From NCBI GenBank assembly GCA_963722255.1, contig CAVRJO010000001.1, positions 256,001 to 320,000 of the forward strand: a stretch of DNA of 64,000 nt, read 5' to 3'. The translations under genes were made by a program, and so were the position numbers. The DNA is from Candidatus Babeliales bacterium. GTDB taxonomy: Bacteria; Babelota; Babeliae; Babelales; JANWKD01. Positions 1-64,000 of this stretch are shown here, one piece after another; positions within the stretch are counted from its first letter, which is position 1; every line of letters starts with the position of its first letter. Under the pieces are notes generated by a model. The model saw only the letters and a list, made by a program, of their open reading frames with translations, made no database searches and was not told the origin of the DNA.

Positions 1-201
1 CACGTTGCTAGTGCACGGCTTCTTTATTTATCAGAAAACACTAATACAGCTCTTAGTGCTATTCAATTAAAAAATTATTTAAGACATAAAAACTTAATTT
101 CATGCTTAGCATCACGCGCATTTAATGTTTTTCATCCCGACCCTATAGGTATATCCCCAATCGGTGAAATGATGGAAAAACGTATAAATCCGATAAGTTG
201 A
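1..201 (+). CDS. 3' end of a hypothetical protein running in from the left edge
   Basis: Frame +1 is open from base 1 to TGA at 199-201 (HVASARLLYL...EKRINPIS*); no recognisable motif. Confidence 0.4.
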   Translation, partial: HVASARLLYLSENTNTALSAIQLKNYLRHKNLISCLASRAFNVFHPDPIGISPIGEMMEKRINPIS

Positions 202-513
202 ATCTACATGCAAATATTGCTTTGATGATCAATGGTAGCTAATTTACAAAGATACTTTTTGCCTTGAACTGTTTTCATGAATTAATAATTCGCTCATTTT
301 TTTTTGGAAAATAATACTTACTTAGTATGCCATTATTTAAAAATTCTTAAAGAAACTACCCTTTAAAGGTATTTTTGCGTGTATAAAAAAATTAAGTAAA
401 TGCCACGCATAAGTAAAGATTTAATTTTGTATTAATGTAGATAATTTTGTTTAAGAGTTTATAATTACCGTAGTAATCTAATCTACAATTTTTGCTCATG
501 AAAGAATCTAGCT

Positions 514-795
514 ATGACCATTTCTAAAACAATCAGCTTGGACAAAAAAATTATTTTCTTATTATCAATTTGCCTTATGCAAAGCTTACTTAAAGGCATG
601 CATACTGAAGAAAAACTTTTGATAGATCCTGATAATAAAAATAAATATACGATGGAAATGGGAGCAGTTCCGGCTAAAAAAGATAACTTTGATTCATTAT
701 GTAATTGTAGTGAATTTTCATGGTTATGTGATTGTAGCGAAAGACAACGAGCAAGCAATTTACTGTGCTGTTTGATCTTATGTTGTCCTCATTAA
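514..795 (+). CDS. Small secreted protein with Cys-rich C-terminus
   Basis: Signal-peptide-like KKIIFLLSICLMQSLLKG|M; ends LLCCLILCCPH; start may be TTG at 538. Confidence 0.55.
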   Translation: MTISKTISLDKKIIFLLSICLMQSLLKGMHTEEKLLIDPDNKNKYTMEMGAVPAKKDNFDSLCNCSEFSWLCDCSERQRASNLLCCLILCCPH

Positions 796-848
796 TTAGA
801 GAAAATGGTATACTATTACCTATATAAAAAACTTTAAAACTAGTTGAA

Positions 849-1064
849 TTGTTAATGAAAAAGTTATCCATCGGTATAATAATTGAATTCAAAAAAGTCT
901 CAACATTAGGCAATGAAACCATTGAAGCTACTGCACAGCGCGCATTAGAACAAATTAATGCTAAACAGTATGCACAAGAATTAACTTCATTAGGAATTAA
1001 ACAAATTAAAAAGCTTGGTATTGCATTTCAAGGCAAAAAACTTTTGGTTCTTGAAGGTAATTAA
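849..1064 (+). pseudogene. Orphan 3' fragment of an AAA-ATPase/PD-(D/E)XK nuclease gene
   Basis: IIEFKKVST...AQRALEQINAKQYAQEL..LGI..IKKLGIAFQGKK aligns with the C-terminus of ORF 31051..32730; the upstream part of the gene is absent. Confidence 0.8.
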
Positions 1065-1073
1065 TTTAATAAA

Positions 1074-1535
1074 TCAACAACTTTTTTCTTGTAATTTTTC
1101 TGCAACTTCTTTGTAATCAAATGGATCAGCAAACTGTTCCCAAATCACTTTGGGCAATTGTGCAAAAGTCTCTAAGTAAAGAGGATTTGCAGGCAATTGT
1201 TGCAAGGTGCCCTGCTTCTTGTGATGGTTTAAATATTTCAAAATTAACAATGTTGAGAGAGTAAAATCATTTTTAAGAGTAAGGAATGTATAAATACGTA
1301 TTGTTTTGTCTTTCGAACCTGAAGCAATCTTATCACCTTGAGGAGAAAAGCAAACTGTTTCGACAATATCGGTAGATTCTTTAAGCGTGTTAAGACATTT
1401 CCCGGTCTTTGCATCCCATATTTTTACCGTTCGATCCCAAGAACCCGATACAAGCTTTTTACCATTTGGGGAGTAGCGAACTGATTCAACCATATCAGTG
1501 TGGCCTTCTAAAGTAAAAAGGCATTTTTCACCGAG
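1074..1535 (-). pseudogene. 5'-truncated WD40-repeat protein
   Basis: GHTDMVESVRYSPNGKKLVSGSWDRTVKIWD and a second repeat; similarity stops abruptly near 1535 and there is no credible start. Confidence 0.75.
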
Positions 1536-1851
1536 AACATGTACACTTGCACCACACATTTTTAAAAATAAAAAAGGAAGGGAAATAGATCTGCATACTT
1601 TTGCCGTTAACCCTTGCAAGCCTTATCAAGTTGTTCTTTGTACATTAGAAGGCAGAATTTTTTATTTGAATCTTAAAAATTGTTTAAAATCAAAGCAAGA
1701 AAAAAAAGCAAGATTTTTGATGAATGTAAATGAACTTCCCGATTCAATATGGTTTTATGGTACAAATTTATGTATAGGAAGTTGCGTTTATTCGATTGAA
1801 ACTGAAAACTACGCACTAGCTGATTTAGATTTGCGATTTTATAAGATCTAA
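1533..1851 (+). pseudogene. 5'-truncated gene fragment, possibly beta-propeller-like
   Basis: Protein-like frame IDLHTFAVNPCKPYQVVLCTLEGRIFYLNL...; no RBS or start; back-to-back with the WD40 fragment. Confidence 0.45.
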
Positions 1852-1939
1852 TTAACAGATGCATTGCATACCCAATAAATTCACTATAAGGAATTAGATG
1901 AATTCTTTAAAAATCAGCTTCTTGGCTCTATTATTATTA

Positions 1940-3078
1940 CAGGACTTCCGCAGAGTATTTAAAGATTTGATCTAGACGTATTTTTAAAAAATAATAGACT
2001 CTCCCAAAAAGCCTAATTCAAGGGAGAGCCTAAAATGATCATCGTTAATACTATAGCAACTTATCCATTTCTTACAATTCTTACAAATATTGGCAAACGA
2101 AGTTTTGAGAATATGGGTAGGGTAATCAAAAAAAGCGGAGATACCATTAGCCGAATGTTACGGCCAGGTCATGAAAGCCTTGAACAATCAAAAAAAATTG
2201 CACAACAAATTTTCGCTGATAAAAAAGAATTATTAGCAGTTATAGATGAAACGGCTATCAAAAAAATTCATTCTCAAATGATGGAAGGTACGGGATGGCT
2301 TTTTGATACTAAGATAGGCAGGTCGATTAATGCATACAAATTGATTATTGGTGCTATTTCTGATCGTAAGTTTGTTGTGCCTATAAATGCTGCTTTTACT
2401 TTTGGTAAGGAATTTTATACAAATCCAAGCGAAGCTTTAAGAATTACTGTACAACATTTCATTAATACCGCTCAAAAACTTTTCCCTAATACACGAATTA
2501 TTGCTGTTTTAGATGGTGCATATGCTACTGTAAAGTATCTACAATGGGCTATTGAAAATAACATTGAAACTGAAGTGCGCATGCATAGTAATCGTGTTGT
2601 TGAGTACAAAGGAAAAAAGAAAAAGCTGCGTGAAATTAAAGAAATACGTCCAAAAGGCCGCCAAATGGCTCGAACTGTACAAGTTATTTGGCGCGGCCTT
2701 TCTTTATATATTACCGCTGTAAGGCGCATTGATAAGCATGGCAATGAAACAATTGTTTACCAAGCAGCAACCTATAAAGCTACTCCAAAACAACATGCTA
2801 TGAATTATAAAAAGCGATGGGGCATAGAGAAATTAAATAGAACTACTAAGCAAAGTTTAGGTTTACAGGAATGTTTTTCTCGAAAAATAGTTACACAATA
2901 TGACCATATTTGTGCCGTGCTTTTAGCATATTCTCTCGTTCAATTGGAAATGAAAAAAAATGGTTATAAAAACGCAGAAACCGCTATCAGAGCTCTTAAG
3001 AAAAAAAATCCTGCTTTTTTAAATCGATGCATTACGGCTCTAGATCAAAACAATGCTAGTGTTTATGCGTAATTCCTG
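1940..3078 (+). mobile_element. Insertion sequence, IS701/IS4-like, 1139 bp
   Basis: TIRs CAGGACTTCCGCA (1940-1952) and TGCGTAATTCCTG (3066-3078); TSD TTATTA at 1934-1939 and 3079-3084; subterminal IR TTTGATCTAGA (1966-1976) / TCTAGATCAAA (3039-3049). Confidence 0.92.
2035..3072 (+). CDS. DDE transposase (IS701/IS4-like)
   Basis: AVIDET, AVLDGAY and YKKRWGIEKLNRTTKQ (Y-R-E-K signature); fills the IS. Confidence 0.9.
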   Translation: MIIVNTIATYPFLTILTNIGKRSFENMGRVIKKSGDTISRMLRPGHESLEQSKKIAQQIFADKKELLAVIDETAIKKIHSQMMEGTGWLFDTKIGRSINAYKLIIGAISDRKFVVPINAAFTFGKEFYTNPSEALRITVQHFINTAQKLFPNTRIIAVLDGAYATVKYLQWAIENNIETEVRMHSNRVVEYKGKKKKLREIKEIRPKGRQMARTVQVIWRGLSLYITAVRRIDKHGNETIVYQAATYKATPKQHAMNYKKRWGIEKLNRTTKQSLGLQECFSRKIVTQYDHICAVLLAYSLVQLEMKKNGYKNAETAIRALKKKNPAFLNRCITALDQNNASVYA

Positions 3079-3306
3079 TTATTAGGAAATTATTCCTTAC
3101 CAATCTACGGAATGGATGCTCAGGAAAATAAATAAACAATGTTCTTGGTTACAATAGCCACTATGTTATGCATCAGAATATATCAATTTGTGTCAGTTAT
3201 TTTTATTTGTCATTAAAAACAAAACATCACAATCATTTTTGTTTTTTAAGCAAAAAAATGATACTATTAAAGCATAATTAGATTTCTACGTTTACATGGA
3301 GAAGCT

Positions 3307-3951
3307 ATGTTTATTTCACAATGCAGATTAATTCTTCTTATCATATTAGCGAGTTATGCATCCTCAACCTATGGCATGGAGCGCAAAAATAATGCTCTAA
3401 GCGCAAAAAGATTCATTGTCGGCCTTTGTGCAACTACACTAGGGGCTTTGAGCCTCTATGATCAACTACATAATGAAAAATATTCATGGAAACGATCATT
3501 CTTTACAGGAAGCTGTTTATTAACCGGGTTAATAAGTTTATTTGGTAAGTGTAATGTAGCAGGATTCAAAGTTACTCCTCCAACCACTACAAGCTTTACT
3601 CGCACCGAAACATCTTATCAACAAGGTGATCATTGGGTTACCTTTGTTACGCAAGAAGGTGACATACCCCAAACCAATGAAGACCAGCCATCCGAAGCGC
3701 CTTTTGATTTATCAAGCCTTCGTCAATATGAGCCTTACTTACGCGATATGCGACCAACGAGACCCACACAACCACAACGACCCCATGCTTTTATTCCACC
3801 AATGTCTCCTATCATGCCAATGTCTCCCGTCGCACCTTTTGCGCCGTTTTTCACGTTTGATAATAATGGCGAAGAACAATATACACGAAGAACCAGAAGG
3901 CATCGCCAAACAATACCAGGGAACTTTAGTATAAGCTGTACACTTTTTTAA
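3307..3951 (+). CDS. Secreted/membrane protein with hydrophobic hairpin, Pro-rich region and C-terminal CaaX-like motif
   Basis: GGAG RBS; signal peptide ...STYG|M; two hydrophobic segments; ends SCTLF*. Confidence 0.75.
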   Translation: MFISQCRLILLIILASYASSTYGMERKNNALSAKRFIVGLCATTLGALSLYDQLHNEKYSWKRSFFTGSCLLTGLISLFGKCNVAGFKVTPPTTTSFTRTETSYQQGDHWVTFVTQEGDIPQTNEDQPSEAPFDLSSLRQYEPYLRDMRPTRPTQPQRPHAFIPPMSPIMPMSPVAPFAPFFTFDNNGEEQYTRRTRRHRQTIPGNFSISCTLF

Positions 3952-3966
3952 TAAACAACACACTGG

Positions 3967-4983
3967 ATGTCCATGTATAATCTCTATATACCTACTCTTT
4001 GTTCGCTGCTCAATCTAGGAAGCATAAACGGTCCGATCATTCCCGTATATGGCGGATTATTAAATGCAATGTGGCATGTTGTAACAGACTCGAGAGAATA
4101 TGCAATTAAAGAGTTAAACCCTACGGTAATGGCGCGACCTGATGCTTTGAATAATTATGAAATAAGCGAAAAAATCGCCAAGATATTTTTTGATGCAGGA
4201 ATTCCGGCATTAACCTGCATCACCTACAAAAATAATGCCGTTATTAAACTTGATGAAAAATATTTTATTGTTTACCCCTGGATTGAAGGTAGTGTACTTA
4301 AACCTAATGATCTCAGTAAAGAGCATGGTGAAAAAATAGGTGCAATTCTGGCTAAAATGCATCGCTTAGCAATCTGCGTGCCAGAACTTAATAAACTACA
4401 ATTCAATGATCTTCTTGCAAATATGCATACTGATGACTATTGCTCAAATCTTTTAGATGCTGCATGCAAAACCACTCTTTCTTTTGCAAACGATGTAAGC
4501 GGACTGCGCAATCAAATAATAATCTTGTACCAAACCTATAAAGAATCGATACATCTTTTAAACAACACAGTAGTCATAAGCCATGGAGATCTTGACCCGC
4601 GAAATGTTTTATGGACTCATAATAACAATCCCATAATAATTGATTGGGAAGCTGCTCGTACCATAAATCCTACACAAGAAGCTCTTTCTGTAGCACTTGA
4701 TTGGAGCGGATTGCAAGTCGGTGTGATTAATTTTGAAACTTTTAATGCTCTTTTAAAGGCATATGAAAATGCCGGCGGCATCTTAGATAAAAATAGTAGT
4801 GAACTTGCCTTCGATTGTCTTATTGGTAATTGGTTAAATTGGCTCTTTTATAACATCGAACGAAGCTTCAATACGACTATTCATGAAGATGAACGCAGTT
4901 TAGGAATTGATGAGGTACAAAAATCATTAAACATTCTAAAATTTTTGGTAGATAATAAAAAAAGAATTATTGAAGCTTTATAA
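3967..4983 (+). CDS. Aminoglycoside phosphotransferase / choline-kinase-like family protein
   Basis: YAIK, LAKMH, HGDLDPRNVL and IIDWE motifs. Confidence 0.85.
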   Translation: MSMYNLYIPTLCSLLNLGSINGPIIPVYGGLLNAMWHVVTDSREYAIKELNPTVMARPDALNNYEISEKIAKIFFDAGIPALTCITYKNNAVIKLDEKYFIVYPWIEGSVLKPNDLSKEHGEKIGAILAKMHRLAICVPELNKLQFNDLLANMHTDDYCSNLLDAACKTTLSFANDVSGLRNQIIILYQTYKESIHLLNNTVVISHGDLDPRNVLWTHNNNPIIIDWEAARTINPTQEALSVALDWSGLQVGVINFETFNALLKAYENAGGILDKNSSELAFDCLIGNWLNWLFYNIERSFNTTIHEDERSLGIDEVQKSLNILKFLVDNKKRIIEAL

Positions 4984-4995
4984 AAAAGGACCTCG

Positions 4996-6063
4996 ATGTA
5001 CAAAAAAATATTACTACTTTTCTTACTCTATACTACCTTTACCTCTCATGCACACTTTGATCTTTTTTCAGAACCTGCTTTATTGAGCAAAGAAGAGTTC
5101 TTTCAAAATCAATAAAGCTCTTCTTTAGAGATGAACTTTATTTTTAATAATCAAAGCGATTGTAACAACAGGCAAGAACTTTGTTTTTTTTATAAAAATA
5201 GTAGGACATATCTGTTATTCAAATTTTATGGTCCTCTGCACAATCTTCCTTGCCAAATACAAGAAAAGTTTATTCAAACAACAGTTGAATCCGTTGATGG
5301 CGGCACTCTATTGTCTCTTTATGGATTCCCTTCTATTGATAATGAAAAACCTCTCTGCGAAAGTGCATTATTTACTGGAGATTATCATATTCATGAACCA
5401 CGAATCATTGCTGAGCAAGAAGCATCTCTTGTAAAAGAATGCGCTCCTGAAGATCTTGTTCCAATCCTACAAACAAAAAAACTACTTTTTTATACCGGTG
5501 CAGGAATCTCCGCCGAAGTTGTTCCAGCAATGGATCCATTGGTTGCATCATTAGGCCTTTCCTCGGTTACCGGTAAAGAAATGGTCGATACTTTTATCAT
5601 TGATCTAGTAACTAATCCTCAGCACTATGTTAAGGTGATGGATGCGTTTTATACGTCCTGCTTTTATGGTGAACCAACCTCTGCTCATTATGCTCTAACT
5701 GCATTAGCACACTCTACCAAAAGTAAAATTATCACTGAAAATCTAGATTTTTTGCATATGAATACCGGCATTGAAGTTCCTGTTGCAGAAGCCGAATGGA
5801 TTCTTTCTAACATTGATCCGCACGATTTAAAAAAAATTGATGCTTTAATTTGTATAGGTCTTAAATGGGATGAACGAGGCTTTTTGGGATGGTATAAACA
5901 CCACAATCCTACTGGCATTATTATTGCTCTTAATCTTGAAAAACCATGCTATTTAGGAACGAATGATCTTTTTATTCGCGGAGATGCTCAGAAGATACTG
6001 CCTCATATTTCAGTTCTTCTAGAGAAAGCATCTGCATTGTATAAGCCGTTTGTGCTGAAATAA
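4996..6063 (+). CDS. Sir2-like NAD-binding protein with signal peptide; in-frame TAA at 5113-5115
   Basis: AGGA RBS; ATG at 4996 (MYKKILLLFLLYTTFTSHA) is in frame with ORF 5131..6063; FYTGAGISA, PTSAHYAL, ITENLDFLH motifs. Confidence 0.75.
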
Positions 6064-6250
6064 TAACAACTAATAGTATAAAAAACTTAAAAATTTTAAT
6101 ATTCATGACTTATCCTTATTCCATGATGCTTATCAATTTTTCAAACACAATAAAACATTGTTTTGAGATTTTAGCAATTAACTTGTAAACCAATCAATTG
6201 TTGTTACAATAAAGACAGATTAACATTCATTAACCCATCAGGAGCATCTT

Positions 6251-6526
6251 ATGAAATTTTCAAAATTACTATACATAACTATAGCGAGCGCTTCACTAAC
6301 CGGAATATCTTTCAATGCTAATGCATGTCTTTCAAGAGCAATGCTCGAAGAATATGAAAGCAAAAAAACACAGCAGCATAAACCTACAACTAATGCAACA
6401 AACAGCAACCAAAAAGTCAAAGAACAAAAAGCAGAAGTTGTACTCGCTTCACAGCAACCAACGCAAGAATATCGGCCAAAAACATCAGGATCAGCGTTTA
6501 TTTTTCATTCAAAAGAAACAATGTAA
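6251..6526 (+). CDS. Small secreted hypothetical protein
   Basis: AGGAG RBS; signal peptide ending ANA. Confidence 0.7.
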   Translation: MKFSKLLYITIASASLTGISFNANACLSRAMLEEYESKKTQQHKPTTNATNSNQKVKEQKAEVVLASQQPTQEYRPKTSGSAFIFHSKETM

Positions 6527-6584
6527 TTTTGAAAAATAGTTTTTTGTATCAAAAATAATTTTAATCACATGAAGGAACTTTCTT

Positions 6585-7346
6585 ATGAACAACTTATTCT
6601 ATACCCTTACAATTAGTTTGTTTTTTTCATCAACTTTACTCAGTATGGAGGAACCTAAATTACTCATAGAGCAAAAATATGTAGAAAAGACATCGTATTT
6701 TCTTAATTTTAATACTTTTGCTTATTTTTTTACAAGAAAGCTCCCAGACAGAATAATGGATCAGAGCAATCTCAAAAGTTATAAAGACAGAATTGATAGC
6801 TTAAAAGAAACCCTGAAACAATCCCCTGATCAACTTTTCAGGACAATCCGAGATTTACCAAATAGTGATCCTTTCTGTACAACATGTGAAGCATTGGGAA
6901 TTTGGGAAGAATTCAGCAACCTTGCCTATGGATATTGCATAGAAAAAGAAGGCCACTACGTTGCAAAAACCTTTGATGCTCTAAAAAAATTGCGTTTAGA
7001 TTATGAAAAAACTAACAACGCCGATACACCTGGTTATTCTGAACAAAAAAAGGTTACAATAGAAAGAAAAATTGAAAAAATTGATACCTGGTATCATAAG
7101 TTACAAGAATCACCCGAAGAAATATCCGATGTTTTAAAAGAAATTGCTGATTACTTTGGAGAAGCACATGAGGCATGCATAAAATTTTTAAATATTAATA
7201 TTAAACAGTGTGAAAATGAAGAACAAAGAAAAATATTACCAATCTTACAAACAATTGGTACCTCATTGAATACGTTGCTTAATTTAAGAATCAGCTATCT
7301 AATGACGGCACTTAATATGGCTACAAACAAAGTTTTAGAAAATTAA
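6585..7346 (+). CDS. Secreted helical hypothetical protein
   Basis: AAGGA RBS; signal peptide ...TLLS|MEE. Confidence 0.75.
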   Translation: MNNLFYTLTISLFFSSTLLSMEEPKLLIEQKYVEKTSYFLNFNTFAYFFTRKLPDRIMDQSNLKSYKDRIDSLKETLKQSPDQLFRTIRDLPNSDPFCTTCEALGIWEEFSNLAYGYCIEKEGHYVAKTFDALKKLRLDYEKTNNADTPGYSEQKKVTIERKIEKIDTWYHKLQESPEEISDVLKEIADYFGEAHEACIKFLNINIKQCENEEQRKILPILQTIGTSLNTLLNLRISYLMTALNMATNKVLEN

Positions 7347-7364
7347 GTTTAAACGCTCTTTAAT

Positions 7365-7392
7365 GGCTACCGTACATTCTAAGACGGTAGCC
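7365..7392. terminator. Hairpin between convergent genes
   Basis: GGCTACCGT...ACGGTAGCC 9-bp stem. Confidence 0.6.
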
Positions 7393-7419
7393 TATGACAA
7401 TATAAATTCGTTCAAATTT

Positions 7420-8610
7420 TTATTTTTCTTCTCGCAATTTATTAATTAGTGTTCCCGATGATTGCCAACTAATAACCTTTGCATAAGGCCACGGCTGATC
7501 CTCTGACCCACCATAAATAAGGTATCGTGGTGCTTCAGGATGGTCGGTTATGCTTTTCCAATGCTCAAGTTCTTTAAAAAAATCTGTTGCTATAGTCTTA
7601 CCCGATTTAATTTCTACGGCTATTGGGTATTTTGATTCGTCTATAATACAATCAATTTCATGTTGTGTCTGATCGCGCCAAAAATAGAGGCCTGGTTGTT
7701 GTTCTATGTTATATTGCTGCTTCAATAAATCAGAAATAATAAATGATTCAAAAAGTCCACCACGCAAATAATGATCAAGGATATTTTCAGCCGATGGAAT
7801 TTTTAATAACGAGCAAGCTATTCCCGTGTCTATAAAATAAAGCTTTGGAGCCTTAACCACTCTTTTACCAAAATTTTTATAAAAGGGATACAAGAGGAAG
7901 ATCACGTAACTTGCTTCAAGCAGTGATATCCATGCTTTGGCTGTATTCTGATTGATACCGCAATCATTTCCCAATGAAGTTAAATTAAGTTCACGCCCTA
8001 TCCTCCCTGCACACAAGTGCATAAATTTCTGGAATGTATTTAAGTCAGCAACATTCCTAATTTGGCGCACATCTCGTTCTACATACAATCGAAGATAATT
8101 GCTATACATTCGCTCTATAGAAATTTTTTCTGCATGTGCTCTTGGATACGAACCTTTATATAGTATAGTCTCAATTTTGGCAGGCAATAAACTAGCAGAT
8201 TCAAGCTCGCTTATTGATAATGGTAACAATGTTAATACGGCCATACGGCCTGCTAAAGTTTGCGTTATTGCTTCATCAACCAAAAAATTTTGTGATCCGG
8301 TGACAATAAAATAACCTTTCTTTTTTTCCCTATCTACAATTGTTTGCATATACGAAAGAAGAGATGGCACATGTTGAATCTCATCAAGAATTATTCCCGA
8401 TTCAGTTGGGTAATCTGTTAAAAACTTTCGAGGATCGGCCTGAGCAATGGCTCGCAAGTCATAATCCTCCAATGATATATATTTATGATTGGGAAATACC
8501 GTTTGTGACAAGGTTGTTTTTCCAGACTGGCGAGGTCCAACGATAGCAATAACGGGATACTCCAAGGAAGCTTCAAGCACTCTTGATTGCAAAGCTCTTT
8601 TTATTAACAT
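7420..8610 (-). CDS. AAA_14 ATPase with DUF4143 / restriction-endonuclease-like C-terminus
   Basis: GPRQSGKTT Walker A, ILDEIQ Walker B, KLYFIDTG, EID...VEIKSG. Confidence 0.9.
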   Translation of the reverse strand: MLIKRALQSRVLEASLEYPVIAIVGPRQSGKTTLSQTVFPNHKYISLEDYDLRAIAQADPRKFLTDYPTESGIILDEIQHVPSLLSYMQTIVDREKKKGYFIVTGSQNFLVDEAITQTLAGRMAVLTLLPLSISELESASLLPAKIETILYKGSYPRAHAEKISIERMYSNYLRLYVERDVRQIRNVADLNTFQKFMHLCAGRIGRELNLTSLGNDCGINQNTAKAWISLLEASYVIFLLYPFYKNFGKRVVKAPKLYFIDTGIACSLLKIPSAENILDHYLRGGLFESFIISDLLKQQYNIEQQPGLYFWRDQTQHEIDCIIDESKYPIAVEIKSGKTIATDFFKELEHWKSITDHPEAPRYLIYGGSEDQPWPYAKVISWQSSGTLINKLREEK

Positions 8611-8731
8611 GTTTTTCCTAGTTTTTTTGACAAATTAAGAATTGAATCATGGATCTGTCAAAAAATATACCATAAAAACAGGAGAGAAGGCAAAAAATGT
8701 CAATTATCGTTTTCCATCAAATTTCAATCTA

Positions 8732-9091
8732 TTAATTTTGTTCATAGCGCCCCATCTTTATATCTAATTGCCAAGTTTTACAAAATTTTTTCAATTGAGC
8801 GCGCGCTTCTTCAACACTGCTATTGAACGCCCGGTAAAGATTTTTTAAATCTTCTTCAAGTTTTTCATTTCCCTGTGCCATCTCTTTCCAATCCCTACTT
8901 ATAATTCCCATTTCAAGGACAAACATGCAATAAAGATCTTCTTCAATATCACGCGTTAATTTTTGCCTATCTAGGGCATACTTCCCTTGTTCTGCTTGAA
9001 GAGGTAAACTTTTTTTTGCATAAAGCATTCCACTATACCCGCAAAGCGAAATGTATATGAAGGTCATAAAAAGTGACTTTTGAATAAGCAT
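8732..9091 (-). CDS. Secreted hypothetical protein
   Basis: Likely start MLIQKSLFMTFIYISL after an AAGGA RBS; the ORF track extends it to 9166. Confidence 0.6.
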   Translation of the reverse strand: MLIQKSLFMTFIYISLCGYSGMLYAKKSLPLQAEQGKYALDRQKLTRDIEEDLYCMFVLEMGIISRDWKEMAQGNEKLEEDLKNLYRAFNSSVEEARAQLKKFCKTWQLDIKMGRYEQN

Positions 9092-9398
9092 CGAATTTTC
9101 CTTCCATTTATTGAGAATAATTACACTATCATAGTTTATAACAATCACTTTTTTTATCAATTGCATCGCAGTTTCATACTATTATACTAGTAGTTTTTAT
9201 ACATTATTTCCTATTTGGATTTTTTAAACTATATGATAGGTCATTTAGCGTTTAGTCATACTATATGTTAAATGCACTTAACATTTGGTTTAAAATCTCG
9301 AATGTAAGAAATCATCAAAAATATAGTTTAATTGATTTTCATACATCAAATTAAGTAATTTTATCATTGTTGATTCATCTAAAAAAAAGGGGCCTATT

Positions 9399-10613
9399 AT
9401 GAAGCATATTCTATATTACTTTATTCTGACTAGTGCATTTGCTTGTGCACCGCTCATTGCTCAAAGAAAATTTAACAATACCCAAAAACCAATCCGCGAT
9501 TTTGAATTTAACCTTAAAGATCTAGTTCCTATTAAAACCTTTGATTTCCAGCTCAAAGAGCTTACTCCCGCTAAAGCATTTTCTCACATCAAGGATCTTT
9601 CTCCTGAGACCCTCTTAACCTATTTGCCTCCTGTCCCCCAAGTTTTGAAACAAACAATCGACAATTGGAGACGCCAGTTTTATACCAAAAATAAATTTGA
9701 TATTTTAGAAAAACTCAATGAAATTTCTTCTTTTAAAAGTGATTATGAAGATAAAATAAAGCTTCTAAAAAAATATAAAATTAACTACAAAGAATCAGCT
9801 GGAAACTTCATCATACCTGTTCCCGGAACCAATTTTTTAATAAAAATAGCAGGCACCAGCAACAAACGCTTTAATTATGCTGCCAATGATTGGACAAATA
9901 TGATGAATCCTATTAATAATAAAATTGGCCCAAAACTCTCAAAAGACCCAAATTCTGAAGAATTCAAAAAAGGATTAGAAGAATGGTACGCGCTTTGGCA
10001 AGATATTTATACTAAATACAAACAAAATCCCGTCCCCTTTTATCAAACGGTAAGTAGAGCAGAACGTTACATGCTCATTCAAAAAGCAATGGATTTTCAT
10101 AAGATAAAAAATATAAAACTTCCAAAACTGTATCTTGTACCCTTTAATGACAAAATAACCTCACCAGTTTCTGATGAAACCTATTTTGTTATTGAAGAAG
10201 CGCCCGGTAAAGATATTGAAATGATTACTAAAGAAAATTTTAAAAACATACCTCCTGAAACCATTAAAGATCTTCTTATGGTTTGCAAAGAAGGTTATCT
10301 CTGGAATGTGCCTTTTGGTGATAAAATTGGTTTAGCACCCGATAAAAAAACACTGATCTTATATGATTTAGAACAACCAAATCGTTTTAGCACCAATGGT
10401 GCATTTTTAAAAGATCGTTCTAATTATGAACTTTTTGCTTTACAGGGAATTGGGCTTATCATTCAAGCAATAAAGGATTACGGAACTAAAGCGCAGCTTG
10501 ATGCAGCTTCTGAATTTATTAAAAAAGATGAAGCCTGGACCACAGAACCAAAAATAGAAGAGTTTCATGGATATAGTGGCTATAAAAGTAAAATTGATCT
10601 ACAAAAAAAATAA
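9399..10613 (+). CDS. Secreted protein, possible atypical protein-kinase-like fold
   Basis: Signal peptide ...PLIA; FLIK, LPKLYL, VIEE, LWNV...KI and LYDLE are spaced like kinase subdomains. Confidence 0.55.
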   Translation: MKHILYYFILTSAFACAPLIAQRKFNNTQKPIRDFEFNLKDLVPIKTFDFQLKELTPAKAFSHIKDLSPETLLTYLPPVPQVLKQTIDNWRRQFYTKNKFDILEKLNEISSFKSDYEDKIKLLKKYKINYKESAGNFIIPVPGTNFLIKIAGTSNKRFNYAANDWTNMMNPINNKIGPKLSKDPNSEEFKKGLEEWYALWQDIYTKYKQNPVPFYQTVSRAERYMLIQKAMDFHKIKNIKLPKLYLVPFNDKITSPVSDETYFVIEEAPGKDIEMITKENFKNIPPETIKDLLMVCKEGYLWNVPFGDKIGLAPDKKTLILYDLEQPNRFSTNGAFLKDRSNYELFALQGIGLIIQAIKDYGTKAQLDAASEFIKKDEAWTTEPKIEEFHGYSGYKSKIDLQKK

Positions 10614-10658
10614 CAATATTGGTCGAGAGAACATTTAAAAGTTCTCTCGACTATCAAT

Positions 10659-11270
10659 TTATTGTTTTTCAATGAATTCCCATTCTTCATCATCCTCAGG
10701 TTCGCTTTCAGTTGCAACTTCCCATTCTTCACCCAATGAACTTCCATCAGCTGATTCCTCATCTGAATCAGGTGAATATTCTTCTATTATTTCCCATTCT
10801 TCTCGTGGAACATAAATTCTTGGTAAAAGACCTGATTTTCTTTTTTCTTCTTCTTCATGTTTTTTACGTTCAATCTCTCGTGCTTCTTGTGCTTTAAATC
10901 GAGCTATATTCTTTGCATTTCTTCTATCATAAGCAGCTTTTTTTTGCGGATCTGATAACGTATCATTTGCATTAGATATCGCTTTAAAAACGCTCCCTGC
11001 AATTTCGGCATTCTCATAACCGATTTTTTTAAGCTCTTTCGCTTTTGAAGGATATCTATCTGGATGAAATAAAAGACTTAATTTTTTATATGCCAATTTT
11101 ATGTCATTAGTTGTAGCATCATAACTAACATGTAAAATTTCATAAAAATTCTTCTCTTTTATGGCTTTGTCCATAGATTCTTTTGTTAATTCTCTGGTCA
11201 TAGCAAAAAGTTGCTGACTCATAAGAACAAAAACAAATAATAGTGCAAATCGATAATACCTGTTCTTCAA
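10659..11270 (-). CDS. Secreted J-domain (DnaJ-like) protein with acidic tail
   Basis: GGAGG RBS with TTG start; signal ...LFA|M; FYEIL...AYKKLSLLFHPD...LSDPQKKAAYD. Confidence 0.88.
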   Translation of the reverse strand: MKNRYYRFALLFVFVLMSQQLFAMTRELTKESMDKAIKEKNFYEILHVSYDATTNDIKLAYKKLSLLFHPDRYPSKAKELKKIGYENAEIAGSVFKAISNANDTLSDPQKKAAYDRRNAKNIARFKAQEAREIERKKHEEEEKRKSGLLPRIYVPREEWEIIEEYSPDSDEESADGSSLGEEWEVATESEPEDDEEWEFIEKQ

Positions 11271-11293
11271 ATTACCTCCCTTTAAATATTTAG

Positions 11294-13413
11294 TTATGGA
11301 TTCCCATATGTTGGAAAATCTATATCTTCTTTATTCTGCAATTCATCTCGAATGAATGCTGCAATCACTTCCTTATTTGCTCTAACATTAAATTCAGCAA
11401 TTCCGGAAAGCTGTTTAAAATCATCAGCTGAATATTCAAAATTAAGCGTATGGCAAAAACCTGGTTTACCATTTTTTCCATTAATACAAGCAATAGGATC
11501 AAATGAATCAAGCTTTTCTGATTTAATAAATCTGCGTAGTTCTTCACGTTCGACTTTTTCTTGTGTTGTTAGTTTTGCAACTCCTTCTGGCCCTGTTAAT
11601 GCCATTAGGGTAGGATCCTTTATATAATTTATATAAATAATTCGTGGCGCTTCCGCTTTTCTTTCTCTTTTTTCTTCATCAGTATAATTTTTCATATCTT
11701 TATATAATCGCAAGGTTGCATTCGAACCATCATCAACGCGCGCATATTCATAACCATATGCAGCTTTGGCATCATCAAAGAACCTTTTTAAGTCTCGTGC
11801 TGAAAGGGCTGTTGTTGAAGATTCACCAACGATAATAAATTTAATTTTACGCTCAGGCCATAAAAGCGGCATCAGAGGAATATTATTTGAAACTCCCGCG
11901 TCAACAAGCGTTAAATATTTTTTCTTTCTCAACCATTCAGCAGGCATATTACTATAACTCTTAAATGGATTAAATATTTGCGTTGGAGAGATTCGCGCTG
12001 TTCCAACACCTTCAATTGATTGAATCATACCAATAAGCAATGATGCGGCAATGTTCATAATACCGGTAATCGATGTTAATGATTCTTTCATGCCCGCTAT
12101 ACCATGAGCAACATATGCATCAATATCTTTGGAATTAATTGCAAATGCTGAACCAAATGTTCCTAACCAGTAGCCAAACATTTGTTCAGGAGCAGCAGAA
12201 ACAAAACCGGTTGAAACGGATTTACCATTGTTAAATTCACTACCAAAAGCTCTAATAGGAACCGAAATATAAGTGCTTTCTTTGTCATCCTTTTCTTTTT
12301 TAAAGTTCACTAAAACTTCAACAGGATTAAATTCATACCAATCATAAGAATAGGAATCATCATCCTTCTTACTCATAGAAACCGCTGTGTAAATGGGAAA
12401 AGGATATCTTCCGGATCTAATAGTTTCATATTGATCTGATAAATGTTTTTTATAACCATCGTTACCCAAAAGAACTTGCCCAAGTAAAAAACCGTAAAAA
12501 TCTATTGAACGAATTGGCTGTCCCCACAAAAATTTTGGCCATAACATATATTTTACGATAATTCCAATATTTTCTGAACTTGATAAAATTCCGGGTCCCA
12601 ATTTCATAACATTAAACTGCTTTGAACTAATCTTTTGTAACAATGAGTGTTTATACTGCGCAATTGTTCCACCTGTACTGATCCAAGGACCAATCATCCA
12701 CGAAGATCCCGATAAACCTGCTGTATACATGATACCATCAGAAGACCAATTTTTTCAAGCCCAGCTAAATAACCAGTTGTTAAAATCATTGCACGATAAC
12801 CACCACCGGTGCCGGCAAATGCAATATTAGATTCAGTTACCATTTGTCGTGTTAAATCTTCACCAAGGAATTTTTCAAGAGTTTCTCGAACGCCCACATA
12901 ACCCAATTCAGAGTTTCCTTCGAGCCGTTTTGATCTGAAATCTCTTTCTTGACGAGAAAGCCCTTCACGAACAGAAACAAGCGCTCCCGAAGTTTGGTTG
13001 TTTATATACTCGTTAACATTTTTTTGTGCCCAAATGAGTGCCAAATCTTTAAGTCCTTTAGTCAAACTTGCAACAAAATCTTGTTCAGCGATTCTTTTTT
13101 TCAATGCTTCTATATTCTTTTCCCAATACTTTTCATCAATATCTTCATAATCGGACCATGCTTTTACTTCTTCGATTTCGCTATCTTCTAGCAAAGTATC
13201 TTCGCTAGGGGTTCCTAGCCCTTTTTTAACAGAATCCCAAAGACCCGGTAAAAATTCAGTCTTTTTTTCCAACGGCGCTACAGTTGTTTTTGCTGGTGTA
13301 GTACCACCTTTGGTCAATAAGCTATAATCCGGTTGTTTTAGGGAAGCAACAATAGAACTGCTGCACATCAATGTAGTTACTAGAATCAGTGAATAGAAAA
13401 TGGATTTCTTCAT
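11294..13413 (-). CDS. Secreted cPLA2/phospholipase B-type (lysophospholipase catalytic domain) protein; 1-bp frameshift near 12740
   Basis: GGGYRAM in ORF 12694..13467 joins GLSGSSW and LVDAG in ORF 11294..12730; signal peptide MKKSIFYSLIL. Confidence 0.82.
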
Positions 13414-13514
13414 CTTTTGACTTCCTTTTTTACTCTTTTTATACCTCTTATTGTATTGGTACTCCATATAGTAAGTTTAGTGCTTTTAAATACAAATAGT
13501 CAATAGAAATAAAA

Positions 13515-13590
13515 ATCCCCGCAGTAAGCTGCTGAGTATTTTTCTATGAAACGAAGCAAGCTTCGGGGAATTGAACCCGCAAGGGATTAA
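13515..13590. repeat. REP-like palindromic element downstream of lysS
   Basis: GCAG-TAAG-CTGC and CGAAG-CAAG-CTTCG hairpins framed by CCCCG/CGGGG. Confidence 0.45.
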
Positions 13591-13649
13591 AAGGTGCAAG
13601 GAGACAAGATTGTCATTCAGAGGATTTCACGCAATGAAGATCAAAGTAT

Positions 13650-15168
<1,519 letters not shown>

Positions 15169-15268
15169 AGGGGATTTTTTCTTACGTACAATTGATTACA
15201 TACTTTCATGTTTACTCAGGTAGTATAACAAAAAAGAACCTATATCAAAAGCATATGATCAAAAAAAG

Positions 15269-15610
15269 CTATTTTAAGAGATTATATACGATTAATGCTA
15301 CTGCAAGCAATGTTGTATAACCCGGATTTTCTTGTGCCACTTTCGAAATAACAAATGACCCACCAAATGACAATCCAAGCTGTGCTTTGGAATCTAAATT
15401 ACTCTTATTTTTTTCCAAAAGTTGATTGAGGATGAAAAATGAATAGATACCGGTAGCAACAGTCAATCCATGTCTATAGTAAGGATTGGTTTGTACAAAA
15501 GTCTTAATATCGTGCCAAGGACTATCAGCTTTACAAGGAATCGAAACTGCTAACATAGACGCTACTGTAACCAATAATACATATCTTCTCACCATTATTT
15601 TTCCTTTCAT
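15269..15610 (-). CDS. Small membrane/secreted hypothetical protein
   Basis: Signal-like N-terminus plus further hydrophobic segments. Confidence 0.6.
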   Translation of the reverse strand: MKGKIMVRRYVLLVTVASMLAVSIPCKADSPWHDIKTFVQTNPYYRHGLTVATGIYSFFILNQLLEKNKSNLDSKAQLGLSFGGSFVISKVAQENPGYTTLLAVALIVYNLLK

Positions 15611-15710
15611 GTAACAATTTTTGTTAACTCTTTAAAAAATTAGTAGAAAAATCTAAAAAAGTCGAACTCTTACAAAATAAAAAAACATGTTAATTATATT
15701 ATATATTTTA

Positions 15711-15740
15711 TTGCTGTTTGAATATATATTATGGTATTCT
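15711..15740 (+). promoter_or_regulatory. Putative sigma70 promoter, also present upstream of the paralog
   Basis: TTGCTG...TGGTATTCT; near-identical TTGCTA...TGGTATTCT at about 16370-16399. Confidence 0.5.
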
Positions 15741-15794
15741 GAAGAGTAGTCTATATCATTAACCTAGTAAAAAAGACCAAAAAAGGAGACCTTT

Positions 15795-16343
15795 ATGAAA
15801 AAATTAGTAGTACTTATGACCTTGTTATCTTTTGCCCAGATCTATTGCTTTAACCCACTCACTAAAAGTGATCAACTTCTTAAAGAAGCACAGGGACAAA
15901 CTTATAACGAGTTTAAAAATATTTATAAAACAATAACTCTTGATGACCTGCGTAATTTTATCAATAATCTTGAAATTGATGCTCAACAAATTCCGGCTGG
16001 AAAAAAATTAGGTTTAACAAGATTAAAAAATCCATTATTAGCAAAAATTTATGAAAAGGTTCTTGAAACCTATAAAAAGATTCAAGATGAAGATAGTAAA
16101 GCTTATTCTCAATCCAAAGGAATTTATACAACGGGTGTCGTAACTAAAAAATATGATAATAAACGTGCTAATGAATACCTTGCAACGGTAATTCTTGATA
16201 TCATCAAAGGATCATCAGAAACCGGTCCACTCCTTTTGATTACTAAAAGCATTACCTTAACACCCGCCAATCTTAAGGAACTAGAGCAATTAAGCGAAAA
16301 AATTAATAAAGAAAAAGCTGCAATCGAAAAGATGGGTTATTAA
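15795..16343 (+). CDS. Secreted hypothetical protein, paralog of 16453..17175
   Basis: AGGAG RBS; MKKLVVL signal peptide; TITLDDLRNFINNL...KIYEKVLETYK...GIYTT. Confidence 0.8.
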   Translation: MKKLVVLMTLLSFAQIYCFNPLTKSDQLLKEAQGQTYNEFKNIYKTITLDDLRNFINNLEIDAQQIPAGKKLGLTRLKNPLLAKIYEKVLETYKKIQDEDSKAYSQSKGIYTTGVVTKKYDNKRANEYLATVILDIIKGSSETGPLLLITKSITLTPANLKELEQLSEKINKEKAAIEKMGY

Positions 16344-16452
16344 GTAAAACTTAATTATTTATTTTTTTATTGCTATTTGTAACGAAAAAATGGTATTCTA
16401 AGGCTATATTAAGTTATTTTAACCATTTTAAAGACCTAAAATAGGAGGCATT

Positions 16453-17175
16453 ATGAAGAAATTATTAGTAATCACACTCGCATTAGCTGTTCCGCAAGCA
16501 TTTGCTGCATTCAGAACACCCGGGAAAACAGCAGAACAAGTTGAACAACAAGAGAGAGAAGCCGAAGAAGGTTCTTGGCTTAACTTAACGGGACCTGCTT
16601 TTCAAAAACTACTTGGAACAGTTGAGGAACAATTTCCACAATGGAAAACTACTATAAACAAAATCGCATCCGGAGATTATGCCGGAAAACTTACTGAATT
16701 AGTAGGCGACCTGAAAAGTCTCGTTAAAAGTTCATTGCAGAATCTAACACCTGCTCTTCAAAAACCTGAAGTTATACGATCGCTTGATACTGTGACCGTT
16801 CAAGATATTCGTGGATTAATCAATGCACTTAATGGATATGCTAAAAATGCCCCTACGGGAATTTTGAGAAATTCAGCTTTAAACGAAATCTATAACAAAA
16901 TAAAAGATACTTACAAAAATTTGGTAAAAATTGATAATGATATTTTTACTGCACAGCAAGGTGGTGTTTACTCCACTGTCGTTCAAGCACCATCACATAA
17001 GCTTGCAGATGATTTCTTAAAAGGATTAATTTACAACCATATTATTGAAGGTAAAACAATTGAAGAGATATTGCCACTCATAACTTCAAGCTTGGAGCTA
17101 GAAAAATCTCCCTTTGAAACAGTACAACCTGCAAAAGGTTCAAAAACAGCAGCTGGTCAATTCCAAGAACAATAA
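16453..17175 (+). CDS. Secreted hypothetical protein, paralog of 15795..16343
   Basis: AGGAGG RBS; MKKLLVI...AFA; TVTVQDIRGLINAL...EIYNKIKDTYK...GVYST. Confidence 0.8.
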   Translation: MKKLLVITLALAVPQAFAAFRTPGKTAEQVEQQEREAEEGSWLNLTGPAFQKLLGTVEEQFPQWKTTINKIASGDYAGKLTELVGDLKSLVKSSLQNLTPALQKPEVIRSLDTVTVQDIRGLINALNGYAKNAPTGILRNSALNEIYNKIKDTYKNLVKIDNDIFTAQQGGVYSTVVQAPSHKLADDFLKGLIYNHIIEGKTIEEILPLITSSLELEKSPFETVQPAKGSKTAAGQFQEQ

Positions 17176-17199
17176 GTTATTAAACTCGTAATAATTATT

Positions 17200-17234
17200 A
17201 AAGCCAAAGAATAGTACTTTCTTTGGCTTTTTTT
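17200..17234. terminator. Intrinsic terminator, probably bidirectional
   Basis: AAAGCCAAAGAA...TTCTTTGGCTTT followed by a T run, between convergent genes. Confidence 0.75.
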
Positions 17235-17844
17235 TATTTTACTAAACGATAATTTTCTTCAACATGATCCCAATTAACGACATGCCACCATGCTTGAATA
17301 TAATCAACACGACGATTATTATATTTTAAATAATAAGCATGTTCCCACACATCAATTCCCAAGAGCGGTCGAGATCCTTCAGAGAATGGCGTATCTTGGT
17401 TTGCTGTTGATGAAACTTCTAAATCACCTTTTTTATTCATTGAAAGCCATGCCCAGCCACTCCCAAATCGTGATTTTGCTGCCTCATCAAACTCAGATTT
17501 AAAAATCTCAAAGGTTCCAAATCCTTTTTTTATAGCTTCTGCAACTATCCCCTTTGGTACGCCTCCGCCGTCTTTTTCATCATTAACCAAAACATTGAGT
17601 GGTTTAGTTGGCCACCACCATGATTTCTTACTGCCGTTCTAATTCCTTCAGGGATCGCAGATAAATTTGATAAAAGCTCGACTAAAGGAATATTCTGTAG
17701 TTCTGGGTATGATTCCAACGCTTTGTTAAGTCCATCTATGTATGCTTGTTGATGTTTATCATGATGAAGCTCCATTGTTTTAGAATCAATGTAGGGCTCT
17801 AATGCATTATAAGCATAGGGCAATGATGCTAAACTATATTTCAT
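17234..17844 (-). CDS. sodA: Mn/Fe superoxide dismutase; 1-bp frameshift in a homopolymer near 17575
   Basis: [28 protein letters not shown] and DVWEHAYY across two frames. Confidence 0.9.
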
Positions 17845-17852
17845 TATTCTCC

Positions 17853-18134
17853 TTAGATATTAAAATAAATGACCTCGTCATTACGTACCATTTGTAACTG
17901 TTCACGTGCAACTTTTTCTTTATAATAGGGATATCTATTCCATTCTAAAAGCTGCTCCTCCATAGCTATTAATGATTCTTTAATTTGTTGTATTTCTTTC
18001 ATGAGATGTTCATTTTCATGTTGCAACGAAAGTATAGCCGGCAAACCGTTTTCTGCATACAAAAAATTAATCAAAAAAAATAGTATTTCTCCCATACATA
18101 AAAAACGAATAATTATTGTTTTATAGTATACCAT
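17853..18134 (-). CDS. Septum formation initiator family (FtsB/DivIC-like)
   Basis: N-terminal TM, coiled coil, EKVAREQLQMVRNDE. Confidence 0.75.
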   Translation of the reverse strand: MVYYKTIIIRFLCMGEILFFLINFLYAENGLPAILSLQHENEHLMKEIQQIKESLIAMEEQLLEWNRYPYYKEKVAREQLQMVRNDEVIYFNI

Positions 18135-18158
18135 GATTCTCCCCCTTCTTTTGTCAAA

Positions 18159-19052
18159 TCATTGCTCTAAAGTATGCTGTAAAATATCACGATGCTTTAT
18201 ACCATAATGCACATTTTCTAATGTAAGTGTTGCAAGCTCATGAACAAAAGCAACAGATCTATGCCTACCGCCCGTACATCCAATGGCAATATTAGTAAAA
18301 AAACGACCTTCATCATATGATTTTTTTATTGAATAATGAATAAACTCTTTAAGCTTTACCCAGTAATCTTGAACCTCCACCTTGCTAAAAAGAAACTCTC
18401 TTATATGCTCTGACGTTCCATCTAAAGGACGCAGTTCAGGAACAAAATATGGATTGGGCAATGATCGAACATCATAAATAAAATTGCTTTCAGGAGGAAT
18501 ACCATATTTGAACCCAAATGATATTAAGTTCACAAGAAGCTGTGGCTTATTTGATTCTGAAAAAGAACTCCTAACAAATTTACGCAGCTGATGTATGGTT
18601 AATTGATCAGTATCTAACACAAGATCCGAAAGCTCCATCAAAGGCTTTAAGAGCAATTGCTCGTGCCGAATTGCATCTTCCAAATTGCACGTATCTGCAA
18701 GAGGATGTTTTCTACGAGTTTCTTGATATCTTTTACATAAAACATGCGGACTCGATGTTAAAAAAAAGATCTTTACAAGATAATTTCGCAACGATTCTTG
18801 CTGTAGCATATCAATAAGTTCATGCATTGTTTTTCCACTGCGAACATCGATTCCCAGTGCAACTTTTTGCCCAATCATCGTAGATTGAGTAATAAGTTGA
18901 AAAAAAGAAGTAAGCAACGGAATGGGAAGGTTATCAACGCAAAAAAAACCTATATCCTCCAAAGCTCGTAAAACCGTACTTTTACCAGCACCGGAATAGC
19001 CAGTCACTATAAGCAACTGCGCTTGTGAAGGCATCACATTATTCTCATTCAT
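18159..19052 (-). CDS. rapZ: RNase adapter RapZ
   Basis: TGYSGAGKS, CVDNLP, ETRRKHPL, SFGFKYG, DVRSLPNP, GCTGGRHRSV. Confidence 0.95.
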   Translation of the reverse strand: MNENNVMPSQAQLLIVTGYSGAGKSTVLRALEDIGFFCVDNLPIPLLTSFFQLITQSTMIGQKVALGIDVRSGKTMHELIDMLQQESLRNYLVKIFFLTSSPHVLCKRYQETRRKHPLADTCNLEDAIRHEQLLLKPLMELSDLVLDTDQLTIHQLRKFVRSSFSESNKPQLLVNLISFGFKYGIPPESNFIYDVRSLPNPYFVPELRPLDGTSEHIREFLFSKVEVQDYWVKLKEFIHYSIKKSYDEGRFFTNIAIGCTGGRHRSVAFVHELATLTLENVHYGIKHRDILQHTLEQ

Positions 19053-19278
19053 AAGTATCTACACCGAAGTTAAAATTCATATATTTTTAATAAATTTTAC
19101 CATGTAAGAAACCGTTAAGGCAATCAAATAATGCATTAAACTAAGAACTGCCAAAAATAAGTCTCAAAAACAGACCCGCAATATGCATTATTGACTAGTA
19201 TATAATTTTTTTTGCAATATATTTATTTCATAGTATAATTAAATATATACTATTTATAGTTAAATAAAGGGGTTACCG

Positions 19279-19833
19279 ATGACAAAAAAATTTTCAACAC
19301 TATTCATTTTACTATTTTGCGGATCTTTATTTGGTATGCAAAATAATGATTTTTTCTTAGCAACTAAAAAGAAAAGAAAAAAGAAAGAACCTTTTCTAAC
19401 TTTTTTAGAGCAGAACGTTCAAACAGGCTTATATAAAAAAGAGGAAAAACAAAAAAAGAGTATTTATTACACAAAAAAAGATGCTGATACCAATGTTCAA
19501 ATAGAAACGGTAATTGATGCTTATCAAAAAATTCAAGGCCTCAAAACAATTTCATTGGTAACTACAGATATTCCAACGGATTGCAATCACATAGCTTCCA
19601 TGAAATACTTAATTTCAAACAATATCTGCACAATCTCACTTATACAAACCGATCCAGAATTCCAAAGACAAGGCTTTGGTAGCTTATTGCTTACTGATCT
19701 AGAGCAAGAATTGCGCCAAAGCGGATGCAAAGCGATTTCATTAATCGCTCTTGATAGTGCTGAAGGATTTTATGATAAACATGGTTTTATTACAGAGAAT
19801 GCCTTTGGGCGTAAGACTAAAAAATTAGATTGA
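19279..19833 (+). CDS. Secreted GNAT acetyltransferase with basic NLS-like patch
   Basis: Signal ...LFG|M; KKKRKKK; PEFQRQGFGSLL and AEGFYDKHGF. Confidence 0.85.
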   Translation: MTKKFSTLFILLFCGSLFGMQNNDFFLATKKKRKKKEPFLTFLEQNVQTGLYKKEEKQKKSIYYTKKDADTNVQIETVIDAYQKIQGLKTISLVTTDIPTDCNHIASMKYLISNNICTISLIQTDPEFQRQGFGSLLLTDLEQELRQSGCKAISLIALDSAEGFYDKHGFITENAFGRKTKKLD

Positions 19834-19850
19834 AAGTAACTTTTCATAAC

Positions 19851-20531
19851 TTATGCTTTTAAATTTTTAATTAAAGCATGAAAATTTTCACATTTATTCC
19901 ACCACATAAGATCAAAAAATGATTGTACTGCTTTATAACTGCCAAAGGTAGCACTGGCAAATGACACAAATAATGACAAAGCAGTCAATGAACTTCGTAC
20001 CAACTCTTTACCCTTACTAGCTTCATATAATGAGACACCTAATCCTATGAATCCACAAAGACCTAACGCAGCATACCCAGTAAATGCTAATTTTGAAGGA
20101 GAATGTTTTCTAATATATGAAAGCAAATTTTGTTTACGCAGTTGATCTAAACGTGCTGCCATATAAACGAAAGTTACGTCTTTACCTCCCAAGGAAGGTT
20201 TTAGAGCTTCTACAATAAATTTTCTCTTTATCGAAATTCCCGAATCTACTACTCTCTTATAACCTCCTGGATTATAAGTATTCCAATCGTCTTCATTAAA
20301 AAAAGTTTCAGAAGCGTGAAAATTATCCTCAAAAATCGGACTTCTTCCAGCATATTCCACTATATCTATGTGCTTATTAGGAAAATCAACACCCTTCCTC
20401 AGAGCAACAAGAGCGATTTCCTTTATTGCAACTTCTACTGCAGTTTGTTCATCTTTGTCCATCCCAACTATAAAAGCATGGGGAGCAAGCATCATAACAA
20501 GAATTAACCGAAGTTTTATAAAAAATCTCAT
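19851..20531 (-). CDS. Secreted protein with C-terminal two-TM hairpin
   Basis: Signal ...IVG|MD; two hydrophobic segments near the C-terminus. Confidence 0.7.
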   Translation of the reverse strand: MRFFIKLRLILVMMLAPHAFIVGMDKDEQTAVEVAIKEIALVALRKGVDFPNKHIDIVEYAGRSPIFEDNFHASETFFNEDDWNTYNPGGYKRVVDSGISIKRKFIVEALKPSLGGKDVTFVYMAARLDQLRKQNLLSYIRKHSPSKLAFTGYAALGLCGFIGLGVSLYEASKGKELVRSSLTALSLFVSFASATFGSYKAVQSFFDLMWWNKCENFHALIKNLKA

Positions 20532-20573
20532 TAAGTCCTTAATTTAAACTAAATTTATATAAATTCTAAACTT

Positions 20574-21527
20574 TTAATTATTTACCGTATAATTTAAAAT
20601 TGGAATTCGAATTTCAGGTGGTAATATACTTAAATATGAATCTTGGTTGCTAAAATGTTTCCTTGCCAGAATTTCTTTTCGGATCATTTTTTGTATCGCA
20701 GGGCTCTTTGCATGATTCAATAATGATTCTCCAGCATCAGTCATAACTTCAGGATCAGCACCAGCTTTAATAAGCAAATCTACCATCGCAATGCGATTAT
20801 ATTTTACAGCAGCCAATAATGGCGTATCACCAAAGCCATCCTTTGCTTCAATATCCATTTTTAAATCTATAAAAGCTTCAAGCATATAAATGGTTCCGAA
20901 TTTAGCTGCATGATGTAATAAAATTTTATTTTTATGGCTCGGGATTTTAACATCAAAATTATCAAGAATTAAATCAAAAATTTTATTGGTAGTGCCGACC
21001 ATACTACTATTAGTTGGACAAATCGATATTGCTGCGTGACAAGATTTAATTTTTGCGCCATATCCAATTAATAATTGGCAAGTTTCAAAACTACCTTTAT
21101 CGATAGCGTGCCATAATAAATCATTATTAAAAACAATGTCATTAGAACTGATTGCAGTTACGTCGAGAAGCTCTTTTATTTTTCTAGAATCATTAGATTC
21201 AATAAGCTCAGAAATCCTTTCCTGAGAAGGAATAATCTTTTTAGCGATTTGTGCCCTGATTGACATATTGTGACTATTAATTTGTTGCAGGTATTGAACT
21301 TGAGCATATTTATTATATAAAAAACTTGCTAATCCTGAACAAAAAAAGGTTCCAGTAACTATCGATTTCTTAAAAGAATAATCTTTAGTATACAATTGCC
21401 AAACTAATGAGCCAACACCAAGCGCAGTAGCGCCAATACCAACAGTAAAACTAGTTTTGCGGCTCATACAATCTAATTGACAAGCGCTATTCAAAAAAAA
21501 GAGCAAAAACAGTACTATTAATTTCAT
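20574..21527 (-). CDS. Ankyrin-repeat protein with signal peptide, membrane hairpin and C-terminal F-box-like motif
   Basis: GDTPLLAAVKYNRIAMVDLLIKAGAD; C-terminal LSILPPEIRIPILNY. Confidence 0.85.
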   Translation of the reverse strand: MKLIVLFLLFFLNSACQLDCMSRKTSFTVGIGATALGVGSLVWQLYTKDYSFKKSIVTGTFFCSGLASFLYNKYAQVQYLQQINSHNMSIRAQIAKKIIPSQERISELIESNDSRKIKELLDVTAISSNDIVFNNDLLWHAIDKGSFETCQLLIGYGAKIKSCHAAISICPTNSSMVGTTNKIFDLILDNFDVKIPSHKNKILLHHAAKFGTIYMLEAFIDLKMDIEAKDGFGDTPLLAAVKYNRIAMVDLLIKAGADPEVMTDAGESLLNHAKSPAIQKMIRKEILARKHFSNQDSYLSILPPEIRIPILNYTVNN

Positions 21528-21539
21528 AACAATTCTATA

Positions 21540-22475
21540 TTATTTATACGTAGCAAAACTTATAACACGATCTAAAAGCTCTTGTGGCATTGCTTGCGGT
21601 TTTCTATCTCTATACATCAAACTAGTTGGACTTAACGATTCCATAGAAATCATTTTAGCAACAATCAACTCTTTTAACCCTGCATTTATAACTTTATTTA
21701 ATACAGAATCTCCTGATAAAGTTGTTGCATTTAAATCAGCGCCAGCATTAATTAATGTTTTTGCTGCCGTAATATTATTATGTGCTGTAGCAATTAATAA
21801 TGGTGTGTATCCAAAATCATCACGAACTTCAAGATCAAATCCAAAATTAATAAAAGTTTCAACCATATGGGAAGTTCCATGACTAGCAGCATTTAATAAT
21901 AAAGTTTCACTCTTACGCTCTTTAAGCACGGAACGATCAAAACTATCCAATATTAAATCAAAAATATTATCATTAGCCAAAATTGAATTCTCTAAATCTC
22001 GTAAAGTAACTGTCGCTCCATTGTCAATAACCAATTTACAGATATCGAATTCACGCTTCACTATTGAATAATGTAAAATATCTCCGCCAAAAATTTTCTC
22101 ATCAGGACCAATTATACCTGCATCAAGAAGCCGTTTTATTTCATCATAGTTATTAGAAGCTGACACAAGGGCATAAAGAGTTTCTTCATCTACCTTTGCC
22201 TTATTGCTCAATTGATTGTTCTTTGTTGATCTAGGCAAACTTGTTACCTTCGCATAGTTACTATAGATCAAACTAGTTATTCCCGAAGTTATCAAAGTTC
22301 CCGTAACTATCGATTTTTTCAACGAATAATCTTTAGTATACAATTGCCATACTAATGAGCCAACACCAAGCGCAGTAGCGCCAATACCAACCGTAAAACT
22401 AGTTTTGCGGCTCATACAATCTAATTGACAAGCGCTATTCAAAAAAAAGAGCAAAAATAGTAGTTTAAATTTCAT
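21540..22475 (-). CDS. Ankyrin-repeat protein, tandem paralog
   Basis: GYTPLLIATAHNNITAAKTLINAGAD; same N-terminal 60 aa as its neighbour; C-terminal MPQELLDRVISF. Confidence 0.85.
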   Translation of the reverse strand: MKFKLLFLLFFLNSACQLDCMSRKTSFTVGIGATALGVGSLVWQLYTKDYSLKKSIVTGTLITSGITSLIYSNYAKVTSLPRSTKNNQLSNKAKVDEETLYALVSASNNYDEIKRLLDAGIIGPDEKIFGGDILHYSIVKREFDICKLVIDNGATVTLRDLENSILANDNIFDLILDSFDRSVLKERKSETLLLNAASHGTSHMVETFINFGFDLEVRDDFGYTPLLIATAHNNITAAKTLINAGADLNATTLSGDSVLNKVINAGLKELIVAKMISMESLSPTSLMYRDRKPQAMPQELLDRVISFATYK

Positions 22476-22559
22476 AAAACCTCACATTAATATATTTTTT
22501 TTAACTATAGCTTCTAGAATAACACAAATATAAATCATTTCAAGCTGAAATATTAAAAA

Positions 22560-22583
22560 TAGGCGCACTTAAGGGTACGCCTA
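22560..22583 (-). terminator. Putative gyrB terminator
   Basis: TAGGCG...CGCCTA stem preceded by an A run on the + strand. Confidence 0.55.
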
Positions 22584-22606
22584 CAAAAATTCAGGGTAAC
22601 TATAGT

Positions 22607-25063
<2,457 letters not shown>

Positions 25064-25269
25064 CTATTTTTATATATTTTTAGTGTATAATAAAAATAAT
25101 TATTTTTCTATTTTCATTACAAGCATTTTAGAAGAAATGTATACTATACTTTACTATTGCAGCAGATTTTCTCAATTTTGGAGCAAATTAACGCAGAAAC
25201 AATATAAAAACATATCGATAACTGCTTTTAAAGCTCTATACCTTCATTAAAATAGAAAGGAAAAATTTT

Positions 25270-25938
25270 ATGAAATATGTAATAACTATATTCTTTACAA
25301 CATCATTGTTTCTTGCACCAGCGTTTGTACAAAGCATGGAGAAAAAAGACTCTTCAGCAGAAGTTTCACAAGAAGAATGGCCTTATGTACGAGCTATCAT
25401 GACTCTTCCAAACGAAACATCAACAGTAGAGCTACAAGAATTTATAACACTATACACACTTCCTTACATAGCATATGTTTATGATAGACGTGATGAAAAT
25501 ACGTTCAAATCTCTACTAGGAGCTGATCCCGAGGAAATTTTAAAGGGTCGCTACAAAGAATATCTGGATCTTATAAAACACCAAGAAACTATTATAGAAG
25601 AGCTTGACCAAGGTCTTGGCAATATCGACAAAACTCGTTCTGACAACAAAAGGCTATTCAAAATTGGAAGCTATACCCTCTGGAGTGGCATTCTTACATT
25701 ATGCGCAAATCGACTTTTTCCGATGGTATCACCATTAATGAAAGAGTTCTGGTCTAAATATCCTACATTTTCATTAGTGTCTTGTACAACCGGTGTTGCC
25801 CTTAGCGGATATGGCCTGTTTACACTATTTACATATAATAACCATAGAAGACAAATAGATGGGCTTTTAAAAGCAAAAAGCGATCTTGTTACACTAAAGA
25901 TGCTTGGCGTTTTTTTCTCAGAAGAAAAAGACAAATAA
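25270..25938 (+). CDS. Secreted protein with coiled coil and two-TM hairpin
   Basis: Signal ...VQS|MEK; two hydrophobic segments near the C-terminus. Confidence 0.7.
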   Translation: MKYVITIFFTTSLFLAPAFVQSMEKKDSSAEVSQEEWPYVRAIMTLPNETSTVELQEFITLYTLPYIAYVYDRRDENTFKSLLGADPEEILKGRYKEYLDLIKHQETIIEELDQGLGNIDKTRSDNKRLFKIGSYTLWSGILTLCANRLFPMVSPLMKEFWSKYPTFSLVSCTTGVALSGYGLFTLFTYNNHRRQIDGLLKAKSDLVTLKMLGVFFSEEKDK

Positions 25939-25963
25939 AGTAATAAAAAATAAATACTCCACT

Positions 25964-26434
25964 ATGGAACAGAATATAATCCACATTTCTTACATGAGTA
26001 AAGCGCTTCAACAAGCACAAAAGGCATTTAATAAGAATGAAGTGCCCATTGGAGCACTCATAGTTGATCCACAGGGCAACATTATCGGCCGTGGGCACAA
26101 TCTTGTAGAACAAAAAAAACAACAAACAGCTCATGCAGAGATTCGCGCAATTGAACAAGCATGCAGGAAACAAAAAGATTGGCGTCTGGATGGCTGTTGG
26201 ATCTATGTCACTCTTGAGCCCTGCTCTATGTGCATGAATCTTATTCTTTTAAGTAGATGTACCGGTTTAGTCTATGGAGCATCTTCTCCTATTTTTGGCT
26301 TTGAACTTGACAATACTGGACCTCTTCAGCTATATAGAAGAAACAAGATTCAAATAATCAAAGAAATTTGCCAAAAAGAATCTATCGAATTACTAAAAAA
26401 TTTTTTCAAAAAAAAGAGGAAATCGAGTGAGTGA
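25964..26434 (+). CDS. tadA: tRNA adenosine(34) deaminase
   Basis: EVPIGA, AHAEI, TLEPCSMC. Confidence 0.88.
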   Translation: MEQNIIHISYMSKALQQAQKAFNKNEVPIGALIVDPQGNIIGRGHNLVEQKKQQTAHAEIRAIEQACRKQKDWRLDGCWIYVTLEPCSMCMNLILLSRCTGLVYGASSPIFGFELDNTGPLQLYRRNKIQIIKEICQKESIELLKNFFKKKRKSSE

Positions 26435-26801
26435 CGAAAAAAAAATCAATAAAGATATAAACATCGAAGAGATAAAAAAACAGCTCCTTGAAAGAAAAAA
26501 AGAGCTTGATAGAGATCTTGGAGAACTGTATAAACCAACAAATTTTAGCGATGTGCAGGATGTCGGCGATCAAGCATTATCCTCATCGATGGAAACAATA
26601 AAAATATCATTACAGGATGCTGAACTTGACGAATACAATAGGATTGCCAAAGCACTTGAAATGATTGAAGAAGGCACCTATGGGATTTGCGTCGATTGTG
26701 GACAGCCGATTTCAGAAAAAAGACTAAAGCTATTTCCCAATGCTACCAGATGTTTAAAATGCCAAGAACTTCTTGAGGAAACAAAAAAAGAGTTACTATA
26801 G
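26427..26801 (+). CDS. DksA/TraR C4 zinc-finger protein
   Basis: DVGD; YGICVDCGQPISEKRL...RCLKCQ. Confidence 0.88.
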   Translation: MSDEKKINKDINIEEIKKQLLERKKELDRDLGELYKPTNFSDVQDVGDQALSSSMETIKISLQDAELDEYNRIAKALEMIEEGTYGICVDCGQPISEKRLKLFPNATRCLKCQELLEETKKELL

Positions 26802-26852
26802 CTATGCTTTTTTTATAGAGATGGTATAGTATTTGTAGCCTAATTGGCTTTT

Positions 26853-26927
<75 letters not shown>

Positions 26928-27017
26928 TTAAACAACTATTTTTGTATTTGAATCCTATTTTTTGACAATTTTGCGTAATTTTGACATTCTTACTAGTAGG
27001 TAAATTATTTATTTTAT

Positions 27018-27494
27018 ATGCCAAACAAGGACACTAACCTCCCCATGGATAAACTAAAAAACATTAAAACTAAAGGTTCCACAGCTAAAACTCATACTAC
27101 AAAGAAAAATGCGCCCCTCGCTCATGGTGTTGGTCGTCGTAAAAGTTCAGTAGCACGCGTTTATATTCGCAGAGGAACAGGTAAAATAGTAGTAAATGAT
27201 CAAGAATACGCTACCTATTTCACTACCGATATCGCTCGTCTTGATGCAACTAAACCGTTCAGAGCCCTTAAAACTACAGCTTACGATGTAACAGCCGATG
27301 TTAGTGGCGGTGGGATCAACGGTCAAGCAGGTGCATTGCGTTTAGGTATTGCGCGTGCTATGGTTTCTCTTGATGAAAACTTGCGTCCGCTTTTACGTTC
27401 ATTTGACCTTTTAACTTCCGATTCACGTGTTAAAGAGCGTAAAAAATATGGTCAAAAAGCTGCACGTCGCAAATTCCAATTTGTAAAACGTTAA
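27018..27494 (+). CDS. rpsI: 30S ribosomal protein S9
   Basis: GRRKSSVARV, GGGINGQAGA, ERKKYGQKAARRKFQFVKR. Confidence 0.96.
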   Translation: MPNKDTNLPMDKLKNIKTKGSTAKTHTTKKNAPLAHGVGRRKSSVARVYIRRGTGKIVVNDQEYATYFTTDIARLDATKPFRALKTTAYDVTADVSGGGINGQAGALRLGIARAMVSLDENLRPLLRSFDLLTSDSRVKERKKYGQKAARRKFQFVKR

Positions 27495-27551
27495 TTTCTA
27501 TTATCAACGCATAATAATTTTGGCCTAACTATACTTAAAGGAGTAGTAAGT

Positions 27552-29394
27552 ATGTGTGGACTTGTTGGTTATATAGGCAATAATTTTAGTAGATCACATA
27601 TTATTAAAGGGCTTAGTCGATTAGAATACCGTGGATATGATTCTGCCGGATTTGCATGTTTAAGCCCTTCTAATAACCATATTATTTACAGCAAAGCTCA
27701 GGGTCATCTTAAAAATCTCATTAAAAGTTTTGATGAAACTCCTATAGACGGTCATATTGGACTAGGGCATACTCGTTGGTCAAGTCATGGTATAGCTTCA
27801 ACGGAAAACGCCCATCCTCACTTTGATTGTCAAAAGAAAATTTCTGTGGCTCATAATGGCATTATAGAAAATTATCACGAGCTTAAGAGTGCAATTATGC
27901 AAAGAAGGACACATTTTCGCATCTCAAACAGATACGGAAGTCATAGCACACCTCCTTGAAGACTTATTAAAAAAAACGACCTCTCTTCACACTGCATTAC
28001 TTGGTTTAACACAAGCTCTACGCGGTGCATATGCCTTAATCTTTATAAGTGAGCTTTTTCCCGACCAAATGATCGTAATACGAAAAGGATCACCGTTATG
28101 CCTTGGAATTGGCATTCACGAGATATTTGTTTCCTCTGATCCCTTAGCATTTGCAGAAAATACTAATAATGCCGTCTATTTACCTGACCAGAGCTTTGCT
28201 ATCCTTAATAAAGATTCTATTGATCTGTATGATTTTTCGGGTACTGCTTTGACCCCTTCTATACAAAAGATCAATGCATACTGGACCAATGTTGATAAAA
28301 TGGGCTATAAGCATTTTATGCTTAAAGAAATTTATGAACAAAAAAGCGCAATAATAAATACTTTAGAACATTTAGATGCAGTCCCTGAGATTTGGCATCA
28401 AATGGGTATTTCAGCCGATACATGCAAAAAAATTGATTCCATTGCTCTCATTGGATGTGGAACATCATGGTACGCTGCAAGAATTGCTCAATTTTATTTT
28501 GAACAACTCTGCTTAATTCCGTCAAAGATTTTGCTTGGGTCAGAATTTAGATACATGCCTTTTTTCCCTGAAAAAAATACCCTCTATATTGCAATCTCAC
28601 AATCAGGAGAAACAGCAGATACCCTTGAAGCAATACGCTTAATCAATTCATTTAATTTACCAACAGTCGGATTAACTAATGTTAACTCGAGCACACTTGT
28701 GCGTGAAGCCCAGGGCTTTGTGCTTATGAATGCAGGACCTGAGATTGCAGTTGCCTCTACAAAAGCATTTTCTTGTCAACTTGCTACCCTATTTTGGCTT
28801 GCAAACAAAATAGCTTTAGAAAAAAATCTTATTAAGCAATCCCATATGGAACAGGCACGTAATGATATATTGTTGGCTGCCGAAACTTTGGAAAATACTA
28901 TCTCAACCTATCAAGATAGTATAGTAGCTAAGCTTGCTCCCTTTTATGCGCAGTTTAAAAAATTTATCTTTTTAGGTAGAAATATCAGTTATCCTTTTGC
29001 AATGGAAGCAGCGTTAAAACTTAAAGAGATTGCTTACGTTTTTGCGCAGTGTTATCCGGCTGGAGAACTTAAACATGGCCCTATTGCCCTTATTGATAGC
29101 GAAACTCCCATCTTAATTTTTTCAACGCTTGATCCATTAATTTATCAAAAATTGGTGTCAAATGCTCAAGAGGTTAAAGCGCGTAATGGACATCTAACTA
29201 TTTTTGCATTTGAAGGGCAACAAGAGCTCATTGAACTCGCTGATATAATTTTTATTATCCCGACCGTGAATCCATTGCTCGCTCCACTTGCAATGACGGG
29301 ATTAATGCAATTTTTGATGTATCAAATTGCTGATAGCCTTGGATGCCACATTGATAAACCAAGAAATCTTGCAAAATCTGTTACGATAGAATAA
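27552..29394 (+). CDS. glmS: Glutamine--fructose-6-phosphate transaminase; frameshift near 27886
   Basis: MCGLVG, LEYRGYDSAG, GHTRW, SQSGET, ELKHGP, PRNLAKSVT. Confidence 0.95.
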
Positions 29395-29620
29395 ACAAGT
29401 TGCTTTACTCTATACTGCGCACTAGCCATATTTTATAACAAAAAATAGTACAATGTGCATCACAAACCATGAAAAATGGTATATAATAGTCACATGTTTA
29501 TATAAAGAGCGGGTTTACTTTAACATCTAGTTCTTTGTATACTATTCATTAATTGCTAGTATGCATATAAAAAAAACAAAAAAAACAAAAAAAATTAAAA
29601 AATCTCTGGAGCATAGAGAA

Positions 29621-30973
29621 ATGGCAATCTTTCGATATTCTATAAAAATGATCCTTCTTGCCGTACTCTATCTTTTTGTAGTAAGAATAACAGCGCGAGA
29701 AAATTGTTTTCAATTGGACAATAGTTCTTCAAATGAATTTTGGATTACGGTCGTAGTCCATGGAATTGTAAATATAAAACCGCATCTTTCGGTTTCAAAC
29801 TTAATTCGTTTCATGCGCGATCAAATTACAGATTCAATTTATGCACGAGCAGTAGAGATAATGAGAGTAGATCCCTTTTTTTTCCAATATTCTGCTATGC
29901 AAGGCCTTGGCTTAGAAAAAATAGACCCAACCCTAAAACGAGAAGGTTATGCCTCGGGTGCATTTGCCTTGAGTTATACTAGTTTTGACCAATTAAATAA
30001 TCAAAATAATGAAAAGAATATCTTTTATACCTTTGGCTGGTCCGGATTACTCAGCACTCAAATACGATATTATGAAGCTGAAATTTTTTATCGTGCACTC
30101 GAAAATGAGATTAACTATTATAGAGCGCAAGGACTTAATCCAAAAGTTAGAATTATTGGCTATAGCCATGGAGGCTATATTGCTCTTAATTTAGGAGCAG
30201 TATTTAATAATAAAAAGAAAGACGCAGTTGATTGGTGTGTCGATGAACTGATTCTCCTTGGTGTCCCTGTCATTTCAGATACCGATTTTTTAGTTGATAG
30301 TTTGCTCTTTAAGGAAGTATATCATGTTTATTCGCCCGGCGATCGCGTTCAAGTTGTTGATTGTCTTGCAACTAATAGATTTTTTTCTCACAGAATATTT
30401 AGATCACGGCTTGGGTTTTTACTTCCACAAAAATTGAAACAGATTCAATTCCGAGTAAAAAGAGTAGCAAAAACAAGAGCAGCAAAGCACCATTGTAAAC
30501 ATCATGCGCAAGAATATCCAGCAAAGTTACTCCGCAATGCCGATCCTGGGCATACAGAACTTTGGTCTTTTGGATGGTCCATGGGCTACCGATCCCATTT
30601 ACCTCTTTATCCTTTTCCTGCAGGAGTATATCTTGGTTATCTTATAAATAGTATAAAAAATAATTACATTGGCAACAATCATCTTATTATGGATATTAGA
30701 CCTTTTCAAGAAAAAATATGTATCAGTGCCTATGATTCATCATTCAACATGGTTGTTCCTTTTCCATCAAAGCAATTTCATGAAGAAGTTGTTCAGCAAC
30801 TTAATCCATATGTTCCAATCAATTGTTCTCGAGAGGCATATAAACAAAGATCTGACCATGCTTTAGAAATTGCTTATGAACAAAAGAAGGATGAATGGCG
30901 TCGAAGGCGTCGATGCCTGCCACGATTTAAGAAAAAATTTATGGCACAGAAGACACAAAAAGTAGAATGTTAA
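29621..30973 (+). CDS. Secreted alpha/beta-hydrolase-fold protein
   Basis: VVVHG oxyanion segment and IGYSHGG nucleophile elbow; hydrophobic N-terminus; basic C-terminus. Confidence 0.7.
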   Translation: MAIFRYSIKMILLAVLYLFVVRITARENCFQLDNSSSNEFWITVVVHGIVNIKPHLSVSNLIRFMRDQITDSIYARAVEIMRVDPFFFQYSAMQGLGLEKIDPTLKREGYASGAFALSYTSFDQLNNQNNEKNIFYTFGWSGLLSTQIRYYEAEIFYRALENEINYYRAQGLNPKVRIIGYSHGGYIALNLGAVFNNKKKDAVDWCVDELILLGVPVISDTDFLVDSLLFKEVYHVYSPGDRVQVVDCLATNRFFSHRIFRSRLGFLLPQKLKQIQFRVKRVAKTRAAKHHCKHHAQEYPAKLLRNADPGHTELWSFGWSMGYRSHLPLYPFPAGVYLGYLINSIKNNYIGNNHLIMDIRPFQEKICISAYDSSFNMVVPFPSKQFHEEVVQQLNPYVPINCSREAYKQRSDHALEIAYEQKKDEWRRRRRCLPRFKKKFMAQKTQKVEC

Positions 30974-31050
30974 CAACATTTATAACTTTATACGTTATGT
31001 TATGCTTAAGATAAGAGATATATGAAGTTAGAACCTGAACCGAAAAATTT

Positions 31051-32730
31051 TTGAGTAAAAAAATGAAAAAATTACCTATTGGCACAAGTGATTTTAAAAA
31101 ACTTATTAATGAAGATTATTACTACGTTGATAAAACTCTCTTCATCAAAGAACTTATTGAGAGTTCAGGTGAAGTACTCTTAATTCCTCGACCTCGACGA
31201 TTTGGCAAAACGCTTAATCTCTCAATGTTACGCTATTTTTTTGAAAAAACAGAAACTGATACGAGCATTCTTTTTGCACATACCGAAATTTGGAAACATG
31301 AAGAGTATAAAAAGCTGCAAGGAAAAAACCCTGTTATATTTCTCACCTTTAAAGATATAAAAGAATCCGATTGGCATAAAGCTTATGAAAGTTTTAGAAT
31401 AATTATTGCAAAAGAGTTCAAGCGACATGAATCAGCACTCCTGCCAACGTTATCTGATTTTCATCGAAAAACTTATCAAGCAATTTTGGAACAAAATGCA
31501 AGTGAAGTTGTTTATACTCAAAGTTTATCGTTATTAACAGAGCTTTTGTATAATCATTACCAGAAAAAGGTTATCGTATTACTTGATGAATACGATGCTC
31601 CAATACATGCCGGATATAATAATGGATATTATAATGAGGCTACGCAATTTATGCGTTCGCTGTTAACCGCAGTTCTAAAAGATAATAGTTATCTTGAACG
31701 CGGGGTTTTAACAGGGATCTTGAGAACTGCAAAAGAAGGTATTTTTTCAGGACTTAATAATCTTAAAGTTTGTTCGCTTCTTGATAATGCCTTTCAAGAT
31801 AAATTTGGTTTTTCGCAATTTGAAGTAGAACAATTTTTGAAAGACTATAACCATTTAAATAGTTTGGATGATGTGCAACAGTGGTATAACGGTTACACCA
31901 TTGGCACCACGACCATTTACAACCCCTGGTCATTATTAATGTACAGCGACAATCAATGGAGATTGCAACCATATTGGGTTAATACCAGCGATAATCAGAT
32001 AATAAAAAAATTAGTTACTCTTTCGGATTCTGAAGTCAAAGCAGATTTAGAGCTTCTCTTGTCCGGTGCTACCGTTACCAAGATAGTTGATGAGGCAATT
32101 ATTTTCCCAGGAATAGAAGATAATGCACAGGCTGTATGGAGTCTTTTATTATTTAGCGGATATTTAACCTATACTTCTTGTAAACTTGAAAGAGGAAAAT
32201 CATATTGTAATTTAACTATACCTAATGAAGAAGTTAAAATTCTTTACGAGACCTTTATTCAAGAAATCATCGAAAGTATGTTAACAAAAACCAAATTTAA
32301 GAGCTTCTTAACTGCAATAATCTCAGGTGACATAGAAACTTTCTCCCTCTTATTGCAGGAGTTCATAGTTAACAGTATGAGTTTTTACGATTTACCAAAT
32401 GATGAACCGGAAAAAAGTTACCATTTATTTGTTCTAGGTTTATTGGTGTTACTTGCAGATACCTACCAGATAAAATCTAATCGCGAAAGCGGTTATGGCC
32501 GCTATGATATCATGCTAATACCTCATGATAAAAACAAACTGGCCACAATCATAGAATTTAAAAAAGTATCAACCGAATCATTAGAAAAAACTGCGCAAAA
32601 TGCATTAGAACAAATTACTGCGAAGCAGTATGCACAAGAATTAAAAGCTTTAGGAATTACGCATATTAAAGCGCTTGGTATTGCTTTTCAAGGGAAAAAA
32701 GTTCTGGTTCTTGAGCAGGATTTAGCTTAA
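31051..32730 (+). CDS. AAA-ATPase-like protein with PD-(D/E)XK nuclease domain
   Basis: YYVDKT, RPRRFGKT, LDEYD, WYNGY, YNPWS, SNRESGYGRYDI, IEFKK. Confidence 0.92.
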   Translation: MSKKMKKLPIGTSDFKKLINEDYYYVDKTLFIKELIESSGEVLLIPRPRRFGKTLNLSMLRYFFEKTETDTSILFAHTEIWKHEEYKKLQGKNPVIFLTFKDIKESDWHKAYESFRIIIAKEFKRHESALLPTLSDFHRKTYQAILEQNASEVVYTQSLSLLTELLYNHYQKKVIVLLDEYDAPIHAGYNNGYYNEATQFMRSLLTAVLKDNSYLERGVLTGILRTAKEGIFSGLNNLKVCSLLDNAFQDKFGFSQFEVEQFLKDYNHLNSLDDVQQWYNGYTIGTTTIYNPWSLLMYSDNQWRLQPYWVNTSDNQIIKKLVTLSDSEVKADLELLLSGATVTKIVDEAIIFPGIEDNAQAVWSLLLFSGYLTYTSCKLERGKSYCNLTIPNEEVKILYETFIQEIIESMLTKTKFKSFLTAIISGDIETFSLLLQEFIVNSMSFYDLPNDEPEKSYHLFVLGLLVLLADTYQIKSNRESGYGRYDIMLIPHDKNKLATIIEFKKVSTESLEKTAQNALEQITAKQYAQELKALGITHIKALGIAFQGKKVLVLEQDLA

Positions 32731-32914
32731 ATTTTGATAAGACACGAAAATTACCCTCTATCACTACTCGTGTTTTTAATGAGAAAAAAATAGTATTTTT
32801 TACCCCACTTTAATCTCTTTGCTTAAAATCAATAATAATTTCTAATTGACATTTATATTATGCCTGATATACTTATAATAAAAGGTTAATTAAGAAAAAA
32901 AATGGAGTTTATGT

Positions 32915-33685
32915 ATGAAGAAATTATTACAAAGATTTGTTATGATTTTCATAGCAATAATTGCTATAAATCATTCATTACAAGCAATGAATCAAGAAAA
33001 GATCGTCCAAGACGCTCCTTTTAGCATGTATCAAATGCCTAAAAAAATTGCTAAAGGCTATACACAAGCCTACACAACTGCTTTTTCCTTAACATTTATT
33101 CATGAATTAGGTCACTGGATTGCAAATAAAGCAATCTTGGGCAGAAAAGGAATTATTTTTGTAAATCCTTTCCAAATTTTGCCTAGGGAGGGCGGTTTGA
33201 TGACGTATAAGACCCCTCTTAGTAAGTTTTTTGAAGAATATAAAAAATCTAATAACTTTACACAAGCACTCAAACAGTTTGCACAATTGAACGTATTTAA
33301 ACCAGGAATTGGCTATGGTCTTATGTGTTTAGCCGGTCCGTTATTTGGAGTTTTAGGTTCCCTTGGATTTTTAAAAGGCAGCACAATATACACTGAATAT
33401 AAACGTAATGGAAAATTGTTTGGTCCAGCAGTTGACTATGGCATGAAACAACCACTTTTTAACAAAGATCAAAACCTTATTTCACAAATAATACCATCTA
33501 TGGCTATAATACAGAATGTCATGAATTTATCACCTGCATCAACCCTTGATGGCGAAAAAGCTTTACGAGGATTTAATATAAAACTTGGTGAACTTACACG
33601 TGCTAAAATAACCTTAGCGATTGCTTCAACAAATATTGGTCTGGCTGGATTACTAGGCTATTTGATCTATAAAGCAAACAGCTAA
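32915..33685 (+). CDS. Site-2-protease/M50-like zinc metallopeptidase with signal peptide
   Basis: HELGH, LAGP, NLSPASTLDG; signal ...LQA|MNQ. Confidence 0.7.
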   Translation: MKKLLQRFVMIFIAIIAINHSLQAMNQEKIVQDAPFSMYQMPKKIAKGYTQAYTTAFSLTFIHELGHWIANKAILGRKGIIFVNPFQILPREGGLMTYKTPLSKFFEEYKKSNNFTQALKQFAQLNVFKPGIGYGLMCLAGPLFGVLGSLGFLKGSTIYTEYKRNGKLFGPAVDYGMKQPLFNKDQNLISQIIPSMAIIQNVMNLSPASTLDGEKALRGFNIKLGELTRAKITLAIASTNIGLAGLLGYLIYKANS

Positions 33686-33745
33686 AAATTTATCATAGTT
33701 TAAATCAAAAAAATGGAGATTATTAAAAAAATAACTGTTTAAACA

Positions 33746-33780
33746 ATAACCCGTGTTCCAATCTCCTTTCACGGGTTATT
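33746..33780. terminator. Hairpin, putative terminator
   Basis: AATAACCCGTG...CACGGGTTATT 11-bp stem. Confidence 0.5.
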
Positions 33781-33951
33781 CCAAATCGGGCAATAACTAT
33801 TGTTTAAAATCTATAATCGAAATAAACAATTAGCTCGCTTTAATCAATAAAAACCTTGCATAAAATATATAGTTTTTCTATTTGACATTATCTTGTTTTA
33901 TAGTTATTCTATATTTAAAGGAGATTAAGGTAAAAATTTGGAGGTTTATAT

Positions 33952-34428
33952 ATGAAAAAATTATTAGTGTCTATATCAATCTTAACCTTTTGTATTACTC
34001 TTGGCTCAGCAGTTTTTGGAATGTTCCGTCCAAAAAAATCGATACTTTTAAATACTTATGCTATTTCATCTAATTTGAGGACAAATTCAACTATTTCCAA
34101 ACTGCTTACAAGCTCGGTTTATTCAATACGAGTTTCTTCGCCGATTAAAGAATCACCACAAACGCATCGTTCAGCTAAATTGCCGAAACTTGAACCTATT
34201 AAAAAAGATAGAATAACAGCTGCAAAAGAAGATTTGAAGAAGCTTTTAAACACACCAATTGAAAATCTTTACCAACAGCTCGAAATAGTCGTTTCACCTA
34301 CAACCAAGCTGGCCCTTAACTATTTTACGTATCTTACAACAAAAAATGATATTAAGACCTTATATGATCTAGGATTAAAGGTAAGCACTAAATTTAAAGA
34401 ATCGTTAAGAAAATTAAAGATGTTCTAA
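33952..34428 (+). CDS. Secreted basic protein
   Basis: GGAGG RBS; signal ...VFG|MFR. Confidence 0.75.
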   Translation: MKKLLVSISILTFCITLGSAVFGMFRPKKSILLNTYAISSNLRTNSTISKLLTSSVYSIRVSSPIKESPQTHRSAKLPKLEPIKKDRITAAKEDLKKLLNTPIENLYQQLEIVVSPTTKLALNYFTYLTTKNDIKTLYDLGLKVSTKFKESLRKLKMF

Positions 34429-34554
34429 GAATTTCATCTAAAATCAGTAATTATTCGCTTAAAGCCAATATTTTATTGCTATTTTGAATTAATATTTGTT
34501 ACTATTAATATTGGAAATGTATTAGTAAAAAATTATATTATTTCAGGAGACGCT

Positions 34555-34956
34555 ATGAAAAAGTCACTTATCTATTCAGGATTACTGTTTTCACTCTTTG
34601 CTGCATCATTTGAATTGGCAGCAGAAGATCTAAGACCAATCGGAGACCTTGCCTTAGAATTTGTAAAACAAAAAGCATTTCAGGGTATTTTACATGCCAA
34701 AGAAAGAAACAAATATTCAACATTCACAACTGTAAATCAATTTAATCGTGAAAATGAAATTGTACAATCAGCCGCAAAAGACGTTCAATTAGCATCAGCA
34801 TTCATGAAAGATGCAGTTGAAAACCTAAAACATTTTAATGATAGTCAATCAAAAATTGAGTTAAAATATCTTGAACCTATAATAGAAGAAATCGAAAAAT
34901 ATAAAGAAATATTAAATGATCATATATCAAGCAAAAAAATAGGCAAACAAAATTAA
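34555..34956 (+). CDS. Secreted helical hypothetical protein
   Basis: AGGAG RBS; MKKSLIYSGLLFSLFAASFELAA. Confidence 0.75.
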   Translation: MKKSLIYSGLLFSLFAASFELAAEDLRPIGDLALEFVKQKAFQGILHAKERNKYSTFTTVNQFNRENEIVQSAAKDVQLASAFMKDAVENLKHFNDSQSKIELKYLEPIIEEIEKYKEILNDHISSKKIGKQN

Positions 34957-34980
34957 AGATTACATAACTAGAATCTTAAA

Positions 34981-35041
34981 ATGGCAGCTCTTATTTCAAG
35001 AGCTGCCACAACTTTAAAAAGTCATCAATATTCATTTGTTG
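34981..35041. repeat. Direct repeat of 35991..36051 (3' end of rsmA plus terminator hairpin)
   Basis: 58 of 61 bases identical; contains the hairpin TGGCAGCTCTT-ATTTC-AAGAGCTGCCA. Confidence 0.92.
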
Positions 35042-35076
35042 AGCATAAAGTATTAATATTTCAAAGGAGACTTACC

Positions 35077-35976
35077 ATGAAAAAATCTTTTAACTATAGT
35101 ATCAAAAAATGCATTAATTTTAGCACATTTGCTCTTCTCATAGCCAGCTCGGCGAACTTTTTTTATTTAGAATCAAAATGCACCCGCTTCCCATGCCAAA
35201 ATGCCCACCGCTTTGACAACCATGAATTCGTTAAAGGAACTTATCTTTTGGACAGACTCATTTTTACAAAAAATTTCCCTAATAATTTAAAACTACAAGT
35301 AAATGATGGTGGTGATTTTAATTTTCCAATAACAAAAAATAAATTAATCGACAATGTTTTCTATTTTAATAAACAGGGGCATGGTGACTTATATTTACAC
35401 GACAATTCAACAGTTGTGATCAGTGATAATCAAGGCAATAAATTGGTTGTAACACGACGACAAGAAGAACACAGAGGAAATAAGCTCAATTTTCCCGATA
35501 CAATAACCATCTACCTTTTTAACAAAAAGAATTATGAGGCTAACAAAAAAAATTATGGAACAAAAATTGTATTTGATGTTAATAAATTTGAAAACCTTCT
35601 CACGCAAACCACCACTTTTGATAATTTACCTGGAAGGGTAAGAACAGTAGAAAGAGTTGGCGGAAAAGATCCAAGACCTGCGATAGGGAGCATGAAACTC
35701 AAACTATCATTTGACCCAAGCTATAATAATATCGACTTAGAAATAGCATTTGAAAACCGTTTTGATAACAAGATTGAAGTAAAAATAGAAAGCCATGAAA
35801 ACCCCCTTATCGAAGCCACGTCAAGCACCTCTTACAAAAATTATGATATCACAACTTGGGATAAAGATTCTCAAAACAAAATATCTTATTACAATGATTT
35901 ATACAAAAATAACATTATTGTAAAAGAAGCAATGACGCAGGATGATTATAATGCAATAAAATACGTCTTAGAATAG
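35077..35976 (+). CDS. Secreted Asn-rich hypothetical protein
   Basis: AAGGAG RBS before ATG at 35077 (MKKSFNYS...), followed by a hydrophobic core. Confidence 0.75.
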   Translation: MKKSFNYSIKKCINFSTFALLIASSANFFYLESKCTRFPCQNAHRFDNHEFVKGTYLLDRLIFTKNFPNNLKLQVNDGGDFNFPITKNKLIDNVFYFNKQGHGDLYLHDNSTVVISDNQGNKLVVTRRQEEHRGNKLNFPDTITIYLFNKKNYEANKKNYGTKIVFDVNKFENLLTQTTTFDNLPGRVRTVERVGGKDPRPAIGSMKLKLSFDPSYNNIDLEIAFENRFDNKIEVKIESHENPLIEATSSTSYKNYDITTWDKDSQNKISYYNDLYKNNIIVKEAMTQDDYNAIKYVLE

Positions 35977-36000
35977 AAAATGACAATTTTATGGCAGCTC

Positions 36001-36780
36001 TTATTTCAAGAGTTGCCATAAGTTTAAAAAGTCATCAATATTCATTTGTTGTGCTCTCAATGCAAGGGTTTCATCAGAAAGTTTGGAAAGATCATAATGC
36101 GTTGATACCAAATTATTCCGCAAGGTCCTTCGTGGATGCGCAAAGCATAACTTAATAAATTTCCAAAAAGCTTCCTCATTTGGTATCGGTTTAACATCCT
36201 TTTTAGGCTTAAAATAGACCAATCGAGAAAACACCTTAGGGGGAGGAAAAAATGCCCCAGGTGGAATCTTTTTCAAAAGTTTAAGATCAAAGTAATACCC
36301 ATAAAATAAAGCGGGAAATCCATAGCCCTTCCCACCTTTTTTTGTTAATTTTTGAGCAACTTCTTCTTGGGTCATGACAACGCCTTCTTGAATAATTTCT
36401 CTGTGCTTATAAAGCAACTGAAAGATTGGGAACGTTATCTGATAAGGCAAATTGGCTAATAAAACCCATGGTTTATATGGTTCAAATTGAGAAAAATCAA
36501 CATCCAAAATATTTTCTTCTTTAACGTCTAAGCGTTTATCATTAATTGATTCTCGCAAATATGAAACCCATTGTGTATCAATCTCAAAAACCCACAAACG
36601 AGCAATATTCTGTTCTAAAATAGCGCGTGTAAGAAATCCATCTCCACCGCCAATTTCAAAAACGGACGTTTCAGGAGTTAATTTTACCGTTTGAATAGCC
36701 TCATCAACAACCGACCGATCACGCAAAAAATGCTGGCCAAACTGCTTTTTTAAAGGGATACCTTGCGAATATACTGTCAT
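36001..36780 (-). CDS. rsmA: 16S rRNA dimethyladenosine transferase
   Basis: KKQFGQHFL, EIGGGDG, ANLPYQI, FFPPPKV, RRTLRNNL. Confidence 0.95.
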   Translation of the reverse strand: MTVYSQGIPLKKQFGQHFLRDRSVVDEAIQTVKLTPETSVFEIGGGDGFLTRAILEQNIARLWVFEIDTQWVSYLRESINDKRLDVKEENILDVDFSQFEPYKPWVLLANLPYQITFPIFQLLYKHREIIQEGVVMTQEEVAQKLTKKGGKGYGFPALFYGYYFDLKLLKKIPPGAFFPPPKVFSRLVYFKPKKDVKPIPNEEAFWKFIKLCFAHPRRTLRNNLVSTHYDLSKLSDETLALRAQQMNIDDFLNLWQLLK

Positions 36781-36786
36781 AAATGC

Positions 36787-37836
36787 CTATTTCATTAATG
36801 TTTCTCTAAAGAAATCAAATTCATCAAGAACCATTCCTGCGCCCTTTACAACACAGCGTAATGGATCTTCAGCTAATCTCACCGGCAGCTTTGTTTCCTT
36901 AGAAAGTAAAACGTCAAGCCCTCGTAATAACGAGCCGCCTCCGGCCATTACTATACCGTTATCAACTAAGTCTGAAGAAAGCTCTGGGGGTGTATTTTCT
37001 AAAGCAACACGAACAACCTCAACAATATGCGCAATCGTTTCCAAAAGCGCCTCATTAACCTCAGTGCTTGTTAAGGTTATTGTTTTAGGAATTCCCGTTA
37101 CCAGATCACGGCCCTTTACATTCATTTTTTCAACACTAGAATCTAAAACAACAGTACCAATCGTAATTTTAATCTGTTCTGCTGTACGCTCTCCGATCAA
37201 TAAGTTATATTTCCTTTTAACGTATTGCACAATGGCACGATCCATTTCATCGCCACCAACGCGAACCGAGCGACAGAAAACAATATCCTTTAGTGTAATA
37301 ACCGCAACTTCTGTAGTACCTCCTCCAATATCAACGATCATGCTCCCAACAGGATCTTGTACAGCAAGGCCTGCTCCAATAGCAGCGGCCATTGGCTCCA
37401 TAATCGTATGTACTTCTCGCGCTCCGGCCTGTTTTGCAGAATCCTCAATTGCTCGTCGTTCAACTTGCGTAATACCTGATGGGACACCCACAACCATGCG
37501 TGGCCGAACCATAGTACGGCGATTGTCATTAACAGAACGAATAAAATAACGCAACATGCTTTCAGTAAGCTCAAAATTTGAAATAACACCATCACGCATA
37601 GGCCTGCAGGCAACGATACTTTCAGGAGTTTTTCCGAGCATTCGTTTAGCCGCATTGCCCGCAGCTAAAACTATATTACTATTGGCTTTAACAGCCACGA
37701 CGGTAGGCTCATCAAGCACAATACCTTTATTGCGTACATAAATAAGCGTATTTGCAGTTCCTAAATCAATTGCAATATCATTTGAAAAGAAACTAAACAG
37801 TCTTTTTGCTGGAAAAAATTTAAATAGTTTTTCCAT
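36787..37836 (-). CDS. mreB: Rod-shape-determining protein MreB
   Basis: IDLGTANT, RPMRDGVI, DIGGGTTEVA, GERTAE, GGGSLL. Confidence 0.96.
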   Translation of the reverse strand: MEKLFKFFPAKRLFSFFSNDIAIDLGTANTLIYVRNKGIVLDEPTVVAVKANSNIVLAAGNAAKRMLGKTPESIVACRPMRDGVISNFELTESMLRYFIRSVNDNRRTMVRPRMVVGVPSGITQVERRAIEDSAKQAGAREVHTIMEPMAAAIGAGLAVQDPVGSMIVDIGGGTTEVAVITLKDIVFCRSVRVGGDEMDRAIVQYVKRKYNLLIGERTAEQIKITIGTVVLDSSVEKMNVKGRDLVTGIPKTITLTSTEVNEALLETIAHIVEVVRVALENTPPELSSDLVDNGIVMAGGGSLLRGLDVLLSKETKLPVRLAEDPLRCVVKGAGMVLDEFDFFRETLMK

Positions 37837-37860
37837 AATTTTTTAACCTTAACTTTTTGT

Positions 37861-39171
37861 TTAGAAATTTAACTCAACACCCAACATAATCCGATTTGTT
37901 TTAACAGCTCCTTGCGCTGCAAAGAATTTTACAGGAACATCCCATTTAAATGAAACAATTGGAACAGACCAATGACACGACAAAATTTGAGTACAATCAA
38001 AAAAGGCATCTACCGTAACAAACTCTGCAGTCCATTGGGATTTCTTTCTATTTGCTTCTAAATTTACCGGTGGCATCTTTACTGCTCTTTCATCGGTCCA
38101 ATTATCCTTCATATGATGTGCAACTGTATAACCAATTTGAAGGCCAAAACCTTCACGAATATTTTCTAATCGTGCATAAGGTGAAACAATGAAGGTAAAT
38201 CCAGGATCAATACGTGCAAATCCTTGAACAGCACCATACAGTTGTTGTTCACTGACCACCGGAGAACCTTCTATACAAGGCTGTTGTCCTCCGATCACCG
38301 GCATGCGTTCTAATTTAGTTTTTGCAAAGCGTTTATTTACACGAGCATGCATTCCAACCTTCCAATCTTCTTTCAACTCAAACTCCGTGTCTATAGCTGT
38401 ATAAACTCCCCAATGACCATCTCCACCAAAAGGTATTGATGCGGGATTAGTAATTTTTCGAGTTAGTCCTGTTGGAAACATTACACCAACTTTCAAACCT
38501 GCGTCAATACGTCGAAATTTATAGAGATAGTCCCAAATATTGCCAACGCGTAGATAAAAATCAATATCAGAAAACCCTGTAGTATTAAAAACTGCAGCAT
38601 TCAAACCTAATTGTTTATTCATAACCCGACGCAATTCATCGAGCCGTGCTTGATCATCAGGCGAAATATGTAAAAGCGCAATACTCTCTCTACTTAGTTC
38701 AAAAGCATTACGTGAATAAAGATGCATAAAAAAGAATGAACCACCCATCCACAGGTTTCGCCAAATATGCTGATCCCATTGAAATGCAGCACCTTGCGTC
38801 TGAATTTTTCCTTCCATAATCCATAAAATATTTTGTTTTCTAAAGCGTGCTAAAGTAGGAAAAAGATCAAACGGATCAGGCTGCCCGATCGCAACAAGTG
38901 CATCTGCAACTCTGTTTTCATCATATAAGCCAAAAATGTCAAAAATCCCGATGTCATGTTCCTCATCCTCTTCATTAAATGCTTCATTGCCAACCATCAG
39001 CATTCCATCGAAGAATGCCGCTGAAGGACGATCCCAAGTCCTAGAGTAATTACGAGGATATTCCGGGAAAAATCTATTATCTTCTACCATTGAAAATACT
39101 TCTTGAAATAGCAAAACACTTATGAGTGAAACAACTATCCAAAAGCTACGATGATTTTTTTGCCTAAACAT
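37861..39171 (-). CDS. Putative outer-membrane beta-barrel protein
   Basis: Signal ...VFS|M; aromatic/Gly-rich amphipathic strands; ends IMLGVELNF. Confidence 0.6.
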   Translation of the reverse strand: MFRQKNHRSFWIVVSLISVLLFQEVFSMVEDNRFFPEYPRNYSRTWDRPSAAFFDGMLMVGNEAFNEEDEEHDIGIFDIFGLYDENRVADALVAIGQPDPFDLFPTLARFRKQNILWIMEGKIQTQGAAFQWDQHIWRNLWMGGSFFFMHLYSRNAFELSRESIALLHISPDDQARLDELRRVMNKQLGLNAAVFNTTGFSDIDFYLRVGNIWDYLYKFRRIDAGLKVGVMFPTGLTRKITNPASIPFGGDGHWGVYTAIDTEFELKEDWKVGMHARVNKRFAKTKLERMPVIGGQQPCIEGSPVVSEQQLYGAVQGFARIDPGFTFIVSPYARLENIREGFGLQIGYTVAHHMKDNWTDERAVKMPPVNLEANRKKSQWTAEFVTVDAFFDCTQILSCHWSVPIVSFKWDVPVKFFAAQGAVKTNRIMLGVELNF

Positions 39172-39360
39172 GTCTTTCCTTTCAAGAAACTAGCTTCATT
39201 TCGTCATCGCTATTTTTTAATTCAATTTTTTAAACCTTTTTCGCTTTACAGAACAATCTTACCCTGAGAACGTCATTCTGTATACGTACTTTTACTTCGC
39301 TCCTTCTAAGCAACGAAGGAGATGCAAAAATCTTCTTCAATTCTAGCATCGATGCTAAGA

Positions 39361-39452
39361 ATGTCATTGCGAGCCTGCGAAGCAACCCAGTTAAAGAGAC
39401 TTTTCATTTTTTTTACTGGGTCACCACGTCACTACGTTCCTCGTGATGACAT
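39361..39452. repeat. Palindromic repeat element (REP/RPE-like)
   Basis: Outer arms ATGTCATTGCGAG / CTCGTGATGACAT and inner arms ACCCAGT / ACTGGGT; partial copy at 62663-62689. Confidence 0.7.
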
Positions 39453-39694
39453 GAGTGCTTAAATTGTTAATTTTACTTTGATATTGACTACAATACTATC
39501 AAATCTAAATTAACCCCTATCTAATATTTCAATCATCAAATAATGGCGAAAGCCGGTCATTTCTGAAAGAAAAATTTTTTAAGCTCATTAACTGCCCTAC
39601 TACGCCAAGGCTTCGAAGAGCATACTTAGCTTTCCCTAACCAAATTGCCATTCCCTAAAAAACTGGCCTACCATACGAAGCTTTACGCGAAGTA

Positions 39695-39787
39695 TGGAGG
39701 AGAGAGAGGGATTCGAACCCTCGATTCCCTTATACAGGGAATAATCGCTTTCGAGGCGACCGCTTTCGACCACTCAGCCATCTCTCC
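39695..39787 (-). tRNA. tRNA-Ser(CGA)
   Basis: Reverse complement GGAGAGATGGCTGAGTGG...GTCGC-ctCGAaa-GCGAT, long variable arm, GGTTCGAATCC, CCA. Confidence 0.95.
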
Positions 39788-39929
39788 GTCATAAACTATT
39801 ACAAAAGTCTACATACTTAATAATAAATGATTCTGCTTTTTTGAGAAGTTTTTAGCATATAAAATTGACAAAAACCTAAACTAACGACTAAGCTTTCCTT
39901 AATTGTATGCAATAACCTAAAGGAGATGT

Positions 39930-41366
39930 ATGCTCGAAAATAAAGTACAAGCCATTGTTTTAGCCGCTGGCCGATCAACGCGTTTTAACTCGGGAAGAAC
40001 AAAATTAGCTGAAAGAATCTGCGGACAAGAAATGATTCTTTACGCGACAACTCTCCTACAGAATATCAAAATACCAACAACGGTAGTTACCGGTTATGCT
40101 CGAGAAACTGTTGAGTCAATTATTAGCAAACGTCATGAAACAGCGATTAATTTTGTAGTACAAGAAGAACAAAATGGTACTGGCCATGCACTACTTTGTA
40201 CAAAATCGGTCTGGAATAAAGAAGCAATACTTATAATTAATGGTGATATGCCCTTAATAACTAAAGATGTTATTGAACAGCTTTCTCAAAAACATTTTGA
40301 ATCTAATGCACACATTACCTTTGTTACGGCACACAATTCTGACCCTTCATTAAAAGGATATGGTAGGGTTGTACAAGAAGATCACAAAATACGCATTATT
40401 GAGCCAAAAGAGTTTCATGGCGATACCCATGAACATTGCTGCATTAATGCAGGTATCTATATGTTTAGCAAAAATTTTTTACTACAAAGCATTGAAAAGC
40501 TCAAACGAAGTGCTGTAACTAATGAATTTTATTTAACTGATCTTATTAAAATTGCAAGTGATGAAGATAAAATAATCAAAACGCTCAATGTACCTTTTGA
40601 TACTGTTCGTGGTGTCAATGATTTTAAAGAATTGTGGACTGTTGAACAGATTAAGCGCTCAGAAATAATAAGCCAATGGATGTCTCAAGGCGTACGCTTT
40701 TATTCGGCGCAAAATGTTCATATTGATCTTGATGCAACAATTGGAACAGGCTCACATATTGGCGCAGGTGTACACATCATTAATGGTTCACAGATAGGAT
40801 CAAATTGCCAAATCGAAGCATTCTCAATTATCAACAACAGTAAAATTGGTGATAATGTTATAGTATATGCTAATTCAATTATAACCGATTCTCATATAGA
40901 AGAATCTTGCCAAATTGGTCCTTTTGCTCATATAGAAGCAAATTCTGTAGTAAAGCACCACACCATAATTGGTAATTTTGTTCAGGTCAAAAAAAGTAGT
41001 ATTGGCGACCATACAAAAGCAAAACATCTTTCATTTATTGGCAATGCCCAAATAGGTAATCATGTCAATATTGGTGCAGGAACAATAACCTGCAATTATG
41101 ATGGCGTACATAAACATACTACCACAATAGAAGACAACGCATTTATTGGCAGCAATAATACTCTTATCGCACCTCTTACTATCAATAAGAATAGCTATAC
41201 AGCGGCAGGATCAGTCATTACAAATACTGTTCCTGAAAATGCTCTTGCAATAGCTCGATCTCGACAAATTAATAAAGAAGGATATGCTCAAAAGATAAAA
41301 AATAGTGCACCATCGCCTTATATTGCCGCTATCAAAACAAATTCTAGCCATATTGAAGGAACATGA
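39930..41366 (+). CDS. glmU: Bifunctional UDP-GlcNAc pyrophosphorylase / glucosamine-1-phosphate acetyltransferase
   Basis: LAAGRSTR, QNGTGHA, EFYLTD, hexapeptide repeats, GAGTITCNYDG. Confidence 0.95.
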   Translation: MLENKVQAIVLAAGRSTRFNSGRTKLAERICGQEMILYATTLLQNIKIPTTVVTGYARETVESIISKRHETAINFVVQEEQNGTGHALLCTKSVWNKEAILIINGDMPLITKDVIEQLSQKHFESNAHITFVTAHNSDPSLKGYGRVVQEDHKIRIIEPKEFHGDTHEHCCINAGIYMFSKNFLLQSIEKLKRSAVTNEFYLTDLIKIASDEDKIIKTLNVPFDTVRGVNDFKELWTVEQIKRSEIISQWMSQGVRFYSAQNVHIDLDATIGTGSHIGAGVHIINGSQIGSNCQIEAFSIINNSKIGDNVIVYANSIITDSHIEESCQIGPFAHIEANSVVKHHTIIGNFVQVKKSSIGDHTKAKHLSFIGNAQIGNHVNIGAGTITCNYDGVHKHTTTIEDNAFIGSNNTLIAPLTINKNSYTAAGSVITNTVPENALAIARSRQINKEGYAQKIKNSAPSPYIAAIKTNSSHIEGT

Positions 41367-42604
41367 TTCGTTTTATCCACACCGCTGATATTCATTTTGG
41401 AATGGAAAATTATGGTAAAATCGATCCAAAAACCGGAATTCATACACGATTATTAGATTTTGAAAAAGCACTTAACTTTTGCATTGATTATGCTATAGAA
41501 AATCAAGTTGATTTTTTTCTATTCTCCGGAGATGCGTATAAAACCATTAATCCGAGTCCCACTCAGCAACGCTTACTAATGCGTTGCTTTTTAAGGCTCT
41601 ATAAAGCTAAAATACCTATCGTAATTATTGTTGGTAATCATGATAACCCTCTAAGTTTTGGTAAAGCTAGTTCGCTTGATATTTTTGGAGAACTACCAGT
41701 AGATGGATTTCATGTTATAGCAAAACCAACTTCCTTTGTTCTGCAAACAAAAAGTGGACCGATACAAATTGTAGGAATCCCTTGGCCTAATAGATCAAAT
41801 ATTACGAGCACGCAACAACATTCTTCAAAATCAACAACGATGCTTACAGAGTATATAGCAGAAGCAATTGGTAACCTTATCCAAGATTTTGCACATAAAC
41901 TTGATCCAACAGTACCTGCGGTACTTGCTGGACATTTAACCGTAAGCTCAGGAATATTTTCAGGGTCTGAAAAACGTGCAATCTATGGCAATGATCCTGT
42001 TCTTATGCCTTCTCAATTAGCAATTGCACCTTTTGATTATGTCGCCCTTGGTCATCTTCATCGCTATCAAAATCTCAATCCCAATGGTTATCCTGCAATT
42101 GTTTATTCAGGCTCTATTGAACGTGTTGATTTTGGTGAACGAAAAGAAGATAAAGGCTTTTGTATGGTTACTTTAGAAAAAAAAGGAACTACTTCTCATG
42201 AATTTATCAAAACACCAATGCGCCCATTCATTCAAATTGAAATTAAACTCAACAGCGCAGCAGATCAAACAGAACAGCTGCTTGATGAACTTAAAAAATA
42301 TACAATCACAGATTCGATAGTAAAAGTTATTTATCATGTTCCAAGCGGCATAAAGGATTCAGTTGATTTGCAAAAAATAGTACACGCATGTTCATCAGCG
42401 CTCTATCTTGTGAGCATTACTCCTGTACGTTCAGTTGAATGCCGTGAAAAACGATCACTTATGAACAACTCTATGGATTTTTTAGCCATATTAGAAACAT
42501 ATTTCAATGCAAAAGACGAACTAAAACATAAAAAAAATGAGCTTATACAAAAAACGATGGAACTACATAATGAAATTTCTGACTTAGAACAAGAAACAAT
42601 CTAA
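41363..42604 (+). CDS. sbcD: SbcD/Mre11 nuclease
   Basis: HTADIHFG, SGD, VGNHD, YVALGHLH, YSGSIERVDFGE. Confidence 0.9.
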   Translation: MIRFIHTADIHFGMENYGKIDPKTGIHTRLLDFEKALNFCIDYAIENQVDFFLFSGDAYKTINPSPTQQRLLMRCFLRLYKAKIPIVIIVGNHDNPLSFGKASSLDIFGELPVDGFHVIAKPTSFVLQTKSGPIQIVGIPWPNRSNITSTQQHSSKSTTMLTEYIAEAIGNLIQDFAHKLDPTVPAVLAGHLTVSSGIFSGSEKRAIYGNDPVLMPSQLAIAPFDYVALGHLHRYQNLNPNGYPAIVYSGSIERVDFGERKEDKGFCMVTLEKKGTTSHEFIKTPMRPFIQIEIKLNSAADQTEQLLDELKKYTITDSIVKVIYHVPSGIKDSVDLQKIVHACSSALYLVSITPVRSVECREKRSLMNNSMDFLAILETYFNAKDELKHKKNELIQKTMELHNEISDLEQETI

Positions 42605-42683
42605 CTATTTTTGCCATCACTTTACAAATACCAGCATTGGCTTGCTACTATTTTTGAAGAATCAAAAACAAGAGGACAATCGT

Positions 42684-44057
42684 ATGATTATATATTTTTG
42701 TTTTTTTTGCAGCATATATTTTTCAGTGATCGGATGCATGGAAATAGAAAAAGCCTCCGATTATGATCTATCTTCTGAAAGCTTTAGCATCGAAAACCAT
42801 TATAAAGGAATCTATACTAATCTTGGCGACATTTATAAGGATATACCCTTACTCATTGAAGCAGCACCTACAAATAAAAAAGCCCTTTTATCACTCATTA
42901 GTTATTTTGAAACCATTCGTTTCGTTTTTGATTTTTTTGCCTATCAAACACCGCATACGCAGGCTCTACTCACAAACATTCCCTGGCAACAATTTCCTCT
43001 TAAAGAGTTACAACAACAAACTCCGGAGACTCCCGATGAAAAATATTATTATGGCATTTTATATTATTGTAACCGTTTAAAAAAGTATCGAATAGGTACA
43101 AAAAATAGTAGAAAACGTGGATTATCTTTGCTAGAAGAATCTGCAAACGCCGGTTTTCTCAAAGCGATGCATTATCTTGGAACTATTGCTCGATTAGAAA
43201 AAAATAAAACTAAGGCTCTTTCTTGGAACAGTAAAGCAAGCGAAGAAGATTATATTCCTTCTATTTTTGAATTAGGTTATATGATGCTTAAAAATACCGA
43301 TGATCAACAAAAAATCTCGCAAGCAGTTTCATATATTACAAAAGCAGCTGATAGTAACTATGCAACAGCACACTTTTATTTGGCCCTGCTTTATGATTCT
43401 AAAACGCGTTTTACCTCATTTACCGATACTGCAAAAGCACAATTTCATTATAAACATGCTGCCAGCTTAGGTTGCTTGCAAGCTCAACACAATCTTGGCA
43501 TGATCTGTTTACAAGGAACAGAAAAAAATAATGATATCATAGAAGGATTGCATACTATTAATAAAGCGGCACGTTGTGGATATGCACCATCACAAACCTA
43601 CCTAGGATTGCTCTATTGTTCAGGAATATATCTAAATAGAAATCCTTTGAAAGGAATCGAACTTCTTACTCATGCAGCAGTTCAAGATAATAGTGCTGCA
43701 TGCTTTCATCTTGCTAAGATATATATATTAGGAGATATAACTAATCAAGATATCCCCAAGGGAATTAAATTACTCAATAAATCTGTTAATGCAAATAATA
43801 TACATGCTCAATATCAATTAGGTATTTTTTACCTACATGCTATACATGTAGATAAAAACACCAATAAAGCAGTTCAATTACTTTCAAAATCTGCCTCTAA
43901 AGGATATTGTAATGCACAATATGTATTAGGAAAACTTTACACCGAAGGAACAATTATCAAACAAGATAACGATCTCGGCAAAAAATTATTAAATGCTGCA
44001 GCTGAACAAAATTATCAAGAGGCCATTGAATACCTCAAAAATCATGAAATTACCTAA
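42684..44057 (+). CDS. Secreted Sel1-repeat protein
   Basis: Repeated AQxxLG/Y...AA motifs; GAGGA RBS; signal ...IGC|MEI. Confidence 0.88.
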   Translation: MIIYFCFFCSIYFSVIGCMEIEKASDYDLSSESFSIENHYKGIYTNLGDIYKDIPLLIEAAPTNKKALLSLISYFETIRFVFDFFAYQTPHTQALLTNIPWQQFPLKELQQQTPETPDEKYYYGILYYCNRLKKYRIGTKNSRKRGLSLLEESANAGFLKAMHYLGTIARLEKNKTKALSWNSKASEEDYIPSIFELGYMMLKNTDDQQKISQAVSYITKAADSNYATAHFYLALLYDSKTRFTSFTDTAKAQFHYKHAASLGCLQAQHNLGMICLQGTEKNNDIIEGLHTINKAARCGYAPSQTYLGLLYCSGIYLNRNPLKGIELLTHAAVQDNSAACFHLAKIYILGDITNQDIPKGIKLLNKSVNANNIHAQYQLGIFYLHAIHVDKNTNKAVQLLSKSASKGYCNAQYVLGKLYTEGTIIKQDNDLGKKLLNAAAEQNYQEAIEYLKNHEIT

Positions 44058-44965
44058 CGAGCCTTTTCACTAATATGCTTTCGATCATCTACAAAAATAA
44101 GTGATGCAGTTTTATAAAGTTCATCAATATAGGTATCAAAGACTTCTTTAAATTTAGGTTCACGCAAATAATCAACAATTTCCCGATACCGCTCTTCCAA
44201 CGTAAGTAATCTACGTCCTTTTTTATCTTTCAAGCGATAAATTTCATAGCCATTGGAAACCCTTTGTGGTTTTGAAATTGCACCAATTTCCATAAAAGTA
44301 ATAAATTTTTTATCTTCAGCTAAATCGTTTTCATTAACCCATAACGGGACGCCCCACATTACATCAAGCTCATTATGTTCAATCTGATCCATGAGGTAAG
44401 AGCATTGTTCTTCTTGTTTAATAGGATCTCGCGAAAAGAAGGGCACAAACGCGACTTCCACTTGAAAATGAGCTTCTTCATATTTAGGATTTTTAGCATA
44501 TTCGTTTTCAACATCTTGCAATGCAATAATGATACGTGCCTTTACTTTAAGATCAATCATTGTAGCATTGGCGCCCATCTTTTGTAGTTTAAATCTGCCT
44601 TCTTCGGGAGTTAATCCTGCGCCTTCAAAAATATGTTCAACTTCTTTATCGCCAATATTATGATTCTTTTTAATAGAACGAATATAACGATCGGCGTAAT
44701 CATCAATAGGAATTCTATGCTTTAATGCATCTTGGTAAATCAACTCTTCAATAATTAAATCTTCAATAGCCGGCTTGCGCCCATCAATTCCAACACGATC
44801 CAATTCCGATTGACATATAAGATATCTTCGTTCCGGTCCATCAACTATAACCACAACTTTATCAATTGGAATAAGATTTGCCTCTTGAGTCGCATATGTT
44901 CTTGGCAACATAAAAAATAGACTCATATATAAAAATAAGCTAAATACGCTCATGATTTTTTTCAT
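44054..44965 (-). CDS. SurA-like periplasmic chaperone
   Basis: Signal peptide, IDKVVVIVDG, LIIEELIYQDA, degenerate parvulin segment GAISKP...GYEIYRL. Confidence 0.7.
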   Translation of the reverse strand: MKKIMSVFSLFLYMSLFFMLPRTYATQEANLIPIDKVVVIVDGPERRYLICQSELDRVGIDGRKPAIEDLIIEELIYQDALKHRIPIDDYADRYIRSIKKNHNIGDKEVEHIFEGAGLTPEEGRFKLQKMGANATMIDLKVKARIIIALQDVENEYAKNPKYEEAHFQVEVAFVPFFSRDPIKQEEQCSYLMDQIEHNELDVMWGVPLWVNENDLAEDKKFITFMEIGAISKPQRVSNGYEIYRLKDKKGRRLLTLEERYREIVDYLREPKFKEVFDTYIDELYKTASLIFVDDRKHISEKAR

Positions 44966-44979
44966 AATACCCTCTTATA

Positions 44980-45016
44980 ATCAAAAAGGGAATTTATTAC
45001 AAATTCCCTTTTTGAT
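44980..45016. terminator. Intrinsic terminator
   Basis: Perfect 16-bp stem ATCAAAAAGGGAATTT / AAATTCCCTTTTTGAT. Confidence 0.8.
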
Positions 45017-45042
45017 CTAATTTAGTTTGTTACTTAAAACTT

Positions 45043-46104
45043 TTAAGCTGCCTTCATAGGAGCAGGAGCAGGTTTCTTTTCTTCCTGTTCTTTTTGCATT
45101 GCTTCTGCAGCTTTTTGCGCTTTTTCTTCTTGCGCTTTTTTTTCTCGTTCAAAATACTCTTTATTGGTAACCGCTTTGTACTCTTTTTTAAGTTTATCGA
45201 TTTCCTTGGTAAGAACTTCAGCGCCTTTTTGTTGTTTTAAAAGGTTTTCAATACCCGGCTTAACTTGTTCATAAGGAACATAGCTCGGTTCTGTTTTCTT
45301 AACTGCCTTTACAACAGCAAATGAGTTACCATTAACGGTAATAAGCTCAACGGTTGGGAACTTTTTCAATTCAATCAGTTTAGAACGAATTGCGCCGTCA
45401 ACATCATAACTTTGGCTGTTAACTTCACCAAGATCTTTAACGGTGAGATTAGATTCTTTAGCAATTCCATCAAAGTTCGTTTTTGCATCTTTTACTTTAG
45501 CAAAGAAGGCTTCTGCCGCATCTTTATTGTCAAACATTACCGCTTTAGCCTCGACACCACCAGGAGCAGCCATTAATTGTGGAATTGAATTCTTATTTTC
45601 TTCGTAATATGCTTTTATTTCTGCATCCGTTACAACAATTGGATGTTTTTCTTGGAAATGTTTTACATTTAAACTGCGACGAGCATACTTCATAATTTTA
45701 TCTAAATCATCCTTGTATGCAGGACTTTCAGCAATTTTATTTTTTGCTGCCCATTCTTCAAGAACAGCCTCATTAACTAAACTTTCAAAAATTTGTTCAT
45801 TTGCACCAGGCATAAACTCAATTATAGAAGCATAATTTGGTTGAGCTTCAAGAAGTTCATTTTTATAATTTTGAAAATCCTTCGTTGTAAGTCTTGGAAC
45901 TTTTTCATCATAGAGGGTTAATAAGATTTCGCCACCCGCTACTCCTGTTCCAGTAGCCGGTTTAGCAGCACCGGTTAATGCTTCTGCAGAACGCGTGGCC
46001 GTCACCTCTTTTTTTTCTTCTTGTCCTTTAAAAAAATCGCAATTGGGTAACAGAATTAAAGCTCCCACTAAGAATGCGCTACTAAAAACAGTAACTTTAT
46101 TCAT
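45043..46104 (-). CDS. PrsA/PpiC-like foldase, probable lipoprotein
   Basis: LPNC lipobox-like motif; VTDAEIKAYYEEN; FDGIAKES; DLG; YEQVK. Confidence 0.75.
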   Translation of the reverse strand: MNKVTVFSSAFLVGALILLPNCDFFKGQEEKKEVTATRSAEALTGAAKPATGTGVAGGEILLTLYDEKVPRLTTKDFQNYKNELLEAQPNYASIIEFMPGANEQIFESLVNEAVLEEWAAKNKIAESPAYKDDLDKIMKYARRSLNVKHFQEKHPIVVTDAEIKAYYEENKNSIPQLMAAPGGVEAKAVMFDNKDAAEAFFAKVKDAKTNFDGIAKESNLTVKDLGEVNSQSYDVDGAIRSKLIELKKFPTVELITVNGNSFAVVKAVKKTEPSYVPYEQVKPGIENLLKQQKGAEVLTKEIDKLKKEYKAVTNKEYFEREKKAQEEKAQKAAEAMQKEQEEKKPAPAPMKAA

Positions 46105-46196
46105 CTGTTTTTCCTTTTCTTTAATATTTTTTGTTTATTTTTTCCTTACTGCAGTCAAGATACCATATATTACTGAGAGTTGCAAAAGTGATCCAT

Positions 46197-46865
46197 CTAA
46201 CATGTTCGCGAAGCAACAACTGCATCAATTGAGGCGGGTTTCAACTGCTGTAATAGCCGTGCAGCTTTTTTAAGCGTTGAACCCGTAGTCATCAAATCAT
46301 CAACTAAAAGAAAACGTTTACCGGCATAAACTAAACCATTATTTGCTACGCATAAACTAAATGCATGGGCTACGTTGTCCTCACGTTCATCAACGGGTAA
46401 TGAAGATTGAAACACAGTTCTCCGATTTCTTTTTAAAAGGCAGGCGACAGGCTTACCACTCTTTCTTGCAAGAATATACGCTATTTCTTCTGCTTGATTA
46501 TATCCTCGATAAGCATACCGCGTCCAATGCAAAGGGATAGGAACAATATAATCAAATTCTAGAGTAGCCAACGGCGTCATTGACCAGATTAATTCACCTA
46601 ACTGCTTGCTTGCTAATCGTTGCGATTGAATTTTTGCTAAAATTAAAGATTTTATGGGTTCTTGATACCCCGAAATAGCAAAAACTCTCATCGAAGTTTT
46701 TGGTGTAATAATCAAGCTTATTGAAACGATTGGCTGAATGGTAGCTAAACAAACAGTACACAATATTGTAGATTCTTGAAGCAGTTTTTTGCACTGAACA
46801 CAAAATGGTGGACACACAAGCCATATACAGAAATTTAAAAATTTTTTAATAATTTTAGAAAACAT
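46197..46865 (-). CDS. comF: ComF family amidophosphoribosyltransferase-like competence protein
   Basis: CxxC...CxxC, PIPLH...RGYNQA, LVDDLMTTGST. Confidence 0.88.
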   Translation of the reverse strand: MFSKIIKKFLNFCIWLVCPPFCVQCKKLLQESTILCTVCLATIQPIVSISLIITPKTSMRVFAISGYQEPIKSLILAKIQSQRLASKQLGELIWSMTPLATLEFDYIVPIPLHWTRYAYRGYNQAEEIAYILARKSGKPVACLLKRNRRTVFQSSLPVDEREDNVAHAFSLCVANNGLVYAGKRFLLVDDLMTTGSTLKKAARLLQQLKPASIDAVVASRTC

Positions 46866-47304
46866 AATAAAGCAGCAAACGAAGAAGAATATTACTGAGT
46901 AAACCAGCCACAACATCATCAAGTAGAATACCAGAAGCACCCGGCAATTTTTCCATCCATCCTACTACGCCAAATTTACTAATATCAAAAAATCGAAAGA
47001 GTATACAACCACCTAGTAAGGATATCGGGCAAAGAGGCACAGCACAAAACGTAACAAGAGAACCTAGAACCTCATCGATAACGATTTCAGATGGATCTTC
47101 ATCATGATAGCTGATCAGAATCTTTTGAATACAAATATGTGCAATCACATAGCATAAACCCATGAGTGCTATATAGATATAGTTGGATGATTTTGGTAAC
47201 AAGCTTAACATACCTACTGTAGCAATCGTGGCTACAGTTCCCGATGCTGGAAAATAACCAAGTGGCCCCACTGTAGCATACCAGGAATACAGCTTAGCGT
47301 TCAT
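46855..47304 (-). CDS. pgpA: Phosphatidylglycerophosphatase A
   Basis: PASGT, DPSEIVIDE, FRFFDI, GILLDDVVAG. Confidence 0.92.
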   Translation of the reverse strand: MNAKLYSWYATVGPLGYFPASGTVATIATVGMLSLLPKSSNYIYIALMGLCYVIAHICIQKILISYHDEDPSEIVIDEVLGSLVTFCAVPLCPISLLGGCILFRFFDISKFGVVGWMEKLPGASGILLDDVVAGLLSNILLRLLLYYVF

Positions 47305-47776
47305 CAGAAAAAAGCCCTGTCAACATCATACCAAGAATACCGGTAACAATAACGAGATCCGCTATATTAAAAACAGGCCACGAAAATGATTTATAAGAAA
47401 GTAAAATAAAATCAACAACGCCACCATAGAGTAATCGATCTAAAAGATTTGAAAAAGCACCTGCGCATACCATGAGTTCACACATCACACCAAAATTGTT
47501 ATGATACCGGACAAATGAATATAAACAAAACGCCATAATACACACTGCTATAAGACCCGTCAAAATGCTAAAAACAAGTGTACTTTCTGAGTGAAACATT
47601 GACCAGGATATACCTCGATTATACTGCAAGGTAAACATGATATAATCATTCACAACATAAGGCTCTTGTAGAGAGCGCATGATATATTTGGTAATTCTAT
47701 CAACACTAAAGATGGAAAGAACTAAGGCGCTATACCAAAAAAGAATACGATTCGATCGAGAATGTGTAATGTTCAT
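47294..47776 (-). CDS. lspA: Lipoprotein signal peptidase II
   Basis: DRITK, NRGISWS, GAFSNLLDR, VVDFI, FNIAD. Confidence 0.94.
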   Translation of the reverse strand: MNITHSRSNRILFWYSALVLSIFSVDRITKYIMRSLQEPYVVNDYIMFTLQYNRGISWSMFHSESTLVFSILTGLIAVCIMAFCLYSFVRYHNNFGVMCELMVCAGAFSNLLDRLLYGGVVDFILLSYKSFSWPVFNIADLVIVTGILGMMLTGLFSDER

Positions 47777-50109
47777 CTGATTTCAACTCCCAGCAGTTCT
47801 AATGCATGCACCACATAGCCATATAACGTCTCTATATCTTCAGAGCTCAATGTTTTGTGAGGATCACGTGCAAAAAAACGTATTGTAATAGACCGTTTAT
47901 CAACCCACTCCTCTTTTTGAAAGAAGTCTAGAAGCTCCACATTAAAAATTGAGGAACTTGCTTGTTTTATCCTATCAATAAGTGCCTGAACCGTAATTGA
48001 TAACGGTACAAACATACTAATATCGCGCCAAGTATCCTGATATTTAGCAAGCGGTGTAAAGATACATTCTTTAGGCGTTAACCCAAGAAGGACATCTCCA
48101 TTAAACTCAAAAATAAACGCATCTCCTGGTAAAAATGGCGCAATAAATCCAGGATTGACAGAACCGGCAACGCCAATAACTTTTTCTTTATATACTAAAA
48201 ATGCTGTTTTATAAGGATGGTACCAAGGAGCATAATCCTCCGTTGCTTTTATCCATTCAATCTCAAGATTGAGTACCTTGAAAAGACGAACCAGAAGATC
48301 TTTTTTTTCATAAAAATCTACCGAATGTTTTTCATCAAAAAATATTCCTGCACAACTTGCAACCTCTACTTCTTGGCCATACACTTTTGTTAGAAAATCA
48401 TCTTGAGGCCAAATCTTGTTCCATTCAAAAAAGTTACACTGATTTTCATATGCTTTATTTACATGAACAACTTTAAATAAGTTAGGAACCAAACTGGTTA
48501 CCAAGCGAACCATTTGCTCAGAAATTGGATTTTTAAGTGATAACCCTTTTTTGGGTTGCCAATTAATCATTCTTAGAAATTCTTCATCATATAAAGCATA
48601 ATTACGCACTTCATGAGCTTGGGCGGTGTAGGCTAAAAACTTTTTAATAGTATCTATTTTCTCAAGAACTTCCGAATTTGTTGGCCTCAATGGTAAACAG
48701 GGCAGCTGATGAGGAATGTTGTCATACCCAAAAAATCTACCAACTTCTTCAATAATATCTTCAGCAAGAGTAACATCCTTTGCCCTAAAAGAGGGAACCG
48801 TAATGGTATATGCTTCTTTTTTTGCATCGTACTGTACACCAAAGCCGAGCGCATTGAGTATTCTTACTACAAATTCGTATTCAATGAAAGTGCCTAACTT
48901 TTTTTCAATCATTTCGTGTGTAAGCGTTATATGAACTATTTTTCGATCATAGCCGCTAGATACTATAGGTCCCTGAGCGGTATACGGAATGGAGTTTTTA
49001 TCCAGAATATGTAAAAACCTCTGCAATGCAGGTATTATTTGAAGCGGATCTAATGTTTTTTCAAACCGAGTTGATGATTCCGTACGCAACTTATACTGCG
49101 CTGCAGTCGTTCGTAATGATGCTGCATTATAATGAGCCGCTTCAATAATTAATGAACTTGTATTTTGGTTCACCGCACTTCCTGCGCCGCCCATTATTCC
49201 CGCTAGTGATAATGGTTTTAAGCCATTGGTTATTACCAAAGCATGTGAAGTAAGTTCAATAGTCTGTCCATCAAGGAGCATAAGCTCCTGGCCACTATGA
49301 GCATGTGCGACAACGAGCTTTTTATCATCAAAAAAAGCACCATCAAATGCATGCATAGGCTGGCCAAGGTCAAACATAACATAGTTTGTTGCATCAACAA
49401 GCGCATTAATCGGTTTACTATCTACACGCACTAAACGGTGCGCTAACGATAAAATCGAAGGACGAAACTCTATTTTTGGTATATATAATGCCGATAGATG
49501 GCTACATTCCTTTGCTTCTAACGCTATGCTCAAGGGTACGGTTTTGTTGTTCTTCTCTGCATCAACAGTATAAATAGGATAATCGGTCAGAAAATGTTTC
49601 TCATCAATTAATGCACATCCCAACAAGGCTGCAATTTCGCGGGCAAATCCTCGATGTGACCATAAGTCTGGACGATGCGTAATTGAAGTATTTCCTATAG
49701 CAATAACATAATCATCTTTTTCAAATAGTTCTTTCCATCCGCCGGCTAATTCAGTTTCAGTAACATATAAAGCAGGTAATGCTCCCTCTTTTGCACCACC
49801 AAAATCACTAGGGATCGCTAAACGCCATCCCTTTGTTTCTTGTTTAAGGAGATAAAAACTGCTGTTTAGCAGTTGATTCGAGCTATGCAGAACTATCTCT
49901 TGCTTAAGCTCTTTGCTGTATGCAGTATACTGTTCCGCTGTTTGTGCCGTTATTTGTACTAAGGTCAAGTGCGAAAGATCGGTTGAATAGTACTCATACC
50001 CTTCAACTTCAGCGGTTGTTGCATGCAACTTTTGTATCAAATGCGGTATATCATGTTCGCGCCAGGAGGAGGCTATGTGGTCAAAAATCCAGGACAAAGA
50101 GAGCTTCAT
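47773..50109 (-). CDS. pheT: Phenylalanine--tRNA ligase beta subunit
   Basis: MKLSLSWI, RPDLWSHRG, DATNYVM...GQPMHAFD, SSTRFEK, EEVGRFFGY, RDIS. Confidence 0.93.
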   Translation of the reverse strand: MKLSLSWIFDHIASSWREHDIPHLIQKLHATTAEVEGYEYYSTDLSHLTLVQITAQTAEQYTAYSKELKQEIVLHSSNQLLNSSFYLLKQETKGWRLAIPSDFGGAKEGALPALYVTETELAGGWKELFEKDDYVIAIGNTSITHRPDLWSHRGFAREIAALLGCALIDEKHFLTDYPIYTVDAEKNNKTVPLSIALEAKECSHLSALYIPKIEFRPSILSLAHRLVRVDSKPINALVDATNYVMFDLGQPMHAFDGAFFDDKKLVVAHAHSGQELMLLDGQTIELTSHALVITNGLKPLSLAGIMGGAGSAVNQNTSSLIIEAAHYNAASLRTTAAQYKLRTESSTRFEKTLDPLQIIPALQRFLHILDKNSIPYTAQGPIVSSGYDRKIVHITLTHEMIEKKLGTFIEYEFVVRILNALGFGVQYDAKKEAYTITVPSFRAKDVTLAEDIIEEVGRFFGYDNIPHQLPCLPLRPTNSEVLEKIDTIKKFLAYTAQAHEVRNYALYDEEFLRMINWQPKKGLSLKNPISEQMVRLVTSLVPNLFKVVHVNKAYENQCNFFEWNKIWPQDDFLTKVYGQEVEVASCAGIFFDEKHSVDFYEKKDLLVRLFKVLNLEIEWIKATEDYAPWYHPYKTAFLVYKEKVIGVAGSVNPGFIAPFLPGDAFIFEFNGDVLLGLTPKECIFTPLAKYQDTWRDISMFVPLSITVQALIDRIKQASSSIFNVELLDFFQKEEWVDKRSITIRFFARDPHKTLSSEDIETLYGYVVHALELLGVEIR

Positions 50110-50213
50110 AGGTTTATTTACTTTCAAGGAGAATAGAACGTTGTAAACTTCTTAGATAGTTCTATTCTACGCTAAAAAGTAAGAAGCTTCAATTGCGGCG
50201 TTTAAGCCAGATA

Positions 50214-50239
50214 GGGTTGCACAATTTCTTGTACAACCC
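50214..50239. terminator. Hairpin downstream of the 50267..52768 gene
   Basis: GGGTTG...CAACCC stem. Confidence 0.5.
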
Positions 50240-50266
50240 ATGCTAATGCAATGTTAAACATCAAGA

Positions 50267-52768
50267 TTATTTACTCGTTGGCAAACCTGGAACAGTATCT
50301 TTGCCAAGGACTGCATTATATGCTTGATCAATAAAAAAGGGTCGTGTTGCTCGAGCCTCACTAAAATCATCCTTCCTCTTTTTCAAAAAAGCTTCTTGTG
50401 CTTTTTTCCCTTCATTTCTTAATTCAGGCAATGGAATATCAGGATTTTTGCTAAGCGCACTTCCTGTAGCCCAACTCCCCCAGGTCCCCCAATCAACACG
50501 ACTTCGTGTTCCTTTCGCACTATAGACTGCATTGAGAGAATACCAGTGGTTAAGACCCGGCAAAACTACAAGATCTTTCATTTTCATTTCATCAGGTGGG
50601 ATAGTATAAACTGGAACCGTTAAATCATTGAGAAATCTCTCTTGTTGCATATCAAGTCGTTCCATTATAGTTGAAAGAGAATTATAATAATCTAACAACA
50701 GCTTTAAAGACTCATCGCCCATAAATTCTTGATTATTATTAGTAATTTTTGCGACAATTTGCGATGAAAGCTTATCAGTCAATGCTATAAACATATCTCT
50801 AAACGAATCAATAAACTCTAATGCTTTATAATATTCACTAGGTTCAGGATCCCATTTTTCCAAGAAATTCTTTTTTGATGAGAACCTATCATTCATCACT
50901 TCTTTGACAGAATCCATTGCATTATTTAGTTCATCCTTACTTTTTATTGCATCAAAATTTTTAACAATTTCTTTAAGTTGATCTCGCTGCTTCATTAACC
51001 ATTTTACATCATTATCCATGTTAGTATAAACCTTAGGAGTATCAATCAAATCAAAGAGATTATTGCCCTTCATATTATATCCATTAATCATTTGATATTT
51101 AACCCTAAGATCATCTGGTAGGCCCGCACCAGTGCGAACGGCCTCTCTATTAGGTGACTTTTCAACTTCAGTTTGGATTGCCTTTGCCCCTCTTGCTGAA
51201 CCTTGTTTTTTAAAGACTTGATCAGCCTTGATAAGGCTTTCTCTAAAATTTGGGATTCTATTTAAATAATCAATTGTTGCAAATGTTTTTTTAAACAAAA
51301 GATTCCTTTTCTTCTTCATTGCAATACTTTTTTGCAATAATGCCACTTTAGTCGCCTCATCTAACTGCGAAAATTGAGGGGAAGTCAAAACATCTTGATA
51401 TGCTTTATCTAATCTTGTAACCAGATCTTTTAATTTTAATACGAATTTAATCTTGGTGAATTGATCAAATCGTATTTCTCCTGCTTCATCTTTGGTAAGT
51501 TGCTCAAGATCAATGCCATCAAGCATCTCAACTGTTTTAATTAAATTTTTATATGCTTCAGTTTTAATTGCTTTAGCATAATCTTTTTGTAATCTACCAG
51601 GTTTACCATTTCTTCCAAGCATATCATCAAAATCTAACGTTGAGCTTGCATCAAGATATTCTCGAATAACCTCTTTCTGTTTTTTATGAACTTCTGCACG
51701 ATCAGCTTCACTTGTTGCAGGCCAAGGCTCTGCTGCGCCTTCAGATTTTTTTCCTGTTGATTCTATAATCAATTTTTTAGCTTCTTCTATTAAACCTTTT
51801 GTTTCTGCATCCAATTTTAAACCTTCGACACCATTGAGTTGATCCACATCTGTTAGTTCATCCAAATCTGTTATAGTCGTTGCCAATAAATCAACCGCTT
51901 CTTTTCTCTGATATTTTAGTTTATCGGTTTCTTTTTCCATTAACACGCCTTAAAGCTCCTGTACTCGTATCTTTTTTAAGTTCATCAAGTTGAGCATCTA
52001 TACTCTTTAAATTTCTTAAATACAAATCAATATTTTGTTTATTATCATTTGTTTTTCCAGCAAAATCATTCAACAGACTAATTTCATACGCATTCTTCGC
52101 TTGTTTTCTTAGATCACCAAGACGTCCATAAATTGTACCAAGTTTTTCACGTAAATTTATCAATTTATTAGGATCATTTAAGATCGATTCACCAACATTA
52201 ACCGAAACTTCTAAAACAAATTTTTGTAAACGATCATACCAACGTTTAGGTAATGAAATCTTTGTATTTACCGCTTCCAAAACTTTCTTTGTATTTTTTT
52301 CTTGCACCTCAATAGGTACAACAGGAGCAACAGGCGTTTCAACAGGATTAAGTGTTCCGGCAATTTTTTGATTCAAAGCATCAACTATCTGCTTGGTTAA
52401 TTTTTCTTGTGCATTTATCTGTTTTTCAAGCTCTGCTTTTTGGTTTTCAAAATCAGCCGGTTTTTGTGGTTCTCGTATAAGATTTTCTAATCTAACATCC
52501 AAATTGTATGCTTCAACCACAGATCGATCAGCATTTATCTTCATTTCTTCTTCATCTGCGGCTTCTTTAGTTATTTCATTTTTTTTTATTTTTCTTCCAG
52601 CTCATTCTTACGCTTATCTATATCTTTTTGCACTTTTTCGGCTTTTTCTTTTCGTAATGCCTCAGAAGTACCTTCAATCGTTGCAAGGGTCCACTTACCC
52701 ATTTCGCCTGAATAAATCTGTGGCATAAAAAGCAATAATAGAAATATATATCGCATCATATTTTGCAT
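50267..52768 (-). CDS. Large secreted charged/coiled-coil protein split by two frameshifts (near 52585 and 51940)
   Basis: Three consecutive same-strand ORFs of matching composition; only the first has a signal peptide. Confidence 0.7.
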
Positions 52769-52886
52769 TACATCACCCTTTTTTTAATAGTAGTTATTCA
52801 TACCCTAGTTTTTTAGGGTTAAGCCTACTAATAACCATCGATCATTTGCAATAAAAATAAAGATACATGAATAGTGGGATAAATAA

Positions 52887-53965
<1,079 letters not shown>

Positions 53966-54080
53966 ATTATTATCATTATTTTGCAAAAAAGAAATTTTCA
54001 TCCATATCTTTGATTTCTTGCATTAATTTTTGGTAACGTAATAAAAATTACTAGTGACAATTCAAGAAAGAGAGTGATGC

Positions 54081-54647
54081 ATGATGGCTATTTCAATAAA
54101 ACAATCATCTTTACAAATAATGGTAAGTATACTTTTATGTATGCTTTTTATGATCTCGTGCATAACATTCTGGTATCAATCAACCATAGTAACTGATCAA
54201 CATATTGTTAATGATATTGCCATTCTTGGATCAATTTTTAAGAAGATTAACGAAGCATGCGAAATTGTTGATTTTAAGTTTCAGCAAAACAATGCTATCG
54301 ACTATTTGCAAGTCATTGCCTTTGAAGGATCTGAACTTGGAAGCATGGCGCTTAAACATCCAAAAAAATGGAAAGGGCCTTATCTGCGTGATAACCTTAC
54401 TGCCCAAGGAAAGTTTTATCAAATTGTTAAAACAAATGATGGCTATTTTATTGTACCTGGCGATGGCGTTATTTTGCACAATGGCAAAACAGTTGGCAAA
54501 GATATTAAATTTGATCTAAATGCAAACATCCCTGCACTGATAAAAGACCCAGAAATGCTTCAGTTTCAAGGTAAGCCATTGGCTGCAAAACTGGAAATCG
54601 GCTTGCAAAAGCCTACCATACCGGTTGACGAAGTTATAGAAGAATAG
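54081..54647 (+). CDS. Membrane-anchored pseudopilin-like protein (GspG-like motif)
   Basis: N-terminal TM, long helix, PKKWKGPYL; no canonical prepilin cleavage site. Confidence 0.5.
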   Translation: MMAISIKQSSLQIMVSILLCMLFMISCITFWYQSTIVTDQHIVNDIAILGSIFKKINEACEIVDFKFQQNNAIDYLQVIAFEGSELGSMALKHPKKWKGPYLRDNLTAQGKFYQIVKTNDGYFIVPGDGVILHNGKTVGKDIKFDLNANIPALIKDPEMLQFQGKPLAAKLEIGLQKPTIPVDEVIEE

Positions 54648-54716
54648 TTTATGATTTTTCAAAATATGCAAATAAAAAATAATAAAATTTTATATCTCTT
54701 GATTTAAAGGAATAGT

Positions 54717-56636
54717 ATGAAGATTATTACAATATTCTACTTATTTATTGCATGTATAAACAATATGACTATTTATAGCTCAGAAGCCATTAAGGCAATT
54801 GATTGGAGCAAAGAAAGACCCGAAGTTCCTAAGGGCACTGATTCACAAAAAGAACGCCAAGAAAAAGCTTTAATAGCAAAACGAGATGAACTTAAAAGAA
54901 ATATCGAAGAAGAAAAGACAGGAAGCCTGCCAGATGATCCAAAAATAAAACTTCAGCAAGATATTCTCGATTATTATGAGGCAACATTGGAACAGTTTAA
55001 TGCTGAAAAACGATTGGAAGAAAATCCACAAGATAAAGAAGCGCAAGAATCAAAAGCAATTAAAGAAAAAGAACGAAATGATTTAAATACTAAAATTACT
55101 CAACAAATTGCATCAACATTTAGCCCAGCATCCAATAATGGCCAAGGAGAAAAACAGCCTGCAGGAGCACAAAGAATTATTGAAAAAATAAAATCGGCGA
55201 TTAAGAATCTCATTTCAAAAATAGTTGATATAAAGTTTTCCAATAAAGCTACGATTGAAAAAGTAGCTACCTCACTTAAAAAATCCATAGCTGATCCAAA
55301 AATTGCGAATCTACCTGCTGACTTTCAAACAAAACCTATGATGGAAAAAATAGAACTCTCATTACAGGCATATGACAATCCCGAAAATAGTAACATTCAA
55401 AGTTTCTATAAACAACAAATAGAAGAATATGTTAACGCATTACAAAATTCTGATATTGAATTTTCAGTACAAAATAAAGATCCCTATGCCATAGCAAAAC
55501 ATCATAGTGAGATTATTAAAAAATTATATGATATCGGCATTAATCAAGACCAGTTAGATAAATTGACACTTGTTAAAGACAATGCCATTAACACAATAAA
55601 AGAAACTTTTAAAACCCCTAATGCGCAAGAAAATGTAAAAAAGTTCTTTACCGAAACTAAAGCTGATAGTTTTAATCGCAGTTCTTTTGAATCAAAATTT
55701 GATCAACTAGTTCCAAGAAAATTTCTTGGTGAGGAATTAAACACCTTTAAAAAAAATTTCGATGAACTAAAAACCGAGTTATCTCAATTAGAGAATTATG
55801 CTCACTACAGCTTAGATATAGTTAACACAGAATATAGATCTCCATTACTCGAATTTTTACAAAAAAAATACTCTGAGTTAGCAACCATAATGCAGCGAGT
55901 CTTAAACTATAATCGGAAAACAGAGGGTATTGACCAACTAGTAACGGATGCAATGATACAAGATTTACAAGCAAAAGCTAAACAAGCGGAAACATGGCTT
56001 ATTGAAAATGCTGCATCAGCAGAAAAAAGAAAACCCTCAACAGAAGCTATTAAAAAAATCGAAAACGAAAATATAAATGCAAAACCTCTAGACTCGCAAG
56101 CACTAATAATTGCCAACACAAAAGCTCCTCATTACATCGATGAGTTTAAAGCACAACTTTCAAAAACTAATGATCCTCTTGAAATAACATTGCAAGAAAA
56201 ATTTACAAAAATCTCTGAAATTCTTGCTGATTTTATTACTTTTTCAAAAGATGCAGATCCTTCAAAAGCGGGTGTTGACACCGCACAATTGATTCTTGAA
56301 AACATACAAAATCTAAAGAACTGGATCGATCTTTACGCAACCACCTTTAACTTATCTGAAGAACAACTCAAGAAACTTGCATCATATTATTCTTCTTTAA
56401 ACGAACTTTTTGCAAAGATATCTCAACAAAGAAATAATGATATACAAAATATTTTTAGGCGTTTAGATGATGGATCTCTTATATTAGTTGATAAAAGCCG
56501 CCGCAAAGTAAGCGGAGAAGTTTATGTTCCCATTATATTTAGCATTGAAAAAATCCAATCACTCGATGAGATCATCACACAATTTAAAGCTGAACGTAAG
56601 GCAATGACTACAATCAAAGAATCCGGTGGCCTATAA
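54717..56636 (+). CDS. Large secreted helical protein, paralog of 56881..58830
   Basis: Signal peptide; shared blocks AYxxPEN, LxNxDIE, ADPSK, RLxDG. Confidence 0.8.
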   Translation: MKIITIFYLFIACINNMTIYSSEAIKAIDWSKERPEVPKGTDSQKERQEKALIAKRDELKRNIEEEKTGSLPDDPKIKLQQDILDYYEATLEQFNAEKRLEENPQDKEAQESKAIKEKERNDLNTKITQQIASTFSPASNNGQGEKQPAGAQRIIEKIKSAIKNLISKIVDIKFSNKATIEKVATSLKKSIADPKIANLPADFQTKPMMEKIELSLQAYDNPENSNIQSFYKQQIEEYVNALQNSDIEFSVQNKDPYAIAKHHSEIIKKLYDIGINQDQLDKLTLVKDNAINTIKETFKTPNAQENVKKFFTETKADSFNRSSFESKFDQLVPRKFLGEELNTFKKNFDELKTELSQLENYAHYSLDIVNTEYRSPLLEFLQKKYSELATIMQRVLNYNRKTEGIDQLVTDAMIQDLQAKAKQAETWLIENAASAEKRKPSTEAIKKIENENINAKPLDSQALIIANTKAPHYIDEFKAQLSKTNDPLEITLQEKFTKISEILADFITFSKDADPSKAGVDTAQLILENIQNLKNWIDLYATTFNLSEEQLKKLASYYSSLNELFAKISQQRNNDIQNIFRRLDDGSLILVDKSRRKVSGEVYVPIIFSIEKIQSLDEIITQFKAERKAMTTIKESGGL

Positions 56637-56668
56637 AAGCTTATTCTGGTCAATTTTATAAGAGATTG

Positions 56669-56737
56669 TTGGCTGCAAAACTGGAAATCTGCTTGCAAAA
56701 ACCTACCATATCGGTTGATGAAGTTATGGAAGATTAA
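56669..56737 (+). repeat. Direct repeat of 54579..54647 (3' end of the pseudopilin-like gene)
   Basis: About 62 of 69 bases identical (TTGGCTGCAAAACTGGAAATC...GAAGTTAT). Confidence 0.92.
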
Positions 56738-56880
56738 AAGTCCTGAATTGTCTCGTATCCCTACCCTTCCCTATTAATAAATTATTTCAATTTGAATATT
56801 TTATTGAAAAATCACTTTGTTTTTTGCTATCCTTATACTAAATAGAAATTACTATGAAAAAAGAGTATAAAGGGGCGGCT

Positions 56881-58830
56881 ATGAACTTTTTAAAAAAAAT
56901 ATCAGTTTTTATTGTTTTTTTGAGCTTTATAAATATTTGTTTGGCTGGTGAAGCACCACGCGGAATAATAGAAAGGCCCCAAGAACCTACTACTCCTTCG
57001 GCAAGAGATACTCTTGAACTTGAAGGTAAGCGTAATCTTGAAATTGATAAACAAGAAAAAGAAAAACAATTAACAAATGAAAAAGATCCAGCAAAACAGC
57101 AGAACTTTCAGATGAACTCAGGATAATTGATAATCAACAAAAATATATCAAAAGTTTAATAGAAACTTTCGATGCCAAAGAGCGGCTAAAAATAAATTCT
57201 AATGACCCCGCAGCCAAAAAAACAATCAGAGATAATAAAGAAGCAAGAAAATTCTTGGATGAACAACTTCAAATCCTATCAGAAGCAATTCAAAAAGGAT
57301 ACATACCTGCTGATGGAGAAACAACAAATCAACCTTCATTGGTATCTAAACTAGTTGAAGCAATATTTTCTCCAATACAAAATTTCATAAAAAAATTTAA
57401 TGTAAAACGAGAATTGCAACCAGAACAAGCAAAAAAAACACTAGATAAAACTATAAAACAATCAACTACCATAGGGGGAGGCCCAATTGAAAGTCCAGAG
57501 AAAATACAATTTAGCTTAAAACAAAAATCGGTTGCAGATCAACTTGATTTATGGATAACTGCATATAATAGACCGGAGAACGTCGGTGTACAAAAATTGT
57601 ATAAAGATTTTATAACAGATTACATAACTAAACTTGAAAATGCCGATATTGAGTATACTTTACAAAATAAAAAGGATCCAGAAGCAATACAAAGGCATCA
57701 TGAAGAAATTGTTAATGCCTTACGTGCAATAGGAATTGATCAGGCTCAAATAGATGCATTGAATAAATACAAAGATGACGCGGTTAATAAAATCAAAACA
57801 ACCTTTAGCACACAAGATAAAATTAATAGAGTTAATAAGTTTTTTGATGCAACTTCAGCGGATAATTTTAGCTTAGAGCAATATAACAAATTAGCAGATG
57901 CTACCAATAAACTCGATACTAACTCTCCAGAACAGTTGAAAACTATGATTGCAAATGTCGAAACATTAAATGCTATAGTAGATGAGTTGAATGATTATGC
58001 AACATATTCCTTAGATTCGTTACCACAAGACATAAGAACCAAGATGCTAGAGTTTGTGACAAACGAGCAAAATTTTTTAATAAATTGTTATGAAGATATC
58101 ATTCAAGCTAAACTATTAGGAACTTTAGTTACAGAAGAAAAGGTGAAAGACCTGCTTAGAAAACTTAAACGTAACCAAGCATATTTAAGAAAAAACGGAA
58201 CAATTATTGCAAGACGTTGGTGAAAAAAATTTAATTGCAAACCAAAAACGCCTTGAAGTACAAGAATTAATAAAAAAAAATATGGATGCAAAACCATTGA
58301 ACGATCCATTTTTAAAATTAGCAAATGAAACAATTCCTTCTGGAATTAGCGAATTTAGCAAACTCTTACGAGAAAATCCACTTGCAACTGATACCAAAGA
58401 TAAATTTGCAGTTATTACAAGAGCGATAGATAGTTTCGTAAAAAATGCTGGCGAAGCCGATCCTTCAAAAAAGGCAGTAGAAGCTTCAGAAGCTATTCTT
58501 ACTGAAATAGATAATTTACAGGATTATATACAGCTTTATAATGATGAAACTGAATTGACACCAGAGCAACAAAAACAACTTGTGCAATACTATAAAACTC
58601 TCGATGATCTGTATACAAAAATTGCTGGACAGGCAGTTAATGATATGAATAATCTTTTAAAACGTTTGCAAGATGGAACAGTTATTTACTTGGAAAAAAG
58701 CAAGAGAAATACTCCTAAAGATCAATTTTTAATTCAACAAGGTTTAACAAAACAGGAGACTGCTGATTTTATAGAATCTAAATTTAAAGCAGGTCGCATT
58801 AATATGATTACATCCCAGGAAATTTCTTAA
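56881..58830 (+). CDS. Large secreted helical protein split by two frameshifts (near 57105 and 58195)
   Basis: Three ORFs collinear with 54717..56636; signal MNFLKKISVFIVFLSFINICLA. Confidence 0.78.
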
Positions 58831-58865
58831 TAAATTATCCATTTAAACAAAAAAAAGGATCAATA

Positions 58866-61703
58866 ATGCAGTTAAAATTATTATATTATGCATTCATTGC
58901 GTGTTCGCTCGCAATAAACATCGATCTGCATGCAATGAAGCGTAAACATGAAGAAGAGAAAGAAAAGGAAAAAGGATCTGAAGAACAAATTCTTGGAAAA
59001 GAGAAAAAACGAAAGTTAGAGCAAGAGCAACAACTTGTGCAAGGAATATTGCAAGAAAAAAGCTTAGAAGAACGTGCTCAAAATTACCTTACTACCCTTA
59101 TGCAAATAAAAGATGAACAAGCTCTTAACATAATGCTTGAACAGCATTTCTATGAACCATTAGAACTAAAAGATTATCTTACAAACCTAATAAACACACC
59201 AAATATAGTGGGTGAAACCCCTTTGCATGATGCCAAAAATAAATACCAAGTGCATGCTCTTTTTGCAATGGGTGCAAATCCAAATATTCGATCACATATT
59301 CTTCACTTCCCATTTGATACAATGCTCTTTAAAGGAAATATTGAAGCAGCAGAAGCAGTTCTTGAAATTTTGAAGGTAGAACCTCTTTTAGCTTTGAATT
59401 TGACAATTTTTACTACACTTCATTATGCAATTATGAATAATGCACCATCACTTGTACGAAGAATCCTTGCTAATCCCCAAAATCAAGATAATGTTGCAGA
59501 TGTTCTAGAAGAAAGAAACATTGAACCTGAGGCAATAGCTCTTATTGCAGCCGCTCTTTATTGCCCAGATTGCATTAAAGATCTTATTGCACATGGTGGT
59601 AATATAAACCTAATGGACTTAAATGGAATACCATTAATAGTTCACGCAGCTAGAACACAACCTCCTGCAATCATAGAAATGCTCATACAAAATGGAGCTG
59701 ATCCAGCTGCCGTTGATACGGATGACCTAAATATCCTTGCTTACGCAGTAGATAGCAATAACTATGATCTTATCACCTATTTAGTAGATACTAAAAAATT
59801 TAACGTTAATGTAGATCCTCAATCACCGGATTATGAAGGTGAATTCCATGAATTTCTAGCTCCCTTAGGCATAGCAGTAGAAAATTACCTTGTTGAAGAA
59901 AATCCATCACAGCTTACTAAGATAGAAGAGATTATACATTTTTTAGTTCAACGAGGTGCAAGAGTTAACACTACCCGATCTCTCTATCAAACACCACTTT
60001 TTATTAAATTAGTAAAAAAAGCTACTGAAAACACAAGAAGTTTTAATTTAGTTCGTTATTTTGTAGAACATGCTCATGCAGATGTCAATATCATTTCATT
60101 TGAAGAAAGTGAAATCAATCTTAGCAATCCTAAAGAAGAGTACCCATTAGCTGCAGCAATTTTTACTGATTATGATCACACTAAAGAAATCAATCAAATT
60201 AATGAAAATCTTAATTATGAACTTATAAACTATCTTATAGCCCATGGAGCAAAAATCAGACAACGTGATTTGGATATCATAGGTCAATTTGGCAATCAAA
60301 CGTTACGAGAAGCTCTAGCTAAAGCAGCTATTTTTGATGAACAAGAGTTTAATAAAAACATTGCAGGGCAAGAAAAAAAACTTGAAACTCCAATGGAGAT
60401 TGAAGAGACCCCGGAAGAATTAAAATCACCCAAAGAGGAATTTGAAGAAGTTTCACGCATCTATCAACCGCTTAGTTTAAAGTATCAAATAACTAAACAA
60501 TTTATTACAAATTTTTTACAAGCAGATCAAGAAGAAACTATCGCAATGCAAGAAGCTTATCAGAAATTGATTCCTGAGATGAAAGAGTATATACGCTTAT
60601 TAGTAAATGAAAAAAACAGTATGAATCTCACCTTATTGCATAATGCAACAACTGCTCAGGACGTTGAAAAACTCTTACTTCTTGGAGCTGATCCTGCTAT
60701 TGTGTCAAAAACCGGTCAAAATGCATTCTCAAGCATGCTGATACATGGTAATAATGCAGCAGCTGAAAAATTATTAGAACTTAACCCTGATGAATCTCTT
60801 ATCTTTTTTGATAAAGGCGGTTTATCGACTCTTCATTATGCTCTCATTGCTCATGCTGTATCTATAGCAAGAAGGATTTTGGATAATCCTGCAAACAAGG
60901 AAATAATTAAAACAACAATAAATGAATTAGTTGGGAGAGATCCCGGCGTAACTCCATTGATATTAGCAACACTTTATTGCCCTGAACTCATTGAACTGCT
61001 TATTCAAAACGGTGCTGAACCCAATTTGCATAATATAGATGGAGTATCTCCTCTTTTATTTGCTGCAAATAAACAACCCGTAGAATTTATTAAACTCTTA
61101 ATCAAATATGGAGCAAATTTAGAAGCTACTAATCATATTGGCGATGATGCCCTTTATTATGCAGTAGCTGGAAAGAATATTCCTCTTATTAGCTATTTAG
61201 TGCAAGAGCTAAAATTTGATCCCAATATACCTAATGATGATGAAGAGCCTACAACTGCATTTGAATATGCTATTCAAAATATTACAGATCCTGAATATCA
61301 TAAAACTATTGAAGAGTTATTAAAATATGGCGGTGATACGAATACAAAAAAAACTAACTTAACCATTATTATTCCAAAAGCATATGCGTATACCACTCTT
61401 ATAAAAGAGTTCATTCATCATGGTGCAGATGTAAATTACACTGATGGAATACGCTATCCGCTAGCTGAGGCGCTATTTCTCTATGATGAAAATGTCAATG
61501 ATTATGTCGAATTACGAAATCAATTTAATTATGATCTTATTGCTTACCTTATTGAAAAAGGAGCACTTATTGAACAAAAACATAAAGACATCATTATGAA
61601 GAGCCAAAATAAAGAGCTTATTAATCTCATTAAGCCCGCTAAAATTTATTATGAACACCTCAAAGAGGCAAAAAGAATTGAACACCAAGAAAAAAATGAC
61701 TAA
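58866..61703 (+). CDS. Secreted ankyrin-repeat protein made of two internally duplicated halves
   Basis: Signal ...LHA|MKRK; many ankyrin motifs; TLHYA, LYCP, ADVN, YPLA and NYxLIxYLI each occur twice. Confidence 0.9.
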   Translation: MQLKLLYYAFIACSLAINIDLHAMKRKHEEEKEKEKGSEEQILGKEKKRKLEQEQQLVQGILQEKSLEERAQNYLTTLMQIKDEQALNIMLEQHFYEPLELKDYLTNLINTPNIVGETPLHDAKNKYQVHALFAMGANPNIRSHILHFPFDTMLFKGNIEAAEAVLEILKVEPLLALNLTIFTTLHYAIMNNAPSLVRRILANPQNQDNVADVLEERNIEPEAIALIAAALYCPDCIKDLIAHGGNINLMDLNGIPLIVHAARTQPPAIIEMLIQNGADPAAVDTDDLNILAYAVDSNNYDLITYLVDTKKFNVNVDPQSPDYEGEFHEFLAPLGIAVENYLVEENPSQLTKIEEIIHFLVQRGARVNTTRSLYQTPLFIKLVKKATENTRSFNLVRYFVEHAHADVNIISFEESEINLSNPKEEYPLAAAIFTDYDHTKEINQINENLNYELINYLIAHGAKIRQRDLDIIGQFGNQTLREALAKAAIFDEQEFNKNIAGQEKKLETPMEIEETPEELKSPKEEFEEVSRIYQPLSLKYQITKQFITNFLQADQEETIAMQEAYQKLIPEMKEYIRLLVNEKNSMNLTLLHNATTAQDVEKLLLLGADPAIVSKTGQNAFSSMLIHGNNAAAEKLLELNPDESLIFFDKGGLSTLHYALIAHAVSIARRILDNPANKEIIKTTINELVGRDPGVTPLILATLYCPELIELLIQNGAEPNLHNIDGVSPLLFAANKQPVEFIKLLIKYGANLEATNHIGDDALYYAVAGKNIPLISYLVQELKFDPNIPNDDEEPTTAFEYAIQNITDPEYHKTIEELLKYGGDTNTKKTNLTIIIPKAYAYTTLIKEFIHHGADVNYTDGIRYPLAEALFLYDENVNDYVELRNQFNYDLIAYLIEKGALIEQKHKDIIMKSQNKELINLIKPAKIYYEHLKEAKRIEHQEKND

Positions 61704-61706
61704 TCG

Positions 61707-62627
61707 TTAGTGAAGCATAAACTGTAAATAGAAATGTTCAAAATGTGCAGGAAGACCATTCTTTATATTCCAATCAATTGAATAAAGATGATCATGTGCT
61801 TGTTTAAGTTTATCGACTGTTACCAGCTTCCAATCTTTTTGCATAAAAGAAAAAGGGAGTCTATACGCAACCCGTTTTGCCTTGGTAAAGTTTTTATCAT
61901 GCATCAATAAACAAAATAACGTGGCTTTAAAAAGCTGCTCAGACCAAAACGTAGTCCAAAATGGATCTGAATAATCATCACAAATCATAGTCCATAGCTG
62001 AAAAAATTGCTGTTCTTTTTTTGCAAACAATAAGCTACTCAAGGTAAATAAAGATTTTTCAGGATTAAGTAATGTCGGCAACCACTCATGCAAAAATGCA
62101 TCAGACTTATTACCAACAAGAATACAATAGTGCATCAGCACAAATACTGAATCTATATTCAGAACAGTACTGATTCTAAAAAGCTGCTTTACAATCTGGG
62201 TACATTTTGCCGATTGCGCAGGATAAAGAAAAGAAAAAAGTCGCGTAAATTCCTCATACGTTACTTCCTCAGGCACTTCAATTATGATTTCCTGAGTCCC
62301 TTCTTGAGCAGGAACTATTTTACTTACGTATCCAATAATATTTGGACCAGAATATGCATGTAATAATGAAGAAACTGTACTATTTTCAGATAAGAGATTC
62401 TCACTGAGCCAGAAGACCGAAATTTCCCCTAAAAAGCCCATCATTAACTGTGCTTTTAATGCAGCCTGAGAATCTAATGAATCGATAATCGAAATTTGAT
62501 TAGAAACAGATTCAAATTTTTTTTTAAAAATCTTAGTAATAAGTGATGAATTTTGTTTTGTAATAAAACAAAAAGTAGACCCTAACTTTGCCGGAGAATC
62601 ATGAGAAATAAAAGTTACTAAATCCAT
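61707..62627 (-). CDS. Probable DNA polymerase III delta subunit (HolA-like, divergent)
   Basis: About 300 aa; SLFTLSSLL and a C-terminal LYSIDWNIKNG helix resembling HolA. Confidence 0.5.
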   Translation of the reverse strand: MDLVTFISHDSPAKLGSTFCFITKQNSSLITKIFKKKFESVSNQISIIDSLDSQAALKAQLMMGFLGEISVFWLSENLLSENSTVSSLLHAYSGPNIIGYVSKIVPAQEGTQEIIIEVPEEVTYEEFTRLFSFLYPAQSAKCTQIVKQLFRISTVLNIDSVFVLMHYCILVGNKSDAFLHEWLPTLLNPEKSLFTLSSLLFAKKEQQFFQLWTMICDDYSDPFWTTFWSEQLFKATLFCLLMHDKNFTKAKRVAYRLPFSFMQKDWKLVTVDKLKQAHDHLYSIDWNIKNGLPAHFEHFYLQFMLH

Positions 62628-62721
62628 GGATAATTCACATTCTAAGGAAGCGGTTTTTTATAACTGGGTCACCACGTTTTCGAAGCAACTCCGTTGAATC
62701 ACTCTATCCGTATATCATTGT

Positions 62722-63489
62722 TCAAGGATTGAAGCGAATCGCATTAAAAGGAGTCACTGGTTTTTCTTGTTTAGGTTCAGAAAATGTTGCATATACTTCG
62801 GAAAAAATCGAATTCGTTCCTTTAAGAGCTAATTCATGCATTGTAGCTACAGTAGACCATGCAATAGGACTCTTTTCTGCTGATCCCTGAATTTCTACAA
62901 TCTTTCCTGAACGGGTAATTACAAAATTAAAATCAGCCTCAAGAGTACTATCTTCATTGAAGTCCAAATCAACCATAACAATATCATGAAAAGCTCCAAC
63001 AGAAATACCTGCAATTTCTTCGCGCAGAATCAATGAACCAATTTTTCCAGCACGTAACCATCGATCAACTGCAAGTTTTAAAGCAAGAGATGCTGCTGTA
63101 ATACATGCAGTTCGAGTGCTTCCATCAGCTTGCAAAACATCACAATCAACAACAATAGTTCGTTCGCCCAAAAGATCTAGATCAACAACTGATCGCAAAA
63201 CCCTGCCAATTAATCGTGAAATTTCCATAGATCTTCCATTAGGACGGCTCAGGCTCTCACGCTCTTTACGAACATGAGTAGCCGTTGGCAACATTGCATA
63301 TTCTGCTGTTAACCATCCCGATTTTTTACCTTTTAAAAAAGGAGGTACGGAGTTTTGCAAAGAGATCGCACACAAAACCTTCGTTTTCCCTTGTTCAAAA
63401 AGTACAGATGCAGAAGCATATTCAATAACATCATAAAGAATTGATATAGGACGCACTTGATCAAAGGCTCGCCCATTCGTTCGTTTCAT
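62722..63489 (-). CDS. rph: Ribonuclease PH
   Basis: GKTKVLC, GWLTAEYAMLP, EISRLIGR, DCDVLQADG, EIQG. Confidence 0.95.
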   Translation of the reverse strand: MKRTNGRAFDQVRPISILYDVIEYASASVLFEQGKTKVLCAISLQNSVPPFLKGKKSGWLTAEYAMLPTATHVRKERESLSRPNGRSMEISRLIGRVLRSVVDLDLLGERTIVVDCDVLQADGSTRTACITAASLALKLAVDRWLRAGKIGSLILREEIAGISVGAFHDIVMVDLDFNEDSTLEADFNFVITRSGKIVEIQGSAEKSPIAWSTVATMHELALKGTNSIFSEVYATFSEPKQEKPVTPFNAIRFNP

Positions 63490-63508
63490 ATATCAGTTCC
63501 AATACAGA

Positions 63509-64000
63509 TTATTGATTATCGACGATTTTAAGACGAACTCTACCTGAATCTGGATCATAATCAAGAACTTCAACTTTAAGCGGATCGTCTATCTTATATT
63601 CCTTGTTCAAGTTCGCTTGTTTCTGTTTTGGAATCATCGAAATATGGACAAGCCCATCAAAATCAGGAACTAGTTCTACAAAAAGACCAAAGTCAGCAAT
63701 ACGCTTAATTTTTCCATTAAAGACTTGACCCTTATCAATTTGACCAGCTAAGACTTTTACCCAACCTATAGCTTCATCCATTTTAGGACCAGGATGGCCA
63801 AAGATTTTAACAAGTCCATCACTTTCAATATCGATCATAGTGCCCGTTTTTTCAGTAATGCTTCGTATAGTTTTTCCGCCTGTACCAATGATTGCACCAA
63901 TCTTATCTTGCTTTATTTTAAGCGTAACAATATGTGGTACTAACTCAGAAAGTTGCTCATTCGGTTTGGTCATAACTTTTTGCATTTCCATCAAAATATG
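63509..64000 (-). CDS. pnp: Polyribonucleotide nucleotidyltransferase, C-terminal KH and S1 domains (partial)
   Basis: KIGAIIGTGGKTIR (KH); FGLFVEL...GLVHIS (S1); adjacent to rph. Confidence 0.93.
   Translation of the reverse strand, partial: HILMEMQKVMTKPNEQLSELVPHIVTLKIKQDKIGAIIGTGGKTIRSITEKTGTMIDIESDGLVKIFGHPGPKMDEAIGWVKVLAGQIDKGQVFNGKIKRIADFGLFVELVPDFDGLVHISMIPKQKQANLNKEYKIDDPLKVEVLDYDPDSGRVRLKIVDNQ

Follow-up and report, generated by a model that had tools for sequence, protein, structure and literature searches.

A bacterial signal peptide may conceal host addresses in Babeliae, with a small basic orphan protein as a borderline case

Babeliae appear to export proteins whose Sec leader hides a second address. 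In the arrangement that we consider rather probable for the phylum, cutting of the leader would expose a eukaryote-like Met start, and the host would then read signals placed behind it, including presequences with stop-transfer helices. The initial annotation had proposed such a two-stage address from the product of a single gene at 33952–34428 of the window, i.e., the whole stretch of 64,000 nucleotides that was analyzed (G000:C1:256001–320000, from a source genome, G000, of 1.62 Mb and 34% GC). Comparison in other Babeliae families supports the proposal, but the window protein itself does not. It shares the charge pattern of the stronger families and lacks their extra features. The clearer mitochondrial-style addresses found in those families by sequence comparison suggest that proteins are posted into host mitochondria.

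Two questions are addressed, namely how Babeliae remodel mitochondria and how a large Sec secretome finds its targets. The remodeling of the host mitochondrion by Chromulinavorax destructans, on which the proposal drew, is correctly cited, but the same paper describes the membranes as intact and the matrix as not invaded (PMC6561590). No mitochondrial effector is named in that part of Deeg et al. (PMC6561590).

The Gene and Its Setting

The gene and its parts are listed in Table 1. Sigma-70-like sites number 7 in the region against 5.7 in shuffled sequence, so the promoter match does not rise above the shuffle count. The slot around the gene holds one 559-aa gene and four leader-bearing orphans in G000, and different genes occupy it in three other genomes (G108, G109, and G110).

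Table 1. Position and character of the features in and around the orphan gene
Feature	Coordinates	Strand	Remarks
Orphan secreted-protein gene	33952..34428	+	158 aa; mature chain 135 aa, pI 10.1; two homologs only
Sigma-70-like promoter match	33882..33910	+	10/12
Shine-Dalgarno-like GGAGG	33940..33944	+	Upstream of leader ATG
Predicted Sec/SPase I-type signal peptide, 23 aa	33952..34020	+	KK, hydrophobic core, V-F-G end; home-made heuristic and matrix
+1 Met and 43-residue basic, Ser/Thr-rich, acid-free segment	34021..34149	+	Composition
Conserved core of segment, residues 36–62	34057..34137	+	Identity 18/27 to P0002, 8/27 to P0003
Variable basic linker, residues 67–98	34150..34245	+	24–28% identity
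Conserved helical C-terminal domain, no family assigned	34246..34425	+	Model pLDDT about 65–77
Variable slot between conserved Babeliae gene (29561–30973) and ksgA	31051..35976	+	Neighbor comparison

Leaders, cleavage sites, and presequences were all scored with home-made rules. The G000 set comprised 1602 proteins, 656 of which are leader-like by these rules, or 616 once multi-pass membrane proteins are set aside. By this heuristic the window protein has the basic n-region, hydrophobic h-region, and small residues at −3 and −1 expected of a signal peptide. A matrix blind to the +1 residue places the putative cleavage site G23|M24 only third (5.4), with sites 14 and 19 scoring 6.7 and 5.8. Cleavage at G23|M24 is nonetheless supported by the genome-wide pattern of Met at +1 and by the two homologs: P0003 has an equivalent leader with FG|M at the same place, and the P0002 gene call begins at this Met.

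These two homologs, 55% and 35% identical, were all that a full phmmer scan returned. A profile built from them found no further members, and a word-index search matched the window protein only to itself. Homologs were likewise missing from the JGI metagenomes and viral contigs searched and, by a weak test, from within longer proteins. Pfam, NCBIfam, and PDB sequence searches gave no useful match to the protein, and the ESM Atlas gave no usable one for it or for the leader region of C1:746509, a protein described below. Fold searches with the C-terminal domain were uninformative (best Z 4.7 and 4.5; Foldseek E of at least 2.9). Two candidate relationships found no support. A weak match in one genome (G168) lies in an unrelated lysine-rich coiled-coil open reading frame. 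A likeness of the domain to the RNA polymerase alpha-CTD/HhH fold, noticed by eye, scored 3.0 in hhalign against a shuffle mean of 3.5, with 79 of 150 shuffles higher; a second run gave a probability of 0.2, and the fold is missing from the fold-search listings.

A Basic Protein with an Acid-Poor Start

The composition first reported for the mature N terminus holds: 43 residues without Asp or Glu follow VFG and start with MFR, from Met24 at 34021 to a last acid-free codon ending at 34149. The next codon (34150–34152), with which the initial annotation had closed the segment, is the first Glu. The segment is made up largely of R3, K4, S10, T4, L5, I5, and N3. None of the 10 acids of the mature chain falls within its first 43 residues (P=0.018 for the window protein alone), and the same test gives P=0.06 and 0.14 in the two homologs.

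Such a stretch is not rare in this genome. Acid-free runs of at least 43 residues occur in 8 of the 616 leader-bearing G000 proteins against 8.2 in shuffles. A charge criterion of at most one Asp or Glu and a net charge of at least +3 over the first 30 mature residues picks out 50 of 612 proteins in G000 against 44.9 in shuffles, and it is not enriched in 177 leader proteins from 24 other Babeliae loci. Taken alone, the acid-free run is weak evidence for a presequence.

The mature window protein is basic along its whole length (net +15, pI 10.1, within the top 14 of 616), and the whole mature chains of the three homologs carry +15, +14, and +11. Shuffled versions of the mature chains satisfy the charge criterion 27–42% of the time. 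These figures suit a host effector with a target other than the mitochondrion (chromatin, nucleolus, ribosome, or an acidic membrane), in which a conserved binding arm belongs to a generally basic chain and the scarcity of acids at its start simply follows from that. The excess of Lys over Arg and the conservation of the arm point the same way, but acids are still excluded from the first 43 residues at the P values given above, and no classical K-K/R-x-K/R signal is seen on reading the arm. This explanation is possible without being favored, and import of the window protein into host mitochondria stands at the same level, a nuclear or cytosolic nucleic-acid target being about as likely as the mitochondrion. 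The arm probably stays on the protein and contributes to its function rather than being cut off as a tag. If the protein does reach the mitochondrion, its signal would then remain uncleaved, and the small basic chain would act on nucleic acid or membrane of the organelle.

Methionine at the Mature N Terminus

Met is the commonest +1 residue of G000 leader proteins by the +1-blind matrix (151 of 616, with a Met background of 1.7%), and a tie-break for Met raises the count to 219, leaving about two-thirds of leader proteins without it. Elsewhere in the Babeliae, +1 Met is found at 18 of 24 loci and in 49 of 177 leader proteins. Words resembling ribosome-binding sites lie upstream of the leader in 166 of the 219 and upstream of the +1 Met in 2, which indicates that this Met is exposed by cleavage and is not a second start codon.

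The residue after the Met is strongly biased. Position +2 is E in 100 of the 219 chains, N in 27, Q in 23, and D in 10, or 160 in all; these four residues make up 73% at +2 versus 29% at +3 to +10, and small residues at +2 are depleted (19 against 71 expected). Presequences had been suggested to give the +1 Met rule its function, and this is not borne out: an acid lies within five residues in 161 of the 219 mature chains that begin with Met and within ten in 189, and only 11 satisfy the charge criterion against 15.6 in shuffles.

The rule falls instead on eukaryote-like cargo. Among proteins with a leader call, +1 Met is found in ankyrin (20 of 29), F-box (2 of 2), and WD40 (4 of 7) proteins, in total 26 of 38 (15 more have no leader call) versus 1 of 6 envelope proteins. 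One conserved protein in the window (37861–39171, minus strand) does not fit this effector reading: it has a C-terminal Phe like that of outer-membrane barrels and carries +1 Met in several genomes.

Chains starting M-D/E/N/Q have a NatB-type N terminus, which escapes Met removal (PMC11735805). The same set begins 160 of the 219 Met-starting Babeliae chains. The window protein, which starts M-F, lies outside it and falls under NatC in the available text of that source (PMC11735805). Acetylation of delivered proteins is doubtful, given that NatB is ribosome-bound and acts co-translationally (PMC11735805). More likely, +1 Met gives host-delivered proteins a host-like N terminus.

The Met could alternatively be a bacterial feature that is idle in the host, reflecting a signal peptidase preference, a signal that sorts proteins to the secretin system, or the original start codon of a gene that was captured behind a leader cassette. 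The strong preference for M-E could serve as an export motif, carriers of eukaryotic origin start likewise, and the co-translational action of NatB fits as well. Against this, about two-thirds of leader proteins lack the Met, the residues favored at +2 are exactly those of eukaryotic NatB substrates, with residues that provoke Met removal avoided, and ribosome-binding words are missing at the Met. An idle Met is somewhat unlikely, and a host-like N terminus is preferred.

Mitochondrial-Style Leaders in Other Families

Better candidates than the window protein were found among the mature starts of G000: an ankyrin-like family (A1), a Sel1 protein, two GNATs, an M48 peptidase, and C1:746509. Arg-rich starts number 8 in this genome against 2.5 expected, and the excess consists of five paralogs of A1; because most of the excess comes from this one family, families were tested across genomes instead. 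The A1 family (L002, L003, L004, L006, and L007; contig 2 of G000) comprises six paralogous ankyrin-like proteins specific to G000, with Arg-rich leaders, repeated R-S-F/L-x-S/T sites, and no +1 Met. In a seventh gene (C2:478015), a signal peptide and basic start similar to those of A1 precede a different body.

The most informative family is that of C1:746509, which has matches in 27 of 151 genomes. Among 47 complete open reading frames recovered, 42 have a leader call, and 19 of these satisfy the charge criterion against 3.1 in shuffles (maximum 8 in 1000). The 19 come from 15 genomes in 5 families. Charge-positive starts are found in 13 of 19 Met-starting members versus 6 of 23 others (Fisher p=0.012, with kin not independent).

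Two further features go with the charge. The pattern R-x-F/Y/L-x-S/T, our own wording of the R-3 consensus and the best of three patterns in an earlier test, occurs 8 times in 17 positives (the 19 minus the G000 member and one doubtful call) against 2.4 expected (p=0.003) and once in the 23 others against 2.1; the two other processing-motif patterns were not significant in the positives (p=0.26 and 0.14). A hydrophobic, stop-transfer-like helix is found in 6 of the 17 positives versus 1 of the 23 others. Leaders diverge faster than the domain in three of the four closest pairs, where identity is 0.59, 0.56, and 0.55 in the domain versus 0.21, 0.28, and 0.19 in the first 43 residues; the fourth pair has 0.66 versus 0.56. 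When 37 of the 42 members are placed on a tree, the charge label changes 9 times, against 12.2 when shuffled, which indicates more than one event. The leaders are depleted of acids at P<0.05 in 14 of 18 cases with cargo bodies near neutral, and Arg makes up 0.40 of the basic residues in leaders versus 0.26 in bodies. By home-made criteria, the family would thus carry a presequence followed by a stop-transfer segment.

The cargo of this family (L009:310–2745 and L133–L177) is a widespread uncharacterized C-terminal domain with an H-G...Y...E pattern, and about half of the proteins with the domain have presequence-like leaders. We take the pattern, by eye, to be reminiscent of the motifs of PARP/ART-type ADP-ribosyltransferases, a likeness that is unconfirmed; Pfam and PDB gave no match in support of it.

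Among secreted M48 peptidases, 11 of 29 satisfy the charge criterion against 2.5 in shuffles (maximum 10), several of them close kin, and 21 of 29 have +1 Met. These proteins (L005:360–1409, i.e., G000:C2:615159, and L029–L058) show Met, a short basic stretch, and a hydrophobic helix, and M48 is also the family of mitochondrial Oma1. Two HExxH motifs occur in the G000 protein, which is internally repeated, and the family is expanded in another genome (G109), with 7 matches. The Sel1/TPR protein (L008:433–1233, G000:C1:175632) has a leader, Met, a long basic acid-poor segment, and a hydrophobic helix. The GNAT family occurs in 2 of 151 genomes, too few relatives for a presequence comparison. 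Mitochondrial carrier (Mito_carr) proteins are found in 25 of 151 genomes and are absent from G000. All 15 examined homologs from other Babeliae genomes (L118–L132) have a Sec-type leader, with +1 Met in 5 by automatic call and in a few more by eye.

Presequence-like leaders might instead be disordered basic linkers before a membrane anchor, with the carriers acting in the bacterial inner membrane. Leader cleavage would put the carrier N terminus in the periplasm, giving the same topology as in mitochondria, and M48 peptidases are membrane enzymes in bacteria as well. Babela carriers are also listed among import transporters (PMC4378268). Against linkers stand the motif excess and helix association, confined to the basic C1:746509 members, and the contrast between acid-depleted, Arg-richer leaders and near-neutral bodies. 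Host addresses remain the preferred reading for these families, and the linker explanation is unlikely.

The Window Protein Compared with Presequences

Measured against these families, the claim that the window segment is a matrix presequence is borderline: charge and lack of acids fit, but the pattern of conservation does not, and amphipathicity and the processing site give no clear support. The first 30 residues carry net +5 in all three homologs, with 0, 0, and 1 acids, and all three begin M-F/G-R. A net charge of +3 to +6 is described for presequences (PMC10652799).

The basic residues are not mostly Arg (R/K counts in the first 43 of 3/4, 3/3, and 2/6), although the best presequence candidates of the phylum likewise reach only 0.40 Arg. 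Over the first 18 residues, the three homologs have low hydrophobic moments of 4.0, 4.4, and 0.8, and the best 18-residue amphipathic window (moment 8.3 in the window protein) is not above shuffles (p=0.23, with p=0.52 and 0.83 in the homologs). AlphaFold models of the arm have a pLDDT under 50, and low-confidence models predict a short helix in the core of the segment, where a phi-x-x-phi-phi match lies at the same position in all three homologs. Neither the R-x-F/Y/L-x-S/T site nor a stop-transfer helix was found in the window protein; an R-2-type R-V-S(-S) lies near the segment end in two of the three homologs, P0003 being without the Arg.

Conservation differs as well. Presequences are described as lacking sequence conservation, and some stay uncleaved (PMC10652799). 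In the three homolog pairs, identity in the segment versus the C-terminal domain is 27/43 versus 38/60, 12/38 versus 23/60, and 12/38 versus 27/60 (63% versus 63%, 32% versus 38%, and 32% versus 45%). The segment is thus unlike a disposable presequence, since it is conserved as well as the folded domain.

A composition score trained on the 17 C1:746509-family positives, partly circular in that these were chosen by charge, ranks the window protein 13 of 612, within the range of the positives, and its homologs 31 and 38. Without D, E, K, and R in the score, the window protein drops to rank 149 of 612. A chloroplast-transit reading of the Ser/Thr-rich arm was given little weight, the described hosts being heterotrophic protists.

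The window protein might also stay in the bacterium, binding acidic polymers in the periplasm or at the surface. By itself, a Sec leader takes a protein no farther than the periplasm, searches of the window protein showed no domain of host type, and one envelope-like protein has +1 Met as well. Set against this are the concentration of +1 Met on eukaryote-like cargo (26 of 38 versus 1 of 6) and the status of the gene as an orphan, located where gene content varies and missing from the other 260 of the 261 phylum genomes searched, as effectors tend to be; residence in the bacterium is improbable. Least probable of all is the strict reading, a cleaved canonical matrix presequence with mitochondrial targeting as the purpose of the +1 Met rule, for which the M-F-R start, the acid-free 43 residues, the charge, and the R-V-S-S of two homologs speak, but which is contradicted by a segment as conserved as its domain where the C1:746509 leaders diverge fast, by the low hydrophobic moment, by the missing Arg of P0003, and by an acid within ten residues in 189 of the 219 Met-starting chains.

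Proposed Route

The best explanation of the material as a whole is probably that of a host-like Met start and host addresses, some of them mitochondrial. Sequence evidence points to translation from the leader ATG. Sec export with cleavage just before the Met would follow, and the chain would probably leave through a secretin system of the type II or type IV pilus kind or in vesicles. Once released, it would start like a host translation product, mostly M-E/D/N/Q, and host sorting would act on the new N terminus, most strongly indicated for the C1:746509 family. A minority of families would carry a mitochondrial presequence as the address behind the Met, often with a stop-transfer-like helix after it. 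The window protein would be one more Met-initiated, host-delivered product, a short and strongly basic chain in which a conserved basic, Ser/Thr-rich arm is joined to a small helical domain. Sequences, counts, and conservation are what we observe; from them we infer the cleavage site, passage into the host cytosol, any import, and any activity.

G000 encodes two secretins and two T2SSE/PilB-type ATPases. One difficulty for the proposed route is that type II substrates fold in the periplasm whereas TOM import requires unfolding. Pagnier et al. name a type II system as the sole secretion system of Babela (PMC4378268). Vesicle budding was seen in Chromulinavorax by Deeg et al., who give its leader-bearing share as 44% (PMC6561590).

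The two-stage cargo would include C1:746509-type enzymes, M48 peptidases, acetyltransferases, Sel1/ankyrin proteins, and carriers installed in the host mitochondrion, and installed bacterial enzymes and carriers could explain the mitochondrial remodeling by Chromulinavorax. Stripping leaders before localization prediction would sort the secretome by address and yields a short list of candidate mitochondrial effectors. The gain for the window gene alone is small.

Comparison with Known Systems

The nearest likeness is to TIM23 presequences, including the bipartite type with a stop-transfer segment (PMC7723863, PMC10652799). Common to both are an N-terminal position, basic and acid-poor composition, a length of 15–60 residues, and a net charge of +3 to +6, and other Babeliae families match the R-3-like sites and hydrophobic helix as well. 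The Babeliae version differs in sitting behind a bacterial leader. The window protein differs further: Arg does not dominate its basic residues, its amphipathicity is unclear, and its sequence is conserved.

Mitochondria-targeted bacterial effectors as such are already known; the difference here would be a Sec leader hiding the address. EPEC EspF and Map and Anaplasma Ats-1 are effectors with N-terminal mitochondrial signals. So are the Coxiella Mce proteins, which have mitochondrial signals (PMC7950127). All likewise use host TOM/TIM import but are injected by type III or IV systems, while in Babeliae signal peptidase would uncover the address and re-create a Met start in front of it. If true, pathogens would exploit TOM/TIM import not only after injection by type III or IV systems but also after export by Sec and type II. 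Legionella LncP is a bacterial carrier of the mitochondrial family that reaches the host inner membrane (PMC3252375), as might the carriers found in 25 of 151 Babeliae genomes. LncP travels by Dot/Icm type IV secretion and TIM22 (PMC3252375), in contrast to the Sec-type leaders on all 15 Babeliae carriers examined, and it is unrelated to the window protein.

Two serial addresses with a constrained +1 residue, as proposed for Babeliae, are also found in complex plastids, whose bipartite leaders join a signal peptide to a transit peptide with a conserved aromatic residue at +1. There, one eukaryotic cell reads both halves, whereas in Babeliae the bacterium would read the first and the host the second. 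In the literature searched, secretome supplements and subscription reviews apart, no paper on hidden presequences or a Met rule came up for Babeliae together with mitochondria, signal peptides, targeting, or carriers, nor for Sec effectors with mitochondrial signals or +1 Met with N-degrons.

Other Genes in the Window

The glmS-like region at 27552–29394 of the window and the rpoA locus (L084) are broken into several split frames in G000, and another genome (G108) has one 612-aa glmS-like frame. The breaks are probably assembly indels, and the ends of G000 open reading frames need caution. Two tandem ankyrin genes (20574–22475, minus strand) have nearly identical leaders. The window also holds one of three GNAT paralogs (19279–19833, plus strand; with L010), which have different segments behind the +1 Met. 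The window copy has a cluster of Lys and Arg that resembles a nuclear signal, and the other two have a basic stretch with a hydrophobic helix. These differing segments suggest exchangeable host addresses.
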